Assembly: GCA_963845755.1 (NCBI GenBank)
Contig: CAWJTV010000024.1
Coordinates: forward strand, 64,001-128,000
Length of the DNA stretch: 64,000 nt
Reading direction: 5' to 3'
Source of the DNA: an uncultured Planctomycetota bacterium
Lineage (GTDB): Bacteria; Planctomycetota; Planctomycetia; Isosphaerales; Isosphaeraceae
The notes under the pieces were generated by a model. It made no database searches and had not been told where the DNA came from. It saw only the letters and a list, made by a program, of their open reading frames with translations. The position numbers were made by a program, and so were the translations under genes. Within the stretch, counting starts at the first letter, position 1, and every line of letters starts with the position of its first letter. Shown here piece after piece: positions 1 to 64,000 of this stretch.

Positions 1-802
1 GATTGTGGCAGTGGGCGCAATTGATCTCCAGCCAGGCGCGGGCGCGGTCGTCGAGCGGGCCGCTTTTCGGGTCGTCCCACACGGCCAGTCGCGGCGCTTC
101 GGTCGGGGACGGCGCCCCGGCCAGTGCGCCGAGGCGCGTCCAGTGCGCGAGCTGGTTCTCCGTCCCTTCGCGATAGGCAAACTCGCGGTTGAGGAGTCGC
201 GCCTTCGGGCCGATCGGCACCATCGTCTCGCCGGCCTTGTGGCAACCCTTGCACTGGTTGCTATTGGGGATGATGTAGTTGTTGGTCCGCGTGCGGCCGT
301 CGGTGTGGATCCAGCTCACGTCAACCATGTCGCCGGCGACGTCGAGGGTCGCCTCGGTCTGGGCGTCGTTCCAGATATACGGCCGGCCGACCCAACCGTC
401 GGGCTCGCGTTCAAGGATCCGGGTCTCGATCAGCCGGCGTCCTTTCGACGGGTCGCGCGCATCTCGCGGGTAGGCGAACGTCTTGGCGATCACCGTGCCC
501 ACGGGGAACTCGAAGGCGTCAACGTCGCGGTACGTCGCGTGCGTGCCCGCCGGCAGCTTGACGAACCGGAATTTCTCGGCGTAGTCGCTGAACAGCGGCG
601 AGTTGAGGTCGTAGGGGATCACCCCCTCGGCCGGTCTCTGCGCGGCGGGCTCACCGGCGAACAGGGCGTACTGCGAGAGCTTCTCGAACGGCCGCGACGG
701 GGCTGGCGCCGCGGCAGGCACAGGCACAGACCGCGACCCACACCCCGAGATGGCCAGCAGGAGCACGCCGGCCCAGGCGGCGAACATCCTGGGCCTCATC
801 AT
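1..802 (-). CDS. SO2930-family diheme c-type cytochrome lipoprotein (runs off the left edge)
   Basis: Not in the ORF track because there is no stop in the window. Manual translation from ATG 802: MMRPRMFAAWAGVLLLAISGC (lipobox) ... YDLNSPLFSDYAEKFRF ... FPVGTVIAKTF ... CKGCH ... CAHCH (two CxxCH motifs). Lies directly downstream of its usual beta-helix partner. Confidence 0.85.
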   Translation of the reverse strand, partial: MMRPRMFAAWAGVLLLAISGCGSRSVPVPAAAPAPSRPFEKLSQYALFAGEPAAQRPAEGVIPYDLNSPLFSDYAEKFRFVKLPAGTHATYRDVDAFEFPVGTVIAKTFAYPRDARDPSKGRRLIETRILEREPDGWVGRPYIWNDAQTEATLDVAGDMVDVSWIHTDGRTRTNNYIIPNSNQCKGCHKAGETMVPIGPKARLLNREFAYREGTENQLAHWTRLGALAGAPSPTEAPRLAVWDDPKSGPLDDRARAWLEINCAHCHN

Positions 803-813
803 GAGTCGCGCGC

Positions 814-2142
814 TCACTTCAAGCCCTCGATCGAGACCGGTGCCAGCGCCTTCAAGGTTCCGTCGTACGCTTTGACGTCGCGGACCAGGTTGGGTGTCTT
901 CCCCTTCTCGGGCTCGGAGGCGGATGCCTTCAGGGCGGGAGCATCGAAATTGGCGAAACCCGCCTTCCCATTGTCGTGGATGCGGATCGCCAGCTCGTCG
1001 GGCAGCTTGCCACTGACCGCTTTCTTGGGATCGACAACGCCGTCATAGAGCATGTCGGGAAGCGGGGTTCCCAGGGCTTTGGTCAGCAGCTCCCCGAGTG
1101 CCCCGGCCGGCTTCTCCCCGTTGGACGCGAATCGGTTGTTGTGGACGTGGATCGCCTCGCAGAATGGGTCGTACGTCGCGTCCGCGAGTGGCTTGTCCAT
1201 GATCAGATAGCTGACGACCGAGAGGCCCGCGGTCTGGTTGTGCTCGATCGTATTGTCGAAGATCTCGACCTGGTCGTTGGCCATGACCATGATCCCGCTG
1301 CCCGGTGGGACGCTCGCCACGGTGTTCCCCTTGGGGGCGAAATTCTCGTGGTTGTTGGCGAGCACCCGGTTCTGGAAGACGCGACAGTGGCGGCCGTCCT
1401 TCTTGGGCAAGTCGGGCATCGTGAAGACGAGGATGCCGCCGGAGTTGTCGGTAGCGAGGTTCTCGAAGACGTCGGCTCGGGTCGAGTTCTCGATCTCGAT
1501 CCCCGCCACGTTTTGCCGGACCGTGTTGCGCCGAACGATGATGTTCTCCGACTGGCCCACGTAGATGCCCGCGTCCGACGCGCCAATCGCCGTGCAGTTC
1601 TCGATCACCACATCCGTGCAGATGACGGGGTAAAACCCGTAGCCGCCGTTGGTCTCCTTCGGCCCGCCGGTCCACTCGGCGCGGAGGTTGCGGAAGATCA
1701 GCTTTCTGGTCCCCTGAGCCTTGATCGCGTCGCCGCGGGCGTCTTCCACGGCCAGGTCCTCGATGGTGACGTTCTCCTTGCTGGTGACGAGCAGCCCCTC
1801 ACCGCCGGTCCCCTGCCCCTGATCCTTGAAGTTGAGGATCGTCTTGTCCGGCCCCTGACCTCGAACCGTCACACCACTGGCGTCGAGCGAGAGCGTCGCA
1901 CGGAAGTCGAACCGACCCGCACCGAGTTCGATGACATCACCCGGCTTGGCATTGATCATCGCCGTCTGGGCCTTCTTCGGAGCATCCGGGCCGGGATCGA
2001 TCCGGATCATGCCGGTGCTCTCAACACCGCTGGTTGAACCTCCGGCCGACGGAGCCCCGGTGGGAACCGGCTGCTCCGAACACCCGGCGACGAACACCGC
2101 GGCACCGCAAAGGGCCACAGTGGAGAATCTCACGATGCGCAT
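814..2142 (-). CDS. parallel beta-helix repeat lipoprotein (partner of the SO2930 family)
   Basis: Lipobox FVAGC; beta-helix motifs GASDAGIYVGQS and NVAGIEIENS. Confidence 0.88.
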   Translation of the reverse strand: MRIVRFSTVALCGAAVFVAGCSEQPVPTGAPSAGGSTSGVESTGMIRIDPGPDAPKKAQTAMINAKPGDVIELGAGRFDFRATLSLDASGVTVRGQGPDKTILNFKDQGQGTGGEGLLVTSKENVTIEDLAVEDARGDAIKAQGTRKLIFRNLRAEWTGGPKETNGGYGFYPVICTDVVIENCTAIGASDAGIYVGQSENIIVRRNTVRQNVAGIEIENSTRADVFENLATDNSGGILVFTMPDLPKKDGRHCRVFQNRVLANNHENFAPKGNTVASVPPGSGIMVMANDQVEIFDNTIEHNQTAGLSVVSYLIMDKPLADATYDPFCEAIHVHNNRFASNGEKPAGALGELLTKALGTPLPDMLYDGVVDPKKAVSGKLPDELAIRIHDNGKAGFANFDAPALKASASEPEKGKTPNLVRDVKAYDGTLKALAPVSIEGLK

Positions 2143-2395
2143 GACGGTTCTCCCTGTCCAAAGAGGCGGACCCCTTCGCCTCGCGGAGCTATCCCCTTTG
2201 ATCTCCCCGAGACCGGCGTCGGCCGCTGCACATAGATTCTATGTCCACACTCGAACAAACGCCATGTACGATCGTTGGCGACGACCCGGTAAGAAACAGC
2301 CCTGACACACTCGACCATCGGCGCGACGTGAAGGCTCTTGTACGATAGTCCCGTTGTCGCGTATCCGAAGGACGACCAGGGCCGAGGGCGAGGCC

Positions 2396-3082
2396 ATGCA
2401 ACTGATCCGGAAGATCCGGTTCTCGATGGGGACGATCATGATGTTCGTCCTCATGGTCGCATCGGCCATGGCCCTGTTCGTGAAGATCCAGGAGTATACC
2501 GATTCCGCTGCCTTGCCGGGCTTGAAGACCGACGTCCCCAGCCTGTTGATCCTCGCCATCGTCCTGACCGCCGTCGCCCTCGGCTCGTGGAAGGAACATA
2601 CGGTCGTCCAGATCATGCTCCAGGTGACGCTTGCCTGTTTCATCATGCTGACGTTGATCTGGATCGGCGAGGCCCAGTACGAACGCGCGGTTCGCTACTG
2701 GTGCCAGACGACGTTCGCCGCGACGGTCACTCTCCCCATGATCGCCCGGAGGTTCGTCAAGACAGGGATGGCCCGAGGTCCGCGCCGGGATTGGTGGAAG
2801 AAGTCGTGCGAATCCGTCTTCTTCTCATTCTTGACCATGATGCTCGTGGCCGCCGGAGGCGTGTTCCAGCTCGCTGTCTACGAGGCGACAGCCTCCCTTC
2901 CGATCGTCAAGAGGGCAGTGACCCCGCCGACACCCGTTTTCCCCAACCCCGCCTTGACGGTCCCGCCGCCGCCGGTCCCTCCAACCGTTGTTCCCGATAC
3001 CCGCGATAACGAATCGCCGGCCCTTCCGCCGGGCTTCCCGCCAGGCGTCGCTCCTGTCGTCCCCAAGGACGCGGGCGAGTAA
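2396..3082 (+). CDS. hypothetical membrane protein with Pro-rich C-terminal tail
   Basis: About five hydrophobic segments and GC-ending codons. ATG 2396 follows GAGG. Confidence 0.7.
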   Translation: MQLIRKIRFSMGTIMMFVLMVASAMALFVKIQEYTDSAALPGLKTDVPSLLILAIVLTAVALGSWKEHTVVQIMLQVTLACFIMLTLIWIGEAQYERAVRYWCQTTFAATVTLPMIARRFVKTGMARGPRRDWWKKSCESVFFSFLTMMLVAAGGVFQLAVYEATASLPIVKRAVTPPTPVFPNPALTVPPPPVPPTVVPDTRDNESPALPPGFPPGVAPVVPKDAGE

Positions 3083-3113
3083 GCAGCCGCGCAGGAGGAG
3101 CCTGAGTCGCCTT

Positions 3114-3788
3114 TCAATCGTCCCGCAGGCCGTTCCCAGGACCGGGATAGGATCGGGCGTACGTGGGCAACTCGATGCCCGCCGCCAGCCGCGGACACGA
3201 AATCGCCGCGCCGGCCGCGATCGTCAGAGGCAAGACGCCCGCCCAGGTCGGCAGACCGTAGTCTTCCTCGTCGTCCACGGGAGGGCCAGTGCGGACCTTG
3301 GCCGACGCCTCGTCGATCGGCAGCGAGAGGACCAACGTCGCCTTGAGCTCGCCGGGCGTCGGAACCCGAATGTCACGCCAGCGCCCCGGGACCAGGTGCT
3401 CGGCCAGGACCTGGAGGACCCGGGCCTTCTCCTCCGCGTCGTCCACCGCCTGGGCCGTGCTGAAGACAACGACCGAGCGGTAGTTCATCGAATGGTGGAA
3501 CGCGGACCGGGCCAGGACCAGGCCATCAACCAGCGTGACCGTGACGCAGACGTCAACCCCACCGGCAAGCGTCTTGAGCATCCGGCTTGCCGGCGACCCG
3601 TGGACGTAAAGCCGCTCGCCCACCCGTACGTGGATGGTCGGGATCACGAACGGACGCCCGTCGACCACGAATCCCACATGACAGATCAGCGCCTCGTCGA
3701 GGATGGCGTGGATCAGCGAACGATCATAGGCGGCGCGAGCGGGGAGGCGTCGCACGGTCGTCCGCTCGGTACGAGGGATCTCGTTCAT
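3114..3788 (-). CDS. pyridoxamine 5'-phosphate oxidase-like flavin-nucleotide-binding protein (NimA-like)
   Basis: Motifs [42 protein letters not shown] and WAGVLPL. Confidence 0.9.
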
Positions 3789-3883
3789 GCGGGGTTTCGC
3801 TTTCTATCGGCCTGAGTGTTTCGGTCTTGGGGATCGGGATGGAGACCAATCATCCTATCGTGACTCAAGGGCATTCGAGGAGG

Positions 3884-4051
3884 GATTCTGGATTCCCGAT
3901 TCCGGATTCCCGATTCCGGATTCCCGATTCCGGATTCCCGATTCCGGATTCCCGATTCCGGATTTCCGATTGCGGATTCCGGATTCCCGATTCCGGATTT
4001 CCGATTGCGGATTCCGGATTCCCGATTCCGGATTCCGGATTCCCGATCCTG
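3884..4051 (+). repeat. tandem heptamer array GATTCC[C/G], 24 units
   Basis: Counted 23 GATTnnn units (3884-4044) plus GATCCTG. GATTCCC and GATTCCG mostly alternate. Confidence 0.95.
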
Positions 4052-4173
4052 GTTCGCGGAACCGTGTTCTTCCGGGTCATCGGCCGATTCCCCCGGTTGA
4101 CCTCGGCCCGGTCAAAACGGACAATGCGACGACGTGCCCGAGGGATAGACCATGCGGAATCGCAGGAAATCTT

Positions 4174-4920
4174 ATGATCAAGCTTGTCCTTCTGCGCCAC
4201 GGCGAGAGCATCTGGAACAAGGAGAACCTCTTCACCGGCTGGACCGACGTCGACCTGTCCGATCATGGCAAGGCCGAGGCCAGGCGGGCCGGGGAGCTCC
4301 TGAAGGCGGAGGGATTCACCTTCGACGTCGCCTTCACGTCAGTCCTGAAACGGGCGGTCCGCACCCTCTGGATCACGCTCGACGAGCTGGACCTGATGTG
4401 GATCCCCGTGGAGCACTCGTGGCGGCTCAACGAGCGACATTACGGGGCGCTACAAGGTCTGAACAAGGCGCAGACCGCGGCGAAGTACGGCGATGATCAG
4501 GTCCTGACCTGGCGCCGCAGCTACGACGTTCCGCCGCCGGCCCTCGAGCCGTCCGACTCTCGCTATCCCGGCTCCGACCCGCGCTACCGCGACCTCAGCC
4601 CCTCCGAACTCCCCGTGACCGAGTGCCTCAAGGACACCGTCGCGCGGTTCCTCCCCTACTGGCACCAGTCGATCGTGCCGACGATCCAGACTGGCAAGAA
4701 GGTCATCATCGCGGCCCACGGCAACAGCCTGCGGGCGCTGGTGAAATACCTCGACAAGATCTCCGACGAGGAAATCGTCGGCCTGAACATTCCGACCGGC
4801 GTGCCTTTGGTCTACGAGCTGACCGAGCAACTCGAGCCAATCCGACATTACTACCTCGGCGACCCCGAGGAGGTCGCCAGGGCCGCGGCGGCCGTCGCCA
4901 ACCAAGGGAAGGCGAAATAA
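4174..4920 (+). CDS. gpmA: 2,3-bisphosphoglycerate-dependent phosphoglycerate mutase
   Basis: [37 protein letters not shown] and AHGNSLRAL. The real start is ATG 4174; the ORF-track extension reads through the repeat. Confidence 0.97.
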
Positions 4921-4938
4921 CGGTGAGCGGTCCCGAAT

Positions 4939-5154
4939 TTAGAACAGCGTATAGATGAACGGCATCGCGGCGGTGCTGGAGAGCAGGATCAGCGTGCCCA
5001 GAAGCAGCATGACGATCATGATCGGAAGCAGCCACCACTTCTTGTTCTGGGCCAGGAATGCCCAGAACTCGCTGGCCAGGCTTTCGCCCTGGGAGTCGGC
5101 AGCCGCTTTCTCGAACTCACTGGGTGGTTTGGGGGTCATCTCGTTCATCGTCAC
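4939..5154 (-). CDS. DUF5989 / SxtK-like small membrane protein
   Basis: EFWAFLAQNKKWWLLP...PFIYTLF signature; third gene of the carbamoyltransferase cassette. Confidence 0.88.
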   Translation of the reverse strand: MTMNEMTPKPPSEFEKAAADSQGESLASEFWAFLAQNKKWWLLPIMIVMLLLGTLILLSSTAAMPFIYTLF

Positions 5155-5185
5155 GATCCTGATCGGTAAGGGGACTGGCGGCTCG

Positions 5186-5602
5186 TTAAAACTGCTTGAA
5201 ATAGCGCCTCAGGTCGGCCGGGGCTGACTTGGGACTCCAGTACGATTCGAGGTTGGATGAACGGGCGCGCTGGAGCGGGTCGCGGCCGATGAGGCGGAAC
5301 ACCAGGCCGATCGGCACGAACAGGCCGTAGAACATCGCCAGGAGTATGACCTGTGAGACCGTCCAGCCGATCGGGAAGGCCAGGACCATCCAGCCGACAA
5401 AGATGAAACGCACCCACTCGGGGTGCGCCAGGCCCGCCAGGCCGACCACCAGGGCGAGGGCCGCAAAGGACCAACCGAGGGACGTGTGTCCCTTCACCAG
5501 GGCCTGCCAGAGGGCGACCCCGCCGAAGAAGACGAGCCAGAGCCCGGCGAACTGCCGTAACGTCGAGCGGTTCGGTTGGAACTGGATATCGGCCCATCTC
5601 AT
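5186..5602 (-). CDS. SxtJ-family membrane protein
   Basis: From ATG 5602: MRWADIQ...LRQFAGLW...WMVLAFPIGW...GRDPL...SYW...YFKQF. Confidence 0.85.
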   Translation of the reverse strand: MRWADIQFQPNRSTLRQFAGLWLVFFGGVALWQALVKGHTSLGWSFAALALVVGLAGLAHPEWVRFIFVGWMVLAFPIGWTVSQVILLAMFYGLFVPIGLVFRLIGRDPLQRARSSNLESYWSPKSAPADLRRYFKQF

Positions 5603-7485
5603 CGGCGGCCTCGTGAAATCGGATATCCGCTCAATCGAGCTGGAACTGGGCCAGATAGGCCTCGCGGGCATCCAGACCGGCCGCGCGCCGCGGCGTCCTT
5701 GACGATCACGACGTCTTCCATCACCAGGGCGTCCATGTCGGTGGCCAGGAAACATCGGTAGGCGTCCTCGGGCGTGCAGACGATCGGCTCGCCACGGACG
5801 TTGAAGCTGGTGTTGACCAGCACCGGACATCCGGTCAGTCGGTCGAAGGCTTCGAGCAACCGGTGGAAGCGCGGGTTGCGCTCCTCGTCGATGGTCTGGA
5901 GCCGAGCACTGTAATCGACGTGGGTCACCGCCGGGATCTCGGAGCGAACCACGTTGACGCGCCGACGCAGGTCGGGGTCGTGCTCCATCACCCGCAGGAC
6001 CTCGGCGTCGACGGGAACCCGGCGCGGCTCCAGGACGGGCGCGACCAGGAGCATGTAGGGGCTCTCGTGGTCCGGCTTGATGTCGAACCATTCGGACGCC
6101 CGTTCCCGGAGCACGGCCGGGGCGAACGGCCGGAAGCTCTCGCGGAACTTGATCTTGACGTTCATGGTGGCCTGCATCGCCGGGGAGCGGGGATCGCCCA
6201 GGATGCTGCGCGCACCCAAGGCCCTGGGCCCGAATTCCATCCGCCCCTGGAACCAGCCGACGACCTTGCCGTCGGCGAGCAGGCCGGCGACGTGGTCGAG
6301 CAGCTCGCACTCGTCGTCGAACCGCCGCCGGGATCGGCCGTGAGCGGCCAGGAATCGCTCGATTTCGTCGGTCGAGAAGCCCGGGCCGAGGAAGCTCCCC
6401 TGCTGGGCGTCGCGGCCGCCGGGATGGCGAGGGTGATCCAGGAGCTGGTGCCAGACGAACAGGGCCGCACCGAGCGCACCGCCGGCATCACCGGCGGCCG
6501 GCTGGATCCAGAGATCGTCGAAGTCGCCTTCGCGGAGCAGCCGGCCGTTGGCCACGCAGTTCAGCGCCACTCCACCGGCCAGGACCAGGTGCTTCATGCC
6601 GGTCTGCCGGCTCACGTGGCGGCCGATCCGCAGGACCGCCTCCTCGGTCACGGCCTGGATGCTGGCAGCCAGGTCCATGTGCCGCTGCTCCAGGGGAGAC
6701 TCCGGCGCCCGCGGCGGGCCGCCAAAGAGACGATGGAACCGTCGATTGGTCATCGTCAGCCCCTGGCAGTACTGGAAATAGTCCATGTCGAGCCAGAAAC
6801 TGCCGTCGGGTTTGAGGTCCACCAAATGCTCGAGGATCAGGTCTCGATAAATCGGCCGCCCGTAAGGGGCCAGACCCATCAGCTTGTATTCGCCGCTGTT
6901 GACCTTGAAGCCGCAATAATAGGTAAACGCCGAATACAGCAGGCCCAGCGAGTGGGGGAACGCGATCTGGTCAACCAGGCGGATGCGATTCCCTTCGCCG
7001 ACGCCGAAGGTGGCCGTGCTCCACTCACCGACCCCGTCCAGGGTCACGATCGCCGCCCGGTCGAAGGGACTTGGGAAAAACGCGCTGGCGGCGTGACTCT
7101 CATGATGGTCCGTAAAGATCAGCCGGGCGCGGGTCCGCCCCCCGAGTCCGCGGCGCAAGGTCCGCCGCATGTACAGCTTATCCTTGAGCCACAAGGGCAT
7201 CGCCAGGCGAAAGCTGCGGAACCCCGCCGGCGCGAAGGCCAGGTAGGTCTCGAGCAGGCGTTCAAACTTGGTCAACGGCTTGTCGTAAAAGGCGACGTAG
7301 TCCAGGTCGTCCGTCGCGATCCCCGCTTCTTGCAAACAAGAGTGGATCGCCTTCGCAGGAAACGCCGGATCGTGCTTGATCCGCGTGAACCGCTCCTCCT
7401 GGGCCGCGGCGACGATCCGTCCATCGACCACGAGTGCCGCGGCGCTGTCGTGATAGAAGGCAGAAATCCCCAGGATCGCGGCCAT
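5599..7485 (-). CDS. O-carbamoyltransferase (NodU/CmcH/SxtI family)
   Basis: ILGISAFYHDSAAAL, HHESHAASAF, GEYKLMGLAPYG, EFGPRALG and NTSFNVRGEP. A probable frameshift near 5690 hides the family-like end AYLAQFQLD* (stop at 5631). Confidence 0.93.
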   Translation of the reverse strand: MAAILGISAFYHDSAAALVVDGRIVAAAQEERFTRIKHDPAFPAKAIHSCLQEAGIATDDLDYVAFYDKPLTKFERLLETYLAFAPAGFRSFRLAMPLWLKDKLYMRRTLRRGLGGRTRARLIFTDHHESHAASAFFPSPFDRAAIVTLDGVGEWSTATFGVGEGNRIRLVDQIAFPHSLGLLYSAFTYYCGFKVNSGEYKLMGLAPYGRPIYRDLILEHLVDLKPDGSFWLDMDYFQYCQGLTMTNRRFHRLFGGPPRAPESPLEQRHMDLAASIQAVTEEAVLRIGRHVSRQTGMKHLVLAGGVALNCVANGRLLREGDFDDLWIQPAAGDAGGALGAALFVWHQLLDHPRHPGGRDAQQGSFLGPGFSTDEIERFLAAHGRSRRRFDDECELLDHVAGLLADGKVVGWFQGRMEFGPRALGARSILGDPRSPAMQATMNVKIKFRESFRPFAPAVLRERASEWFDIKPDHESPYMLLVAPVLEPRRVPVDAEVLRVMEHDPDLRRRVNVVRSEIPAVTHVDYSARLQTIDEERNPRFHRLLEAFDRLTGCPVLVNTSFNVRGEPIVCTPEDAYRCFLATDMDALVMEDVVIVKDAAARGRSGCPRGLSGPVPARLSGYPISRGRR

Positions 7486-7804
7486 GTTTCGCTAAACCTC
7501 TGCGGGTCTCTTCCGGCCCGGCCTTTGGCCAGAGCCATGCGGTCCCCCATCATAACCGAGGACGACCGTGTCTTTCCATGCCGTCGGAAAGCCCGAATCC
7601 CCAGGCAAATGCGTAACTGAGGAGATCCCGAGAGGCTCTATATCCTGGGTCAGGAAAAAGAAAGTATGACTTGAGATTCAAGCACGTTCTATGAGAAGAT
7701 ACAGGACAAATCGGGATCAAAATGGGTCGTATGGGTTCACGGGCTGTCGATCCTTTTCGAATCCCTTCCTCACTTAAAGTGGACAAACGTTTCCGGTAAC
7801 CACC

Positions 7805-8626
7805 ATGACGTCGCTCACCATCCGCTCGCCGCACCATTCAGCATCCGAGACCCCTCAACACATCCCCGCCAGGTCCCTGACCTCGCCCTGGATGTGGATG
7901 GTTGTCGCCTGTCTCCTCCTGGGAATCTCCGGTGGGATCCGGTACTGGCGCGAGCAGCAGTTCGCGACCCTGGCCGCGGAAAGTGGCTCCCCTCCCTTCC
8001 AGTTGGCTGAATTACCCCGGACCCTGGGTGACTGGCGATCCGAGGAAGCCGCGGACGGCCAGCTCGACCCCAAGGTGGCACAGATCGCGGGATCGACCGA
8101 CTATATTGTCCGGACCTATCTGAACGAGAAGAGTGGCGATCAGATGTCAACCCTGATCCTCTACGGGTTGGCGGAACAGGTCTTCGGCCACATGCCGGAT
8201 GTTTGTTATCCGTCCGCCGGCTATCAATTGGTCAAGGGACCTGTGGATCGTGAGTTGAAGGTGCCCGGCTTGAAGGACCCCGTGCGATATCGTTGGGCGA
8301 TTTACATGAAGCGGATCGGCGGGCTCGGGACCTATCAAGAGGCCTACCACACGTTCTACCATGATGGCCAATGGATGCCCGATACCTCGAATCGATGGAA
8401 GTCGTTCCGTTATCACCCCGGCATGTTCAAGATCCAGCTCGGCCGTACCGTCTCGGGCTTGAGCGATGAGGTGAATGGCCCGAGTGAAGCGATACTCAGC
8501 GCGCTCGTCCAGGAGATCAACAGCCGAGTGGCTCCCAAGTCGGCCGTCGAGGCGAGCAAGACCACACCGGTCTCCGAATCGCCGGCACCCCAGCCTGCGA
8601 CTCCACAAGGGACAGGAGCCGGTTGA
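7805..8626 (+). CDS. exosortase-associated EpsI-family periplasmic protein
   Basis: N-terminal TM; LPRTLGDW, RTY and GHMPDVCYPSAGY (H-x-P-x-x-C-Y motif). An exosortase lies about 4 kb downstream. Confidence 0.85.
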   Translation: MTSLTIRSPHHSASETPQHIPARSLTSPWMWMVVACLLLGISGGIRYWREQQFATLAAESGSPPFQLAELPRTLGDWRSEEAADGQLDPKVAQIAGSTDYIVRTYLNEKSGDQMSTLILYGLAEQVFGHMPDVCYPSAGYQLVKGPVDRELKVPGLKDPVRYRWAIYMKRIGGLGTYQEAYHTFYHDGQWMPDTSNRWKSFRYHPGMFKIQLGRTVSGLSDEVNGPSEAILSALVQEINSRVAPKSAVEASKTTPVSESPAPQPATPQGTGAG

Positions 8627-8773
8627 TCGGCCGTGATCTCGAAGGGTTTACGAGAAGCTCCTACGACGCGAAAACTTCCTCGTGCATCCTCTCATACGGC
8701 CGCCATTGCGGGCCTCGGTCGGTCACGACCATCGGCCTGACGGCTTCCTCATCCGCCGGCATCAAAGTCGAAT

Positions 8774-9040
8774 TCAGATGAGAGGGCTCTTCGTCTGACC
8801 AGAAGTGCGAGGCCGACTGTCCGGCCTCCTGATGAGCGCTGTGAACGTTCGTACAAAGGCTAGAACCACCATGCCGATCCCGCCCACAACGAGCACGATC
8901 AGCAGTACCGGTGTCAAATAGAGGGCCAACGCCACCGGGATCAGTTGGCTCAGACCCCGCGCACTTGATGTCTGTTCGTTCGTCGCTCTCGACATCAGGC
9001 CGAGCCCTCGAAACCGTGCTGAACGGATCTGGCTGGTCAT
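8774..9040 (-). CDS. small hypothetical membrane protein (88 aa)
   Basis: Strong RBS GGGGAGGA before ATG 9040; one long hydrophobic segment followed by basic residues. Confidence 0.55.
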   Translation of the reverse strand: MTSQIRSARFRGLGLMSRATNEQTSSARGLSQLIPVALALYLTPVLLIVLVVGGIGMVVLAFVRTFTALIRRPDSRPRTSGQTKSPLI

Positions 9041-10049
9041 GTCGAAATCCTCCCCCAATTCGTGGGCAAGCGGCTCCAGGGTCGACTCCCGTGGTCTTCG
9101 AGAGGCCCGCTGAAATTCCCCCACCGCTCATTCCCACCTGCGGGTCACGTCACGATATCACTCATGTTCATTTTCACGAACGGTCCCGTCACACCTTCAA
9201 CGACCCGCCCGTCGTATCCTCAAAACATCTCGAACTCGCGACGGCCCTTGAACGACCCTATCAATGGATTCTAGGCTTCACCAGGAATTCTAGATCGGAA
9301 AACCCAAGTCCCAAACACGATTGTCAAAAAAATGATCCACTTTCCCGGAAACGCTCATTATAGCTATATCGCGTTTAATTTCAACCGACCGATGGGGTTT
9401 TTTGAAGATCAAACCCTCCGACGGTCACCAGATGGGATGGTACAACGTAATCCGCGATAGAATAGAGAGATCAGGTGAACTCCCGCACCCACTCCGGGAA
9501 TGGCGAGACGCCGGGTCGGAGCTATGCAAACCGCTCCTGCACGGGAGAATTGTGTTTTCCATGGCATAGAGTTGGTCTGAAAGAACGGCCGCGCAGTGGC
9601 GTCTTGAACCTTGAGTCAGTGGCAGAGAATGTCAAGATAGGCAATCTAGAAGACAATAATCGAGCGTTTGCCAAGTGAACTGATGTCTCGTGTTGCATCC
9701 GGTCAACGTTCGGCTCGTTCTGGGGGGTCGTCCGTCGCCGAACATGCAATTTTAATTTGACTAGGATCGACGGGGTCGATTAGAGTTTGACCAATGAACT
9801 CGCGCTAAATACTGCCGCTGGGAGCAATCGCGCCACCTTTGGGGAAGAGTTACTGCCCGCATGCACCATGAGTTGAACGATTTCAAGATCACAACTCGTG
9901 GACCGCGGTTTCCTGGTGAATCGGTCGTCCCATCGAACTCTGAGTTGCACCCTCGCAACCCCCGGTGGCCACGTCGGCCTCGATCGCAAACCGGCTTCAT
10001 CCTCTTGATGTTCCTCCAACACGATCCGTTTTGGTGAGCGACATACACG

Positions 10050-12406
10050 ATGGACACCCTCGACAGGCCCGACTCGAACCTCCCGGCTCGATATTCCGCG
10101 AATTCATTCCGGGTGCCGGCGCCGATTGCGATGCCCCCACGCGATCTGGCAACCACATCGATGCCCCAGCTCACCCCCCGACTCATCCTGCGTGGACTGA
10201 ACCGTCACTGGTGGCGGATTCTCTTGCTCTGGCTGGTGGTGTCCACTCCCCTGGCTTATCTGATCTACGTGGTCGTCGAGCCGACCTATGAGGCATTCAG
10301 CTTGCTCCAGATCGAACCGACAACGGAACGGCTCTTCCAGCTCTCCGCGCAAAGCTTCGCGGAAGGACGGGCTTACGAGCCTTACTTGCAGACGCAAGTG
10401 CAACTGATCACCAGCGATGTAGTGCTCGACCAGGCCCTCTCCCGGGACGCCCGGATCGCCAAGCTCCCGATGATCGAGGAGTCGGATGACCCGAAGGCCG
10501 ACCTTCGCAAGCAGATGGACGTCGGGATCGTGAACAAGAACACCTACCTGATCCGGGTCGCCCTGGCCTCCGGGAATCCCGAAGAGGCGGCCTTGATCGT
10601 CAACGCGGTGGTCAACGCCTACATGGATCAGCATACCGAGTATCACCGGTCCGCCAACAAGGCGCAACACAAAAGCTTGACCGAGGAGCTCGAAAAGCTG
10701 GCCAAGGAGATCCTCGGGAAGAAGAACGAGCTGAGGGCCCTGGTCGATAAGGGTCACGCCCAATTCGCGCCCGACAACCTGAAGATGAATCCGACGAAGG
10801 GCGATGATTCCGGGGCCCGGACGCTACTCCCAACCGTCACGGAAGAGCAGTTCACCCAGACGTCCAACACGCTGCTCCAGATCGAGATGAAGCTGCTGGA
10901 AGAAAAGGCGCATCTCAAGGCGGCCGAGGCCGAACTCGAGAGGGTCAACCTGGAGATGACCGAGAGCCGGACCCAGGAATCTGCCGGGGAGCTCTCGGCT
11001 CGAGTCGAGGAAGAGTTCCTGAGGGATCCCGAAGTGGACGCCCTGGCCGGTCGGATCAGGGACGCACAGAAGGAACTGGACAAGGTCAAGTCGCTGTTAC
11101 GGCGGCCCGGCGACCCGCGCGGGTCGTGGCCGAGAACGCGGTGCGGGAACTGAGAGAAGAGTGGGCCACGGCCTGGGAGCAGAAAAGCGAGAAGATCGAG
11201 AGGATGCTGCTGGCCGACGACGACCGGCGCATGCAGCCGGAATTATGGAAGAACAAGATCGTCGATATCAAGGTCGAGATCGAGAAGTTGAAGGAGCAGA
11301 AGGTCACTCTGGGCGAACGGCTCGAGAACTTGAAGGTCGATACCAAGGCCCAGAACAACGGCACCCTCGCCGCGGGGATGGTGAACCAGGAGCTGTCGAG
11401 CTTGCTGAAGATGCAGGAGATCATCAACCAGAAGCTCGAGCAACTGAATTTCGAGACCAAGCAGGACGTATATCGCATCTCTCAGCACGACCGTGCGGGA
11501 GTGCCGAAGGTCGCCTCGAACAACAAGCGGCTCAAATACATGGCCGCCGCGCCCGTGGGCATCCTGTTCCTGCTGCTCGGGGTGTTCCTGCTCGTGGAAG
11601 TCAAGGCGGAGCGGGTCGCCGATCCGGATGCCTTGTCCATGCGGACGCAGTCGGAGGTCTATGCGCTGCCGCCGCTGCCGACGGCCCGGTCGATCCGCAA
11701 ACGGAGCTCCCTGCAGGCGGACGACCAGATCGAGCAATTCATCCAGCGGCTCGACCACCTGCGGTTCGCGGTCTGCGGCAACCCGGCGGACCTGGAGAAG
11801 GGGCGCTGCGTGCTGATCACCAGCGCCATCGGCCGCGAGGGCAAGACGACGCTGGCCGCCCAGTTGGCGGCGCGGTGCGGCAACGCGGGGATGTCGACCC
11901 TGCTGATCGATGCCGACTTGCGCCGGACCGGACTCTGCTCGCTCCTCGACGTCGTCGAGGGCCCCGGCCTCAGCGACGCGCTGATGCAGGACGATCCCCC
12001 CGCCACGGATCTGGTCATCCCCGTCCAGGGGGGGACGTTCCACCTGCTCCCCGCCGGCACGCCGACCGCAGATGCCAGCCGCCTGCTCCAGAATCGGAAG
12101 CTCGGCATGCTCGTGACCCAGTTTCGCCAGATTTACGACCTGGTCATCATCGATTCCCCCCCGGTCCTCCCGGTCCCTGATGCCTTGATCCTCGGACGAT
12201 GGGCCGACGGCGCGGTGCTCGCCGTACGGTACGACATCAGCCGGTTCCCCCAGGTCGAGCGAGCCCGCCGTCAGCTCGACGGCGCGGGCATTTGCGTGCT
12301 CGGGACTGTGATCAACGGCATGCGGAACTCCGACTCGTACTATGGTGGTTATAGCTACAGCAGACGTCCGACGACTCCCCAACCGGATTCCACCGCCGCG
12401 ATCTAG
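10050..12406 (+). CDS. Wzc-like polysaccharide co-polymerase / BY tyrosine kinase (frameshift near 11120)
   Basis: The N-terminal TM and coiled coil (ORF 10050-11153) continue in ORF 11126-12406 with a second TM, Walker A SAIGREGKTT, IDADLR, IIDSPP and a C-terminal Tyr cluster YYGGYSY. Confidence 0.9.
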
Positions 12407-12580
12407 AATACCGTTAGAATGCCGATCCCTTGTCGTCGCGACCGGGCCGAGCCCGGGGCGAGGGTCGAGCCCTCGGGCGACTGCGGCACCGCCCGGAGTG
12501 TTGAACGTCCTCGATCGCGGCCGGCGCGGATCTCCGCAGCAGGCCGTTGCCTTGATTGTTGGTTGAACTGATTGGCCACA

Positions 12581-12654
12581 CTCTCCCCTTGGGGGGGGAA
12601 CTAGAGGGGGAGTCACCCCCACCCCAACCCTCCCCATCCCGTAAGGAGGGGAGT
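12581..12654. repeat. C/G-tract REP-like intergenic element
   Basis: CTCTCCCCTTGGGGGGGG...CCCCCACCCCAACCCTCCCC...GGAGGGGAG: short CTCCCC/GGGGAG-type hairpins between wzc and the exosortase. Confidence 0.5.
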
Positions 12655-12868
12655 CACTATTATCCCCCTGGTGGATGCACAGACAGGTGCAACCCATAGG
12701 GACGGAGTCCGCGCCGTGGCCGAGCCGAATCAGGCGACTCATCCACGAGACAGTGGCCGGGCACCGGCCGTTTCCGACGGAGACGCGCCGGCCCAGGAAG
12801 GTCGAAGCCGACCACAATCAATGATGAAGACCCCTGGCGCTGAATTGTCGAGGATGGGAGCCGACGAG

Positions 12869-13957
12869 ATGATCACGACCAATCCCAGCGGGGCGCTGGT
12901 AACTTCGAACTCGGATGGACCGTCCACCACCTGGGATGACCCGCAATCGCGGGCCTGGTGGTGGGCGTTGGGAATCGTGACGCTGGCGCTGGCCTGCTCC
13001 TATGCGCCCAACTTGCATTACCTGTACCGAACCTGGTCCGACGACCCGAACTATTCGCACGGATACCTGGTCGTCCCGATTGCCCTGTTCATTCTGTGGC
13101 GGCGGCTCAACGAGACGCCTTGGGAACGGCCTCGAGCCGTCATCCGGGCGCCATGGTGGGGCTGGGTTTCCCTGGCGATCCTCATCGCGATCCGATGCCT
13201 GGTCTATGAGCGCGGCTACCGATGGGTGGAAACGGCCACCCTCCTGCCTGTGATCGCCTGCCTGACCTGGACCTTCGGCGGCGGGTCGCTCCTGCTCCGG
13301 ACCTGGCCCGCCATCGGCTTCCTGGCCTTCATGCTCCCCCTGCCGCAGTCCGTCAACGAACTCGTCGCGCTGCCGCTGCAGCGGATCGCCGCAACGGGGA
13401 GTCATTTCCTGCTCCAGCTCTCGGGGTTCTGGGTGATCCAGCAAGGGAACGTCCTGCACCTGAAAACGAAGTTCGACATGCGGCCACTCGATGTGGCGCT
13501 GGCCTGCAACGGCCTGAGAATGCTGATGACCCTGGCCACCACGGTCACGGCGACGGTCTTGCTGATCCCCCTGCCCACCTGGAAGCGAATCGTCCTGCTG
13601 GCCAGCGCCATCCCGATCGCCCTGGTCAGCAACACCGTCCGGATCGTAGCGACCGGGTGGTGCTACTACTATCTCGAGGGGGATCGGGCCACGGAGTGGG
13701 CACACGACATCTCGGGCTGGTTGATGATGCCCCTGGCGCTGATCCTGGTCGGGCTGGAGTTGCAACTCCTGGCGTGGCTGATCCCCGAGAAGGACGAGGA
13801 TGAAGAGGTGATCCACCCCGCCTTCGTCTCCATGAAGAAGCCGAGCGTTGAGAAACCGGCCCCCGGCCCCGGCGCGGGGAGCAAGCGCGGCTGGTTTTGG
13901 ATTGGCAAGGACTCGAGCAAGAAGCCGAGTAATCAGGATCTGAGCGATCTGCCCTGA
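12869..13957 (+). CDS. exosortase (EpsH/Xrt family)
   Basis: Multi-TM protein with NYSHG, FMLPLP and the catalytic triad Cys (LACNGLR), Arg (NTVRI) and His (AHDISG). Start uncertain (12821-12869). Confidence 0.92.
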   Translation: MITTNPSGALVTSNSDGPSTTWDDPQSRAWWWALGIVTLALACSYAPNLHYLYRTWSDDPNYSHGYLVVPIALFILWRRLNETPWERPRAVIRAPWWGWVSLAILIAIRCLVYERGYRWVETATLLPVIACLTWTFGGGSLLLRTWPAIGFLAFMLPLPQSVNELVALPLQRIAATGSHFLLQLSGFWVIQQGNVLHLKTKFDMRPLDVALACNGLRMLMTLATTVTATVLLIPLPTWKRIVLLASAIPIALVSNTVRIVATGWCYYYLEGDRATEWAHDISGWLMMPLALILVGLELQLLAWLIPEKDEDEEVIHPAFVSMKKPSVEKPAPGPGAGSKRGWFWIGKDSSKKPSNQDLSDLP

Positions 13958-14080
13958 GCCTCGGCTTTCCGGCAACCGGCCCACCTGCCGTGCCACCGAT
14001 CCTCGCCCCGTTTGCGGGGTGCGCAACTTGCCATCGGGCCGCGCGGTGGGGCGGCCGGTCCCCGAGAGTTGGAATCCTCG

Positions 14081-15052
14081 ATGATCATTTCCCAGACGCC
14101 GTTTCGCGTGAGCTTCGCCGGCGGCGGCACCGACTTGCCTGCCTTCTACCGGCGGGAGTACGGGGCCGTCCTGAGCACGACGATCGATCAGCACATCTAC
14201 GTGACGATCCACCGGCGGTTCGAACCGACCATTCGTGTCAGCTACTCTCGTACGGAGACCGCATCCACTCTCGATGAGGTCCAGCACGAACTGGTCCGCG
14301 AGGCCATGCGGCTGACGGAGATCGACGAGTCCCTGGAAATCACGACCATCGGCGATGTCCCCGCGGGGACCGGGATGGGTTCCAGCAGCAGCTTGACCGT
14401 CGGCCTGCTCGCGGCACTGCATGGTTACCGGCATGAGGTGGTCGGCCCTCGGGTCCTGGCCGAACAGGCGTGCCGGATCGAGATCGATATCCTGAACAAG
14501 CCGATCGGCCGCCAGGACCAGTACGCCGCGGCCTACGGCGGGCTGAACTATCTCCGATTCAACCCGGACGACTCCGTTGACGTCCAGCCGGTTCCCTGGC
14601 GGGCCGAAACGCGGACGGAGCTGGAACGGCGGACTTTGCTGGTCTATACCGGCGAGACGCGGGACGCCAACGTGATCCTGGAGCGGCAATCCGTGGCGAC
14701 CGCGGACCGCATGGACGTGCTCCGCTCGATGCGGGACCTGGCCGAGGGGATGCGGCACGCCCTGACCGAGGACGACCTCGACCGATTCGCGGAATTGCTC
14801 CACGAGGGATGGGTGCTGAAACGGTCGCTCGGCTGCGGGATCAGCAACAGCCGGATCGACGAATGGTACGAGGCGGCGCGGCGGTCCGGCGCCATCGGGG
14901 GCAAACTGCTGGGGGCCGGTGGCGGCGGATTCCTGCTCCTCATCGCCCCGCCCTGGCGACATCGAGCCATCCGGGAAGCCCTGGGACGGCCCCGCGAGTT
15001 GCCGTTCCGGATCGCCCGCCACGGCAGCCGGAACATCTTCATCCAGAACTAG
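14081..15052 (+). CDS. hddA: GHMP kinase, D-glycero-alpha-D-manno-heptose-7-phosphate kinase-like (copy 1)
   Basis: TPFRVSFAGGGTD, PAGTGMGSSS, GRQDQY and GGKLLGAGGGGF. Confidence 0.85.
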   Translation: MIISQTPFRVSFAGGGTDLPAFYRREYGAVLSTTIDQHIYVTIHRRFEPTIRVSYSRTETASTLDEVQHELVREAMRLTEIDESLEITTIGDVPAGTGMGSSSSLTVGLLAALHGYRHEVVGPRVLAEQACRIEIDILNKPIGRQDQYAAAYGGLNYLRFNPDDSVDVQPVPWRAETRTELERRTLLVYTGETRDANVILERQSVATADRMDVLRSMRDLAEGMRHALTEDDLDRFAELLHEGWVLKRSLGCGISNSRIDEWYEAARRSGAIGGKLLGAGGGGFLLLIAPPWRHRAIREALGRPRELPFRIARHGSRNIFIQN

Positions 15053-15095
15053 CCGGCCGACACCGGGCATCGGCGGACAACGAGCCAGATCCATA

Positions 15096-15824
15096 ATGCA
15101 TAATCGTCTAAAACAGATAATTAAATCCGGATTCGATAAGCTTGGTCTGAAAGTGACCAGGACCTTGAATCTGCCCGTCGGGGTCGATCTCTGTCTCGAT
15201 CTCCGGCGGAGCCTGCCGCATGGTCGTCTCAAGACGATTTTTGATGTGGGTGCAAACATCGGACAGACGGCACGAACGTTCTCGAGGTCCTTCCCCGGGG
15301 CGAGGATCTTCTCATTCGAGCCGTGTGAGGTGACCTACAGGCAACTCGCGGCCAGTACCAGGAGTCTACACAATGTCCGATGCATTCAATCGGCACTGGG
15401 AGTGACCGATGAAACCCGGCGACTCTACCACCAGAAGGACTCCCAATGGAACTCGCTGGCCGAGGGAGTGAATCAGGTGACAGAGGTCGGGTCGTACGAG
15501 GACGTAGCAGTCACATCAATCGACGACTTCTGCATACGCGAGGGGATCGGGGAGATCGACCTCGTGAAGACGGATACCGAGGGATTTGACCTCGAGGTCA
15601 TTCGCGGTGCCGCGGGGATCCTGAGGAGCGATCGGGTCCTGTTCGTTTACAGTGAAGTCACCTTCAATGAGTCCGATACCAAGCACACCAACTTCTTCCA
15701 GTTGTCGGAATTGCTCGGGGATTACCGCTTCCAGTTCGTCTCCTTGTACGATCAGTTCACTCGTCCCAACCTGATGGGGAGCACTTACGCCAATGCCCTG
15801 TTCGTCAATCCGACGGCGCTGTAA
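15096..15824 (+). CDS. FkbM-family methyltransferase
   Basis: IFDVGANIG, FSFEP and DLVKTDTEGFDLEV. Confidence 0.9.
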   Translation: MHNRLKQIIKSGFDKLGLKVTRTLNLPVGVDLCLDLRRSLPHGRLKTIFDVGANIGQTARTFSRSFPGARIFSFEPCEVTYRQLAASTRSLHNVRCIQSALGVTDETRRLYHQKDSQWNSLAEGVNQVTEVGSYEDVAVTSIDDFCIREGIGEIDLVKTDTEGFDLEVIRGAAGILRSDRVLFVYSEVTFNESDTKHTNFFQLSELLGDYRFQFVSLYDQFTRPNLMGSTYANALFVNPTAL

Positions 15825-16028
15825 GTGGGCGAGATGGACCCGCGACGCTCACCCCGAGGCCCGCTCGCTATCCGTTACCGAACCAAGGAAATGGGAGGGG
15901 AGGATCGGCCCTTTCACCTCTCGCGGAGGTGGACTCCGGACCGGGTTTGCGAACGTGGCTCATTCCAGAATGGCCGGATACGAGCGCAACACTCGGGATT
16001 TGCACACACGGGAAACTCGGAAGCATCG

Positions 16029-17108
16029 ATGAGTCACTCTCCTTTGAAGGTCTTCACGGATAGGGCCTACCTCCCCGAGGAGCTGAAACACTGCCTGATG
16101 CTGATTCCCTTCTGGGGAGATCACCACGCTCATGATGGCTTTGCCCGGCTGGAACGAGAGGGAAAGGAGTTCGTGCAGTTAGTCGCCCCGGAAGACGCCG
16201 AAGTCGCCCTGCTCCCGTTCGATGGCAGTCACTTGCTCAAATTTCGCGGCGGTCCCAACCCGCGGGCGGTTGAACTCGCGGCCCAGTTTGTCGAGCGAGC
16301 CAGGACGGCGGGCCTCCGGACGATCATCATGGTCAATAGCGACTCGACCGCGGCGATCCCGTTGCCCGACGTGATCGTCTTCCGAACATCCCTCAATCGC
16401 AGAACGCGTGCGCCCCATGAGTTCGCGTTGCCCGCCTGGCACGAAGACCTGGTGGTGAACCACCTGGGCGGCCAGATCACCCGCAAGGAGCGGCCCGAGG
16501 TACCGAGCGTGGGCTTCTGCGGACTCGCGGCGACGACCAACCCTCGTCTCAAACGCCGATTGAAGATGGTGATTCACCAGTTGGCCCGAGCCGCGGGTTT
16601 CTACATCGACCATAACGATGGGATCTACCTGCGACGGAACGCCATGGACGCCTTGTCCGGTCATCCCGCGGTCCGGACTCGGTTTATCACCCGATCGGAT
16701 TGCTTCCTCGGGGTGGCCGAGACTCCCGAGACGATCGCACGGATGCGACGCGAATATGTCGATAATTTGATCGACAGCGACTACGCGCTTTGCCTGAGGG
16801 GCTATGGCAACTTCTCCTTCCGGTTTTTCGAGGCCATGTCCGTCGGTTCCATCCCGGCCCTCGTCAACACCGAGTGCGTCCTCCCCTATGACTTCATGCA
16901 CGATTACCGGGAGTATTGCGTCATGGTGCCGGAAGACCGGCTCCGTGGAATGGGGCAAGCCATCAGGGAGTTCCATGCTCGTGTCTCGCCCGAGGGCTAC
17001 CTGGAACTCCGGCAGCGAATCCGCGAGTTTTGGGTCCAGTGGTTGTCTCCCGAGGGGTTCTTCCGAAACATCCCGCTGCACTGGAGGCATCGGTCTCCGA
17101 TCGTTTGA
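16029..17108 (+). CDS. exostosin-like (GT47-type) glycosyltransferase
   Basis: C-terminal SDYALCLRGYGNFSFRFFEAMSVGSIP...LPY, typical of exostosin-family domains. Confidence 0.75.
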   Translation: MSHSPLKVFTDRAYLPEELKHCLMLIPFWGDHHAHDGFARLEREGKEFVQLVAPEDAEVALLPFDGSHLLKFRGGPNPRAVELAAQFVERARTAGLRTIIMVNSDSTAAIPLPDVIVFRTSLNRRTRAPHEFALPAWHEDLVVNHLGGQITRKERPEVPSVGFCGLAATTNPRLKRRLKMVIHQLARAAGFYIDHNDGIYLRRNAMDALSGHPAVRTRFITRSDCFLGVAETPETIARMRREYVDNLIDSDYALCLRGYGNFSFRFFEAMSVGSIPALVNTECVLPYDFMHDYREYCVMVPEDRLRGMGQAIREFHARVSPEGYLELRQRIREFWVQWLSPEGFFRNIPLHWRHRSPIV

Positions 17109-17152
17109 GATGCGAGGGCAATGGATGTTTTTTCACCCAGAAGGGCCCGGTG

Positions 17153-18451
17153 ATGGCGGCTGGAGTTAAGGCTTTGCTCCTGGCGGGCGGCCTGGGGACC
17201 CGGCTCCGTCCCCTGACCGACACCATCCCCAAGTGCCTGGTCCCGATCGTCGGTCGTTCCCTGCTGGATTACTGGATCGAGCGTCTGACCGAGGCGGGAA
17301 TCGCCGAGGCGCGGATCAACACGCACGCCCACGCCGAACGGGTGCGGGAATTCATCGGCTCGGTCAACGCCGAGGAGCGGGTCCGCCTGGTGGAATCGCA
17401 TGAGGCCGAGCTACTGGGCTCGGCTGGCACGATCGCCGCCAATGCCGATCTGGCCGACGACGTCGGTGATGTCGTCATCATCTATGCCGACAATCTCAGC
17501 GACGTCGACCTGCGGCCCCTGCTCGCGTTCCATCGGCGGCATGGCGACCCGATGACGATGATGTTGTTCCGGGCACCCAACCCGCGAGCCTGCGGAATCG
17601 CCGAGCTGGACGCACAAGGCCGGGTCGTGTCGTTCGTCGAAAAGCCGGATCGGCCCGCGAGCGACCTGGCCAACGCGGGGTTGTACGTGGTGAACGCGGC
17701 GGCCTACCGGGAGATCGCCGCGATGCGGGCGTTCGACGTGGGGTTCGACGTGCTCCCCCGGTTCGTGGGACGGATGCGAGGCTGGCTCTGGGGGGGTTAC
17801 CACCGGGACATCGGGACACTCGAAGCCCTGGAAGCCGCCCATCGCGACGCGCGAACTGTCTTCCCCGATCGGCCCGCATCCGGGCGAAACGGGACTCGGC
17901 CGGCCGTTTTTCTCGACCGCGATGGGACCCTGATCGAGCACGTACACTACCTGTCCGACCCGGCGCGGGTGCGTCTCCTGCCCGGCGCGGCCGAAGCCCT
18001 GAGACGGCTCCGCCAGGCCGGCTTCGCCCGGGTCCTGGTGACCAACCAGTCGGCCATCGCCCGGGGGATGCTCACCGTGGAACGGCTCTCGGAAATCCAC
18101 GCCGAACTGGAGCGGCAGCTCGCGGAATCCGGCGCGTCGATGGACGCCATCTACTACTGCCCGGCCGCGCCCGCCGGCGATGACCGGACCGTGGTGGAAT
18201 GCCCGGACCGCAAGCCGGGGCCCGGCATGCTGCTCACCGCTTCGGCTGAGATGGGGCTCGATCTGGCGGCCTCGTGGATGGTCGGCGACCTGATCAGCGA
18301 CGTACTCGCCGGGCTCAACGCCGGATGTCAGAGCATCCTGGTCCGGTCGGGCCAGACCGCCCCATCCGAGGTCGCCACCGCGACCGCGGACGGACGGACG
18401 CTCGTTGCCGCCGATCTGGCAGCCTCGGTCGATCTGATCCTCGGGCAGTAG
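17153..18451 (+). CDS. fused sugar-1-phosphate nucleotidyltransferase + HAD-IIIA heptose bisphosphate phosphatase (HddC-GmhB-like)
   Basis: N-terminal LLAGGLGTRLRPLTDTIPK; C-terminal FLDRDGTL, VTNQS, RKPGPGM and MVGD. Confidence 0.9.
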   Translation: MAAGVKALLLAGGLGTRLRPLTDTIPKCLVPIVGRSLLDYWIERLTEAGIAEARINTHAHAERVREFIGSVNAEERVRLVESHEAELLGSAGTIAANADLADDVGDVVIIYADNLSDVDLRPLLAFHRRHGDPMTMMLFRAPNPRACGIAELDAQGRVVSFVEKPDRPASDLANAGLYVVNAAAYREIAAMRAFDVGFDVLPRFVGRMRGWLWGGYHRDIGTLEALEAAHRDARTVFPDRPASGRNGTRPAVFLDRDGTLIEHVHYLSDPARVRLLPGAAEALRRLRQAGFARVLVTNQSAIARGMLTVERLSEIHAELERQLAESGASMDAIYYCPAAPAGDDRTVVECPDRKPGPGMLLTASAEMGLDLAASWMVGDLISDVLAGLNAGCQSILVRSGQTAPSEVATATADGRTLVAADLAASVDLILGQ

Positions 18452-18486
18452 ACTGCCTACTGCCTACCACCTACTGCCTACTACTG
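18452..18486 (+). repeat. heptamer tandem repeat ACTGCCT x5 (degenerate)
   Basis: ACTGCCT ACTGCCT ACCACCT ACTGCCT ACTACTG fills the gap before galE. Confidence 0.85.
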
Positions 18487-18489
18487 AAA

Positions 18490-19503
18490 ATGAAAATCCT
18501 CCTGACCGGCGGCGCCGGCTATGTGGGCAGTGCCTGCCTCCGCTGGCTGCTCGCCCATGGGCACGATCCGATCGCCTACGACAGCATGTATGAAGGAAAT
18601 GTCGGGGCGGTCCCCGACGCGGCCGAACGGCTGATCCAGGGCGACATCGCCGAGACGGACCGCCTGGCGGACGTGCTGCGGCAGCACGGCATCGAAGCGG
18701 TGATGCACTTCGCGGCGCGGGCGTCCGTCCCCGAGTCGGTCGCCGATCCCGAGGCGTATTATCGCGTCAACGTGGCCGGGACCAAGAGCGTGCTGGACGC
18801 GATGCGGGCCGCTGGAGTCCGCAAGATCCTCTTCAGCAGCACGGCGGCGACCTACGGGTTCCGCGCCGAGATGCCGCTCCGCGAGGATTCGCCACAAACG
18901 CCCGAAACCCCTTACGGTACGACCAAACTGGCCGCGGAGTGGCTCATCAAGGATTATACCCGGGCCTACGGGATGGGTTACACCGCGTTGCGGTACTTCA
19001 ACGCCTCGGGGGCCGACCCCAGCGGCGATTTCGGCGAAGATCGCCGCCACGAAGCCCACCTCATTCCCCTGACCCTTCAGGTTGCCGTGGGCCGCCGGCC
19101 CAAGGTCATGATCTACGGGGACGATTATCCGACCCGGGACGGGACGTGCGTGCGCGACTATGTCCATACCTCAGACCTGGCCCAGGCGCACCAGCTCGCC
19201 GTGGAGTCCCTCGAACCGGGGATGGGCCGAGCTTACAACCTCGGCTCGGGGATCGGCGCGACCGTGCTCGAAGTCGTGCGGGCCTGCGAGGAAGTGGCGG
19301 GCCGGCCGATCGCGCACGAAGTCGTTGGCCGCCGGCCCGGCGACCCGGCCGTGCTGATCGCCAGCTCGGAGAAGATCGTGCGGGAGTTGGGCTGGTCGCC
19401 CCGCCATTCCGACATCCGCGAGATCGTCCGGACCGCCTGGGAGTGGCACCACCGCCATCCCGGCGGTTACACGGCCGGGGCGATCGGCGAGGGGGGCGCA
19501 TGA
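18490..19503 (+). CDS. galE: UDP-glucose 4-epimerase
   Basis: TGGAGYVGS, FSSTAATYG, YGTTK, LRYFNASGA and DGTCVRDYVH. Confidence 0.92.
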   Translation: MKILLTGGAGYVGSACLRWLLAHGHDPIAYDSMYEGNVGAVPDAAERLIQGDIAETDRLADVLRQHGIEAVMHFAARASVPESVADPEAYYRVNVAGTKSVLDAMRAAGVRKILFSSTAATYGFRAEMPLREDSPQTPETPYGTTKLAAEWLIKDYTRAYGMGYTALRYFNASGADPSGDFGEDRRHEAHLIPLTLQVAVGRRPKVMIYGDDYPTRDGTCVRDYVHTSDLAQAHQLAVESLEPGMGRAYNLGSGIGATVLEVVRACEEVAGRPIAHEVVGRRPGDPAVLIASSEKIVRELGWSPRHSDIREIVRTAWEWHHRHPGGYTAGAIGEGGA

Positions 19504-20549
19504 AAGCCGCCTTGATCGGCACCGGTCAGATCGCCCAGCAGCACCTGGCCTGCCTGCGCTCGCTCCCGGATGTCACCCTGGCCGGGGTCTGCGACCTGTC
19601 GCGCAGCCTGGCGGAATCGGCCGCCGAGCGATATGGGATCGCCGCCTGGTTCACCGACCACCGGGCGATGCTGGACGAAATCGGGCCGGATGTCGTCCAT
19701 ATCACGACGCCGCCCCAATCCCACTTCAGCCTGGCGATGGACGCGCTGGCGGCGAGGGCTCACGTGATCGTCGAGAAGCCGATCGCCACCGCCCACGATC
19801 AGGTCGCCGTCCTGCTCCGCTCGGCCGCCGAACGGGAGCGGGTCCTGATCGAAGACTATAACTACCTCTACAACCCACCCATCCGGCGGATCCGGGAGCT
19901 GGTGCGGTCGGGCGAGCTGGGCGAGGTTGTGGACGTCGAGATATCGATCTGCGTGAATATCTTGGCCGCGGAGAGCCCGTTCGTCGATCGCAGCGTCCCG
20001 CACCCTTGCGTCTCCCTGCCGGGGGGCGCGATCGCCGATTTCTTGTCGCACCTGGCGTCGCTGGCCCACCTCTTCGTGGGGCCTCATCGAGCCGTGCGCA
20101 CCCACTGGTCGAAGCGGTCCACCGGATCCCCCCTGCCCTCCGATGAATTCCGGGCCGTCGTCGCGGCGGAGCGCGGCACCGCCTTCTTGAGCTTCAGCGC
20201 CCACGCGCAGCCCGAGATGCTCTGGGTGCGGGTCAATGGCACCCGGATGCGCGCCACAGCGGACCTGTATGACGGGAGCCTGGTCGTCAATCGGCTGGAT
20301 GACGGCCCCAGGCCGATCGCGCGGCTGCGTGATCGCCTTCGCGAGGCGCGGGACGTCCGCCGGGCCGCACGCCGCAACCTGCTCGGGAAATTCGCCGCCG
20401 GACCGGGTCCTTATGCCGGGCTGTGGGACCTGCTGGCACGGACCTACCGGGCGGTGGAGTCGGGGACCGAGCCGCCCATCTCGACACACCAGATTGCGGA
20501 AGTCAATGACCTGGTCGCCGCCTTGACGGCCGAGGAGTTTCGATTTTGA
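19500..20549 (+). CDS. Gfo/Idh/MocA-family oxidoreductase
   Basis: MKAALIGTGQIA, DVVHITTPP and HVIVEKP; ATGA overlap with galE. Confidence 0.88.
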   Translation: MKAALIGTGQIAQQHLACLRSLPDVTLAGVCDLSRSLAESAAERYGIAAWFTDHRAMLDEIGPDVVHITTPPQSHFSLAMDALAARAHVIVEKPIATAHDQVAVLLRSAAERERVLIEDYNYLYNPPIRRIRELVRSGELGEVVDVEISICVNILAAESPFVDRSVPHPCVSLPGGAIADFLSHLASLAHLFVGPHRAVRTHWSKRSTGSPLPSDEFRAVVAAERGTAFLSFSAHAQPEMLWVRVNGTRMRATADLYDGSLVVNRLDDGPRPIARLRDRLREARDVRRAARRNLLGKFAAGPGPYAGLWDLLARTYRAVESGTEPPISTHQIAEVNDLVAALTAEEFRF

Positions 20550-21589
20550 GAGTCTTGGTCACAGGAGCGTCGGGATTCCTGGGCCGCCATGTCGTCGCCG
20601 CCCTGTTGCGTCGCGATCATGCGGTCCGTGTCTTGATCCGGCCCACGGCCCAGATTGACGATCTCGACTGGGCGGATCGCGTCGACGTCGTCCGAGCCGA
20701 CCTGCGCCGGCCCGGTCCGCTGGCACCGGCCTTCGAGGGAGTGGATGTCCTGGTCCACCTGGCGGCCCGTGTGGGAGGCAACGAGAGTGCCCAGATGGCC
20801 GATACCGTCGTGGGTACCGAGCGGCTCCTGGAAGCCATGGCCGGCGCGTTCGACCCGCAGGCTGGTGCTGGCCAGCAGCTTCTCGGTCTACGACTGGGTG
20901 CCGTCCGCGGGATCCTGACCGAGGAATCGCCGCTGGAATCCGACCTCTACCAGCGCGACGGCTACGCCATCGCCAAGACGTGGCAGGAGCGGATCGTCCG
21001 TCGTATGAGCCAGGAGCACCGCTGGGACCTGACGGTCATCCGGCCCGGGTTCATCTGGGGCCGGGACCATGAATACCTGGCAGGACTCGGGCAGAGGCTC
21101 GGGCGGTGGCACCTGGTCTTCGGCCCCTCGACCCGGCTGCCGCTGACGCACGTCGAGAACTGCGCCGACTGCTTCGCCGAGGCGGTGGAGAACCCTCGGG
21201 CCGTCGGCCAGACGTTCAACCTGGTCGACGGCCACGACATAAGCTCCTGGCACTATCTGGGCGAGTACCTCCGGCGCAACGGGGCACGCGGGCATCGGAT
21301 CCCGGTCCCCTACGTGGCCGCGCTGTCGGGTTCGCTGCTGGCCGACGGGATCAATCGGCGGCTCTGCCGCGGCCGGGCGAGACTCCCCGGCCTCTTGATC
21401 CCCTGCCGGTTCCGGGCCCGATTCAAGCCGCTCCAATTCAGCACCCACGCGCTCCAGGAGGTCCTGGGATGGCGTCCGCCCCTGGATCTCGCGGAATGCC
21501 TCCGGCGTACCTACGACGCCAAACCGGCAGGCTGGCACCCCGAACCCATCATGCCCCCGGAACCCTACCCTGAACTCCACAATGCCTGA
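20546..21589 (+). CDS. NAD-dependent epimerase/dehydratase
   Basis: TTG start; VTGASGFLG, YAIAK and IRPGFIWG. The segment RRLVLASSFSVY is in another frame at about 20850-20895 (compensating indels). Confidence 0.85.
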   Translation: MRVLVTGASGFLGRHVVAALLRRDHAVRVLIRPTAQIDDLDWADRVDVVRADLRRPGPLAPAFEGVDVLVHLAARVGGNESAQMADTVVGTERLLEAMAGAFDPQAGAGQQLLGLRLGAVRGILTEESPLESDLYQRDGYAIAKTWQERIVRRMSQEHRWDLTVIRPGFIWGRDHEYLAGLGQRLGRWHLVFGPSTRLPLTHVENCADCFAEAVENPRAVGQTFNLVDGHDISSWHYLGEYLRRNGARGHRIPVPYVAALSGSLLADGINRRLCRGRARLPGLLIPCRFRARFKPLQFSTHALQEVLGWRPPLDLAECLRRTYDAKPAGWHPEPIMPPEPYPELHNA

Positions 21590-22859
21590 ACCGCTGACCA
21601 TCGGCTACCTGACCAGCTTCTATGCTCGCGTCGGTGACACCTACATCCGGCGCGAGGTCGAGCAGTTGCGCCGGATGGGGTACGTCGTCCACACGTTCTC
21701 TCAGCGCCGGTCCGACCCGAGCGAACTGGTCGGCGACGAGATCCGCCAGGAGCGCGCACGGACGGTGTACTTGCTGGAGGCCGGCCCGGCCAAGCTCACC
21801 CTGGCCGGGCTCAGGCTGGCGATGCGGGCGCCCGGGAAGTTCCTCAGGGCCATCCGGCAGGTGCTCCGCGCCGTCCCGTCGGGGATGGAGAAGCGGTGGA
21901 CCCGGAGGGTCGCCTACCTGCTCCAGTCCGCCTACCTGGCCGAACTCCTCGATGCGAAGGAGGTGCAGCACCTGCACAATCACATCGGTGAGAGCTCGGC
22001 CGTGCTAGCCATGCTCGCCGCGATGATCCGAGATATCCCCTACAGCCTGACGATCCACGGCCCGGGCGAGTTTGACCGGCCTGCCCTGTTTGCGCTGGGC
22101 GAGAAGATCCGGCACGCGGCCTTCGTCGTCGCGGTCAGCGAGTTCACCCGGAGCCAGCTCTACCGCTGGGCCGACTACCGCGACTGGCCCAAGATCCAGG
22201 TTGTCCGGGTGGGGACCAGCCCGACGTTCCTGGAGCACGGCCCCGTGGCGATCCCGATGGCCCCTCGCCTGGTGAACATCGGCCGGATCGTCGAGCAGAA
22301 AGGCCAGGCGATCTTGATCCAGGCGGCGGCCGCCTTGCGGGAGCGAGGCCACGACTTCGAGCTGGTGATCGTGGGCGATGGCCCGATGCGCGGCGAGATC
22401 GACCAGCTCATCGACCAGTTCGGCTTGCGGGGCCAGGTGCGGATCGCCGGCTATCTGAACGAACAAGGGGTCATGGAGGAGCTCCTGGCCGCCCGGGCCC
22501 TGGTCCTGCCCAGCTTCGCCGAGGGGCTGCCCGGCGTCTTCTTCGAGGCGATGGCGCTGGGCCGCCCGGTGATCAGCACCTGCATCGCGGGCACCTCGGA
22601 GCTGGTCGAGCCGGGCAAGAACGGCTGGTTGGTCCCGGCCGGAGCGGTCGAGCCGCTGGCCGACGCCATGGCCGAGGCCGTGACGGCCGATCCGATCGAA
22701 CTCGAACGGATGGGCCGCGCCGGCGCGGCGCGGGTCGCCGAACTGCACAATCCATCGACGGAGGTGCGTCAACTCGCCGGCTTGTTCGCGAACCCGGGCG
22801 CGACCGCGAACCGGGCGCACGGGCATGTCCCGCGATCCGACGCCGTGACCGCACGCTGA
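21582..22859 (+). CDS. GT4 glycosyltransferase (WcaL-like)
   Basis: GRIVEQKG, LPSFAEGLPGVFFEAMA and ELVEPGKNGWLVP. Confidence 0.9.
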   Translation: MPEPLTIGYLTSFYARVGDTYIRREVEQLRRMGYVVHTFSQRRSDPSELVGDEIRQERARTVYLLEAGPAKLTLAGLRLAMRAPGKFLRAIRQVLRAVPSGMEKRWTRRVAYLLQSAYLAELLDAKEVQHLHNHIGESSAVLAMLAAMIRDIPYSLTIHGPGEFDRPALFALGEKIRHAAFVVAVSEFTRSQLYRWADYRDWPKIQVVRVGTSPTFLEHGPVAIPMAPRLVNIGRIVEQKGQAILIQAAAALRERGHDFELVIVGDGPMRGEIDQLIDQFGLRGQVRIAGYLNEQGVMEELLAARALVLPSFAEGLPGVFFEAMALGRPVISTCIAGTSELVEPGKNGWLVPAGAVEPLADAMAEAVTADPIELERMGRAGAARVAELHNPSTEVRQLAGLFANPGATANRAHGHVPRSDAVTAR

Positions 22860-22919
22860 GGCCCGCGAGATGATCGATCCCCTCCCGCCACCGAGACATC
22901 GATTCGAGTGACCCAGACC

Positions 22920-23561
22920 ATGGCTCAAGCCCAATCCATCGACTCGAGTCCCCTCGGTCCGCTCCGTGTGGACGGGAAGGACCGCAGGGAGCCCCCCCCT
23001 CTAAACCCGGGGACTCGAAACCTCAATCCACCCGGGATCGGATTCCTCGCCCTTCTGCTCGAAGATTGGCGCACCTACGACCACGATCTCTTCGAACCCG
23101 GTTTCTGGACGGTCGCGCTGCACCGATTCGGCAACTGGCGTATGAGCTTCCGTTTCAAGCTGGTGCGAGCCCCACTCACCCTGATCTACGTGTTCCTGGG
23201 ACGGCTGGCCGAACTTATCGGCGGCATCCACTTGCCGTACACCGTACAACTGGGCCGCCGCGTGCGAATCTGGCACCATGGCGGGATCGTGCTCCATGCC
23301 CGGTCGATTGGCGACGACGTGCATATCCGCCACAACACCACCTTCGGCATTGCGACCCGCGACCGCGGCCGCGCCATTCCGACGATCGAGGACCGAGTGG
23401 ACATCGGCTGCGGTGCCTGCGTGCTGGGCGACGTGACGATCGGTCATGATAGCCTGATCGGAGCCAACGCCGTGGTAGTGACGGACATTCCGCCGTACTC
23501 GACGGCCGTCGGCATACCGGCCCGCGTCATCAAGCAATCCCCGCCGGATCCCCACTCATGA
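22920..23561 (+). CDS. left-handed beta-helix O-acetyltransferase (serine acetyltransferase/WcaB-like)
   Basis: Hexapeptide repeats IGDDVHIRHN, IGCGACV, IGANAVV and VGIPAR. Confidence 0.88.
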   Translation: MAQAQSIDSSPLGPLRVDGKDRREPPPLNPGTRNLNPPGIGFLALLLEDWRTYDHDLFEPGFWTVALHRFGNWRMSFRFKLVRAPLTLIYVFLGRLAELIGGIHLPYTVQLGRRVRIWHHGGIVLHARSIGDDVHIRHNTTFGIATRDRGRAIPTIEDRVDIGCGACVLGDVTIGHDSLIGANAVVVTDIPPYSTAVGIPARVIKQSPPDPHS

Positions 23562-24592
23562 ACCCACTCGGAATCGTCGCGATCGGCCGGAATGAGGGCG
23601 ATCGGCTGCGCCGTTGCCTGGACTCCGTGGTCGGACGCGGGCTGCCGGTGGTCTATGTCGATTCGGGCTCGACCGACGGCAGCGTCGACCTGGCGCGCGC
23701 CAAGGGGGCCGAGGTCGTGGAACTGGACCTGTCGCGGCCATTCACCATGGCCCGGGGCCGCAACACGGGCTTCGCTCGCCTGGAAGAAATCGAGCCGGAC
23801 GTCCGCTTCGTCCAGTTCGTCGACGGCGACTGCGAGGTCGTCGACGGCTGGCTGGAGCGGGGACTGGCGGCGATCGAGGGCCACCCCGAGATCGGCGCGG
23901 TCAGCGGCCGGCGCCGCGAGCGATTCCCCGAGCGATCGATCTACAACCGAATCGCCGATATCGAGTGGGACGCGCCGGCCGGCGAGGTCAAGTATTGTGG
24001 TGGTGATGTCCTGATCCGCACCGAAGCCTTCCGGCAGATCGGCGGGTATGATCCCACGCTGATCGCCGGCGAGGATCCGGAGCTGAGCGTGCGGCTCAGG
24101 CAGCACGGCTGGACGATCCTTCGCATCGACGCCGAGATGACCCTGCACGACATGGCGATGACCCGGTTCAGCCAGTGGTGGAAACGGGGCGTGCGCTCGG
24201 GTTTCGCTTTCGCCGAGGGGGCCGCGATGCATGGCAGGCCCCCTGAACGGCACTGGGTCCACCACGTCCGCAGCATCGTCTTCTGGGGCATCGCGCTGCC
24301 GATAACGATCATCGTCCTGGTCATGGCCTGGCTGGCCTTCGGCTGGCCGACGCGCGATGCCGGACTACTGCTGGTCCTGGCCTACCCGCTCCAGGTGCTC
24401 CGAATCGCGCGTTACTATCACAAAGTTGGGCTGCCGTGGCGCCTCGCCTGGCTGTACGGCGGGTCCTGCGTGCTGGGCCGCTTCCCCAACGCCCTCGGCG
24501 CGATGCGATACTGGTCCAGCCGGCTCCTGGGCCGGCGCCAGGGCCTCATCGAGTACAAGATCGATATCCACAGAGACCCGCAGATCACATGA
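23558..24592 (+). CDS. GT2 glycosyltransferase with C-terminal TMs
   Basis: IGRNEG, YVDSGSTDGS, FVDGD and AGEDPEL. Confidence 0.9.
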   Translation: MNPLGIVAIGRNEGDRLRRCLDSVVGRGLPVVYVDSGSTDGSVDLARAKGAEVVELDLSRPFTMARGRNTGFARLEEIEPDVRFVQFVDGDCEVVDGWLERGLAAIEGHPEIGAVSGRRRERFPERSIYNRIADIEWDAPAGEVKYCGGDVLIRTEAFRQIGGYDPTLIAGEDPELSVRLRQHGWTILRIDAEMTLHDMAMTRFSQWWKRGVRSGFAFAEGAAMHGRPPERHWVHHVRSIVFWGIALPITIIVLVMAWLAFGWPTRDAGLLLVLAYPLQVLRIARYYHKVGLPWRLAWLYGGSCVLGRFPNALGAMRYWSSRLLGRRQGLIEYKIDIHRDPQIT

Positions 24593-25539
24593 ATAAACTC
24601 TCGAATGCGGCTTGCCGACTCGCGGTCGAGCCCCCGTTCCGGCTCCTCACGAAAGCCCTGCTGAAATTGCTCCCGGTCTCGGTCCGCACGCGCGCGCTGT
24701 GGGATCTCTCGCCGCGGCCCCATTATCTCGCGGGGACGCTCTTCGCGGCCGGTCAGGCGAAAGATAAGGGCATCGGCGAGATCTCCGTGGCCGAATTCGG
24801 CGTGGCCAGCGGCCAGGGACTCCTGGCGCTTCAGCATGAGGCCGCCCTGGTCGAGCGCGAGACGGGCGTCGCCATTCGGGTCTTCGGGTTCGACGCCGGA
24901 CCGACGGGACTCCCCGACTTTTGCGGCGACCACCGCGACCTGCCCGACCTCTGGCGTCCCGGCGACTACCCGATGGACGTCCCGCGGCTGGAGGCGCGGC
25001 TGGATCCCCGGACGACCCTCGTGCTCGGCGACGTCCGCGAGACCGTCCCCTCGTTCTACGCCAAGCATGACCCTCCGCCCTTCGGCTTCGTCGCCATCGA
25101 CCTCGACCTCTATAGTTCGACGACCTCGGCACTCGAGCTCCTGTTCCACAACGATCGTCGCATGTTGATGCATACCGCGATGTACTTCGATGACATCGAA
25201 CTGTCGGGCTGTCATCGGTTCGCCGGCGAGCTGCTCGCCATCGACGAGTTCAACGCGGGGTGCCAGGACGTCAAGATCGACATCTGGCGGGGCCTGCTGC
25301 TCGGACGGCCGATGCACGAGGCATGGTGGCTGCGACGCATGTTCATGGCCCATGATCTGGCCGCGATCAGTCGGGTGACGCTGGATCGCGCCAAGAACCA
25401 TCTGATCGACCTCGGGAATTCCCTGCTGGGAGGTATCATTGAGCCGGTATTTCATCGCGGGTGGGGCCGGGTTCATCGGCAGCCACATGGCCCGAACGCT
25501 GCTCCAGAGGCCGGAAGCCCAAGTCGTCGTCTACGATAA
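24589..25539 (+). CDS. TylF/MycF-like O-methyltransferase-fold protein
   Basis: EFGVASG, FGFD..TGLP, GDVRET, IDLDLYSST and FDD. The 3' end overlaps the next gene by about 100 nt, so a tail frameshift is likely. Confidence 0.7.
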   Translation: MNKLSNAACRLAVEPPFRLLTKALLKLLPVSVRTRALWDLSPRPHYLAGTLFAAGQAKDKGIGEISVAEFGVASGQGLLALQHEAALVERETGVAIRVFGFDAGPTGLPDFCGDHRDLPDLWRPGDYPMDVPRLEARLDPRTTLVLGDVRETVPSFYAKHDPPPFGFVAIDLDLYSSTTSALELLFHNDRRMLMHTAMYFDDIELSGCHRFAGELLAIDEFNAGCQDVKIDIWRGLLLGRPMHEAWWLRRMFMAHDLAAISRVTLDRAKNHLIDLGNSLLGGIIEPVFHRGWGRVHRQPHGPNAAPEAGSPSRRLR

Positions 25540-26467
25540 TTTCAGCTCCGGCCGGGCGTGGCACCTGCCGGATGATCCCCGACTGACGGTGGTGCGGAGC
25601 GACCTGAAAGACCTGCCCGCCCTGACCAAGGCCATCGCCGGGTCGGACGCGGTCTTCCATTTCGCCTCGAACCCCGACATCGCCAAGGCCGCCACCCAGC
25701 CGGACATCGACTTCTGGGAAGGGACCTATCTGACGCAGAACCTGCTGGAGGCGATGCGGGTCGCGGGCGTCCCCCGGCTGATCTATGCCTCCGGCAGCGG
25801 GGTGTACGGCGACACCGGGGAAACGGCAGTCGCCGAGACCTACAGCCCCCTGCTGCCCATCTCGACCTACGGCGCCAGCAAGCTGGCCTGCGAGGTCCTG
25901 ATCTGCTCCTACACGCACATGTTCGACGTGCAGGGGGTCGGCTTCCGGTTCGCCAACGTGGTCGGCCCGCGCCAGACCCACGGGGTCGCTTACGATTTCA
26001 TCCGCCGGCTCCTCCGGGAACCCGCGCATCTGGAGATCCTCGGCGACGGGCAGCAGAGCAAGTCGTACATCCACGTCGCAGACGTGGTCGACGCCCTCCT
26101 GCTCTTGCACGACCGGGGCTGGAACGGCTTCGACGTCTTCAACGTGGCCACCGAGGATTACGTGACCGTCCGCCAGATCGCCGATCTGGTCGCGGGGCGA
26201 CTGGGACTATCCGGCGTGTCTTATACATTCACCGGCGGGCGACGAGGCTGGAAGGGGGACGTGCCGGTCGTCCGGTTCGACACCACCAAGCTGCGCGGCC
26301 TCGGCTGGACCAACCGGCGGACCTCGGTCGAGGCCCTGGTTCAACTCGATCGACTCCATGATCGCCGACGCCCGGGCCGGGATGTTCGACGCGAAGCCGG
26401 CCTGAACCGAACCCCCGCAACCGCCCGTCGCGGGCCGAAATCCCATTGGGAGTTGACCACTCGATGA
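25439..26467 (+). CDS. NAD-dependent epimerase/dehydratase
   Basis: GGAGG RBS and TTG start; AGGAGFIGS, YGASK, RFANVVG and GWKGDV. Probable indel near 26340; the true stop is likely 26405. Confidence 0.88.
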   Translation: MSRYFIAGGAGFIGSHMARTLLQRPEAQVVVYDNFSSGRAWHLPDDPRLTVVRSDLKDLPALTKAIAGSDAVFHFASNPDIAKAATQPDIDFWEGTYLTQNLLEAMRVAGVPRLIYASGSGVYGDTGETAVAETYSPLLPISTYGASKLACEVLICSYTHMFDVQGVGFRFANVVGPRQTHGVAYDFIRRLLREPAHLEILGDGQQSKSYIHVADVVDALLLLHDRGWNGFDVFNVATEDYVTVRQIADLVAGRLGLSGVSYTFTGGRRGWKGDVPVVRFDTTKLRGLGWTNRRTSVEALVQLDRLHDRRRPGRDVRREAGLNRTPATARRGPKSHWELTTR

Positions 26468-27783
26468 ATGTTGGAATCCTCGGAGGGGGCATCACCGGGA
26501 TCACCCTCCAGCGCTACCTGCAACATCCCAGCGAGGTGCTCGAGGCCGACCAACGCCCCGGCGGCCTCTGCCAGACCATCTTCAAGGACGGCTTCGGCTA
26601 CGACATCGGCGGCCACATCCTCTTCTCCAAGAGTGAGCAGATCAACCACCTCGTCGAGGAGCTCCTCGGCGAGAATTGCGGGTACGCCAAACGGGCCAAC
26701 CAGATCTACTTCAAGAACCGCTTCGTCAAGTATCCGTTCGAAAATGGGCTGGGCGTCCTCGATCGCGAGGACATCTACAATTGCCTCATCGGCTACCTCA
26801 AGCGGGACGAATACCCCGATCCGACCAATCTGCGGGAATGGTGCTACCGACGCTTCGGCAAGGGGCTGGCCGAGCTGTACCTCATCCCCTACAACGAAAA
26901 AATCTGGAACCTCACCACGGAGAGGATGAGCCTGGAGTGGGTCGACCGCATCCCCAGCCCGCCGCTGGAGGACATCGTCAAGTCGGCCCTCGGATACGAG
27001 ACCGAGGGATACCTGCACCAGCTCTACTTCAAGTATCCCAAGAAGGGGGGCGTCGAGGCGCTGGTGGACGCGACGCGCAAGCCGGACGGGGCCGTCTCGT
27101 GCGGCTACCGCGTCGAGAGCATCCGCCGCCAGGGGAAGGGCTGGGCGGTCGCCGGCACCGGCGGCAGCCGCCATTTCGACCGGATCGTCGTCGCTTTCCC
27201 GATCCATGACGCGATCCGCTGCTTCGAAAGGGTCCCCGACGAGGTCAAGGCGGCTGTCGCCGGATTCCGGTACAACACGATCAATATCGTGTTCATCGCC
27301 GTCAACGACGAGTCGCTCATGCAGCACAGCGCCCTCTACATCCCCGACCCCAACGTCGTCACCCACCGGTTGTGCTTCATGGGCTTCTTCAGCAAGGAGC
27401 TGGTCAGACCCGGCACCTCCTCGCTGATCGCCGAGATCACCACCAACCCCGGCGACGGGGTCCATGAGATGTCCGACGCCGCGCTCACCCAGCGAGTCGT
27501 CGAGGACCTCCACCGCGAGGGCCTCCTGGACAAGCAGAAAGTCATCGTCACCGACGTGACCCGCCGCAAGTACGGCTACCCCGTCTACGACCTGAACTAC
27601 TACAAGAATATCAAGATCGTCAACGACTACTTCGACTCGATCGGCGTCCCCCTCTGCGGACGGTTCGCCCAGTTCGAGTACATCAACTCCGACGAGTGCA
27701 TGCGACGGGCCATCGCCCTGGCCGACCGGCTCAACGCCTCGGATGACCGAGAAACCCCGGACGACCGGAGACCTCCGACGTGA
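26464..27783 (+). CDS. FAD-dependent oxidoreductase (protoporphyrinogen oxidase / UDP-galactopyranose mutase-like)
   Basis: GILGGGITG, DIGGHILF, PYNEKIW, YPKKGG and GRFAQFEY. Confidence 0.8.
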   Translation: MNVGILGGGITGITLQRYLQHPSEVLEADQRPGGLCQTIFKDGFGYDIGGHILFSKSEQINHLVEELLGENCGYAKRANQIYFKNRFVKYPFENGLGVLDREDIYNCLIGYLKRDEYPDPTNLREWCYRRFGKGLAELYLIPYNEKIWNLTTERMSLEWVDRIPSPPLEDIVKSALGYETEGYLHQLYFKYPKKGGVEALVDATRKPDGAVSCGYRVESIRRQGKGWAVAGTGGSRHFDRIVVAFPIHDAIRCFERVPDEVKAAVAGFRYNTINIVFIAVNDESLMQHSALYIPDPNVVTHRLCFMGFFSKELVRPGTSSLIAEITTNPGDGVHEMSDAALTQRVVEDLHREGLLDKQKVIVTDVTRRKYGYPVYDLNYYKNIKIVNDYFDSIGVPLCGRFAQFEYINSDECMRRAIALADRLNASDDRETPDDRRPPT

Positions 27784-28760
27784 TCATGACCCGTAGCCCC
27801 CTCCGGATCTCGCTCGGCGGCGGCGGGACCGACCTGCCGTCCTACTATCAAGAGCACAGCGGCTTCCTCATCGCCGCGGCAATTGATAAATATATATATA
27901 TTCTAATTCACAATCGGTTCGTACCGCGAATCCTCCTGAAGTATTCGCACATGGAGGAGGTGGAGCGGATCGAGGACATCAAGCACCCCTTGATACGCGA
28001 GGCGCTGCGGTTGGTGGGCTGGGACAATCTCTGGCTGGAGATCACCAGCATGGCGGACATCCCGGCGGGCACCGGCCTGGGATCCTCCGGCAGCTTCACG
28101 ACGGCCCTGCTCAAGGCGCTGCACGTGCAGAAGAAGAACCTGATCCATCCGGGCGAGCTGGCGGAGCAGGCCTGCCATATCGAGATCGACCTCCTGAAGG
28201 AGCCGGTGGGCAAGCAGGACCAGTACATCGCGGCCTACGGCGGGATCACCTGCTTCCGGTTCATGCCCAATGGGCAGGTGGAGGCATGGCCGTTGAAGAT
28301 CAGCCAGCGGACGCTCTACGACATGGAGGATCACCTCCTGCTGTTCTTCACCGGCTATACGCGGTCGGCCGGGGAGATCCTCAAGGAGCAGGACGTCAAG
28401 AGCAAGGGGAACGACGCGAGCATGGTCGCCAATTTGCACTTCGTCAAGCAGATCGGCAGGGACATCAAGGAGGCGTTGGAGCGGGACGACTTGCAACGGT
28501 TCGGCGAGCTGATGAATACGCACTGGGAGTACAAGAAGGCGCGGTCGTCGTCGATGAGCAATGACCGGATCAACCATTGGTACGAGCTGGCGATGAAGAA
28601 CGGGGCGCTGGGAGGTAAGCTGATCGGGGCCGGCGGGGGCGGCTTTCTGATGTTCCTGTGCGAGGAGCGGGCGCGGGTGCGTCAATTGATGGCCGAGGAG
28701 GGACTCGAGGAAGTCCGGTTCCGGTTCGATTTCGAAGGGACCAAGGCGGTGATCGCATGA
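27780..28760 (+). CDS. hddA: GHMP kinase, heptose-7-phosphate kinase-like (copy 2)
   Basis: SPLRISLGGGGTD, PAGTGLGSSG, GKQDQY and GGKLIGAGGGGF. Confidence 0.85.
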   Translation: MIMTRSPLRISLGGGGTDLPSYYQEHSGFLIAAAIDKYIYILIHNRFVPRILLKYSHMEEVERIEDIKHPLIREALRLVGWDNLWLEITSMADIPAGTGLGSSGSFTTALLKALHVQKKNLIHPGELAEQACHIEIDLLKEPVGKQDQYIAAYGGITCFRFMPNGQVEAWPLKISQRTLYDMEDHLLLFFTGYTRSAGEILKEQDVKSKGNDASMVANLHFVKQIGRDIKEALERDDLQRFGELMNTHWEYKKARSSSMSNDRINHWYELAMKNGALGGKLIGAGGGGFLMFLCEERARVRQLMAEEGLEEVRFRFDFEGTKAVIA

Positions 28761-29467
28761 GTCGGTTCCCGGTCGCGATCCTGGCCGGCGGTCTGGCGAC
28801 CCGGCTGGGACCGCTGACGCGCGAAACGCCCAAGTGCTTGCTGGACGTGTCGGGTCAGCCCTTCGTCCACCACCAGCTCCGGCAGCTCCACGGTCAAGGG
28901 GTCCGGAAGGTCGTCCTCTGCCTGGGCCATTTCGGCGAGAAGGTCGTGGAGGCCGTCGGTGACGGCTCGGCCTTCGGCCTGGAGGTCGCCTACTCATTCG
29001 ACGGACCGGAATTGCGCGGGACCGCCGGGGCGATCCGGCGGGCCCTCCCCCTGCTCGCGCCGGCCTTCTTCGTGCTCTATGGCGACTCCTACCTCAACTG
29101 CGACTACGCGGCCGTGCAGGACGCGTACGAGGCCGCCGGCATGCTGGCCCTGATGACGGTCTTCCGCAACGAGGGACAGTGGGACACCAGCAACGTCGAG
29201 TTCAACGGGGGACGGATCGTGGCCTACGACAAGGTCACACGCAGCCCGGCCATGCGGTTTATCGATTACGGGCTCGGGGTCTTGTGCCCTCGGGCTTTTG
29301 ACACCGTTCCCGATCGCGGTACGTGCGACCTGGCCACGGTCTACCGGGAGATGCTCCGGCGCGGAGAGCTGGCGGGATTCGAGGTGACCGAGCGGTTCTA
29401 CGAGATCGGCTCGGAGGCGGGACTCGCGGAGACGAGACACCTCCTGACCGGCTGCAACACAGTCTAA
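28757..29467 (+). CDS. sugar-phosphate nucleotidyltransferase (HddC-like)
   Basis: ILAGGLATRL..LT..TPK, GTAGA, LYGDSY and FYEIGS. Confidence 0.88.
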   Translation: MSRFPVAILAGGLATRLGPLTRETPKCLLDVSGQPFVHHQLRQLHGQGVRKVVLCLGHFGEKVVEAVGDGSAFGLEVAYSFDGPELRGTAGAIRRALPLLAPAFFVLYGDSYLNCDYAAVQDAYEAAGMLALMTVFRNEGQWDTSNVEFNGGRIVAYDKVTRSPAMRFIDYGLGVLCPRAFDTVPDRGTCDLATVYREMLRRGELAGFEVTERFYEIGSEAGLAETRHLLTGCNTV

Positions 29468-29494
29468 CCGAGGCGCGCGGCGCCGGGGGAGATC

Positions 29495-30091
29495 ATGTCA
29501 CACTCAACCCAGTTCTTATCCGAGGCCAAGCAGGTCATCGACGGCCTGGACGTCGAGGCCATCGAGCGGATGGCGACGCACCTGGAGGAGGTCCGCCGGC
29601 GCGGCGGCCGGCTCTTCATCCTGGGCGTCGGCGGCAGCGCGGCCAACGCCTCGCACGCCGTCAACGACTTCCGCAAGATCGCGGGCATCGAAGCCTATGC
29701 CCCGACCGACAACGTCTCGGAACTGACGGCGCGGACCAACGACGAGGGATGGCCCACGATCTTCGTGGAATGGCTGCGGGTCAGCCGGCTGAAGTCCGAG
29801 GACTTGATCCTGGTGCTCTCGGTGGGAGGCGGCAACCTGGAGAAGAACGTCAGCCCGAACCTGGTCACGGCGCTGAAGTTCGCCCAGGAGGTCGGCACTC
29901 CGGTGATCGGCATCGTCGGCAAGGATGGAGGCTATACTGCGAAGGTCGCGGCCGCCTGTGCGATCGTGCCGACCGTCAACCCCGATCACATCACGCCCCA
30001 CTCGGAGGCGTTTCAGGCGGTGGTCTGGCACTTGCTGGTCTCGCACCCCAAGCTGAAGGCGCGGCAGACGAAATGGGAGTCCGTCAAGTGA
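29495..30091 (+). CDS. gmhA: SIS-domain sedoheptulose-7-phosphate isomerase
   Basis: GVGGSAANASH, LTARTND and GKDGG; lies in a heptose module. Confidence 0.82.
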   Translation: MSHSTQFLSEAKQVIDGLDVEAIERMATHLEEVRRRGGRLFILGVGGSAANASHAVNDFRKIAGIEAYAPTDNVSELTARTNDEGWPTIFVEWLRVSRLKSEDLILVLSVGGGNLEKNVSPNLVTALKFAQEVGTPVIGIVGKDGGYTAKVAAACAIVPTVNPDHITPHSEAFQAVVWHLLVSHPKLKARQTKWESVK

Positions 30092-30660
30092 AGCCGGCGG
30101 TGCCCCAGGAGCGACCGAACCGCGCCGTGTTCCTCGATCGCGACGGCGTGCTGAACCGGGCCATCGTCCGGGACGGTCGGCCTTACCCTCCCCAGACCCT
30201 CGAGGCGTTCGAGATCCTCCCGGGCGTGGCCGAGGCGGCCCGACGGCTGTATGCTGCCGGGTTCCTCCTGATCGGCGCGACGAACCAGCCGGACGTTGCC
30301 CGCGGCACCCAGCGTCGCGAAGTCGTGGAAGCGATGAACGCCCGGCTCCGGTCCGAGATGCCGCTTGACGAAATCCTGGTCTGTTACGAGGATGGCGATG
30401 ACTGCCCCCGGCGCAAGCCCAACCCCGGCTTGTTGCTGGAGGCGGCCGAAACACATCGAATCGACCTGCCGGCCAGCTTCATGGTCGGCGACCGCTGGCG
30501 AGACGTGGAAGCCGGCCGGCGCGCCGGCTGCCGCACCGTGTTCCTCGATCGGGGTTATTCGGATGCCGGCCCGATCCCCCCGCCGATCACACGGCCCCCG
30601 ACCTGGCGGCCGCCGCCGACTGGATCCTTTCTCAAACCCAGAACGGAGGATGACCCATGA
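30088..30660 (+). CDS. gmhB: HAD-IIIA heptose-1,7-bisphosphate phosphatase
   Basis: GTG 30088; FLDRDGVLN, TNQPD, RKPNPG and MVGDRWRD. Probable tail indel near 30563 (alternative end AAADWIL...* at 30653). Confidence 0.85.
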   Translation: MKPAVPQERPNRAVFLDRDGVLNRAIVRDGRPYPPQTLEAFEILPGVAEAARRLYAAGFLLIGATNQPDVARGTQRREVVEAMNARLRSEMPLDEILVCYEDGDDCPRRKPNPGLLLEAAETHRIDLPASFMVGDRWRDVEAGRRAGCRTVFLDRGYSDAGPIPPPITRPPTWRPPPTGSFLKPRTEDDP

Positions 30661-31376
30661 CGCGCCTAGCCGACCTCAAGGTCAAGATCTTCGCCGACGG
30701 CGCCGACCGCGCCGGAATGCTCGACCTGTACCGCAACCCGATCATCAAGGGTTTCACGACCAACCCGACCCTGATGCGCAACGCCGGCATCGGCGACTAC
30801 GAGGCGTTCGCACGCGACATCCTCCGAGCGATCCCCGACCGGCCGATCTCGCTGGAGGTCTTCTCCGACGAGTTCGCCGAGATGGAAACGCAGGCCCGAC
30901 GGATCGCGTCCTGGGGCGACAACGTCTACGTCAAGATCCCCGTGACCAACACCCAGGGCGAGTCGTCGGTCCCGTTGATCCGCCGGCTGGCCCGGGAGGG
31001 GGTGAAGCAGAACGTGACGGCGCTGATGACCGTGGCGCAGGTCCGCGACGTGGCCGCGGCGCTGGGCTCGGGACCGGCGGCCTGCATCTCGGTGTTCGCG
31101 GGGCGCATCGCCGACACCGGACGCGACCCCGTGCCGCTCATGGCCGCCGCCGTGCACCTGATGGCCATGTATCCCCAGCTCGAGCTGATCTGGGCCAGTC
31201 CGCGCGAACTGCTTAACATCTTCCACGCCGATTCGGTCGGCTGTCATATCATCACGGTCACCCACGACACGCTCAAGAAGCTGTCGCTCGTCGGCAAGGA
31301 CCTCGATGAATACTCGCTGGATACCGTGAAGATGTTCCGCAATGATGCGGTCAAGGCCGGCTTCCAGCTCGGTTGA
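30657..31376 (+). CDS. transaldolase (short FSA/TalC type)
   Basis: IFADGAD, GFTTNPTL, VYVKIP, SVFAGRIAD and WASPRE. Confidence 0.9.
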   Translation: MTRLADLKVKIFADGADRAGMLDLYRNPIIKGFTTNPTLMRNAGIGDYEAFARDILRAIPDRPISLEVFSDEFAEMETQARRIASWGDNVYVKIPVTNTQGESSVPLIRRLAREGVKQNVTALMTVAQVRDVAAALGSGPAACISVFAGRIADTGRDPVPLMAAAVHLMAMYPQLELIWASPRELLNIFHADSVGCHIITVTHDTLKKLSLVGKDLDEYSLDTVKMFRNDAVKAGFQLG

Positions 31377-31665
31377 GCGTCCCGAGTCCGCAAGGCCGTC
31401 TCGCCCACCCGCTCGAGGAGCTCCGTTACAAGGTCGACAATCGCTTGCAGTCCTACTACAACCAGGCCCGGAAACGCGCCGGCGGAGTCCGGCCTCCCAA
31501 GTACCCGATTTACAGCTAAGCCCCGCACGACCATCCTTGCCGTGGACCGTGCTCGAGCTCCTCGCCGAAAGGAGACCCGACCCATTAGCAGGTTGATGTC
31601 TGAGTCGTCTGCATTCCGAGCTCCGATACCGCCTGCGGAACCCGATCGAGTACCGGCTCGACCTC

Positions 31666-32806
31666 ATGAAGGCCGGCCTCCGGCGGGTTCTGAAGCCGGG
31701 AGTTGAGACCATCCGCTTCCTGATCGTCAGCGACGGGGGTGCGACCGCGAGCGAGGCGCAATTCAACCCGTTGCGGCACCATGCGACCGCACTGCGGGAC
31801 CGGCTGGGAGTCGTGTTCCAACACATGCGCCTCCCGGAGGGCCTGCGACTCGGCCGGGCCGACCTCGCCTCCTTCCACGCCATCGGGCTAAAGCTGTCGT
31901 TCCGGACGCCCGATGCGGAAGCGATCCGGATCGCCTCGCACTTCCGCGGTCGGATTTCCGAGGCCGGCACGAAACTCGTGTACTTCGACGGCGACGACGA
32001 TGTCTGCGTCCAGTGGCCGGAGGTGCTGCGGACCGTCGATCTCTACGTGAAGAAGGGAGTCTTTACTTCCGGCGACGATTACCTCCGCGAATTCGCCGGC
32101 AAGAGCAACCTGACCGACTACGTGGCGCGGGAGCTCGGCACCCCGGCGCCGACGGATATCCCGAGATCGGGGGTGCTCCAGCCCTCGGACCTCACCAAGA
32201 TCCACCTGGGATGGAGCACCGCGCTGGATGACAAGCACGCCGATTTGTTCCGGGAAGTCAAGCCGCCGCCGGCGGCGAAGAAGGACGTCGACATCCTCTG
32301 CCGTGCCTCCCTCCCGAAAGACTGGAGCTCCCCGTTACGCGGCGCGGTCGCCCCGAGGCTGGAACCGCTGCGCGACCGCCGTCGCATCATCCTGTCGATA
32401 CCCACCAACCGCGTCCCTCGACGAGAATACTACGACGAATTGCTCCGATAGCCGGATCTGCATCAGCCCGTTCGGTTACGGCGAGGTCTGCGGCCGCGAT
32501 ATCGAGGCGACCCTCTGTGGCTGCCTCCTGCTCAAGCCCGACATGGGCCACCTCCGCTCCCATCCGGACATCTTCGTACCCGGCGTGACCTACGTCCCCG
32601 TGCGGTGGGATTATGCCGACCTGGCCGAGACTTGCGAGTATTATCTGGACCGGGAAGAGGAGCGAGCCCAGATCGCTGCCAACGCCTACCGGGTATTGGC
32701 CAATGCCTACGGTTCCGATGCATTCGTCGCGATGTTTGCCGGCGTGCTCGAGCGGCTCGGGCTCCAATCTGCCGGGCTAGCACACCGAGCCGCCCCTTCG
32801 GGATAA
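31666..32806 (+). CDS. GT-B glycosyltransferase-like protein (frameshift near 32445)
   Basis: ORF 31666-32451 continues as SRICISPFGYGEVCGRDIEA..CG.LLLKPDM...TYVP. Confidence 0.75.
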
Positions 32807-33017
32807 TCCTCGCGATGAATCGTGCGGTTCACTCATCCTGGCCGCGCCGATCGGCTCGGCTCGCATCACCCGTTGCTCCCGCTTCCGTAGGCGAGACCCG
32901 CGACCATGCCGAGCCCCGTCCGGTTCTCGATCGAAGCCAGGCGAGGTCGTAGCACCCCGCGTCTTGTCACCCCTCCGCGGCGATCCCCACACCATCGATC
33001 AAAGGCGACCTGTTGAC

Positions 33018-33941
33018 ATGATTCAAAGTCAAACCGACGATCTGCCGATCATACGGCCGCGGTCCTCCCCCCCTTCGCCGGCGTCCGCGGCCGACCACTC
33101 GCCCGAGGACGAACCGGCCGATACGTTCGAGACGGTGATCCGTCCCCACAAGGGGTGGATCGCCATCGACTGGAAGGAACTGCTCTCTTATCGGGAACTG
33201 CTCTGGTTTCTGCTCTGGCGCGACGTCGTGGTGCGGTACAAGCAGACGATCCTGGGCGGCGCCTGGGCCGTCCTTCAGCCCTTGATGACGATGCTGATCT
33301 TCACCTTCGTCTTCAGCCGTATCGCCAAGCTTCCCTCCGAGGGCTTTCCATACCCGGTGTTCGTCTTCGCGGGCCTGATCCCCTGGACGCTGTTCTCGCA
33401 AGGGATGCCCCAGGCGGCGACGAGTCTCGTGAGCCAACAGCAACTGCTGACCAAGGTCTACTTCCCCCGCCTCTTCGTGCCGACCGCGGCGGCGACCGTC
33501 TACTTGGTCAACCTGGCCATTTCGCTGGTCCTTTATGGGTTCATCCTGCTCTACTATCACGTCGTGCCGGCCTGGACGGCGGTCTTCCTCCCGGTGTTGA
33601 TCTTTCTGACGCTGATCAGCACGCTGAGCCTGGGCTACCTGTTCTCGGCCCTCATGGTATTCTACCGCGACGTCCGCCACGCGATCCCGTTCCTGACGCA
33701 GATGTTCCTGTACGTCTCCTTCGTGATCTACCCCGGGAGCGAGATCAAGAATGATTTATATAGGCATATTCTCTCAATAAATCCGATGTTCGGCCTCATC
33801 ATGGGTTATCGTTCGGCCATCCTGGGGATCCCCTGGGACCGCACCTGCCTGGCGATCTCCACGGCGAGCGCGATGCTGTCGTTCGTCCTCGGCCTCTTCT
33901 ATTTCCGACGCACCGAGCGCCGCTTTGCCGACTTCATCTGA
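33018..33941 (+). CDS. wzm: polysaccharide ABC transporter permease
   Basis: YRELL, RYKQTILG.AWAVLQP, KVYFPR, YRDV and RRTERRFAD. Confidence 0.93.
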   Translation: MIQSQTDDLPIIRPRSSPPSPASAADHSPEDEPADTFETVIRPHKGWIAIDWKELLSYRELLWFLLWRDVVVRYKQTILGGAWAVLQPLMTMLIFTFVFSRIAKLPSEGFPYPVFVFAGLIPWTLFSQGMPQAATSLVSQQQLLTKVYFPRLFVPTAAATVYLVNLAISLVLYGFILLYYHVVPAWTAVFLPVLIFLTLISTLSLGYLFSALMVFYRDVRHAIPFLTQMFLYVSFVIYPGSEIKNDLYRHILSINPMFGLIMGYRSAILGIPWDRTCLAISTASAMLSFVLGLFYFRRTERRFADFI

Positions 33942-34018
33942 TGCGTCACGACAGCGGCCGGCTCCCTCCGGCCGCCAGCATCGGGGCTTTCACAGGATCG
34001 AGGATTGGACCATCAACC

Positions 34019-35337
34019 ATGAGCCGACCCATCATCGTCACCGAGAACATCGGCAAGTGTTACAATCTCGGCAAATTACAGCAGTCTTCCATGATGAAAT
34101 CCTACGCTGCCGGGAACTTCACGCTGCGTGAAGCCGTCAGCCGGACGGTGGACGCCGGGTTGCGTCGCCTCAAGGGGGATCGGCGGGAGTCGAACGATCG
34201 AGATAGCGTCTTCTGGGCGCTGCGGGACATCTCCTTCGAAGTCCAGCGGGGCGAGGTGGTCGGGCTGATCGGACGCAACGGCGCGGGCAAATCGACGCTG
34301 CTGAAGATCTTCAGCCGGATCGTCGAGCCGACCGAGGGGTTCGCACGGCTGCGCGGGCGGGTGGCCTCGCTACTGGAAGTGGGCACCGGATTTCATCCCG
34401 AGCTCTCGGGACGCGAGAACATCTACCTCAACGGGGCGATCCTGGGGATGAAGCGGGCCGAGATCGACCGCAAGTTCGATGAGATCGTCGCCTTCGCCGA
34501 ATTCGAGCAATTCCTGGATACGCCGGTGAAGCGCTATTCCTCGGGCATGTGCGTGCGGCTGGCGTTCGCCGTGGCCGCCCACCTCGAGCCCGAGATCCTG
34601 ATCGTCAACGAAGTCCTGGCGGTGGGCGATCACGCGTTCCAGAAGCGATGCCTGGGCAAGATGCACGACGTGGCCTCGGGCGAGGGACGAACCGTCCTGT
34701 TCGTCAGCCACAACATGGGAGTCCTCTCCCAGCTCTGTCAACGGGGGATCTACCTGGAACACGGACAGATCAAGACCGTCGGCCCCATCAAGGATGTGAT
34801 CGAGACCTATCTCCGATCGAGCCTGGATCAGAACTCCGCGCAGCCCAGTTCCCCACCGATCCGGCCAAGGCCGCCCAGTTCGTCTCGGCGGAGATCGTCC
34901 GGAGCGATCGCAGCCTGGGATCGGACTTCAGTTGCGACGAGCCGGTGATCATCCGGCTGCAATACGAGGTGCGCAAGCCGGTCCCCGGCACGTTCCTGAC
35001 CCTCTACCTCCAGAACCTCGAAGGGATCCGCGTCCTGTTTTCCGACATCTGTGACACCAACCCGTCAGCCACCGAGAATCTGGCCACACGACGGCATACC
35101 TTCGAGATCCAAATCCCCCCGAGACTGCTGTCGCCGACGACCTATTTGCTGTCGATCAGCAGCGCCAGCAAGTACATCGGGCCCATCGACCACCAACACG
35201 CCTGCTGCGAGTTCACGCTCCGCGATTTCGCGGTGCCCGAAAAGATCCGGCCCGAGAACCGCCCCGGCGTGCTGGGAATTCGGCTCCCGTGGGAACATCT
35301 GCCGGACCGGGCGGAAACGGTCTCGGCCGCGCCCTGA
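34019..35337 (+). CDS. wzt: polysaccharide ABC transporter ATPase with C-terminal carbohydrate-binding-type domain (frameshift near 34838)
   Basis: Walker [15 protein letters not shown] signature, Walker B ILIVNE (D to N) and FVSH. The C-terminal domain is in ORF 34549-35337. Confidence 0.9.
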
Positions 35338-35404
35338 TTCGCGCCGCGGATGTCCCCGAATTCCTGGCGAGACCCCCGAGAACCGACCCGAGGACACCAG
35401 CCGG

Positions 35405-37414
35405 ATGGAAAGCAGTCCCACCCTCATATGCCTCATCATGCTGCTCGGCCTGGCCCCCCTGACCGTGATGTTCTTCATGGTCCTGCCGTCCCGGCGCGCG
35501 ATGGTGCTCGGGGCGATTGTTGCGTCGGTGCTCCTGCCGCCCATCGCCATCGATTTCCCCGGCCTGCCGCCCTACGACAAGTTCATGGCCGCGTCCATCG
35601 GCATCCTGTTCGGCACGCTGATCTTCGACATGGGTCGAATCGTGTCCTTCCGACCCCGCTGGTTCGACCTTCCGATCCTTTTGTTCTGCCTGAGCCCCTA
35701 TGCCTCCTCGATTTCTAACAACCTGGGACCATACGATGGCCTGTCTGCCTCGTTCCGCCAGACGGTCCAATGGCTGCTCCCCTACCTGATCGGGAGACTG
35801 TATCTCACCGACGCCGAGAGCTTCCGGGAGCTCGCAACCGGCATGATCATCAGCGCGGTCTGCTTGCTGCCCTTCTGCTTCCTCGAGATGAGGATCGGCG
35901 CCCAATTGCAGCAGCGAATCTACGGCACTGGCGGATGGGAGGGTATGAGGGACGGCGGCTATCGCCCCCGGCTCTTCTTCCAATCCGGGCTCGCGCTCGG
36001 GCTCTGGATGAGCACGACAACGCTGTTGGCCTGGTGGTTCTGGCGAGTGGGCCGGTTCCGAGCGTTGTGGGGATTGCCGGCCGGCAGCGTGATTCTGCCC
36101 GCCCTGGCGATCACCTCGCTCCTGTGTAGAGCCCGAGGCGCGACACTCCTGGGCCTCACTGGCTGTTTCGCGCTCTGGTCCTGCCCGCGGTTCAAGTCCA
36201 AATGGATAATGTGGGGCCTGCTGGCCATCGCACCGACCTATTGCTTCCTTCGCATCACAAACCTCTGGACGGGCGAGAACGTCGTCAACCTGCTCGAGGC
36301 GTATGTCAGCAAGGAACGATCCATTTCGGTCGATGCGCGTCTACGACAAGAAGACGTGCTCATCGTGAGAGCCCTGAAGCAACCGATCTTCGGCTGGGGC
36401 GGCTATAATCGGGCCCGCATCCTCGAGGATGAAATCACGGATGCCAGGGTCGCGGTCGGCGTCCAGGATCGCATCAGATACCTGCAGAATGTCAACTCAC
36501 TCTGGAGCATCGTTCTCGGAGAGCAAGGATTCGTCGGCCTGATGACAATGACGATCGCGATGACCCTGCCGGTGATCCTGTTCCTGGTGCGCTTTCCCGT
36601 GGGACAGTGGGGCCACCCCGCCCTGGCCCCCGTCACCGTGATGGCCGTGATCCTGTCTCTCTTCCTGCTCGATAGCCTGGCCAACGCGATGCTCAACCCG
36701 ATCTATCTCATGATCGCGGGCGGGCTGCTCAACATCAACCCGGCCCGCGTCAGGCTGGAGGCATCAGCTCGTGTCGCCGGGTCGCGCACGGCGAGCGGTG
36801 GCCGGGACGAGGCAACCGTCGCGGTCGCCACCGGGTCCCTGGTTCCCGGCAACGACCTGGCGGCTCGCTATCAGTCCCTGGGACGCGCCGCGAAGGATCG
36901 CGGTGAACTCTGCGAGGCGGAGGCTGCCTGGCAGCATGCGCCTCGACCTCCTGGCCAGGTCGCTGGCGATCCATCGCGAGCATCCGGCGCTCCGCCGGCG
37001 TTGGTGCGACTGCGCCAATGACCTGGCCTGGCTGTTGGCCTGCGCGGCGGATCCGGCCGTCCGCGACCCTGCCGGCGCCGTAGCACTGGCCGCCAGGACG
37101 GTCGAGAGGATCCCGAGTGCAGCACCTACTGGAATACCCTGGGGGTGGCCCACTATCGTGCCGGCAATCTCCGGGCCGCGATCGCCGGCCTCGACCAGGC
37201 CACCGCCCTGGGTAACGGGGGCACCGCCTTCGACCATGTCTTCCTGGCCATGGCCCATGCGCGGTTGGGCAACCCGGACGACGCTCGACGGTGGTTCAAC
37301 CTGACGCTGATCGAGATGGAACAGGATCCACCGGGTCATGCGGAATTATGCCGTCTCTGCGAGGAAGCCAGTACCCTCCTGTCCGCAGCCTCCACCGCAA
37401 TCGCCGCTCCTTGA
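35405..37414 (+). CDS. O-antigen ligase/Wzy-like membrane protein fused to a C-terminal TPR domain (frameshifts near 36940 and 37120)
   Basis: About 12 TMs with YRPRLFF, PIFGWGG and GEQGFVG. The tail reads NDLAWLLA...YWNTLGVAHYRAG...FLAMAHARLG across three frames. Confidence 0.75.
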
Positions 37415-37525
37415 CGTCCCGATACCGGCACCCGGCCTGCGCCGAAAACCGTTCTATGGTTCTCGAAAACCTCGTCGAGACGCGATCGCCAGCCGACGTG
37501 ACGGAGGCGCCGCGAGGAAGGTCCC

Positions 37526-38563
37526 ATGAAACTATTGATCGCGATCAGCTCGTATCGCGTGACCGGCCTCACGATCGACTGCCTGCGATCGCTGAGCCAA
37601 GAGATCCACCGAGTCCCCGGCACGAGAGTCGGGGTGTGCGAGAACGGGACGGGTGGCGACGCCGCCGAGCGGCTGCGTCGGGCCATCGACGAGAATGGGT
37701 GGAGCTCGTGGGTCGAGCTGATCGAGGTCCATCCGAATCGGGGGTTCACGGGGGGGACCAATGCGGTGATCCGCCCGGCGCTGGAGTCGGATGACCCGCC
37801 CGAGTACGTGCTGCTCCTGAACGCCGACACGATCGTTCTGGAGCACGCGCTGGATACCCTGGTCGCGTTCATGGACGATCATCCCAAAGCCGGAATGGCC
37901 GCGAGCACTTTCCTGTCACTGGCAGGAAAAGTCCAGCCGACGGTGTTCCGCTTTCCCGGGATCCTGAACGAGCTGGACCGAGGGCTGCGGTCGCAGATCG
38001 TCTCGAAGTTGCTGTCACCCTGGGCGGCCGTACCGCCGCCGCCGAAGCAGACCTGCAAGGCGGACTGGCTCTGCGGGGCCGGCGTGATCCTCCGCCGGAC
38101 CATGCTGGAGCAAATCGGTCTGCTGGATGAGGGCCTCTACACCTATTTCGACGACGTGGACATGGGCCTGCGAGCGAGGCGGTCGGGCTGGGAAGCCTGG
38201 TACGTCCCCGAAAGCCGGATCATCCATCTCGAAGGGGAATCGACCGGGGTCGCCTCGCATCAGAAGAAGCCGAAACGTCTTCCGGCTTACTGGTATCAAG
38301 CACGACTGCGGTTATTCCTGAAGCATTACGGGGCCTTGTACACGGCACTGGCGGACTCCGCGTTCATCTTCGGATATGCCCTCTGGCGACTGCGGCGGCG
38401 GCTCCAGCGCAAGCCGGACGTCGACCCGCCACAGATGCTGATCGACTCGATCCGCCACAGCGTCTTCTGCGCGGGGTTCAAGGTTCGTGTGGTCGAGAAT
38501 CCCGCGCTCATGCCGAACGCGGAAAAACGGAACACGGAAAACTGGAGCCCAGCAACGAAATGA
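37526..38563 (+). CDS. GT2 glycosyltransferase
   Basis: NRGFTGGTN, LLLNADT, DEGLYTYFDDVD and HLEGES. Confidence 0.9.
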   Translation: MKLLIAISSYRVTGLTIDCLRSLSQEIHRVPGTRVGVCENGTGGDAAERLRRAIDENGWSSWVELIEVHPNRGFTGGTNAVIRPALESDDPPEYVLLLNADTIVLEHALDTLVAFMDDHPKAGMAASTFLSLAGKVQPTVFRFPGILNELDRGLRSQIVSKLLSPWAAVPPPPKQTCKADWLCGAGVILRRTMLEQIGLLDEGLYTYFDDVDMGLRARRSGWEAWYVPESRIIHLEGESTGVASHQKKPKRLPAYWYQARLRLFLKHYGALYTALADSAFIFGYALWRLRRRLQRKPDVDPPQMLIDSIRHSVFCAGFKVRVVENPALMPNAEKRNTENWSPATK

Positions 38564-39559
38564 AGATTTTCGCCACCGGCCATCGCGGTTATATCGGGGC
38601 CCATCTGGTCGATGTGCTCAAACAGGAGGGTCATACCGTCATCGGCTGCGACGTCGGTCTTTTCGAGGGGTGCCAATGGGAACCCCTGGTCGATCCCGAC
38701 CGCGAGCTGGTCAAGGATGTCCGCAAGATCGAGGCCCGGGACCTCGACGGCTGCGACTGCGTCATGCACCTGGCGGCGATCTCCAATGACCCGATGGGCG
38801 AGCTCAATGCCCAGCTCACCTTCGATATCAATCGGGACGCCTCGATCCGCCTGGCGGAGACCGCTAAGCGAGCCGGCGTGCCGCGGTTCCTCTTCTCCGG
38901 GAGCTGCTCGATCTACGGCCAGGGGGAGAAGCTCGACCTGGCCGAGACCGACCCGCTCAACCCGCTGACCGCCTATGCCCGGTCGAAGATCGAGACCGAG
39001 CAGGCCGTCTCGAGGCTGGCCGATGCATCCTTCAGTCCGGTCTATCTCCGCAACGCCACGGCCTACGGTCATTCGCCGATGCTGCGGATCGACCTGGTGG
39101 TCAACAACCTGCTGGCCTCGGCGATGGCCTACGGCGAGATCCGCATCCAATCCGACGGCACGCCTTGGCGGCCCTTGATCCATTGCCGCGACATCGCGCC
39201 GCGCCTTCGCGGCCTTCGCCGCAGCACCCCAGGAGGTCGTCCACAACCAGGCCCTCAACGTCGGCGGCAACCCGGAGAATTACCAGGTCCGCGATGTCGG
39301 CGACCAGGTCCAGCGGCTGATCCCCACGGCGCGGGTCGTCTACACCGGTGAGGTCGGCGCCGACCCGCGGAACTACCGCGTCAACTTCGACCGGCTCAGT
39401 CGGCTCCTGCCCAATTTCCGGCTCCAGTACAACCTCGTCAGCGGCATGGAGGAGCTCCACCGCAAGATGGTCGAGCACGGCTTCGCCCAGAAGGACTTCG
39501 AGGGTGAGCAGTTCGTCCGCCTCCGCACGCTCAAGCACCGCTTCCACCTGCTCAGTTGA
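38560..39559 (+). CDS. NAD-dependent nucleotide-sugar epimerase/dehydratase (frameshift near 39198)
   Basis: TGHRGYIG, HLAAISNDP, YARSK and SDGTPWRP, then in the next frame ALNVG..ENYQV...DPRNYRV to TGA 39559. Confidence 0.88.
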
Positions 39560-39578
39560 CCCGAGGACCCGAGAACCG

Positions 39579-40127
39579 ATGATCTTCACCGAGACACCCC
39601 TCAAAGGTGCGTTCCTGATCGACCTGGAGAAGCGCGGCGACGAGCGCGGCTTCTTCGCCCGGGCCTTCTGCGTGCGCGAGTTCGCCGACCATGGGCTGAC
39701 AACCCAGATCGTCCAGGCGAACAACTCGCTCAGCGCCACGAAGGGGACCTTGCGCGGCATGCACTACCAGCTCGCCCCCAAGGCCGAGACCAAGGTTGTC
39801 CGCTGCTTCCGCGGGGCCCTGCACGACATCATCCTCGATCTGCGTCCGGACTCGCCGACCTTCGGCCAGACATTCGGCGCGGACCTGACGGCCGATAACC
39901 GCCGCATGATGTACGTCCCCAAGGGATTCGGGCACGGTTTCATGACCCTGGCCGACGACACCGAGGCCCTCTACCTGGTCGACGAGTTCTACGAACCGCA
40001 ATACGAGCGCGGCGTCCGCTGGAACGACCCACGATTCGCGATCCCGTGGCCGGCCCAACCGGTCGTGATGTCCGAGAAGGACCGCAACTACCCCGACTTC
40101 GATCCGGCCTGGCACCTGACGGCTTGA
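39579..40127 (+). CDS. rfbC: dTDP-4-dehydrorhamnose 3,5-epimerase family protein
   Basis: DERGFFAR, GTLRGMHYQ, DLRPDSPTF, PKGFGHGF and WNDP. Confidence 0.92.
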   Translation: MIFTETPLKGAFLIDLEKRGDERGFFARAFCVREFADHGLTTQIVQANNSLSATKGTLRGMHYQLAPKAETKVVRCFRGALHDIILDLRPDSPTFGQTFGADLTADNRRMMYVPKGFGHGFMTLADDTEALYLVDEFYEPQYERGVRWNDPRFAIPWPAQPVVMSEKDRNYPDFDPAWHLTA

Positions 40128-40249
40128 GCTCATCCGTCCCGGTCCCGGGGGCCCCGAGTCCTTCGTCCTCGGTCGGACACGACGGCGCTCTCGCCGTTGA
40201 GAACGAGACTTCGGGCGGGTGGAACCGATATAAGCAAAAGGATAATCTG

Positions 40250-41380
40250 ATGACAATAAATCAGATCGGATCGGCGGTTGCTCCGTCTCCTGAAGCGAGA
40301 TCGAACGGGATCAACCTGCCCGGCGCCTTGATCATCGGAGCCGCCAAGTCAGGGACGACAACCCTGTTCGACTATTTGCGCCGCCACCCGCAGATCTACC
40401 CGAGCCCGATCAAGGAACCGTCGTTCTTTTCTTTCCCGACCGGCGGGCCGCGGCCCCAGCCCTGGCTCGGAATGTGCGGATTCCACCACCATCGCCGACG
40501 CCGAGAGCTCTATCAAGTCCTGGCACGGTGCGGGTTCTTTCGCAAGACCGGGCCCCGGAAGCTCGATCCCTTCGCCCTGCCCGCGGATGCGATCCCGGCC
40601 GACTTGACCTGGGACGCGGCCCTGCCCTATTACCGGGCGCTTTTCGCGAACGCCCGACCCGACCAGATCTGTATGGAGTCATCCACCGACTACACGCGCT
40701 GGCCGCAGGTTCCCGAGGTCCCCTCCCGGATCGCCTCGATGTTGCCCGACGTCAAACTCATCTACCTGATGCGCCATCCCGTCGACCGCGCTTACTCCCA
40801 CTTTGTCCACAACGTGCTGAGCTCATCGCCCGACTGGAAATGGAGAGGCAAGACTCTTCGCAAGCCGTCGGACTTGACCTTCGAGACCTACATCGAAGAT
40901 GAGGAGTCGTGCCTCGATAGCAGTGATTACATGATGCAAATCGAGCAGTTTCTGGGTCACTTTCCCAGGGAGCAGCTCCTGTTCCTGTTTCTCGACGACC
41001 TGGAGAAGGCCCCTCGATCGGTCTTGCAAAAGGTGTTCGAATTCCTGGAGATCGAAGACCGTTCCGACGCGATGATGGAGGCTCCGATTCGATCCAATGT
41101 GGCGGCGACCCGGGAAGAGGGGGTCCTGAGGCAATGGGTCACCAGAATGTTCCATCAGAACCGAATGATGCGGACGGTGATTCGCATGGTACCCCGGCGA
41201 TTGTGGACCCACGTGGAGACTCTCATGGTTCATTCGCCGCATGGCCGGCGGATACGTGCAGGGTGCCGCATGCAGCCGATGCGGACGGAGACGCGGCAGA
41301 CCTTGATCGAGCGGTTCCGGGAGCCGAACCGGCGGCTGAGCGAATTCCTCGGCGTCAACCTGAGTCACTGGAACCGCTAA
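40250..41380 (+). CDS. PAPS-dependent sulfotransferase
   Basis: 5'-PSB loop IIGAAKSGTTTL, KEP.FF, ESSTDY and 3'-PB motif MRHPVDRAYSH. Confidence 0.88.
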   Translation: MTINQIGSAVAPSPEARSNGINLPGALIIGAAKSGTTTLFDYLRRHPQIYPSPIKEPSFFSFPTGGPRPQPWLGMCGFHHHRRRRELYQVLARCGFFRKTGPRKLDPFALPADAIPADLTWDAALPYYRALFANARPDQICMESSTDYTRWPQVPEVPSRIASMLPDVKLIYLMRHPVDRAYSHFVHNVLSSSPDWKWRGKTLRKPSDLTFETYIEDEESCLDSSDYMMQIEQFLGHFPREQLLFLFLDDLEKAPRSVLQKVFEFLEIEDRSDAMMEAPIRSNVAATREEGVLRQWVTRMFHQNRMMRTVIRMVPRRLWTHVETLMVHSPHGRRIRAGCRMQPMRTETRQTLIERFREPNRRLSEFLGVNLSHWNR

Positions 41381-41442
41381 CTCTTGGAGGCGCGGCCCGT
41401 CCCCATGGCGGATGCCGGGGATCTCCGCCGCGACGGAATCCG

Positions 41443-42393
41443 ATGAAGATCCTCTTTACGGGGGGGAGCTCGTTCACGGGGTACTGGTTCATCCGCGAGC
41501 TGGCGGCCGCCGGCCACGACGTCACGGCGGTCTTCCGTCGCCGCTCCGAGGATTATTCGGACGAAATCCGGCGGCGGCGCGTCGCCCTGGCCGCCGAAGT
41601 CTGCCGGCCGGTCCACGGCTACTCGCTCGGCGACGAGCGATTCCTCGAGCTGATCGGCGAGGGGGGCTGGGACCTGCTCAGCCATCACGGCGCCGATGTC
41701 ACCAACTACAAGAGCGCCGACTTCGACACCGTCGCCGCGCTTTCGAACAACACTCACAACCTGCCGGCGGTGCTCAAGGCCCTCGGGGCCGCGGGTTGCC
41801 GACGCGTGCTCCTGACCGGCAGCGTCTTCGAGGGAGGCGAGGGCGCCGGCTCTCAGGGCCTGCCCGACTTCTCCCCCTACGGCCTGTCCAAGGCCCTCAC
41901 GGCGCAGATGTTTCGTTTCTACTGCGCACGCGCCGGCCTCGGCCTGGGCAAGTTCGTCATCCCGAACCCGTTCGGCCCTTACGAGGAGCCGCGGTACACG
42001 TCCTATCTGATCAAGAACTGGCTGGCCGGCGGCACAGCCGCCTGCTCCAACCCGTCCTATGTTCGAGATAATATTCACGTGTCCTTGCTGGCGAAGGTCT
42101 ATGCCCGGTTCGCCGGCGAGTTCCCGGCCCAGGGCTTCACCCGGATCAATCCCAGCGGATACGCCGAGAGCCAGGGGGCATTCACGCTCCGGCTCGCCCA
42201 GGAGATGCGCCCCCGGCTGGGGCTGCCTTGTCCGGTCGAGCTGAAGAAGCAGGTCGACTTCTCCGAGCCGCGGGTCCGAATCAACACCGACCTGCCGGAC
42301 GTCAACGCCCTGGGCTGGGACGAGTCGGCTGCGTGGGACGACATGGCCCGGTATTATGTCTCGATCCTCGGCCCGGGGAACCGATCGCGTTAG
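41443..42393 (+). CDS. NAD-dependent epimerase/dehydratase
   Basis: TGGSSFTG, YGLSK, NPFGPYE and RDNIHV. Confidence 0.85.
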   Translation: MKILFTGGSSFTGYWFIRELAAAGHDVTAVFRRRSEDYSDEIRRRRVALAAEVCRPVHGYSLGDERFLELIGEGGWDLLSHHGADVTNYKSADFDTVAALSNNTHNLPAVLKALGAAGCRRVLLTGSVFEGGEGAGSQGLPDFSPYGLSKALTAQMFRFYCARAGLGLGKFVIPNPFGPYEEPRYTSYLIKNWLAGGTAACSNPSYVRDNIHVSLLAKVYARFAGEFPAQGFTRINPSGYAESQGAFTLRLAQEMRPRLGLPCPVELKKQVDFSEPRVRINTDLPDVNALGWDESAAWDDMARYYVSILGPGNRSR

Positions 42394-42520
42394 GCGAGCC
42401 GTCCGTCCGGGACGACATGGCTTGGCATGATGTTTTGAATCTTTACCCCTGTTCTCTTATCAAGAGGAGGGCGGCAATTCCTCCGTCGCCTGAACGCGAC
42501 GGTCTCCTTGCTGCGTTCTC

Positions 42521-43309
42521 ATGAAAGTCGTGATCTTCTGCGGGGGCCTGGGCGTCCGGATGAGGGAAGTCTCCGAGGAGATCCCCAAGCCGATGCTCCG
42601 CATCGGCGACCGGCCGATCCTCTGGCACATCATGAAGTATTATGCCCACTACGGCTTCCAGGACTTCATCCTCTGCCTGGGCTACCGGGCGAATACCGTC
42701 AAGGAGTTCTTCCTCAACTACGCCGAGCTGCGGGCCAACAACTTCGTCATCTCCCAGGGTGGAAAGGAGATCCACCACCTGCCCAGCGAGATCGACGGCT
42801 GGAACATCACGCTGGTCGATACGGGCCTCCACAGCAACATCGGCCAGCGGCTCAAGAAGATCGAGCCCTTCCTCGAAGGGGAAGAGATGTTCCTGGCCAA
42901 CTACGGCGACAACCTCACCGACGCCCCGATCGATGAGATGGTGCAGGACATGCGCGAGGACTCCACCAAGGTGGCCTCGTTCGTCTGCGTGCCGCCCAGC
43001 TCCAGCTTCCACATCGTCTCGTTCCAGGGAGGCGGGCGGAAGTGTTCGGTCACCGGCATCGCGTCGGCGAAGGAGAGCAACATCTGGATCAACGGGGGTT
43101 ACTTCGTGCTCCGCCACGAGATCTTCGAGCATCTCAAGGGCGGACGGGAACTCGTGCCCGATACCCTCAACGCACTCCGGCAGGAAGACCGGGTGGTCGC
43201 GTGGCGTCACGAGGGCTTCTGGGCGTCGATGGACACCCCCAAGGAGATGTATTACCTCAACGAACTCTATAGCAACGGCCGCGCCAAGTGGGCAAAGTGG
43301 GAATCCTGA
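42521..43309 (+). CDS. rfbF: glucose-1-phosphate cytidylyltransferase
   Basis: VVIFCGGLG.R, PKPM, ILWHIMK, VDTG, WINGGYF and GFWASMDT. Confidence 0.88.
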   Translation: MKVVIFCGGLGVRMREVSEEIPKPMLRIGDRPILWHIMKYYAHYGFQDFILCLGYRANTVKEFFLNYAELRANNFVISQGGKEIHHLPSEIDGWNITLVDTGLHSNIGQRLKKIEPFLEGEEMFLANYGDNLTDAPIDEMVQDMREDSTKVASFVCVPPSSSFHIVSFQGGGRKCSVTGIASAKESNIWINGGYFVLRHEIFEHLKGGRELVPDTLNALRQEDRVVAWRHEGFWASMDTPKEMYYLNELYSNGRAKWAKWES

Positions 43310-43404
43310 ACCGCTCGATCACGAACCGATCCGAGGATTAGCATAATGGCCTGGGATTTGCCAGGACTTCGACCGAGAGACGGAACTGCAAGGAAGGTCC
43401 CGGC

Positions 43405-44495
43405 ATGAGTAAGTTCCAGCACAGGCCCCGATCGAAACCGAGATTCGAGCCGTTGGGGACCACCCGGGAGATCCCGGATGCCTCACACGGTAACGATCCC
43501 CCCAGGAGCCTCATCGACGGAGGCCCGACGCACCACTGGCAGCATATCCCCGGCGATCATCGTAGGCCCGCCAGTCCGGAAAAGTTCGACCTCTACTGGG
43601 ACACGGCGAATCAGTTCGGCATGGTCCATCCCCGGGCCGAAGATCCCTCGCAAACCCTCATCTACTACGATACGGCAGACGAGGTCTACTACACCCACTC
43701 CGCTTCCCGGGGAGGGATGAAGGGCGCGATTCGCTGCCGTTTCTGGCCCGCCTGCTTCGCAGGCTGGCCTGGATGGCGGATCGGGGCACGTTGCTTTCCG
43801 ATCAGGAAATCGATCATTTCTGTCCCCGAAGGCCCGCGGCGATCCTGGACATGGGCTGCGGACCTGGTTACCTGCTCGCCAAGTGCCGAGATCTGGGCCA
43901 TGACGTCCAGGGCGTCGAACCCGATCCGGTAGCCCGCGAGCTTGCGCTGGCTCAGCAGTTGGTCGTCTACACAGGCACCGGCGAATCCTTACCCGAGCCC
44001 ATCCAGGCTCAGACGTTCGACATCATCGTCATCTCGCATGTGCTCCATCACTGCGTCAATCCCACCGTCGCCCTCCGTAACCTGGCGGACCGCCTCGCAC
44101 CTGGCGGCCGATTGATCTGCGAAGTGCCGAACCAGGCGTGCCTCGGCGCGATCTGGGCCGGGATCGCCTGGGGCCACCTCGACATCCCGCGCCAGCTCAA
44201 CGTCTTCACCCCGCAGAGCCTGAGCCGGATGATCGAGCAATCTTCGCTCCGCATCGAGGACGTTCGATGGGCCCAGTACTGTCAACAGTTCCTCTCGGCC
44301 ACGATCGAGAACGAGCGACATAAGTTCGATTTCTTCAAGGCCCGGGGAACGCGACGCGCCTCCCTCCCCGTGAAGCCGAGCATGCTCAGCCGATACGCCC
44401 TGCTGGCCCGGACCCTGTTCGCTCAATGTAAACATAAATACGATAGCATAAGGATCATTGCTCGGAAACCGGGCGGGGCCGATGAAACGGCTTGA
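43405..44495 (+). CDS. class I SAM-dependent methyltransferase (frameshift near 43720)
   Basis: ILDMGCGPG, GVEPD, SHVLHH and EVPN; the N-terminal part is in ORF 43405. Confidence 0.8.
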
Positions 44496-44692
44496 TCATC
44501 CGGTGGCGGCAACCGGTGTTGGTTATCGGGCGGCTGGTTGACGGAGAGCCCCACACCTGGACTCGACGTGCGCGGCGTCCGGATGAAAGGAGGCTCCACG
44601 ACGGCCTTCCGTCGCAGTCGCGCCCGCCAGCGTGGCGGGGAAGCCCCGTTCCGCCGATGCCCTCCGACGGCACACTTGCGAGATGAAACGAT

Positions 44693-45350
44693 ATGCGTGG
44701 ATTCGGCTTTGATTTTCCGCGGAACCGTGCTCCTCGCGTGCTGGCCATCGGCGCCCATGCCGACGACATCGAGATCGGCGCGGGCGGCACGGTGCTCCGC
44801 CTGGCCGAGGAGCATCCGGGGCTGGAGTTCAAGTGGGTCGTCCTGACCGGCCAAGGCGACCGGCAGACCGAGGCCCGCCGCAGCGCCGAGGCATTCCTCG
44901 GACCGGTGGGCGGCATCCGTCGAACTGCCCGGCTTCCGCGACGGATTCCTCCCCTATGACGGCCGCGAGGTCAAGGCGTTCTTCGAGACCCTCAAGCCGT
45001 TCGAGCCCGACCTGATCCTGACCCACTGCCGCGGCGACCTCCACCAGGACCATCGCCTCGCCTGCGAACTGACGTGGAATACGTTCCGCAACCACCTGAT
45101 CCTCGAGTACGAGATCCCCAAGTACGACGGCGATCTCGGGACGCCCAACTTCTACGTCCCGTTGCACGAGGACCAAGTCCACCGGAAGATCGATCTCCTT
45201 GCCGAGCACTTCGCCAGCCAGCGCGTCAAGCACTGGTACGAGCGCGAGACGTTCCTCGGCCTGATGCGCATCCGGGGCCTGGAATGTCACGTCGCTGGCC
45301 ACGCCGAGGCCTTTTATTGCCGCAAGGTCGTCCTGGGCGGCACCGACTGA
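44693..45350 (+). CDS. PIG-L/LmbE-family deacetylase (frameshift near 44915)
   Basis: IGAHADDIEIG, then in the next frame FRDGFLPY, DLHQDH, YEIPKYDGD and AEAF. Confidence 0.85.
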
Positions 45351-45399
45351 CCGGTGGCCAGGGAATCCACAATCGGTCTTGGCTTGTTGCGACCGGCGA

Positions 45400-46248
45400 C
45401 TATTCCGAGTGATAGAGCTCGCGTAACTTCTCGGCCACGACGGCGTCCCAGGGGAGGATCTCCTGCTCCGGAACGGCGGCCAGGTCCGCGGTGCGGTAGC
45501 GGACGAAGCAGCAATGCGACCGCCCCAGCTCGAATTCCGTCGGGGCGGTCCGGAGCGATTCCCGGATCTCCTCCTGGACCCCCGCCAGCGCGGCGACGAA
45601 GCGATCGTAACCGTCCCTCGGTCGGCCCGGCCCCGCCCACGGCACGGGAGTGACGGCCCCCAGAACCAAGAAGACGTCATTGTCCCGATCCGTCTCCTTC
45701 TCATGATACTTGTGAATGATGTGGAATAACTCCGCCCCCTTGCGGAAATCCAGCAGCGCCGGCCGGATGACGCCGCCGGTGATCGGCCACCCGATGGCGA
45801 CGATCAAACCATCCTGGCGGATGGTGAAACTCCGTTCGAATGGGGGGCGTTGATCGTAAGGATTGGCATCGGCCGGGGAGAAGCCTCCGAATCGGAGCCG
45901 GATCGGCCATTCGATCCGGCGGATCGACTTGACGAAGCCTTCCAGATCCATGGGACGCAGGTCGGCGCCCGGCCGGCTCCTCCTCTCATTCGCGTTGACC
46001 AACCCGCCCTGTTCGAGGCTCGCTTCCATCCCGATCAAGGTGGCATGGACTTGGCTGGCGGGAGCCAGGCGGATCCAATCGCAATCCAGCCACCGGGAGA
46101 GCCGGCGGCGTAGGGAGTCCTGCAGCCGATCGATCAGGCCATCGATCACCCGGGGCCGGCGCTCGTGGAAGAACGCCACACACGTCACCCCCGGATTCAC
46201 TCTCGACCGGCCCTCCCAGGCCCTGGCCACGGACACCCGATCCAACAT
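45400..46248 (-). CDS. hypothetical protein (single HxT motif, possibly 2H-phosphoesterase-like fold)
   Basis: GC-ending codons and QVHATLIG; fills the gap between + strand genes. Start uncertain. Confidence 0.6.
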   Translation of the reverse strand: MLDRVSVARAWEGRSRVNPGVTCVAFFHERRPRVIDGLIDRLQDSLRRRLSRWLDCDWIRLAPASQVHATLIGMEASLEQGGLVNANERRSRPGADLRPMDLEGFVKSIRRIEWPIRLRFGGFSPADANPYDQRPPFERSFTIRQDGLIVAIGWPITGGVIRPALLDFRKGAELFHIIHKYHEKETDRDNDVFLVLGAVTPVPWAGPGRPRDGYDRFVAALAGVQEEIRESLRTAPTEFELGRSHCCFVRYRTADLAAVPEQEILPWDAVVAEKLRELYHSE

Positions 46249-46344
46249 GGCTTTACCCTCCAAGGACTCCGGCAATGCGACGACCGCCTGCTGGCAAGTC
46301 GAGATCAACGCCTCGGCTGAGGGGAGGCGAAAGAATCGGACAGA

Positions 46345-46430
46345 AGATTCAAAATTCGATACAGATAAATATTAATTTTTAAAAAATCTTGAATTTGTGA
46401 TTTTAAATAGATTCTTTCACAGCCTGTGAA
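46345..46430. promoter_or_regulatory. AT-rich divergent promoter region with TTCACAG-C-CTGTGAA palindrome
   Basis: About 80 nt almost devoid of G/C; perfect 7-bp inverted repeat at 46416-46430. Confidence 0.5.
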
Positions 46431-46547
46431 TCCACTCCTAGGCCGAGCGGATCCCAACCTCACATCGCCGGGGACCCCAGGCCCCACTGCGGCTGCCCCA
46501 CTGAATAGATCAGTCCACCTGGCCGACAACTTTGCAGGGTAAGGACC

Positions 46548-47364
46548 ATGAGCACGACCGAGAGCGAGCAGCAGCACACCTCGAGGAACGCGCGGACCGT
46601 GCTGGCTCTTCGACATCCCGTTCGCACCGTTGACCCTCGACGAGACCGCCTACGAAGTGGAACGGCTCATCCTCCGGAAGGTCCCGTCTTATCTCATCAC
46701 GGCGAATACCAACTATGCGATGCTCGTGGCCGAGCTGCCGGATCTGCATGAGGTGAATCGAAAGGCGGCGCTGATCGTTGCCGATGGCATCCACCTGGTG
46801 CGTGCCTCGCGGATGACGCGGTGTCCGCTACCAGAGCGCGTCACGGGCACCGACTTGCTGTATCGATTCAGCGAATTGGCTGCACAAAGGGGTTACCGCC
46901 TGTTCTTCCTCGGCGGAGCACCCGGCGTGGGCGATCAGGCCGCGCAGAATCTGTGTGCTCGATATCCCGGCCTCCAGATCGTCGGGACGGAGTCACCGAT
47001 GCTCAAGGACCTGACGCACGAGCAGCACGAGGCGCTGATCGCTCGCATCCGTGAGGCACGGCCCGATGTTGTGTTCCTCGCGATGAGCCAACCTCAGGGG
47101 GAACGCTGGATGCATCGAAATCACGAGACGCTGGGGGTCCCGGTTTGCATTCAGGTCGGATCGGCCGTCGACTTCGCCGCCGGCAGAATGCCCCGGGCAC
47201 CATGGTGGATGCGAAAGGCCGGCTTGGAAGCCCCCTACCGCATGTTTCGAGAGCCCTTGCGGCTGGCACCTCGTTATAGCCGCAACGCCCTGTTCCTGGC
47301 TAAATCCCTCGTCCGATTCGCACTGAGTCCCGAATATCGGCGTCAGGACCGGTCTCCTGACTGA
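46548..47364 (+). CDS. WecB/TagA/CpsF (GT26) glycosyltransferase (frameshift near 46598)
   Basis: ITAN, VADG, ERVTGTDL, FFLGG and RAP.WM...GLE..YRM..EP.RL..RY. RBS AAGGA before ATG 46548. Confidence 0.9.
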
Positions 47365-47410
47365 CTCGACCATCGATCCGGTCGGGGCGACGTATTGCCG
47401 AAAATTAAGA

Positions 47411-47450
47411 GGGCGGCGATTTTCTCCATCGAGGGAGGAAATCGCCGCCC
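47411..47450. terminator. hairpin between convergent genes
   Basis: GGGCGGCGATTTTCTCC-ATCGAG-GGAGGAAATCGCCGCCC; no strong U-tract. Confidence 0.6.
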
Positions 47451-47521
47451 TTGGTCGTCGAACGGAATTGGCAGATCTTCGGGGCAGGCAGGATCCTGAC
47501 CATTCCGTTTGGATGGCCGGC

Positions 47522-48376
47522 TCAATACGCACCAACTCGGAACAATACCACGAAGAAGGTCTTGCAGAGGATCACGAGGTCCCTACCCAGAGACCAGTTA
47601 ACGACGTAATCGGTATCGAGCTCAACCATGCGTTCGTGATTCAATCGGCTACGTCCGCCGACTTGCCAAGGCCCCGTCACCCCGGGCAGGACCACGAGGC
47701 GACGTTCGAAGCCCTCGGGATTCAAGGCGAAGAGCAGATCGCTGTCGCGAAGGGGAAGGGGTCGTGGTCCGACCAAACTCATCTCGCCCTTTAATACGTT
47801 GATTAACTGAGGGATTTCATCCAAGCTATAGCGACGCAGTTTCGCTCCCAACCGCGTGATGCGCGGATCGTTGCGAACCTTGAACAGAACGCCGCCATCC
47901 GACTCGTTGCTACTCTCCAGCTCCACAATCTGCTGCTCCGCGTTCACAGACATGGTCCGAAATTTGAGGATCCAGAATAACTGGCCCCGATAACCACGCC
48001 GTAACTGCTTGAACAGAACGGGGCCGCGGGAATCCAACCGGATCATCAGGGCGATCACCCCGATGATCGGCGCGAGCAGGAAAAGGCCCAACAAGGCGCC
48101 CGTGAGGTCAATCACACGCTTGACCAGGAACTGCAAACTACCCTTCGCCAGCCTCTCCGTGCCCAAGGGGAGGGACGATGGCACGGGGCCCGCATCTTGC
48201 GTGATCGCTGCGCTGTCGAACGTTGCTGAATTCAAGGGAGACATTGACGTGGGGATCAAAGTACTCATCGGGGAGGATTCTCCGTGGCATCGCAATTCAC
48301 TCTGGCTCTCAATCTCATCGGAGAGCTGTGCCGCCAATCCGGCTTCCATAAATATGCGTCGCTCTACAAGCGTCAT
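47522..48376 (-). CDS. priming sugar transferase (WbaP/WcaJ catalytic-domain type)
   Basis: KRVID, DSRGPVLF, KFRTM, DPRITRLG, SLDEIPQL, MSLVGPRP and PGVTG.WQV. The start may lie further in (about 48268). Confidence 0.92.
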   Translation of the reverse strand: MTLVERRIFMEAGLAAQLSDEIESQSELRCHGESSPMSTLIPTSMSPLNSATFDSAAITQDAGPVPSSLPLGTERLAKGSLQFLVKRVIDLTGALLGLFLLAPIIGVIALMIRLDSRGPVLFKQLRRGYRGQLFWILKFRTMSVNAEQQIVELESSNESDGGVLFKVRNDPRITRLGAKLRRYSLDEIPQLINVLKGEMSLVGPRPLPLRDSDLLFALNPEGFERRLVVLPGVTGPWQVGGRSRLNHERMVELDTDYVVNWSLGRDLVILCKTFFVVLFRVGAY

Positions 48377-48774
48377 TTATTCCATGGTTTTGGGACCCGG
48401 TCAATCGGAATAAAGGGCTAGCCTAACACGGGCTTTCCGGAGGGTCAATGAATTGCGACTCCTTGGCCTCGCCGTGTTGATTTTTGGAATCAACCGTGAG
48501 ACTTTGATTGGCGACCGTTCCGGGCTCAAGAGCCCTGGCGACCTCTCCGACAGGAGGAAAAAACCCCCGATTTCCGGCGGCAAGTCGGATACGACTCCAT
48601 GGAACGTCTTGAACTCCAACCACTTGCGCCGGGGACCCCTTCTGCCTCGCGATCCGTCTCCTCGTTGCCACCGGAAAAACTAAGGGTTTCGTTTTGACAA
48701 CGCGGTCGATCCGCGGCAAGACCTCGAGATTGCGACACAGACCGGGTGAAAGGCTGCATCCTTCCTCCGTATTG

Positions 48775-50361
48775 TCAGGAAACGCCGGGCAAGAGTTTGA
48801 GGATCTTCTGCCAGCACGTCTCCCGCTCACCCTGAATGGTCACGATTCGCTGATGTATCCAGGCGACGGTATCGCGGTCCGGAGCAGAGGGTGCCGGAAC
48901 GCCGGGAGAACCGGGAGGGATGGGCCCGGAGTGGGATTGATCGGGGCGTGGGGGCGGGGGCGAGAGCGGGGGTATCCCGGGGAGGCCCGCCCCGAGGGGT
49001 GAACGGAGTCCTGGTGGGGTGGCCGCCGGGGCGAAGGGTGGAACCATCGCGGATGGTCCAGATGAAGGAAGCAACGCATCCCCCAAACGAGCCCAGGCGG
49101 CGGCTGGACTGAACGGCTCCGCAGCGGGCCGTTGATCGCGGGCTGCCGCGGCAACGGAGTCGGTTCGTTCGCCCGACGTCGGATCCGACTGCCGTGACGG
49201 CTTGGCCAGCTCCACTTTCAATTCCTGAAGCTCTCGGGAGAGCTGATGGAGCCGGTCGAGCTCCTCTCGGATCACCACCATCTGCTCGCGGTGCATGGTG
49301 CCGAACATCTGGACCAGCATGCCCATGGCTTGCTGGAACTGATCGAACATCTGCTGTTGCATCATGCTGAACTGGCTGACCAGCGGCATCAGGACCGATT
49401 CGTGCAGCTCGGGTTGGGCCAGCCTGCCGGAAAGTGCGGCGTCCGTGGGGACGACCTCGATACCGGAGGCCGCGGCGACGAACGGGATGGGAAAGGAGGG
49501 CGCCGGCCCCGACGCGCCGCCGGAGCCCGCTGGAGGCGACACCGCGGCATCTCGTTGAGCAGCGATCGACCGCTGGGGGAGACCGGCCGGGTTCCGACGC
49601 GCGATCGCTCGGGCTGCAGGCCTGCGGGCCGAGTCGGCCGCCACACCCTCGGATCCCTGGTCGCGATCCCGGCATTGGATGCGGATTCGATAGCGTCCGA
49701 TGCCGAGCACGTCGCCATCAAGCAGCGGACCGGAACGCACCAGCCCCCCGTTGACGGTGATGCTGTGGTTCCCACGCAAATCGACAACCCACAGGCCCGT
49801 GGGCGTGCGCAGCAAGCTTGCGTGGAAAGCCGAGACACTCGGATCGGTCAGCCGGAACTTGCAACCCTTGGCCGATCCGATCAAGGACATGACCCGGTGC
49901 ATCGGCCAGATCATCGACTGCGACGGGCCGTTGAGGAACTCCAGGGCGACGGCGGGTAAGGGCTCGCGTCCCAACACCTGCGCCGCCAGTGGGGTTTCCC
50001 GTGGGACCTCGCCCAGGGCGGGGTCACCGCCCGAGGCCGTGGTGGGCCGACGGATCACGTAGGAGCCGACCCCGATGAACCCACGCCCTTCCAACCAGCC
50101 GGACTTCTGCGTCCCGGCTTCCGCCCGTGTCCCCGTCCGGCTCTCGAGATCGATCCAGAACAGCCGTCCCTCGACCGCCTGCAGATAGACGTGCCGCCGA
50201 CTGACCCGCGGGTCATCGAGGATCACGTCGGCCCGGTCATCACGGCCGATCACGGCGAACGGCTGGGGGAATTGCCGCGCCTCACCACCCTTGGCCCCCG
50301 GACCCTCGACGGTGATCCGGAGCGAGTCCTTGATCCCACAGGCGTTCAGGAAGGATCTCAT
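48775..50361 (-). CDS. tandem FHA-domain protein with coiled coil and Pro-rich tail
   Basis: FHA1: IGR..ADV.LDDPRVSRRH..DLESRTGT. FHA2: IGS..C..L.DPSVSAFH..DL..ITVNG. Confidence 0.82.
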   Translation of the reverse strand: MRSFLNACGIKDSLRITVEGPGAKGGEARQFPQPFAVIGRDDRADVILDDPRVSRRHVYLQAVEGRLFWIDLESRTGTRAEAGTQKSGWLEGRGFIGVGSYVIRRPTTASGGDPALGEVPRETPLAAQVLGREPLPAVALEFLNGPSQSMIWPMHRVMSLIGSAKGCKFRLTDPSVSAFHASLLRTPTGLWVVDLRGNHSITVNGGLVRSGPLLDGDVLGIGRYRIRIQCRDRDQGSEGVAADSARRPAARAIARRNPAGLPQRSIAAQRDAAVSPPAGSGGASGPAPSFPIPFVAAASGIEVVPTDAALSGRLAQPELHESVLMPLVSQFSMMQQQMFDQFQQAMGMLVQMFGTMHREQMVVIREELDRLHQLSRELQELKVELAKPSRQSDPTSGERTDSVAAAARDQRPAAEPFSPAAAWARLGDALLPSSGPSAMVPPFAPAATPPGLRSPLGAGLPGIPPLSPPPPRPDQSHSGPIPPGSPGVPAPSAPDRDTVAWIHQRIVTIQGERETCWQKILKLLPGVS

Positions 50362-50524
50362 GAGCTACCATTGAGAGAATCGAGGGACTCGACCGACTTC
50401 GTCGCGCGGATCGGCTCCGATGGCCGGCAGCGAAGCCTCGCATGGCCATCGGCCCGTGATGGCACAACCTCCGGCGGCCATCCCCACCGATAGAGATGAC
50501 CGGCCGTGTACCACAGATCAACGG

Positions 50525-53500
50525 TCAAGGTCTGCTGAACTCGTCGAGCACCTTCTGATAGGTGAGTATCTCCAGCTTGTGCAAGCCATTGGGTAATCCC
50601 CGACTCTTGGCGGCCTCCCAGCTCTGCTTTGCCTTTTCTTTGTCTTTCACCTTGAGATACGCCTGCGCCAGGTGAAAGTACTTGGGGCCGGTGGGCTGCG
50701 CATGGACCGCCGCTTCCAGGTCCTTGACGGCGTTCTGGCCCTCACCGGCGCAGAGATAGACGACACCCCGTGTGTCCAGGAAGTCGGGCTGCGCCCCTGG
50801 TTCTGGATCGCCTTGTTGATCAGATCGAGAGCATCGCTCGAATTACCACCCCTCAGCGCTATCAACCAGGCGAGGTTGTTGGACGCAGTCCCCCCGCGAT
50901 CATCGATACTAATGGCGGCACGGTATTGGTCCTCGGCCTTCCGGTGCTCCTCCAGCCGCTCGTAGAGGTTGCCCAGGCCGAACGGATAGAGCGGCGATTG
51001 TGGCTTCTCCTTCATCCCCCTCTGGAGCCAGCCGATGGCGAGGTTGATCTGGGCCGGGCTAACGGGGACATTGGGGTCGGCGAATGTCAAGATAATCAGA
51101 CGGGCGACCTCATCATGGTCACCCTCCTGTTTCCACAGGGACTGGCACAACTCGACGATCGCATCGAGCTTCTTCTGCCGCACGAGGAACTGGACCAGCT
51201 TGAGGTGGTTCGGCAAGGTGGCCGATTCAGCCGCGATCCGGCGGTAGATCTGCTCGGCCAGCTCGAACTCGCCGATCTGCTCGGCCAGCCCGGCCAGGCG
51301 TTGCCGGACCTCGGGGCCGAGATTGGGCCGATCCATCGTCGAGCGGATCCGGGCTTTCGCCGCTTCGACCTGGTTCCGGGCCTTATCAAGCTTCACCTCG
51401 AGGACCAGGACCGCCAGCAGATCCGGCTGGATCTGCCTGAGTTTCCCGATCAGCTCTTGGACCTCGACGAGGTCCCGATCCTCGTTGGGTTGGTGGTGGC
51501 GCAGGAGGCTCTCTGCAAATTGATTGAGGTAAATGGGCCGCCGTCGATTGGCCTCCAGGTCGGTGGGGGTGTTGGTGCGCAGGATCAGCTCGCGATACTG
51601 GTCACGGGCATTGGTCCACTCGCCGGCGGCTTCCTCGATCTGGGCCAACAGGAACCGGTCCTCGGCATTGGCGAGGTTCCGATTGACCAGCGTGTTGAGG
51701 ACTTCGATCGCCCGCTTAAGGTGCTGCGGAGTCCCCTGGGCCTCGAGCACTCTGGCCAGGACCCTCAATTCCTCCGGCTCGTCGGCGCCGTCCTGGCGGC
51801 CGACCGCTTCCAGGATGGCCAGGGCCTTGGCCGGCTGCCGCGGGTTGCCGGTGACATACGTCAAGGCGAGGTTGCGCCGGGCCCAGGCGACCGTGGTCTC
51901 GGCCTGGGATCCGCCCTTCCGGCCCAGGATCTCGCTCAACTGCTTCTGGGCCTCGGCAATCTGGTTGGTCCGCAGGAAGAACGCGGCGAACAGGCGATCG
52001 ATCGTCGGGTCGCCGGGGTCCTTCTGGCCGGCCTTCGCCTTGACGAACCATTGCCGCGTCGCGTCATACCACTTCTTGACCTGGTCTGCCTTGTTCGTCG
52101 CCTGGTAGCCGCCCCCCAGGGTCTCGCAGCACTGGGCCAAGACCAGCGGGGCCTGGGATAGACTGGCCTCGGCCTTCTGGACTTCCAGTTCGGCATCCTG
52201 GAGTCGCCCGGTCCTGACCAGGAACTCGACCAACGTGGTGATCCACCGGCCGGGATCGGTCTTGGCCTCGGCGAGGGCGGTGCGGATCTCGGTCTCCGCT
52301 TCGGGCAGCCTCCCGCTGTCCATAAGGACCTTGACCAGCCAGATCCGCTCCTCGAAATTGCCGGGCCGGGCCTTCACCGCGTTGCGCGCGATCTCCACAG
52401 CCTGGCGGAAGTCGTGTGTCTCGACGGCGTACCGCGACGCCAGCCGCCCGAGGTCGATGAACTGGGAGATCGAGGGGAGCCGGCTCATGAGTTGGAGGGC
52501 CTCGCCGCCGCGGCTTGCGGCGAAGAGGAGCTGGACGGTGCGCCGCAAGACGGCCGGGTTGTGCGCCCCCAGATCGATGGCCCTGAGATAGGTGCTGATA
52601 AGCGATTCCTGCTTCTCTCGCACCTGGGCCGCTTCGAGCCCCCCCTGGACCAGCTCTTGCTCTTCCATCTTGGCCGTCGCCAGGGAAATCGACGCCCAGT
52701 CGGGACGGCGCGTCTTCAAGTCGGTCAGCAGGGCCCGCGCGTCGGTTCGCAGCCGCTCCCGATCGGCCTTGTCCTCGCTACGACCCGCCTGCCAGATCAG
52801 GTAGTCCACCTGGCAATAGCGGCCGTGCAAGGGGTCGAGTTTCCCGATGGACTCGATCTCCTTCTCGATCTTGGCCCGGTCGGCGGACTGGAGTGCCAGA
52901 GCGAAGAGATTGAGGCGGGGATCCAGGCTCTCGGGATCCAGCTCGGCCAGCCGCGACCACATCCGGGCCGCCCCCTCCAGGTCCTGCTGGCGGGTCAACT
53001 CGGTGGCCAGGATGGCCAGCAGGCGCCGGCGGCTCTCCTTGGGGAAGGCCTCGAGATCATCGCCCAGGCTGTTCAAGGCCGCCAGGGCCTTCGGGCCCCC
53101 CTTTCGCACCCAGATCTGCGCGCGGCCGAGCCGGAACTCCACCCGATCACCCAGCGCCGCGCGGGCTCGCTCCAGCACGTCCAGGGCCTCGTCATACTTC
53201 TTCTCCTGCACCAGCAACTGGGCCTCGGTGGTCCAGGGTTCGACGGACTGGGGAAACTGCGAGCGGGCCGTCTTCAGCGCGTCCGCCGCCTTGGCTAGCT
53301 GGCCCTGCTCCGCGAACAGCCTCGCCCGCAGGACGACCGGCTCGGCGGACCCCGGCGCGGCCTTGACCGCCGCCTCGACCAGCCGATCGATCTCGCTCCA
53401 GTCCCGCTGGCCCGGCGAACGCTGCTGGTTCCGCATGATCAGCAACCGCACCAGACCTAGCTGGACCTGGGGCACCTGGGCGACGATACGCTGGTACTGC

Positions 53501-54831
53501 TCGATCGCCCTGTCGAGGTCGCCGCGATTGACCAACCCCTGGATCCAGTCCAGCTTCGCCTGCAGGTCATCCGGGTTGGCCGCCACCGCCCGCTGGCTGG
53601 CGTCCCATTGCAAGTCCGGTTCCCCGAGCTGGCCATAGCACCGCGCCAACAGCACGTTCACACGCGCCTTGAAATCCCCCCCGAAACGGGTCACCAGCGG
53701 CTGGAGCGACGCCAGAAGCCGACGCGCCTTTGCAAATTCGTTCTTATTGACATGATAATAAGCCGTGAAATAATCGATCAGGGCCTGATTGAACCCAGCG
53801 TCTTTCATCTCCTGGATGTGCAGGAGTAGCTTGCCGGTATCGCCGCGCGCCGCCAGGATCATCGCGAGCTGATAGCGGATCGCGACCTGCTCGGGCATCG
53901 TCTTGAGGGCGATCTCCATGACCTCGATCGACCGATCCATCCGCCCGGCCCGCCGCTCGAGGTCCGCCAAGGCCAGGTAGAGCTTGGGCGCATTGGGCAC
54001 CATCTTCAGCCCCCTATCCAGCAGTTGACGGGCCGCGTCGAGCCCCGACTTGCGCTGGGCCAATTGTGCGGCCTCCAGATACGTGTCGGGCTGATCCGGC
54101 GCGAGCTCCATCGACTTCCGGAAGTCGTCTTCGGCGCCCTTGAGATCGAATCGGTGGCGATAGCGCCCGCGCTCCAGATAGACCCGATAGTTCTTGGGTT
54201 CGGACTGCACCATCGCTTCGATGACCCGATCCGCCTCCTCCGCCCGGCCGAGCCGATCGCGGAGCAATGCCGCAACACGCTGGGCGGCATCGAGCCGCTC
54301 GGGGGCCCCGTGCTCGATGGCCGACCGGTAGTAATTCGTGGCGATCGCGGGGTCGGCTTCGCGGTCCTGTTCGCAGCACCGTCCCATCAGGTACTCGAGA
54401 TGGCCGTCATCCTTCGCCTGCTTCAGGAGGCTCGTCAGGTGCTGGCGCGCCAGTTGGAATTGCGGCCCGCCCATCTCGACGGCCAGCTCCGCCGCACGCC
54501 GCCGTACGTCCACCCGACCGGGCTGACGCCTCAGGATGTCGCCGAGGATCGTCATCGCATCTTGCTGCTGCTTCTGCGTTTTTCCTTGAGTTATGAGAAT
54601 GTCAGCATATTTAATTTGTACTTCCACGTCGTCCGGGACGACCAGCAGGTGCTGCTGATACAGCTCCACGGCCTTGTTGTAGTCCTTCTGCTCCGCAAAT
54701 TGATCGGCCTGCTCGACCACGCTCCGGGCCATCCTGTCAACTTGGAGCCTCCAGATGAAATAACCGGCCAGACCGATCAGGCTGGAGGCGGCAATCAGGA
54801 CCATCAGACGCTTCAAAGTCTTTCTGCTCAT
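50525..54831 (-). CDS. very large TPR-repeat protein with N-terminal membrane anchor (frameshift near 50790)
   Basis: MSRKTLKRL followed by a TM, after RBS GAGGGG; TPR helices throughout. The tail continues FLDTRGVVYL...YFHLAQAY... to a stop at 50525. Confidence 0.88.
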
Positions 54832-55093
54832 CCCGGGATGCCCCTCAACGAAAACAACGCGGCCCATCCGCCAACTTCGGCGCCGTCCAGACGACGCTTT
54901 TTCCGACGTCATCTCCATGAACAGCTTACGATTCTCACCCTGCTATCATCAACCATGCGCCACGGAAAAATCCAGGTTCCTCCCATTCCACCGCGGACAG
55001 TTCGACCCGTCGTTGATCTACAACAACATACTCCGCCCACGCCTGCCCCGGCCGCCCACTCTCACCAATCCCTCATGGTCACCAGTCCAGTAG

Positions 55094-55665
55094 CGATATC
55101 CCGAGCATAGATCGCCGCGAGCGGGCCGCTCACATCCCCCCTCCTGGCCCGGGACTCGAAGCCCCTCCGGTGCATCGAGGGCCACTACCGATGCACCGGA
55201 CATACTTCCGCGGGAGGCCCCGGCCCGGCCGGATCCTCGCCACCCCGGCATACCGATTAACCGGACATACTTCCTGCGACCGCCCTCGGCTACCTGGCCA
55301 TACGTCCTGCCGATTAACCGGACATACTTCTTCGTACGCGATGACTTCCGAAAATGCCCCTCTGGACAACCCAGATCCTATCCTCCGAACCTCCACCCAA
55401 GACCGCTTCACCAGGGGACCAGACGCTATCTGGAATTTAGTACATAACGATTCCTGGGACATGGTTCGGGGACCCGCGCGTTTTAAACGGTTTGTCCACT
55501 AGCGATACTCTGACCGTAGTGGACGTTTGAACCCCACGATTACGGGAGCATGAAACTGAGGGGATTTCGCGATTAACCGGACATACTTTCCACGATAGTC
55601 CGGACATACTTCGGGCGTGCACTCACGATATCCCGAGCATACCACTACCGATTAACCGGACATAG
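55094..55665 (+). repeat. iteron-like 17-bp direct repeats (CGATTAACCGGACATAC consensus); putative plasmid origin
   Basis: Exact CGATTAACCGGACATA at 55254, 55311, 55570 and 55649; variants at 55094, 55189, 55287, 55448, 55537, 55593 and 55626. Immediately upstream of an AT-rich tract and the initiator gene. Confidence 0.85.
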
Positions 55666-55734
55666 TTACGGTCTGTAAGTTATTGTTTTCTAACCCCTTG
55701 CGTCGCAGAGAATTTGTTATAGACTCTTGTTAAG

Positions 55735-55786
55735 ACAAAAAGACAACAACACGGCGGCGCCGTTTGTTGTTGTTTTTTCTTTTTCT
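55735..55786. terminator. bidirectional terminator-like hairpin in the rep leader
   Basis: AAAAAGACAACAACACGGC-GGC-GCCGTTTGTTGTTGTTTTTTCTTTTT: a stem with T-tracts on both strands. Confidence 0.55.
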
Positions 55787-55862
55787 CGACCAGGAAGACG
55801 GGAGGCAGCGGAGGCCGTCGATAGGGCGATCGTCCAGGCTTACGAATTGGGAGGGGTAGCGG

Positions 55863-57410
55863 ATGGACGAATGGGACGTGCCTCTGGAAGAGATCGGTGC
55901 GTTCGACCACCTCAGCGATGAGGGGACATCTCCGGCGGATGCGGGGTGGAAGGACGAGCTGAACCTGGCGGAGTTCCCGATCGCGGCGTTGACGGACCGC
56001 ATCCCCGACGGCCAGACGACGATGGTATTCGAAGACCGGATGGAGCGGCGTGACAGCGCCCCGATCGTCCGCCGGCTCACGATCATGGGGACGCACAAGC
56101 ACGGCCTGCCCACTTCGCTGGACGATGAGGTCCTCGTTGGCCTGATCCAGTTGACGAAACGGCGGAGCAACTTCACCGATCCTCGGGTCCAGTTCTCGCG
56201 CTACGAGTTGATCGAGCTGCTCGGATGGCCGCAGAGTGGGCAGAGCTACCGCCGGATCGAGGAGGCGCTGCACCGCTGGGTGGGCGTCGTGCTGATGTAC
56301 GAGAACGCCTGGTGGGACAATGCGGCCAAGAGCTGGGTGGACGAACAGTTTCACGTGCTCGACAACGTGACCCTCTACGATCGGGAGCGGTGGCGGACCT
56401 CGGCGCGATCGGGGAAGACGGGGAGAGGAGACCGGGGCGGCTCGAAGGCCGACAAGCCCCCCCTGCCCTTGTCGAGCTTCCGCTGGAATGAGGTGATCTT
56501 CCAGAGCTTCCAGAGCGGCAACCTCAAGCAGCTCGACCTGGAGTTCTACCTCACGCTGAGGCTGCCGACGACCAAGCGGATGTATCGGTTTCTGGACAAG
56601 CGCTTCTACCGCCGATCGCGGCTGGACTTCGACCTGCGGACCCTGGCCTGCGAGCACATCGGCCTGAGCCGTTCCTACGCGCCGACCGAGTTGAAGCGGC
56701 GGCTCAAGCCGGCGCTGGAGGAGCTGGAGCAGCTCGGATTCCTGGAGCCCCTGGGGCCCGAGGAGCGGTACTCCTACGTCAAGCGGGGTTGCTGGCGGAT
56801 CATCTTCATCCGCGGTCGTGCCACCGCGGCCGAGGCCCAGGACCCCGCCGTACCGGAGGGCCAGCAGCCCAACGAGTTGATCGAGGCTCTCCGGACGCGC
56901 GGGATCACGTCCAAGACCGCTCAGGAGCTGGTCGAGGCGCATCCGCCCGGCCGCATCCGCACCAAGCTCGAGGTCTTCGACTGGTTGCTGCGCAACGAGG
57001 ATCGGCGGGTCGGCAAGAACCCGGCCGGCTACCTGGTCGCCTCGATCCGGTCCGACTACCAGGCCCCCGGCGATTACCAGACCCGAACGAGTGAGGCCAA
57101 GCCGTCCGCGGACAAGGTCAAGCGGCTCGCGGCGGCCGCGGAGGCCCAGCGCAAGGCCAGCGCCGAGGACCTGGACCAACGCGAGAAGGCTCGCGAGGCC
57201 AAACTCCGCGCCGCCTGGGAGCGCCTGACCGAAGTCCAGCGCGAGGAGATCCGGGCCGCCGTCAGGACCGAGAACCCCGGCCTGGGCCGCTGGAAGAACA
57301 TGCTCGAACCCCTCTGCCTGACCGCACTCGAGGCCCGGATGGGGGATTCGAGCGAGGCCGGCGGCAAGGGCCAGCGGCTGCTCTTCCCCGACGCCGCGCC
57401 CGCGAAGTAA
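55863..57410 (+). CDS. plasmid replication initiator protein A (RPA family)
   Basis: DELNLAEFP, GLPT..DDEVL.GL.QL, FSRYEL..LLGW...G..Y..I..AL.RW and RMYRFLDKRF; iterons lie upstream. Confidence 0.85.
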   Translation: MDEWDVPLEEIGAFDHLSDEGTSPADAGWKDELNLAEFPIAALTDRIPDGQTTMVFEDRMERRDSAPIVRRLTIMGTHKHGLPTSLDDEVLVGLIQLTKRRSNFTDPRVQFSRYELIELLGWPQSGQSYRRIEEALHRWVGVVLMYENAWWDNAAKSWVDEQFHVLDNVTLYDRERWRTSARSGKTGRGDRGGSKADKPPLPLSSFRWNEVIFQSFQSGNLKQLDLEFYLTLRLPTTKRMYRFLDKRFYRRSRLDFDLRTLACEHIGLSRSYAPTELKRRLKPALEELEQLGFLEPLGPEERYSYVKRGCWRIIFIRGRATAAEAQDPAVPEGQQPNELIEALRTRGITSKTAQELVEAHPPGRIRTKLEVFDWLLRNEDRRVGKNPAGYLVASIRSDYQAPGDYQTRTSEAKPSADKVKRLAAAAEAQRKASAEDLDQREKAREAKLRAAWERLTEVQREEIRAAVRTENPGLGRWKNMLEPLCLTALEARMGDSSEAGGKGQRLLFPDAAPAK

Positions 57411-58077
57411 CGAGGACTCCGAGACTCCCGCGTCAGGCGGGCCGGGTTTCCGGCAACCGTGTTCCGTGGTCAGCATGGCATGGCGACGGACTTGCCGGGG
57501 CGGCATCATCGGCCGGGGATCGCCCTGACCGCCTGGAACGACCCCCGATCCCTCACCGGGCATTCGCCCGCTTCGCATGGGGCCATCGCCCCGTGATGAT
57601 CGCGGCGCAAGTTGGCATATCTTGCCAGCTTTTTGGCGGAGCTCCATCCCCGATCTCTCTGGTTGGAAATGAGTTGTGGCGAGCCTGCGAATCCGTCGGC
57701 GCAGTCCGACGGCCCGTCTGGGGAGTGATCGCGCGTAGGTCATACTATTAGGATGCCGCAACTTTTCGAAAGCGTTAATGCACCTAGCGCCGACTTAGGC
57801 CGTTGAGACTCCCGAACTCTCGACTTCGGCGGCAGATACGAAAATCCAAAAAAAATTCAAGGCGGGTGATTAACCGACCTCCCGGTGCTCCTGAAGGGAC
57901 GGGTGCGTGGCGAGGACTCATCCTGGTATAACCCAAATTCATCGCCAGACAGGTGACGGGACGGTTATTTCTTGGAGAGGATCCGGTCGAGCTGGTCGGG
58001 GATCTCCAGGTTCAAGGTGGACAGCCTGTGTCTCAGCTCCTCGAGATAGTCGAAGTTGAACTGAGAGTCGGTTCCAA

Positions 58078-58210
58078 AAGCCCCAGAGGGGCGACCGGAC
58101 GTAGCCAGGGGCGTGAGCCCCTGGACGATCGACCGCGACCCCCTCGACCGTCGTTCGAGACCCGGAGGAGCGACAGACGTCCTCAGGGCCACAGAGTTTC
58201 TGTCGCCCCT
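58078..58210. repeat. REP/BIME-like cluster, truncated on the right
   Basis: GCCCCAGAGGGGCGAC; GTAG + CCAGGGGC-GTGA-GCCCCTGG (58101-58124); ACCCGGAGGAGCGACAGA ... TCTGTCGCCCCT, where the last arm stops short. Confidence 0.75.
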
Positions 58211-58272
58211 ACCTTCTAGACATATGTCTGACCGGGTACAATCGGTCAACACTTGTTTAGGAGGTCTGGCCT

Positions 58273-59133
58273 ATGGGCGTTCGCAATCGAGACCGCGAAG
58301 TCATTGAGCGGTTGGATTCCAAGACCCTCGATGCTCGCTTTACCACTGAGATCGAGCAGGGACTTAACTGTTCCCCCTTCGAGTCCGAAGCCGTTCTCGG
58401 CGTCGTCAAAGAGGTCTACTTTCCCTTCCTCTCCGCCGAGGCCACCACGCCTTCCCCAGGGAAGATCTCGCTCATGGCGGTCGCCGCGGACGAGCCGGCC
58501 GGAAAGCCCGTCGCCGCCTGTCAAAAGCAGACCGTCTGCCTCACACTCCATCGCGGCAAGATCGACGATCTCTTGTTTCAGCAACACGGCCCAGCCGGCT
58601 TTCGCCGGGCTCGAATCCTCGACCTTTGCCAACAGGCCCTCAGTCAAGGAGCCTTGCTCACCGCTGAAGACCTCGCCTATCGCGTCTTCTTCGTCACACC
58701 GCGAACCATCTCGCGCGACCTGATCGCGGTCCGCCAGGCCCACCCCGATGTCCTGATCCCGATGCGCAGTACGCTCCACGACCTCGGACCGGTCCTCACC
58801 CATCGCACTCAAATCGTCCGCCTTGCACTCCAAGGCAAGACCACGTCGCAGATCTGCCAGATCATGCACCACTCTCCCGAAGCGGTCGCCAACTACCTGT
58901 CCACCTTCGCGCGCTGCGCTCAACTCGCCCACAAGGAGATGCAAGCCGGGCAGATCGCCTTCCTCCGCCGCCGCGGGGTCTCCCTCGTCAACGCCTATCT
59001 CCAGATCCTGGAGGAATGCCGGCGCGATCGCAACATGGCCTATCATCTGGACGAACTCCTCAGGATCGGCTCCTGCGGCGGCGGAAAAAAACTAGGCTGG
59101 CAAAAGTGGCTGGAAAGCCCTCCGGGAGCGTAG
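58273..59133 (+). CDS. DUF1670-like protein A (extreme C-terminus replaced by an IS)
   Basis: RBS AGGAGG; CQQALSQGALLTAEDLA, R.TLHDLGP.LTHR and HHSPEAVANY. Native sequence ends at GGGKK (59091). Confidence 0.75.
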   Translation: MGVRNRDREVIERLDSKTLDARFTTEIEQGLNCSPFESEAVLGVVKEVYFPFLSAEATTPSPGKISLMAVAADEPAGKPVAACQKQTVCLTLHRGKIDDLLFQQHGPAGFRRARILDLCQQALSQGALLTAEDLAYRVFFVTPRTISRDLIAVRQAHPDVLIPMRSTLHDLGPVLTHRTQIVRLALQGKTTSQICQIMHHSPEAVANYLSTFARCAQLAHKEMQAGQIAFLRRRGVSLVNAYLQILEECRRDRNMAYHLDELLRIGSCGGGKKLGWQKWLESPPGA

Positions 59134-60796
59134 AAAGAGGAGATCGAACCCCGGGAGGAATCCACCCATGCGCAAACGACGACAACGACCACGCCCGCAA
59201 CCGGACCGGGCCCTGACCCTGACGCCGGTCCTTCTTGACTGCCCCGAATGCCAGCACCGGACCTATGCCGACTACAATAACTATCGCACCATCAGTACTC
59301 TCGACGGCGTCTTCCGACTGACCCTGACCATCCGACGCTGCCCCAATCCCACCTGCCCCCGCTTCCTCCGCCCCTATCGGCCCGAGGCCGAGCCCCACTT
59401 CGCCTTGCCTTATCATGAGTTCGGACTCGACGTCATGGCGCTGGTCGGCCGGCTCCGCTATGCCGAGCACCGCAGCATCCCCGAGATCCACCGCGAGCTC
59501 ACGCACCGCGGGCTCATCCTGGCCGAACGCACCGTCACCAACCTGTTGGACCGCTACGACGAGCTGCGGTCCCTGGCCACGGCCGATCCCCAGCGACTCG
59601 GTCCGCTGTTGCGCCCGCAGGGCCGCGTCATCCTGGCCATCGACGGCCTGCAGCCGGATGTCGGCCACGAGGTCCTCTGGGTGCTGCGCGACTGCCTCTC
59701 CGGCGAGATCCTCCTGGCCAAGAGCCTGCTGTCGTCCACGGCCCAGGACCTGGCCGGCCTGATCGACCAGGTGCGGAAGGTCCTGCCGGTGCCGATCACC
59801 GGCGTGGTCTCCGACGGTCAGGAGAGCATCCGCAACGCCGTGGCTATCGCCCTCAAAGGTGTCCCCCATCAGCTCTGCCATTTCCACTACTTCCGCGAGG
59901 CGGCCAAGCCGATCTACGAGGCGGATCGCCACGCCAAGAAGGAGTTGAAGAAGCGGGTGCGGGGCATCCGGAAGATCGAGCGCCAGGCGGAGAAGGAGCT
60001 GGAGGACGACGCGGAGGACGCGGAGGCGGAGGTGGTGCGGGACTACTGCGCCGCGGTGCGCGGGGCCTTGACCGACGACGGACTGCCACCGCTTTCGGCC
60101 TCCGGGCTGAAGCGGCAGGATCGATTGAGCCGGATTGCCGCCAGCTTGGACGATGTCGTCGCCAAGGCGGGCGACCTGCCCGGGGGTTTGAAACGGCTGA
60201 GGCAATTGCTGCGGCGCGGGCTGGAGGAGACGGCCGCGCTGTTCCCGGCGGTGCGCGAGTCGTACCAATGGGTCAAGCGCGCCGCCCGGATCCTCAAGAA
60301 CGAGGAGGGGCTGCCGGCGAAGAAGGTGCGACGGCGGCTGGTGCAACTGCTGGCGCGAATGCGCCGGGCGGTGGCGACGACGGACGAGCCCGCGGTGCGG
60401 GCGGGTTTGAAGCAGTTCGTGAAGGTGACCCGGAGCTACTGGCCGGGCTTGTTTGCCTGCTACGAGTCGTCGGATCTGCCGCGGACGAATAACGACCTGG
60501 AGCACACCTTCGGCAGTCATCGCTACCACGAGCGCCGGGCCAGCGGTCGGCGTCGGGGGTCGCCGGGCCTGGTGGTGATGGGCTCGGCGCGGGTGATCTC
60601 GGGGCTGGCGACGCGGCTGCGGCCGGACGAAGGCTTGGTGTTGAGCCCGGGCTATGTTGAGGACTGGCAGGAATGGCGCGCGGAGTTGGAGGTGCGACGG
60701 GAATCGCGGCGGAAGCAACGCCGGTTCCGTCACAATCCCGAGGCCTATCTCAAGGACTTGGAGCAACGCTGCCTCCAGCTAACTTTGCCAGCCTAG
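59092..60796 (+). mobile_element. 1705-bp insertion sequence (unclassified/ISNCY-type)
   Basis: Left TIR CTAGGCTGGCAAAAGTGGCTGGA; right TIR (reverse complement) CTAGGCTGGCAAAGTTAGCTGGA. Flanked by A7 on both sides (59085-59091, 60797-60803). Confidence 0.92.
59168..60796 (+). CDS. DDE transposase
   Basis: CPEC/C..C zinc motif, LAIDGLQ, VVSDGQ, CHFH and RTNNDLE. The stop codon is the end of the right TIR. Confidence 0.9.
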   Translation: MRKRRQRPRPQPDRALTLTPVLLDCPECQHRTYADYNNYRTISTLDGVFRLTLTIRRCPNPTCPRFLRPYRPEAEPHFALPYHEFGLDVMALVGRLRYAEHRSIPEIHRELTHRGLILAERTVTNLLDRYDELRSLATADPQRLGPLLRPQGRVILAIDGLQPDVGHEVLWVLRDCLSGEILLAKSLLSSTAQDLAGLIDQVRKVLPVPITGVVSDGQESIRNAVAIALKGVPHQLCHFHYFREAAKPIYEADRHAKKELKKRVRGIRKIERQAEKELEDDAEDAEAEVVRDYCAAVRGALTDDGLPPLSASGLKRQDRLSRIAASLDDVVAKAGDLPGGLKRLRQLLRRGLEETAALFPAVRESYQWVKRAARILKNEEGLPAKKVRRRLVQLLARMRRAVATTDEPAVRAGLKQFVKVTRSYWPGLFACYESSDLPRTNNDLEHTFGSHRYHERRASGRRRGSPGLVVMGSARVISGLATRLRPDEGLVLSPGYVEDWQEWRAELEVRRESRRKQRRFRHNPEAYLKDLEQRCLQLTLPA

Positions 60797-60824
60797 AAAA
60801 AAATCACTCGTGGGAGGTCCGCCC

Positions 60825-61427
60825 ATGAGTAGCAAACCTGACTTCATCCGCAAGAAATACGGCCCCCTCCGCGAGAAGACCTTGCGGAACGCACTCGCCC
60901 ACCGGATCGTCAAGGAGTTCCCGCGAATTGGAGGAAACCGCATCTGTCAATTGTGCGCAGATATGATACTTGAAGTTGTCTTCAAACATATGCGCCCAAA
61001 GACCACCTCGTTCACGGCCAGGCGCTCTGGATGGCCGTCAGCCTCAACGACCCGCCCGGTCGTCGCCAACGCATCGCGGACGTTCGACCTGATCCCCGTC
61101 CTCCTCGAGATCTCCACCGCCGAGGACGCGCAACGGCGCATCGATCGCCTCCCCGCTCCTCAACGCTTGTTGTGCAAGGCCGTCCGCCTCTGCGAGCAGG
61201 CCTACAAACAGGGGGGATTGCTCTCCAACTGCGACCTCGCCGAGCTGCTCGGCGTTGACGACAGTCGGATCGCTCATGTGCTGGCCGAGCATGAGCGCCT
61301 CACCAGCACCGTCATCCCACGACGCGCCACACTCCACGATGTCGGAACAGGATTGACTCATAAGCGGATTATTTGCTGGAAGCGATACGCCGAAGGCAAG
61401 GAGCCGCATGTTGGGACCGATCTTTGA
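60825..61427 (+). pseudogene. DUF1670-like protein B, truncated by IS21 insertion
   Basis: RBS GGGAGGT; CEQAYKQGGLLSNCDLA and RRATLHDVG.GLTHK, paralogous to protein A. Homology breaks at 61409, before the HS...Y segment. Compensating indels near 61000 and 61080. Confidence 0.75.
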
Positions 61428-61453
61428 TTCGGCAGCGCTTTCGATCATTGGAC

Positions 61454-61615
61454 CGGCAGCGCCTTCGTCTGGTTCCCAGCGCGGCACTTCTGACCGTTTG
61501 TCTCTCCGTTCTCGTTCTCGAGAGGGCGATCGCTTCAACGGCAGCGCCTTCGTCTGGTTCCCAGCGCGGCACTTCTGACCGTTTGTCTTGCCGTCCTTGT
61601 TCTCGAGAAGACGAT
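61454..61615 (+). repeat. 85-bp-period direct repeat, two copies
   Basis: 50 identical nt at 61454-61503 and 61539-61588, then an imperfect continuation; a partial copy at about 61430. Confidence 0.92.
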
Positions 61616-61713
61616 ATACTGGCATGTCAGCGTCGGGTCTGCGTTGGAATAGCGCTCGAGGAGAACGCGATCAACATTCTCCCCGAGCTTTTCCCTCGAG
61701 AGTAGCCGCTCCC

Positions 61714-62291
61714 GTGGGCACTCCTCACGTTACGAAACGATACCGCCGTCTGCCCAGAGGCCGCCGACCGCGCCCACGGATCTGCCTGCGCAAAGGTTGC
61801 CGACGCAAGTACCAGCCGCGATGCTGGAACCAGCGCTACTGCCAGGACCCGGAATGCCTGCGGGAAGTCCGCCGTTGGCAAGCGGCTCGCCGCCAGGCAA
61901 AACGCCGCCAAGACGCCCGCGCCAAAGCCCAGCATGCCCAGGCCGAGAAACAGCGCCGCCAGCAAGCCAAAGCCACGCCCAAAGCTATTGAGAACCCGGA
62001 CGTTGCGCCCGCGCGTGGTCACGCAGCAGAAAATTTTTCCCCCACCCCTTCTGCGATCGGCCTGGCTGCTACCAACCCCCGGTGAACTCATCGCGCAACC
62101 CGGCTCGCTACTGCGGCACCGCCTGCCGTCAGGCCGTTCGCAACGTCCGGGACCGCGAACGTAAGTGGCTCGCTCGCGGCACCTTGGATGGCCGGAACAA
62201 GCGCGCCATCGAATACCAGGCCGCACACCGCAATCGATCCCGGTGTCAGCAAGACACCACCGATCGGCCACCCCGGTCACCGCCGCTATGA
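61714..62291 (+). CDS. basic Cys-rich (zinc-finger-like) hypothetical protein (frameshift near 62040)
   Basis: CLRKGC..YCQDPEC, then in the next frame CDRPGC..YCGTAC: two similar C4 modules. Confidence 0.6.
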
Positions 62292-62388
62292 CGACCCTTC
62301 CCCCAAGGCGCCGGTCGTCAATTATCGCGTGGTACCGGCAGACTGCTTTAGCCTGGGCATCCTGTTGTTCACCCCCAGGAGCCCCAGC

Positions 62389-62802
62389 ATGATACCCAAG
62401 CGCATTCTGGTTCCCCACCGACTGCGGCGGCCTCCCGCAACCGGTTGGTCCTGGCTCGACGGTCGCTTCGTGCGCGAGCACATGGACCAGCTCTCACGCG
62501 AGGCCGTGCTGTTGTACTTCTTTCTGTCAGCCGTGGCCGATGTCAACGGCCTGTCCTTCTACAGCGATGGCACCCTGGCCGCTCGGTTGCGCATCCCCCT
62601 GCCCAGCTTGCTCCAGGCCCGTGACGAGCTTTTGGCCTACGACCTGATCGCCTACGAACCGCCGTTAACCCAGGTCCTTTCCTTGCCTCCGCGCTGTCAA
62701 CGCCGCAGATCCGAGCCCGGCGGCGGGCTGATGCAACTGGGCGATATCCTGCGCCAGGCTATCGCGTCGACACCTCTTGACAAGGAAAGGAGTCAGCCAT
62801 GA
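62389..62802 (+). CDS. winged-HTH-like hypothetical protein coupled to istA
   Basis: RBS AGGAG; WSWLD.RF, LLYFFL.AVAD.NGLSFYSD.TLAARL. The stop overlaps the istA start (ATGA). Confidence 0.75.
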   Translation: MIPKRILVPHRLRRPPATGWSWLDGRFVREHMDQLSREAVLLYFFLSAVADVNGLSFYSDGTLAARLRIPLPSLLQARDELLAYDLIAYEPPLTQVLSLPPRCQRRRSEPGGGLMQLGDILRQAIASTPLDKERSQP

Positions 62803-64000
62803 AGGTGGCCTTGTGGGCCGAGATTCGTCGCCTGGCCGAGATCGAGAACCTCTCCGCTCGGGCCATCGCCGGGCGACTTCACTGTTCCTGCCGCACGGTC
62901 GCTCGAGCGCTCCAGTTGCAGCAGCCTCCCACTCACCGCGACCCCTGCCGTGTCAGTTCCTTGGACCCCTACAAGTCCAAGATCGACGCCCTGCTGGCCC
63001 AGTATCCCGAGCTGTCGGCGGTGCGCGTCCACGAGGAGATCGCTCGCGGTCCCAATGGCTACACCGGCAGCGTGATTACCGTCCGCCGCTACGTGCGGTC
63101 CCTTCGCCCCGCGCGGTCGCGTCTATCAAGAAGTCCACTACGAACCGGCTCAGGCCATGCAGGTCGACTGGGGCGAATGCGGCCACGTCCAACTCGGGAC
63201 CACGACCCGCAAGGTCTCGGTCTTGGTGGCCGTCCTCTGCTACAGCCGGATGACCTACATCGAATTCACCCTCTCGCAGCGCAAGGCGGAATTCTATCGC
63301 GGCCTGGTGCACGCCCTGGAGTTCTTTGGTGGCAGTCCCCGTGCCATCATCTTCGACAACTTGAAAGCGGCCGTGATCAATGGCTCCGGCCGCGCGGCCT
63401 GCTTCCATCCCGAGTTCCTGGCGCTCTGCGGCCACTACTACTTGCAGCCGATCGCCTGCCAACGGCGCGATCCGGAATCCCAGGGGATTGTCGAAGGGGG
63501 CGTGCGCTACGTGAAACGAAACGCCCTGGCCGGTCGCAGCGACGAGCTCGTCCGCTTCGAGGACTACCTCGCGCTGGCACCCCGGTGGCGCGACGAGATT
63601 GCCAACGTCCGGATTCATGAGACGACTCGAGAACGCCCGGTAGACCGGTTTCATCACGAGCGATCGCGGCTCCGCGCACTTCCCACGATCCCGTTTGACA
63701 CCGCCGAGATCGTGCTGGCGGTTGCCAGTCCCCATGCGCGGGTCAAGTTCGATGCGAACCGTTACTCGGTGCCGCCGCACCTGGCGCGGCAGACGGTCAC
63801 GATTCGCGCCGACGGTCAGGAAGTCGGCATCGTGCACCAGGGCCAAGTCGTGGCCCGGCATTCCCGCTGCTACGGGCGCCGGCAACTGATCGTGCTGCCC
63901 GAGCACCGCACCGCGGCACTGAGTATGGGCCGGCGGTCGCCGAGCTCGGCGCTGGAACAGGCCTTTGATGCCCTCGGCCCCGAGGCTCGGCAGTTCCACC
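62799..64000 (+). CDS. istA: IS21-family transposase IstA (partial; frameshift near 63113)
   Basis: N-terminal HTH, LDPYK, QVDWG, YSR, FFGGSP..IIFDNLK, GIVE and NRYSVP. Confidence 0.93.

Follow-up and report, generated by a model that had tools for sequence, protein, structure and literature searches.

A DUF1670 gene pair in a planctomycete genome belongs to a dead copy of an undescribed mobile element

Analysis of a 64,000-nucleotide stretch of DNA from an uncultured Planctomycetota bacterium (the window) revealed that positions 58210–61411 contain most of a dead element copy, which probably represents an undescribed family of insertion sequences. The DUF1670 element is a true mobile element of approximately 1.94 kb, and its sole genes are two DUF1670 paralogues, A and B. 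It begins with TACCT and an inverted repeat and ends with an inverted repeat and TC. An intact element consists of TACCT, the left inverted repeat, a fold-back leader, gene A (~280 aa), gene B (~257 aa), whose ATG overlaps the gene A stop, a promoter-driven structured RNA, the right inverted repeat and TC-3'. Intact copies have no long sense ORF besides A and B; the remaining ORFs of at least 150 aa overlap these genes in different frames. The left end of the window copy (58210–58235, plus strand) carries the TACCT tip, which starts at 58210, and next to it the left inverted repeat TCTAGACATATGTCTGACCGG, whose palindromic core is AGACATATGTCT. The initial annotation, made from the sequence alone, had proposed an undescribed mobile element of tandem DUF1670 paralogues at 58211–61408. 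This span agrees well with the real breakpoints, namely the left tip at 58210 and the cut in gene B by an IS21 element at 61411/61412.

That the element is mobile is supported by its ends, its copies and its empty sites. The ends TACCT+TCTAGACATATGTCTGACCG...CGGTCAGACATATGTCCGGA+TC, inverted repeats as generally expected of an insertion sequence, are found in both copies in this genome, in four miniatures and in other genomes; the left end of the window copy is common to all of these. The second copy, on contig C20, is 99.3–99.5% identical to the window copy and has the same limits but unrelated flanks, and it is itself interrupted by three other insertion sequences. The unrelated flanks contradict segmental duplication as the origin of the two copies. 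Four miniature derivatives of ~119 bp retain both element ends and occupy the same kind of insertion site. Near-identical copies in other genomes give further support: another metagenome-assembled genome (MAG) has two copies that differ at 2 of 1939 positions, whereas their flanks, which mismatch at 278 of 437 and at 305 of 424 positions, are unrelated. Occurrence in multiple unrelated contexts and an unoccupied target site, both general marks of insertion sequences, are seen here. Copy number in this genome is low, with two elements, both broken, and four miniatures; only at these six places does the 16-nt end motif (up to 2 mismatches) occur with element-like flanks, and tblastn found no DUF1670 genes in the genome besides the element copies. 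The family (Pfam PF07900) is patchy, being present in 7 of 100 sampled genomes of the same taxonomic family and 2 of 300 across the phylum; it was not found in the one same-genus genome sampled. It was also detected in a Nitrospiraceae MAG and in the archaeon Methanosarcina acetivorans, which was used as a control. The closest 120 proteins lie mostly on contigs of ~1–3 kb, which is the pattern of repeats in assemblies and was counted as support for mobility. More than 1000 protein clusters that now bear the label 'CsgD family regulator' or 'DUF1670' probably represent genes of insertion sequences that break metagenome assemblies. The ends change with the protein clade: they are GACATATGTC at B identities of at least 73%, TTGCCAAATGGC at ~64–67% and TTGACATTTGGC at ~59%. 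Comparison of the copies shows that the DUF1670 unit evidently moves as one block.

The insertion target of the window copy is a dispersed repeat of ~260 bp with ~20 copies in the genome. Its left half lies at 58044–58209 and ends with the hairpin 5' arm GCCCC (58205–58209); its other half follows the right end of the element beyond the window, from C24:129996. These two flanks are contiguous in ~12 other copies of the repeat, which therefore represent the empty site GTCGCCCC|TCCGGGGC, for example on contig C32. Thus, the multi-copy and empty-site analysis that the initial annotation had proposed turned up both a second copy and unoccupied sites. The element enters GC-rich hairpins exactly at the boundary of 5' arm and loop (GCCCC^NNNGGGGC), with no target duplication. 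Both flanks could be read for 21 insertions; in 20 of these, the 5 nt that precede the tip base-pair with a 5-mer located 5–9 nt past the right repeat, for which chance expectation, as a rough estimate, is ~16%. Compensatory variants of the target arms were observed (GCCCT/AGGGC, ACCCT/GGGGT and GCCTC/GAGGC). The loops past the right tip vary in sequence, and insertion is always directly after the 5' arm; the loops with no initial T (AAC, AAA, AGC, GGAT and others) show that the target is not duplicated. Exceptions are one of the 21 insertions, which has no hairpin, a further insertion in a tandem repeat and the C20 copy, whose hairpin is imperfect.

At the start of the element, a fold-back leader (58205–58278, plus strand) pairs its tip, CCUUCU..., with the Shine-Dalgarno sequence AGGAGG of gene A (58259–58264). 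Its RNA has a minimum free energy of −35.5 kcal/mol (z −4.57; none of 200 shuffles was equally stable), and the same pairing is present in the minimum-free-energy structure of one of two other subfamily leaders folded. This fold-back might shield gene A from read-through transcripts. The two adjacent DUF1670 paralogues described in the initial annotation are real. Gene A is read as an ORF of 286 aa (58273–59133, plus strand) and matches PF07900 with 124.2 bits (6.6e-36). Its native coding sequence is 58273–59084/59091, and the native C-terminus is seen in the second copy; the final 14 codons of the ORF, from 59092, and its stop derive from a nested ISNCY element. The 5' part of gene B (60825–61411, plus strand) starts at ATG 60825 after GGGAGG and matches with 73.8 bits (1.6e-20), so that both genes are above the Pfam gathering cut-off of 25 bits. 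The ORF of B as read is 60810/60825–61427, and its match covers profile positions 3–161 only; in a six-frame scan, the 257-aa B of C20, which is intact, reached 143.4 bits. In BLASTP, A LCQQALSQGALLTAEDLA...RSTLHDLGPVLTHR and B LCEQAYKQGGLLSNCDLA...RATLHDVGTGLTHK share 41% identity over 64 aa (E 2e-8). A–B fusions of 523–546 aa with two DUF1670 stretches exist, as do triple forms of 930–952 aa. Gene A has a dN/dS of 0.11–0.17 in all six computable comparisons with relatives, and on these ratios it is evidently under purifying selection. Q125, R165, G172, H177, H200 and Y208 of A are invariant in 51 diverse family members (27–63% identity), and the same six residues are invariant in 53 B-type proteins. 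Hence the Arg, both His and the Tyr passed the conservation analysis that the initial annotation had suggested. H177 is followed by K or R at position 178 throughout these sequences. The motif annotated at the end of A is present as THR-x2-IV-x3-LQG-x10-HHS-x6-Y; only the spacing between IV and LQG, given as two residues, had to be corrected to three.

Two unrelated insertion sequences are nested in the window copy. The first, an ISNCY-family (IS892-like) element of 1705 bp (59092–60796, plus strand), is bounded by 23-nt inverted repeats that are 87% complementary (59092–59114 and 60774–60796). Its ends start with CTAG, a typical feature of the IS892 group. Its 542-aa transposase ORF (59168–60796, plus strand) has homologues of 50–56% identity in Nostoc, Rhodovastum and others that are annotated 'ISNCY family transposase'; it also has weak IS66/IS256/MULE DDE matches below the cut-offs. 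A 7-bp target duplication, AAAAAAA, flanks the element at 59085–59091, the A/B junction, and at 60797–60803. There are 14 further full-length copies in the genome (90–100% identity), and each of the 14 lies between runs of ~7 A or T. By its transposase, copy number, inverted repeats and target duplication, the nested element is thus an ISNCY member. Since the 542-aa transposase belongs to an independent insertion sequence with 14 other copies, it does not count among the genes of the DUF1670 unit: the ISNCY family is kin of the nested element alone, which lies in the A/B junction as a passenger with no relation to the unit. The earlier statement that the unit contains no known transposase therefore holds for the unit proper, but the transposase ORF between A and B had been missed. 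The second is an IS21-family element of ~4.14 kb (61412–64000 in the window, plus strand), which extends 1551 bases past the window and is likewise not part of the unit. Its ends are TGGGACCGA...TCGGTCCCA (TG...CA), with a 5-bp target duplication, CATGT, whose left copy is at 61407–61411; its ORF at 63157–63999 matches the NCBIfam IS21 transposase family NF033546 with 164.6 bits (cut-off 160), and a 99.9% identical copy is found on contig C40. DUF1670 sequence resumes at C24:129552. In the window, gene B is not intact. Relative to the C20 copy, 1 nt is missing after 60994 and 1 nt is added at 61083, which puts the stretch between the two out of frame; the gene is also cut at 61411 by the IS21 element, so that its last ~62 codons (C24:129552–129746) are beyond the window. 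With the ISNCY element inserted where A and B meet, in the A7 tract, the IS21 element splitting B and two frameshifts in B, the window copy is unable to move alone. To the right of the window, the rest of the IS21 element is followed only by the last part of B, a gene for a small RNA and the right inverted repeat; a conventional integrase at this end, which would have spoken against the annotated element, is absent from the DUF1670 unit.

Searches for an enzyme in A and B returned DNA-binding modules. Pfam and NCBIfam gave only DUF1670 and sub-threshold HTH matches, with no catalytic domain, and no family of any known transposase class (DDE, DEDD, HUH, Ser or Tyr) matched at E≤0.01. Sequence and profile searches of the PDB gave winged-helix (wHTH) regulators only. 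An AlphaFold model with a confident pLDDT of 88.7 is a winged-helix and helix-turn-helix array; each paralogue combines a winged helix and two helix-turn-helix units with a small helical/beta-hairpin domain at its N-terminus. Foldseek found no match to the model at E≤0.001, and the best VIA-align match, at Z 6.7, was a winged helix; the N-terminal 105 residues alone reached Z 4.8 at best. The DDE/RNase H fold is a five-stranded sheet carrying D, D and E. It cannot be accommodated in the model, whose only strands are 64–71, 85–91 and 127–129; outside the HTH modules D98 alone is a nearly invariant acidic residue, and A and B have no rve or DDE match in Pfam. Likewise, neither matches Y1_Tnp in Pfam, no His-hydrophobic-His occurs among the invariant columns, and neither matches the DEDD transposase families PF01548/PF02371. 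H200 and Y208 lie at and on the third helix of an HTH also picked up by Pfam HTH_23, and the invariant His/His/Tyr on such an ordinary HTH could make simple DNA contacts. The caution in the initial annotation that the resemblance to recombinases might reflect only a shared helix-turn-helix was right about the fold; the invariant Tyr may or may not be catalytic.

We consider it fairly probable that the DUF1670 pair is the transposition machinery of this undescribed family. A and B, as the element's own transposition proteins, would assemble as (hetero)oligomers on the palindromic core within each sub-terminal repeat and would recognise the target as a hairpin. Cutting and joining would leave no staggered gap and would most plausibly involve a covalent link of DNA to the invariant tyrosine (Y208 of A, Y211 of B) as intermediate, with the invariant Arg and two His assisting and single-stranded or extruded hairpin DNA as the substrate. 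Tentatively, and with somewhat less than even confidence, we propose that A and B are a new transposase class made of HTH-type modules only. In this class the invariant Tyr, with Arg and two His, would cut and rejoin at hairpin stem-loop junctions, probably in single-stranded or extruded DNA, giving a 1.9-kb insertion with no duplication; each paralogue would serve one end or strand, and RNA would possibly be a cofactor. A possible but rather unlikely alternative is that A and B merely provide DNA-binding specificity or regulation for the mobile element, and that a host enzyme or a transposase encoded elsewhere cuts and joins, as the host enzyme Xer does for IMEX elements. The lack of a recognisable nuclease or recombinase fold in proteins that are wholly DNA-binding modules is consistent with this, as are the miniatures, whose existence shows that proteins acting in trans can serve the ends. 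But the two-gene unit recurs in Planctomycetota, in a Nitrospiraceae MAG and in an archaeon, so that a universal helper would be needed. No other element in this genome bears DUF1670 element ends, including the rve-type insertion sequences that share its RNA module. The co-divergence of end sequences with the proteins and the invariance of six residues, including a Tyr, in both paralogues also argue against it.

The RNA between B and the right repeat was examined as a possible agent of movement. This structured RNA of ~170 nt is found in nearly all copies that have the region and covaries strongly: 18 of its 26 predicted pairs show compensatory changes, and 96.9% of cells are paired, a value reached by none of 500 shuffles, compared with at most 43% when slid. 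It matches no Rfam family. It is improbable that this RNA is a guide, splint or catalyst with A and B as its protein partners. Precedents for RNA-aided elements are the IS110 bridge RNA and the IS605 omega RNA; the promoter, the covariation and the near-universal presence of the RNA suit such a role, and there is partial complementarity between its invariant GAGGAUAGGGC and the left junction GCCCC-TA-CCTTC. However, elsewhere in this genome the RNA is found downstream of rve-type (IS3/IS481-like) transposase genes, at two loci and in one weak remnant, and one more locus has it alone. Thus, the RNA module is not specific to DUF1670 elements. Moreover, core variants (A or C at the 8th base) are compensated within the RNA, by column 76 for column 24, while the flank remains GCCCC; no covariation of the RNA with insertion flanks, or of any loop with target or donor, was seen. 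The miniatures are without the RNA. This portable structured RNA, shared with IS3/IS481-like elements, raises a second question, independent of the DUF1670 element.

The initial annotation had suggested that A and B are cryptic tyrosine recombinases akin to Xer/Int and multi-subunit like RIT elements. The invariant R165, H177-(K/R)178, H200 and Y208, with H/K...H...Y spacings of 22–23 and 8 residues that resemble box II of XerD, and the duplication-free insertion, which suits a conservative recombinase, speak for this, but we regard it as highly improbable. The catalytic set of tyrosine recombinases is R-K-HxxR-H/W-Y in the family order and spacing, and A and B do not have it: the motif lies on wHTH/HTH modules, R165, which precedes H177 by only 12 residues, belongs to the wing of the winged helix, and there is no beta-hairpin Lys. 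PF00589 matches neither A nor B at E≤0.01, and none of its 43 six-frame matches in the genome is within the two DUF1670 loci. hhalign of the DUF1670 profile with 11 tyrosine-recombinase catalytic domains of the same genome gave a probability of 0.2% (E 0.29), and the 19 aligned columns do not include the R/H/H/Y motif. No Cre/Xer-like chain is among the Foldseek matches listed or the best 50 VIA-align rows, where absence is not exclusion. Sequence, profile-profile and fold tests, the last with the AlphaFold model, thus find no link with Xer/Int, which speaks against the proposed homology and leaves the RIT-like kinship without support. Scarcely credible is a chance duplication of ordinary, non-mobile LuxR/CsgD-like regulator genes, for which speak the JGI name of most close homologues ('DNA-binding CsgD family transcriptional regulator') and the HTH modules as the sole recognisable modules, but which is contradicted by the empty-site and multi-copy data, with inverted-repeat ends, miniatures, near-identical copies in unrelated flanks and a patchy distribution.

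To our knowledge, prokaryotic insertion sequences all use DDE, DEDD, HUH, serine or tyrosine enzymes. The DUF1670 element is compact, evidently mobile and present in distant bacteria and an archaeon, and its proteins match none of these types. If A and B do the chemistry, they are a new transposase class with exact, duplication-free, hairpin-directed insertion, of mechanistic interest and possible use as a tool; otherwise, the element represents a novel type of host-enzyme parasite. Compared with tyrosine recombinases (PF00589; Xer, Cre, lambda Int), the element shares an invariant Arg/His/His/Tyr and a conservative-looking insertion, but no sequence, profile or fold relation was seen, its motif being on an HTH; unlike RIT trios, it has two genes instead of three and no long core site. 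IS630/Tc1-mariner transposases read terminal inverted repeats with an N-terminal 'paired-like' double HTH, and A and B similarly have tandem HTH modules (HTH_23/HTH_28/HTH_29, sub-threshold), but no DDE/D domain follows and no TA duplication is made. IS110/IS1111 elements, with a DEDD recombinase and a bridge RNA, are alike in sub-terminal inverted repeats, insertion in repeated palindromes or hairpins without target duplication, and a structured non-coding RNA within the element. They differ in that the DUF1670 element has no DEDD/RuvC-like or Tnp domain, and in that its RNA shows no target- or donor-covarying loop and is shared with rve-type insertion sequences. IS200/IS605 elements move by single-strand 'peel and paste' with a small HUH Y1 transposase, TnpA, and dissimilar subterminal hairpins. 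The DUF1670 element differs from them in having true inverted repeats that start 5 and 2 nt inside its tips, and two paralogues instead of one TnpA, without an HUH motif or RRM-like fold. Yet it resembles the IS200/IS605 elements in strictly oriented insertion directly 3' of a short conserved sequence (here the GCCCC arm) with no target duplication, in the involvement of DNA hairpins and in a tyrosine as the most plausible nucleophile.

The plus strand of the span carries three long ORFs. The first, gene A (58273-59133, 286 aa), and the third, gene B (60810/60825-61427), match the Pfam family DUF1670 (124.2 and 73.8 bits, respectively, cut-off 25), and no NCBIfam model matches either of them. 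A and B are alignable over 64 residues only (41% identity, E 2e-8), and the two motifs that the initial annotation had described as shared by them both lie in this stretch. The middle ORF (59168-60796, +, 542 aa) gives only sub-threshold IS66, IS256 and MULE matches in Pfam and NCBIfam, and its homologues (50-56% identity; Nostoc, Rhodovastum and other plasmids) are annotated as 'ISNCY family transposase'. A search of the window's own genome (14.3 Mb, 87.9% complete, 49 contigs) resolved the locus into three layers, namely an ISNCY element, an IS21 element and the DUF1670 unit. The ISNCY element (59085-60803) has 14 further full-length genomic copies with 90-100% identity, whose ends are CTAGG...CCTAG with a 23-nt inverted repeat and whose flanks consist of A or T runs about seven long. 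This IS is independent of the unit and is inserted into an A7 tract at the A/B junction, where it provides ORF A with its stop and its final 14 codons. It had been stated that no known transposase belongs to the unit; an ISNCY transposase does lie between A and B, but it belongs to this nested IS. The ISNCY element (59092-60796) and its copies duplicate the 7-nt A (or T) run at the insertion site. At least six copies, with flanks ...GTGCGGCGTACGCTAAAAAAAA and CGGCATGACCAACCG..., have a single A-run of a repeated gene as their insertion site; this A-run is probably the slippery one of another IS.

The sequence from 61412 onwards matches a copy on contig C40 with 99.9% identity. This IS21-family element (NF033546, 164.6 bits, cut-off 160) is about 4.14 kb long, with TG...CA ends and a 5-bp duplication, CATGT, and the sequence interrupted by it continues at C24:129552, 1.5 kb past the window. 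Direct repeats inside its left end (61418-61611; two 85-nt units, 87% alike, with a 24-nt partial copy ahead) are probably multiple terminal binding sites. Its istA frame is split into overlapping ORFs (62799-63620 and 63157-63999+), and this region is common to the C40 copy.

The DUF1670 unit itself is in three pieces (58204-59090, 60797-61411 and C24:129552-129996), and contig C20 has a second locus with 99.3-99.5% identity to them; tblastn of the genome found no DUF1670 gene beyond these two loci. In the C20 copy, A is interrupted by two other ISs, a third IS lies about 40 bp past the right tip, and B is intact (257 aa). Compared with this B, window B lacks 1 nt after 60994 and has 1 extra nt at 61083. 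The A/B junction of C20 has an extra 46-base segment (774517-774562) with about 25 consecutive A, at the place of the ISNCY insertion in the window copy. Both copies have the 5' end TACCT-TCTAGACATATGTCTGACCG and the 3' end CGGTCAGACATATGTCCGGA-TC, and their flanks are unrelated. In about twelve other copies of a dispersed repeat of about 260 bp, the flanks of the window copy adjoin each other, which gives the unoccupied site ...GTCGCCCC/TCCGGGGC... The 16-nt end motif (at most 2 mismatches) was found at 13 genomic places, in four of which both ends are about 119 bp apart. These four have the tips of the DUF1670 element, unrelated interiors and the same kind of site, and this sequence evidence shows miniature elements that appear to be served in trans. 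DUF1670 pairs bounded by the same ends are present in four other genomes of the family, and one Planctomycetota MAG has two copies with 2 differences in 1939 positions and unrelated flanks. Thus the multi-copy and empty-site check yielded a second copy, unrelated flanks, miniatures and unoccupied sites, as expected of the mobile element initially proposed. At the level of sequence, this shows that the DUF1670 unit is a mobile element of two genes, bounded by inverted repeats, that moves as a unit.

Several features around the element were also observed. The 260-bp repeat (58044-58209, on to C24:129996) contains internal palindromes, has about 20 copies on many contigs, and is the landing site of the DUF1670 element and of one miniature (C42:136.5 kb). 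Seven copies of a 26-nt repeat (CGATTAACCGGACATACTTCC..., 55189-55674) precede a 515-aa ORF (55863-57410) in which a Replication initiator protein A domain was matched (PF10134, 2.3e-11), and the arrangement resembles an iteron-type replicon or the remnant of an integrated plasmid. Upstream of it, a 1423-aa ORF (50647-54918, minus strand) looks like a long helical-repeat protein. In metagenome contig L109 (1-2085), two DUF1670 elements are arranged head to tail with 36 bp between them.

The DUF1670 family has a patchy distribution. Of 100 genomes sampled from the same taxonomic family, 7 contain it, with the genes adjacent wherever both are present; no member turned up in the single same-genus genome sampled. 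A phylum-wide sample of 300 genomes gave 2 with the family. A locus search with a single protein as query places it in a Nitrospiraceae MAG too (66% identity), and it occurs in Methanosarcina acetivorans, a control genome. Among proteins, 1666 homologues share words with the query, and the best 120 of these 1666 are mostly 282 aa long, on contigs of about 1-3 kb, with the JGI name 'CsgD family regulator'. At E<=0.001, the homologues amount to 1113 representative clusters. Neither 72,556 plasmids nor 50,697 phage records gave a tblastn match to A.

The order in an intact copy is the TACCT tip and left repeat, a 60-nt leader, A (about 281 aa), B, about 260 nt without an ORF, and the right repeat with TC; the ATG of B is 8 nt ahead of the stop of A. 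In the predicted fold of the window leader, the tip CCUUCU pairs with the Shine-Dalgarno sequence of A (-35.5 kcal/mol, z -4.6, 0 of 200 shuffles), and the same pairing is predicted in one of two other subfamily leaders folded. It is known that the transposase genes of IS10 and IS50 are shielded by fold-back of the leader, and the DUF1670 leader resembles this protection.

We tallied 21 insertions in metagenomes and MAGs with both flanks readable, leaving out loci whose flanks are short or in which the tip or the right arm is not recognisable. Twenty of the 21 have a 5-mer, located 5-9 nt past the right repeat, that pairs with the five bases to the left of the tip. The usual pair is GCCCC/GGGGC, and the variants are compensated: GCCCT/AGGGC (three), ACCCT/GGGGT (one) and GCCTC/GAGGC (one). 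The loop bases after the right tip vary (TCC, TTC, AAC, AAA, AGC, GGAT and others), and therefore there is no target duplication. The first ten insertions had hinted at a duplication of two bases, 'CT', but loops that do not start with T led to its rejection. The element is always between the 5' arm and the loop. Exceptions are an insertion that has no hairpin, another within a tandem 9-mer array, and the C20 copy, whose hairpin is imperfect. These flanks show that insertion is duplication-free and oriented, at the arm/loop junction of predicted hairpins. The end sequences differ among subfamilies (GACATATGTC, TTGCCAAATGGC, TTGACATTTGGC and TTGCCATATGGC) and retain a palindromic core. These changes track the identity of B, and the alignments show apparent coevolution of ends and proteins.

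Downstream of B, an 11-mer (GAGGATAGGGC, at most 1 mismatch) persists even in elements with altered end repeats and a B of only 55-60% identity. Around it are a TTGACA-17-GATAAT-like promoter and a putative structured RNA of about 170 nt, with the core GAGGAUAGGGC...CCGAGCG...UUGGC...CGAUAAAC. Compensatory changes occur in 18 of the 26 predicted pairs; 96.9% of cells are paired, versus 35-43% with the partner slid, a level reached by 0 of 500 shuffles. Rfam 15 has no family for this RNA. A covariance model found seven copies in the window's genome: two in DUF1670 elements, at their 3' end (C24:129774-129939, outside the window, and C20:775392-775557), two directly downstream of rve-type (IS3/IS481-like) transposase genes, one behind a weak rve remnant, an orphan and a weak match. 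Copies outside DUF1670 elements include those at C33:530383-530554(-), C12:126880-127034(-), C34:536470-536620(-) and C48:6169-6288(+). An inverted-repeat search around the rve-type IS of C33 found no DUF1670-like ends. Since the RNA occurs both in DUF1670 elements and behind rve genes, it is a portable module of several IS families, not specific to DUF1670. RNA segments complementary to the target or the ends were sought, and only the invariant core resembles the left junction. No evidence for a guide-RNA role was seen, because variants of the core find their compensating change inside the RNA and are not followed by the flanks. Contigs from RNA libraries of three studies include sequence about 97% alike to the RNA gene and right end, which is not proof of transcription, and the first 400 bases of B are uncovered in all four runs (contigs only), which is not proof of silence. 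In L046 (1923-2449), the RNA module is present as two tandem copies in one element, and in metagenome locus L070 a relative of the ISNCY element adjoins the RNA core.

Overall, A and B are probably the transposition proteins of the element. Gene A is under purifying selection, with dN/dS of 0.11-0.17 in six comparisons (a seventh locus, with no start, was left out). Six columns, Q125, R165, G172, H177, H200 and Y208 (numbered in A), are invariant in 51 diverse members (27-63% identity) and in 53 B-type proteins, and the conservation of R, H and Y to be checked was thus confirmed. Fused A-B proteins and triple forms exist, with DUF1670 as their sole domain. P0177, P0196, P0235 and P0246 comprise three-DUF1670-unit proteins of 930-952 aa and one 433-aa DUF1670-GGDEF protein. 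The main rival explanation, which we consider rather unlikely, would confine A and B to targeting the element and leave the cutting to a host enzyme. The AlphaFold model of A with alignment (pLDDT 88.7) predicts three N-terminal helices, a beta hairpin (64-71, 85-91), a long helix, a winged helix (about 100-171) and two helix-turn-helix (HTH) units. By alignment to MarR-like wings, R165 and G172 are in the wing; H177 starts the next HTH, with H200 at and Y208 on its third helix, where Pfam HTH_23 also matches. The plain-HTH alternative raised at the outset therefore agrees with the predicted fold, in which the motif is on an HTH. With Foldseek, nothing in PDB matched at E<=0.001. VIA-align of the whole model returned only winged-helix/HTH rows (best Z 6.7, rmsd 2.6 over 63 residues), and residues 1-105 alone gave nothing with Z>=5 (best 4.8). 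PDB sequence and profile searches found only winged-helix regulators (E>=0.005), and ESM Atlas only small archaeal HTH clusters (score <=0.80). Prediction of an A-B complex (score 0.12, mark 0.32) has no bearing either way. Xer/Cre/Int, RNase H-fold, HUH and resolvase chains are absent from the fold-search rows listed, which does not amount to exclusion; an RNase H fold is impossible for a model with three strands only. The suggested kinship with tyrosine recombinases was not supported, as neither A nor B matches PF00589 (six-frame scan included) and hhalign of DUF1670 against 11 tyrosine-recombinase catalytic domains of the window's genome gave a probability of 0.2%.

With A and B as transposition proteins, both would bind the palindromic sub-terminal repeats and perform the reaction. 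The mechanism may be conservative or single-stranded, because there is no staggered-cut footprint and the target is a hairpin. The invariant Tyr with Arg, His and His would be the sole candidate active site, and a specific Tyr chemistry by A and B is a tentative proposal. A catalytic Tyr on a winged-helix module has precedent in type II topoisomerases. Membership tests placed A and B in none of the known transposase classes. A literature search found no paper naming DUF1670 or PF07900, and broader literature searches listed nothing similar. The DUF7845 Rep family described in PMC13107129 is unrelated to the DUF1670 element. In behaviour, IS200/IS605 and IS110/IS1111 are the closest to the DUF1670 element.
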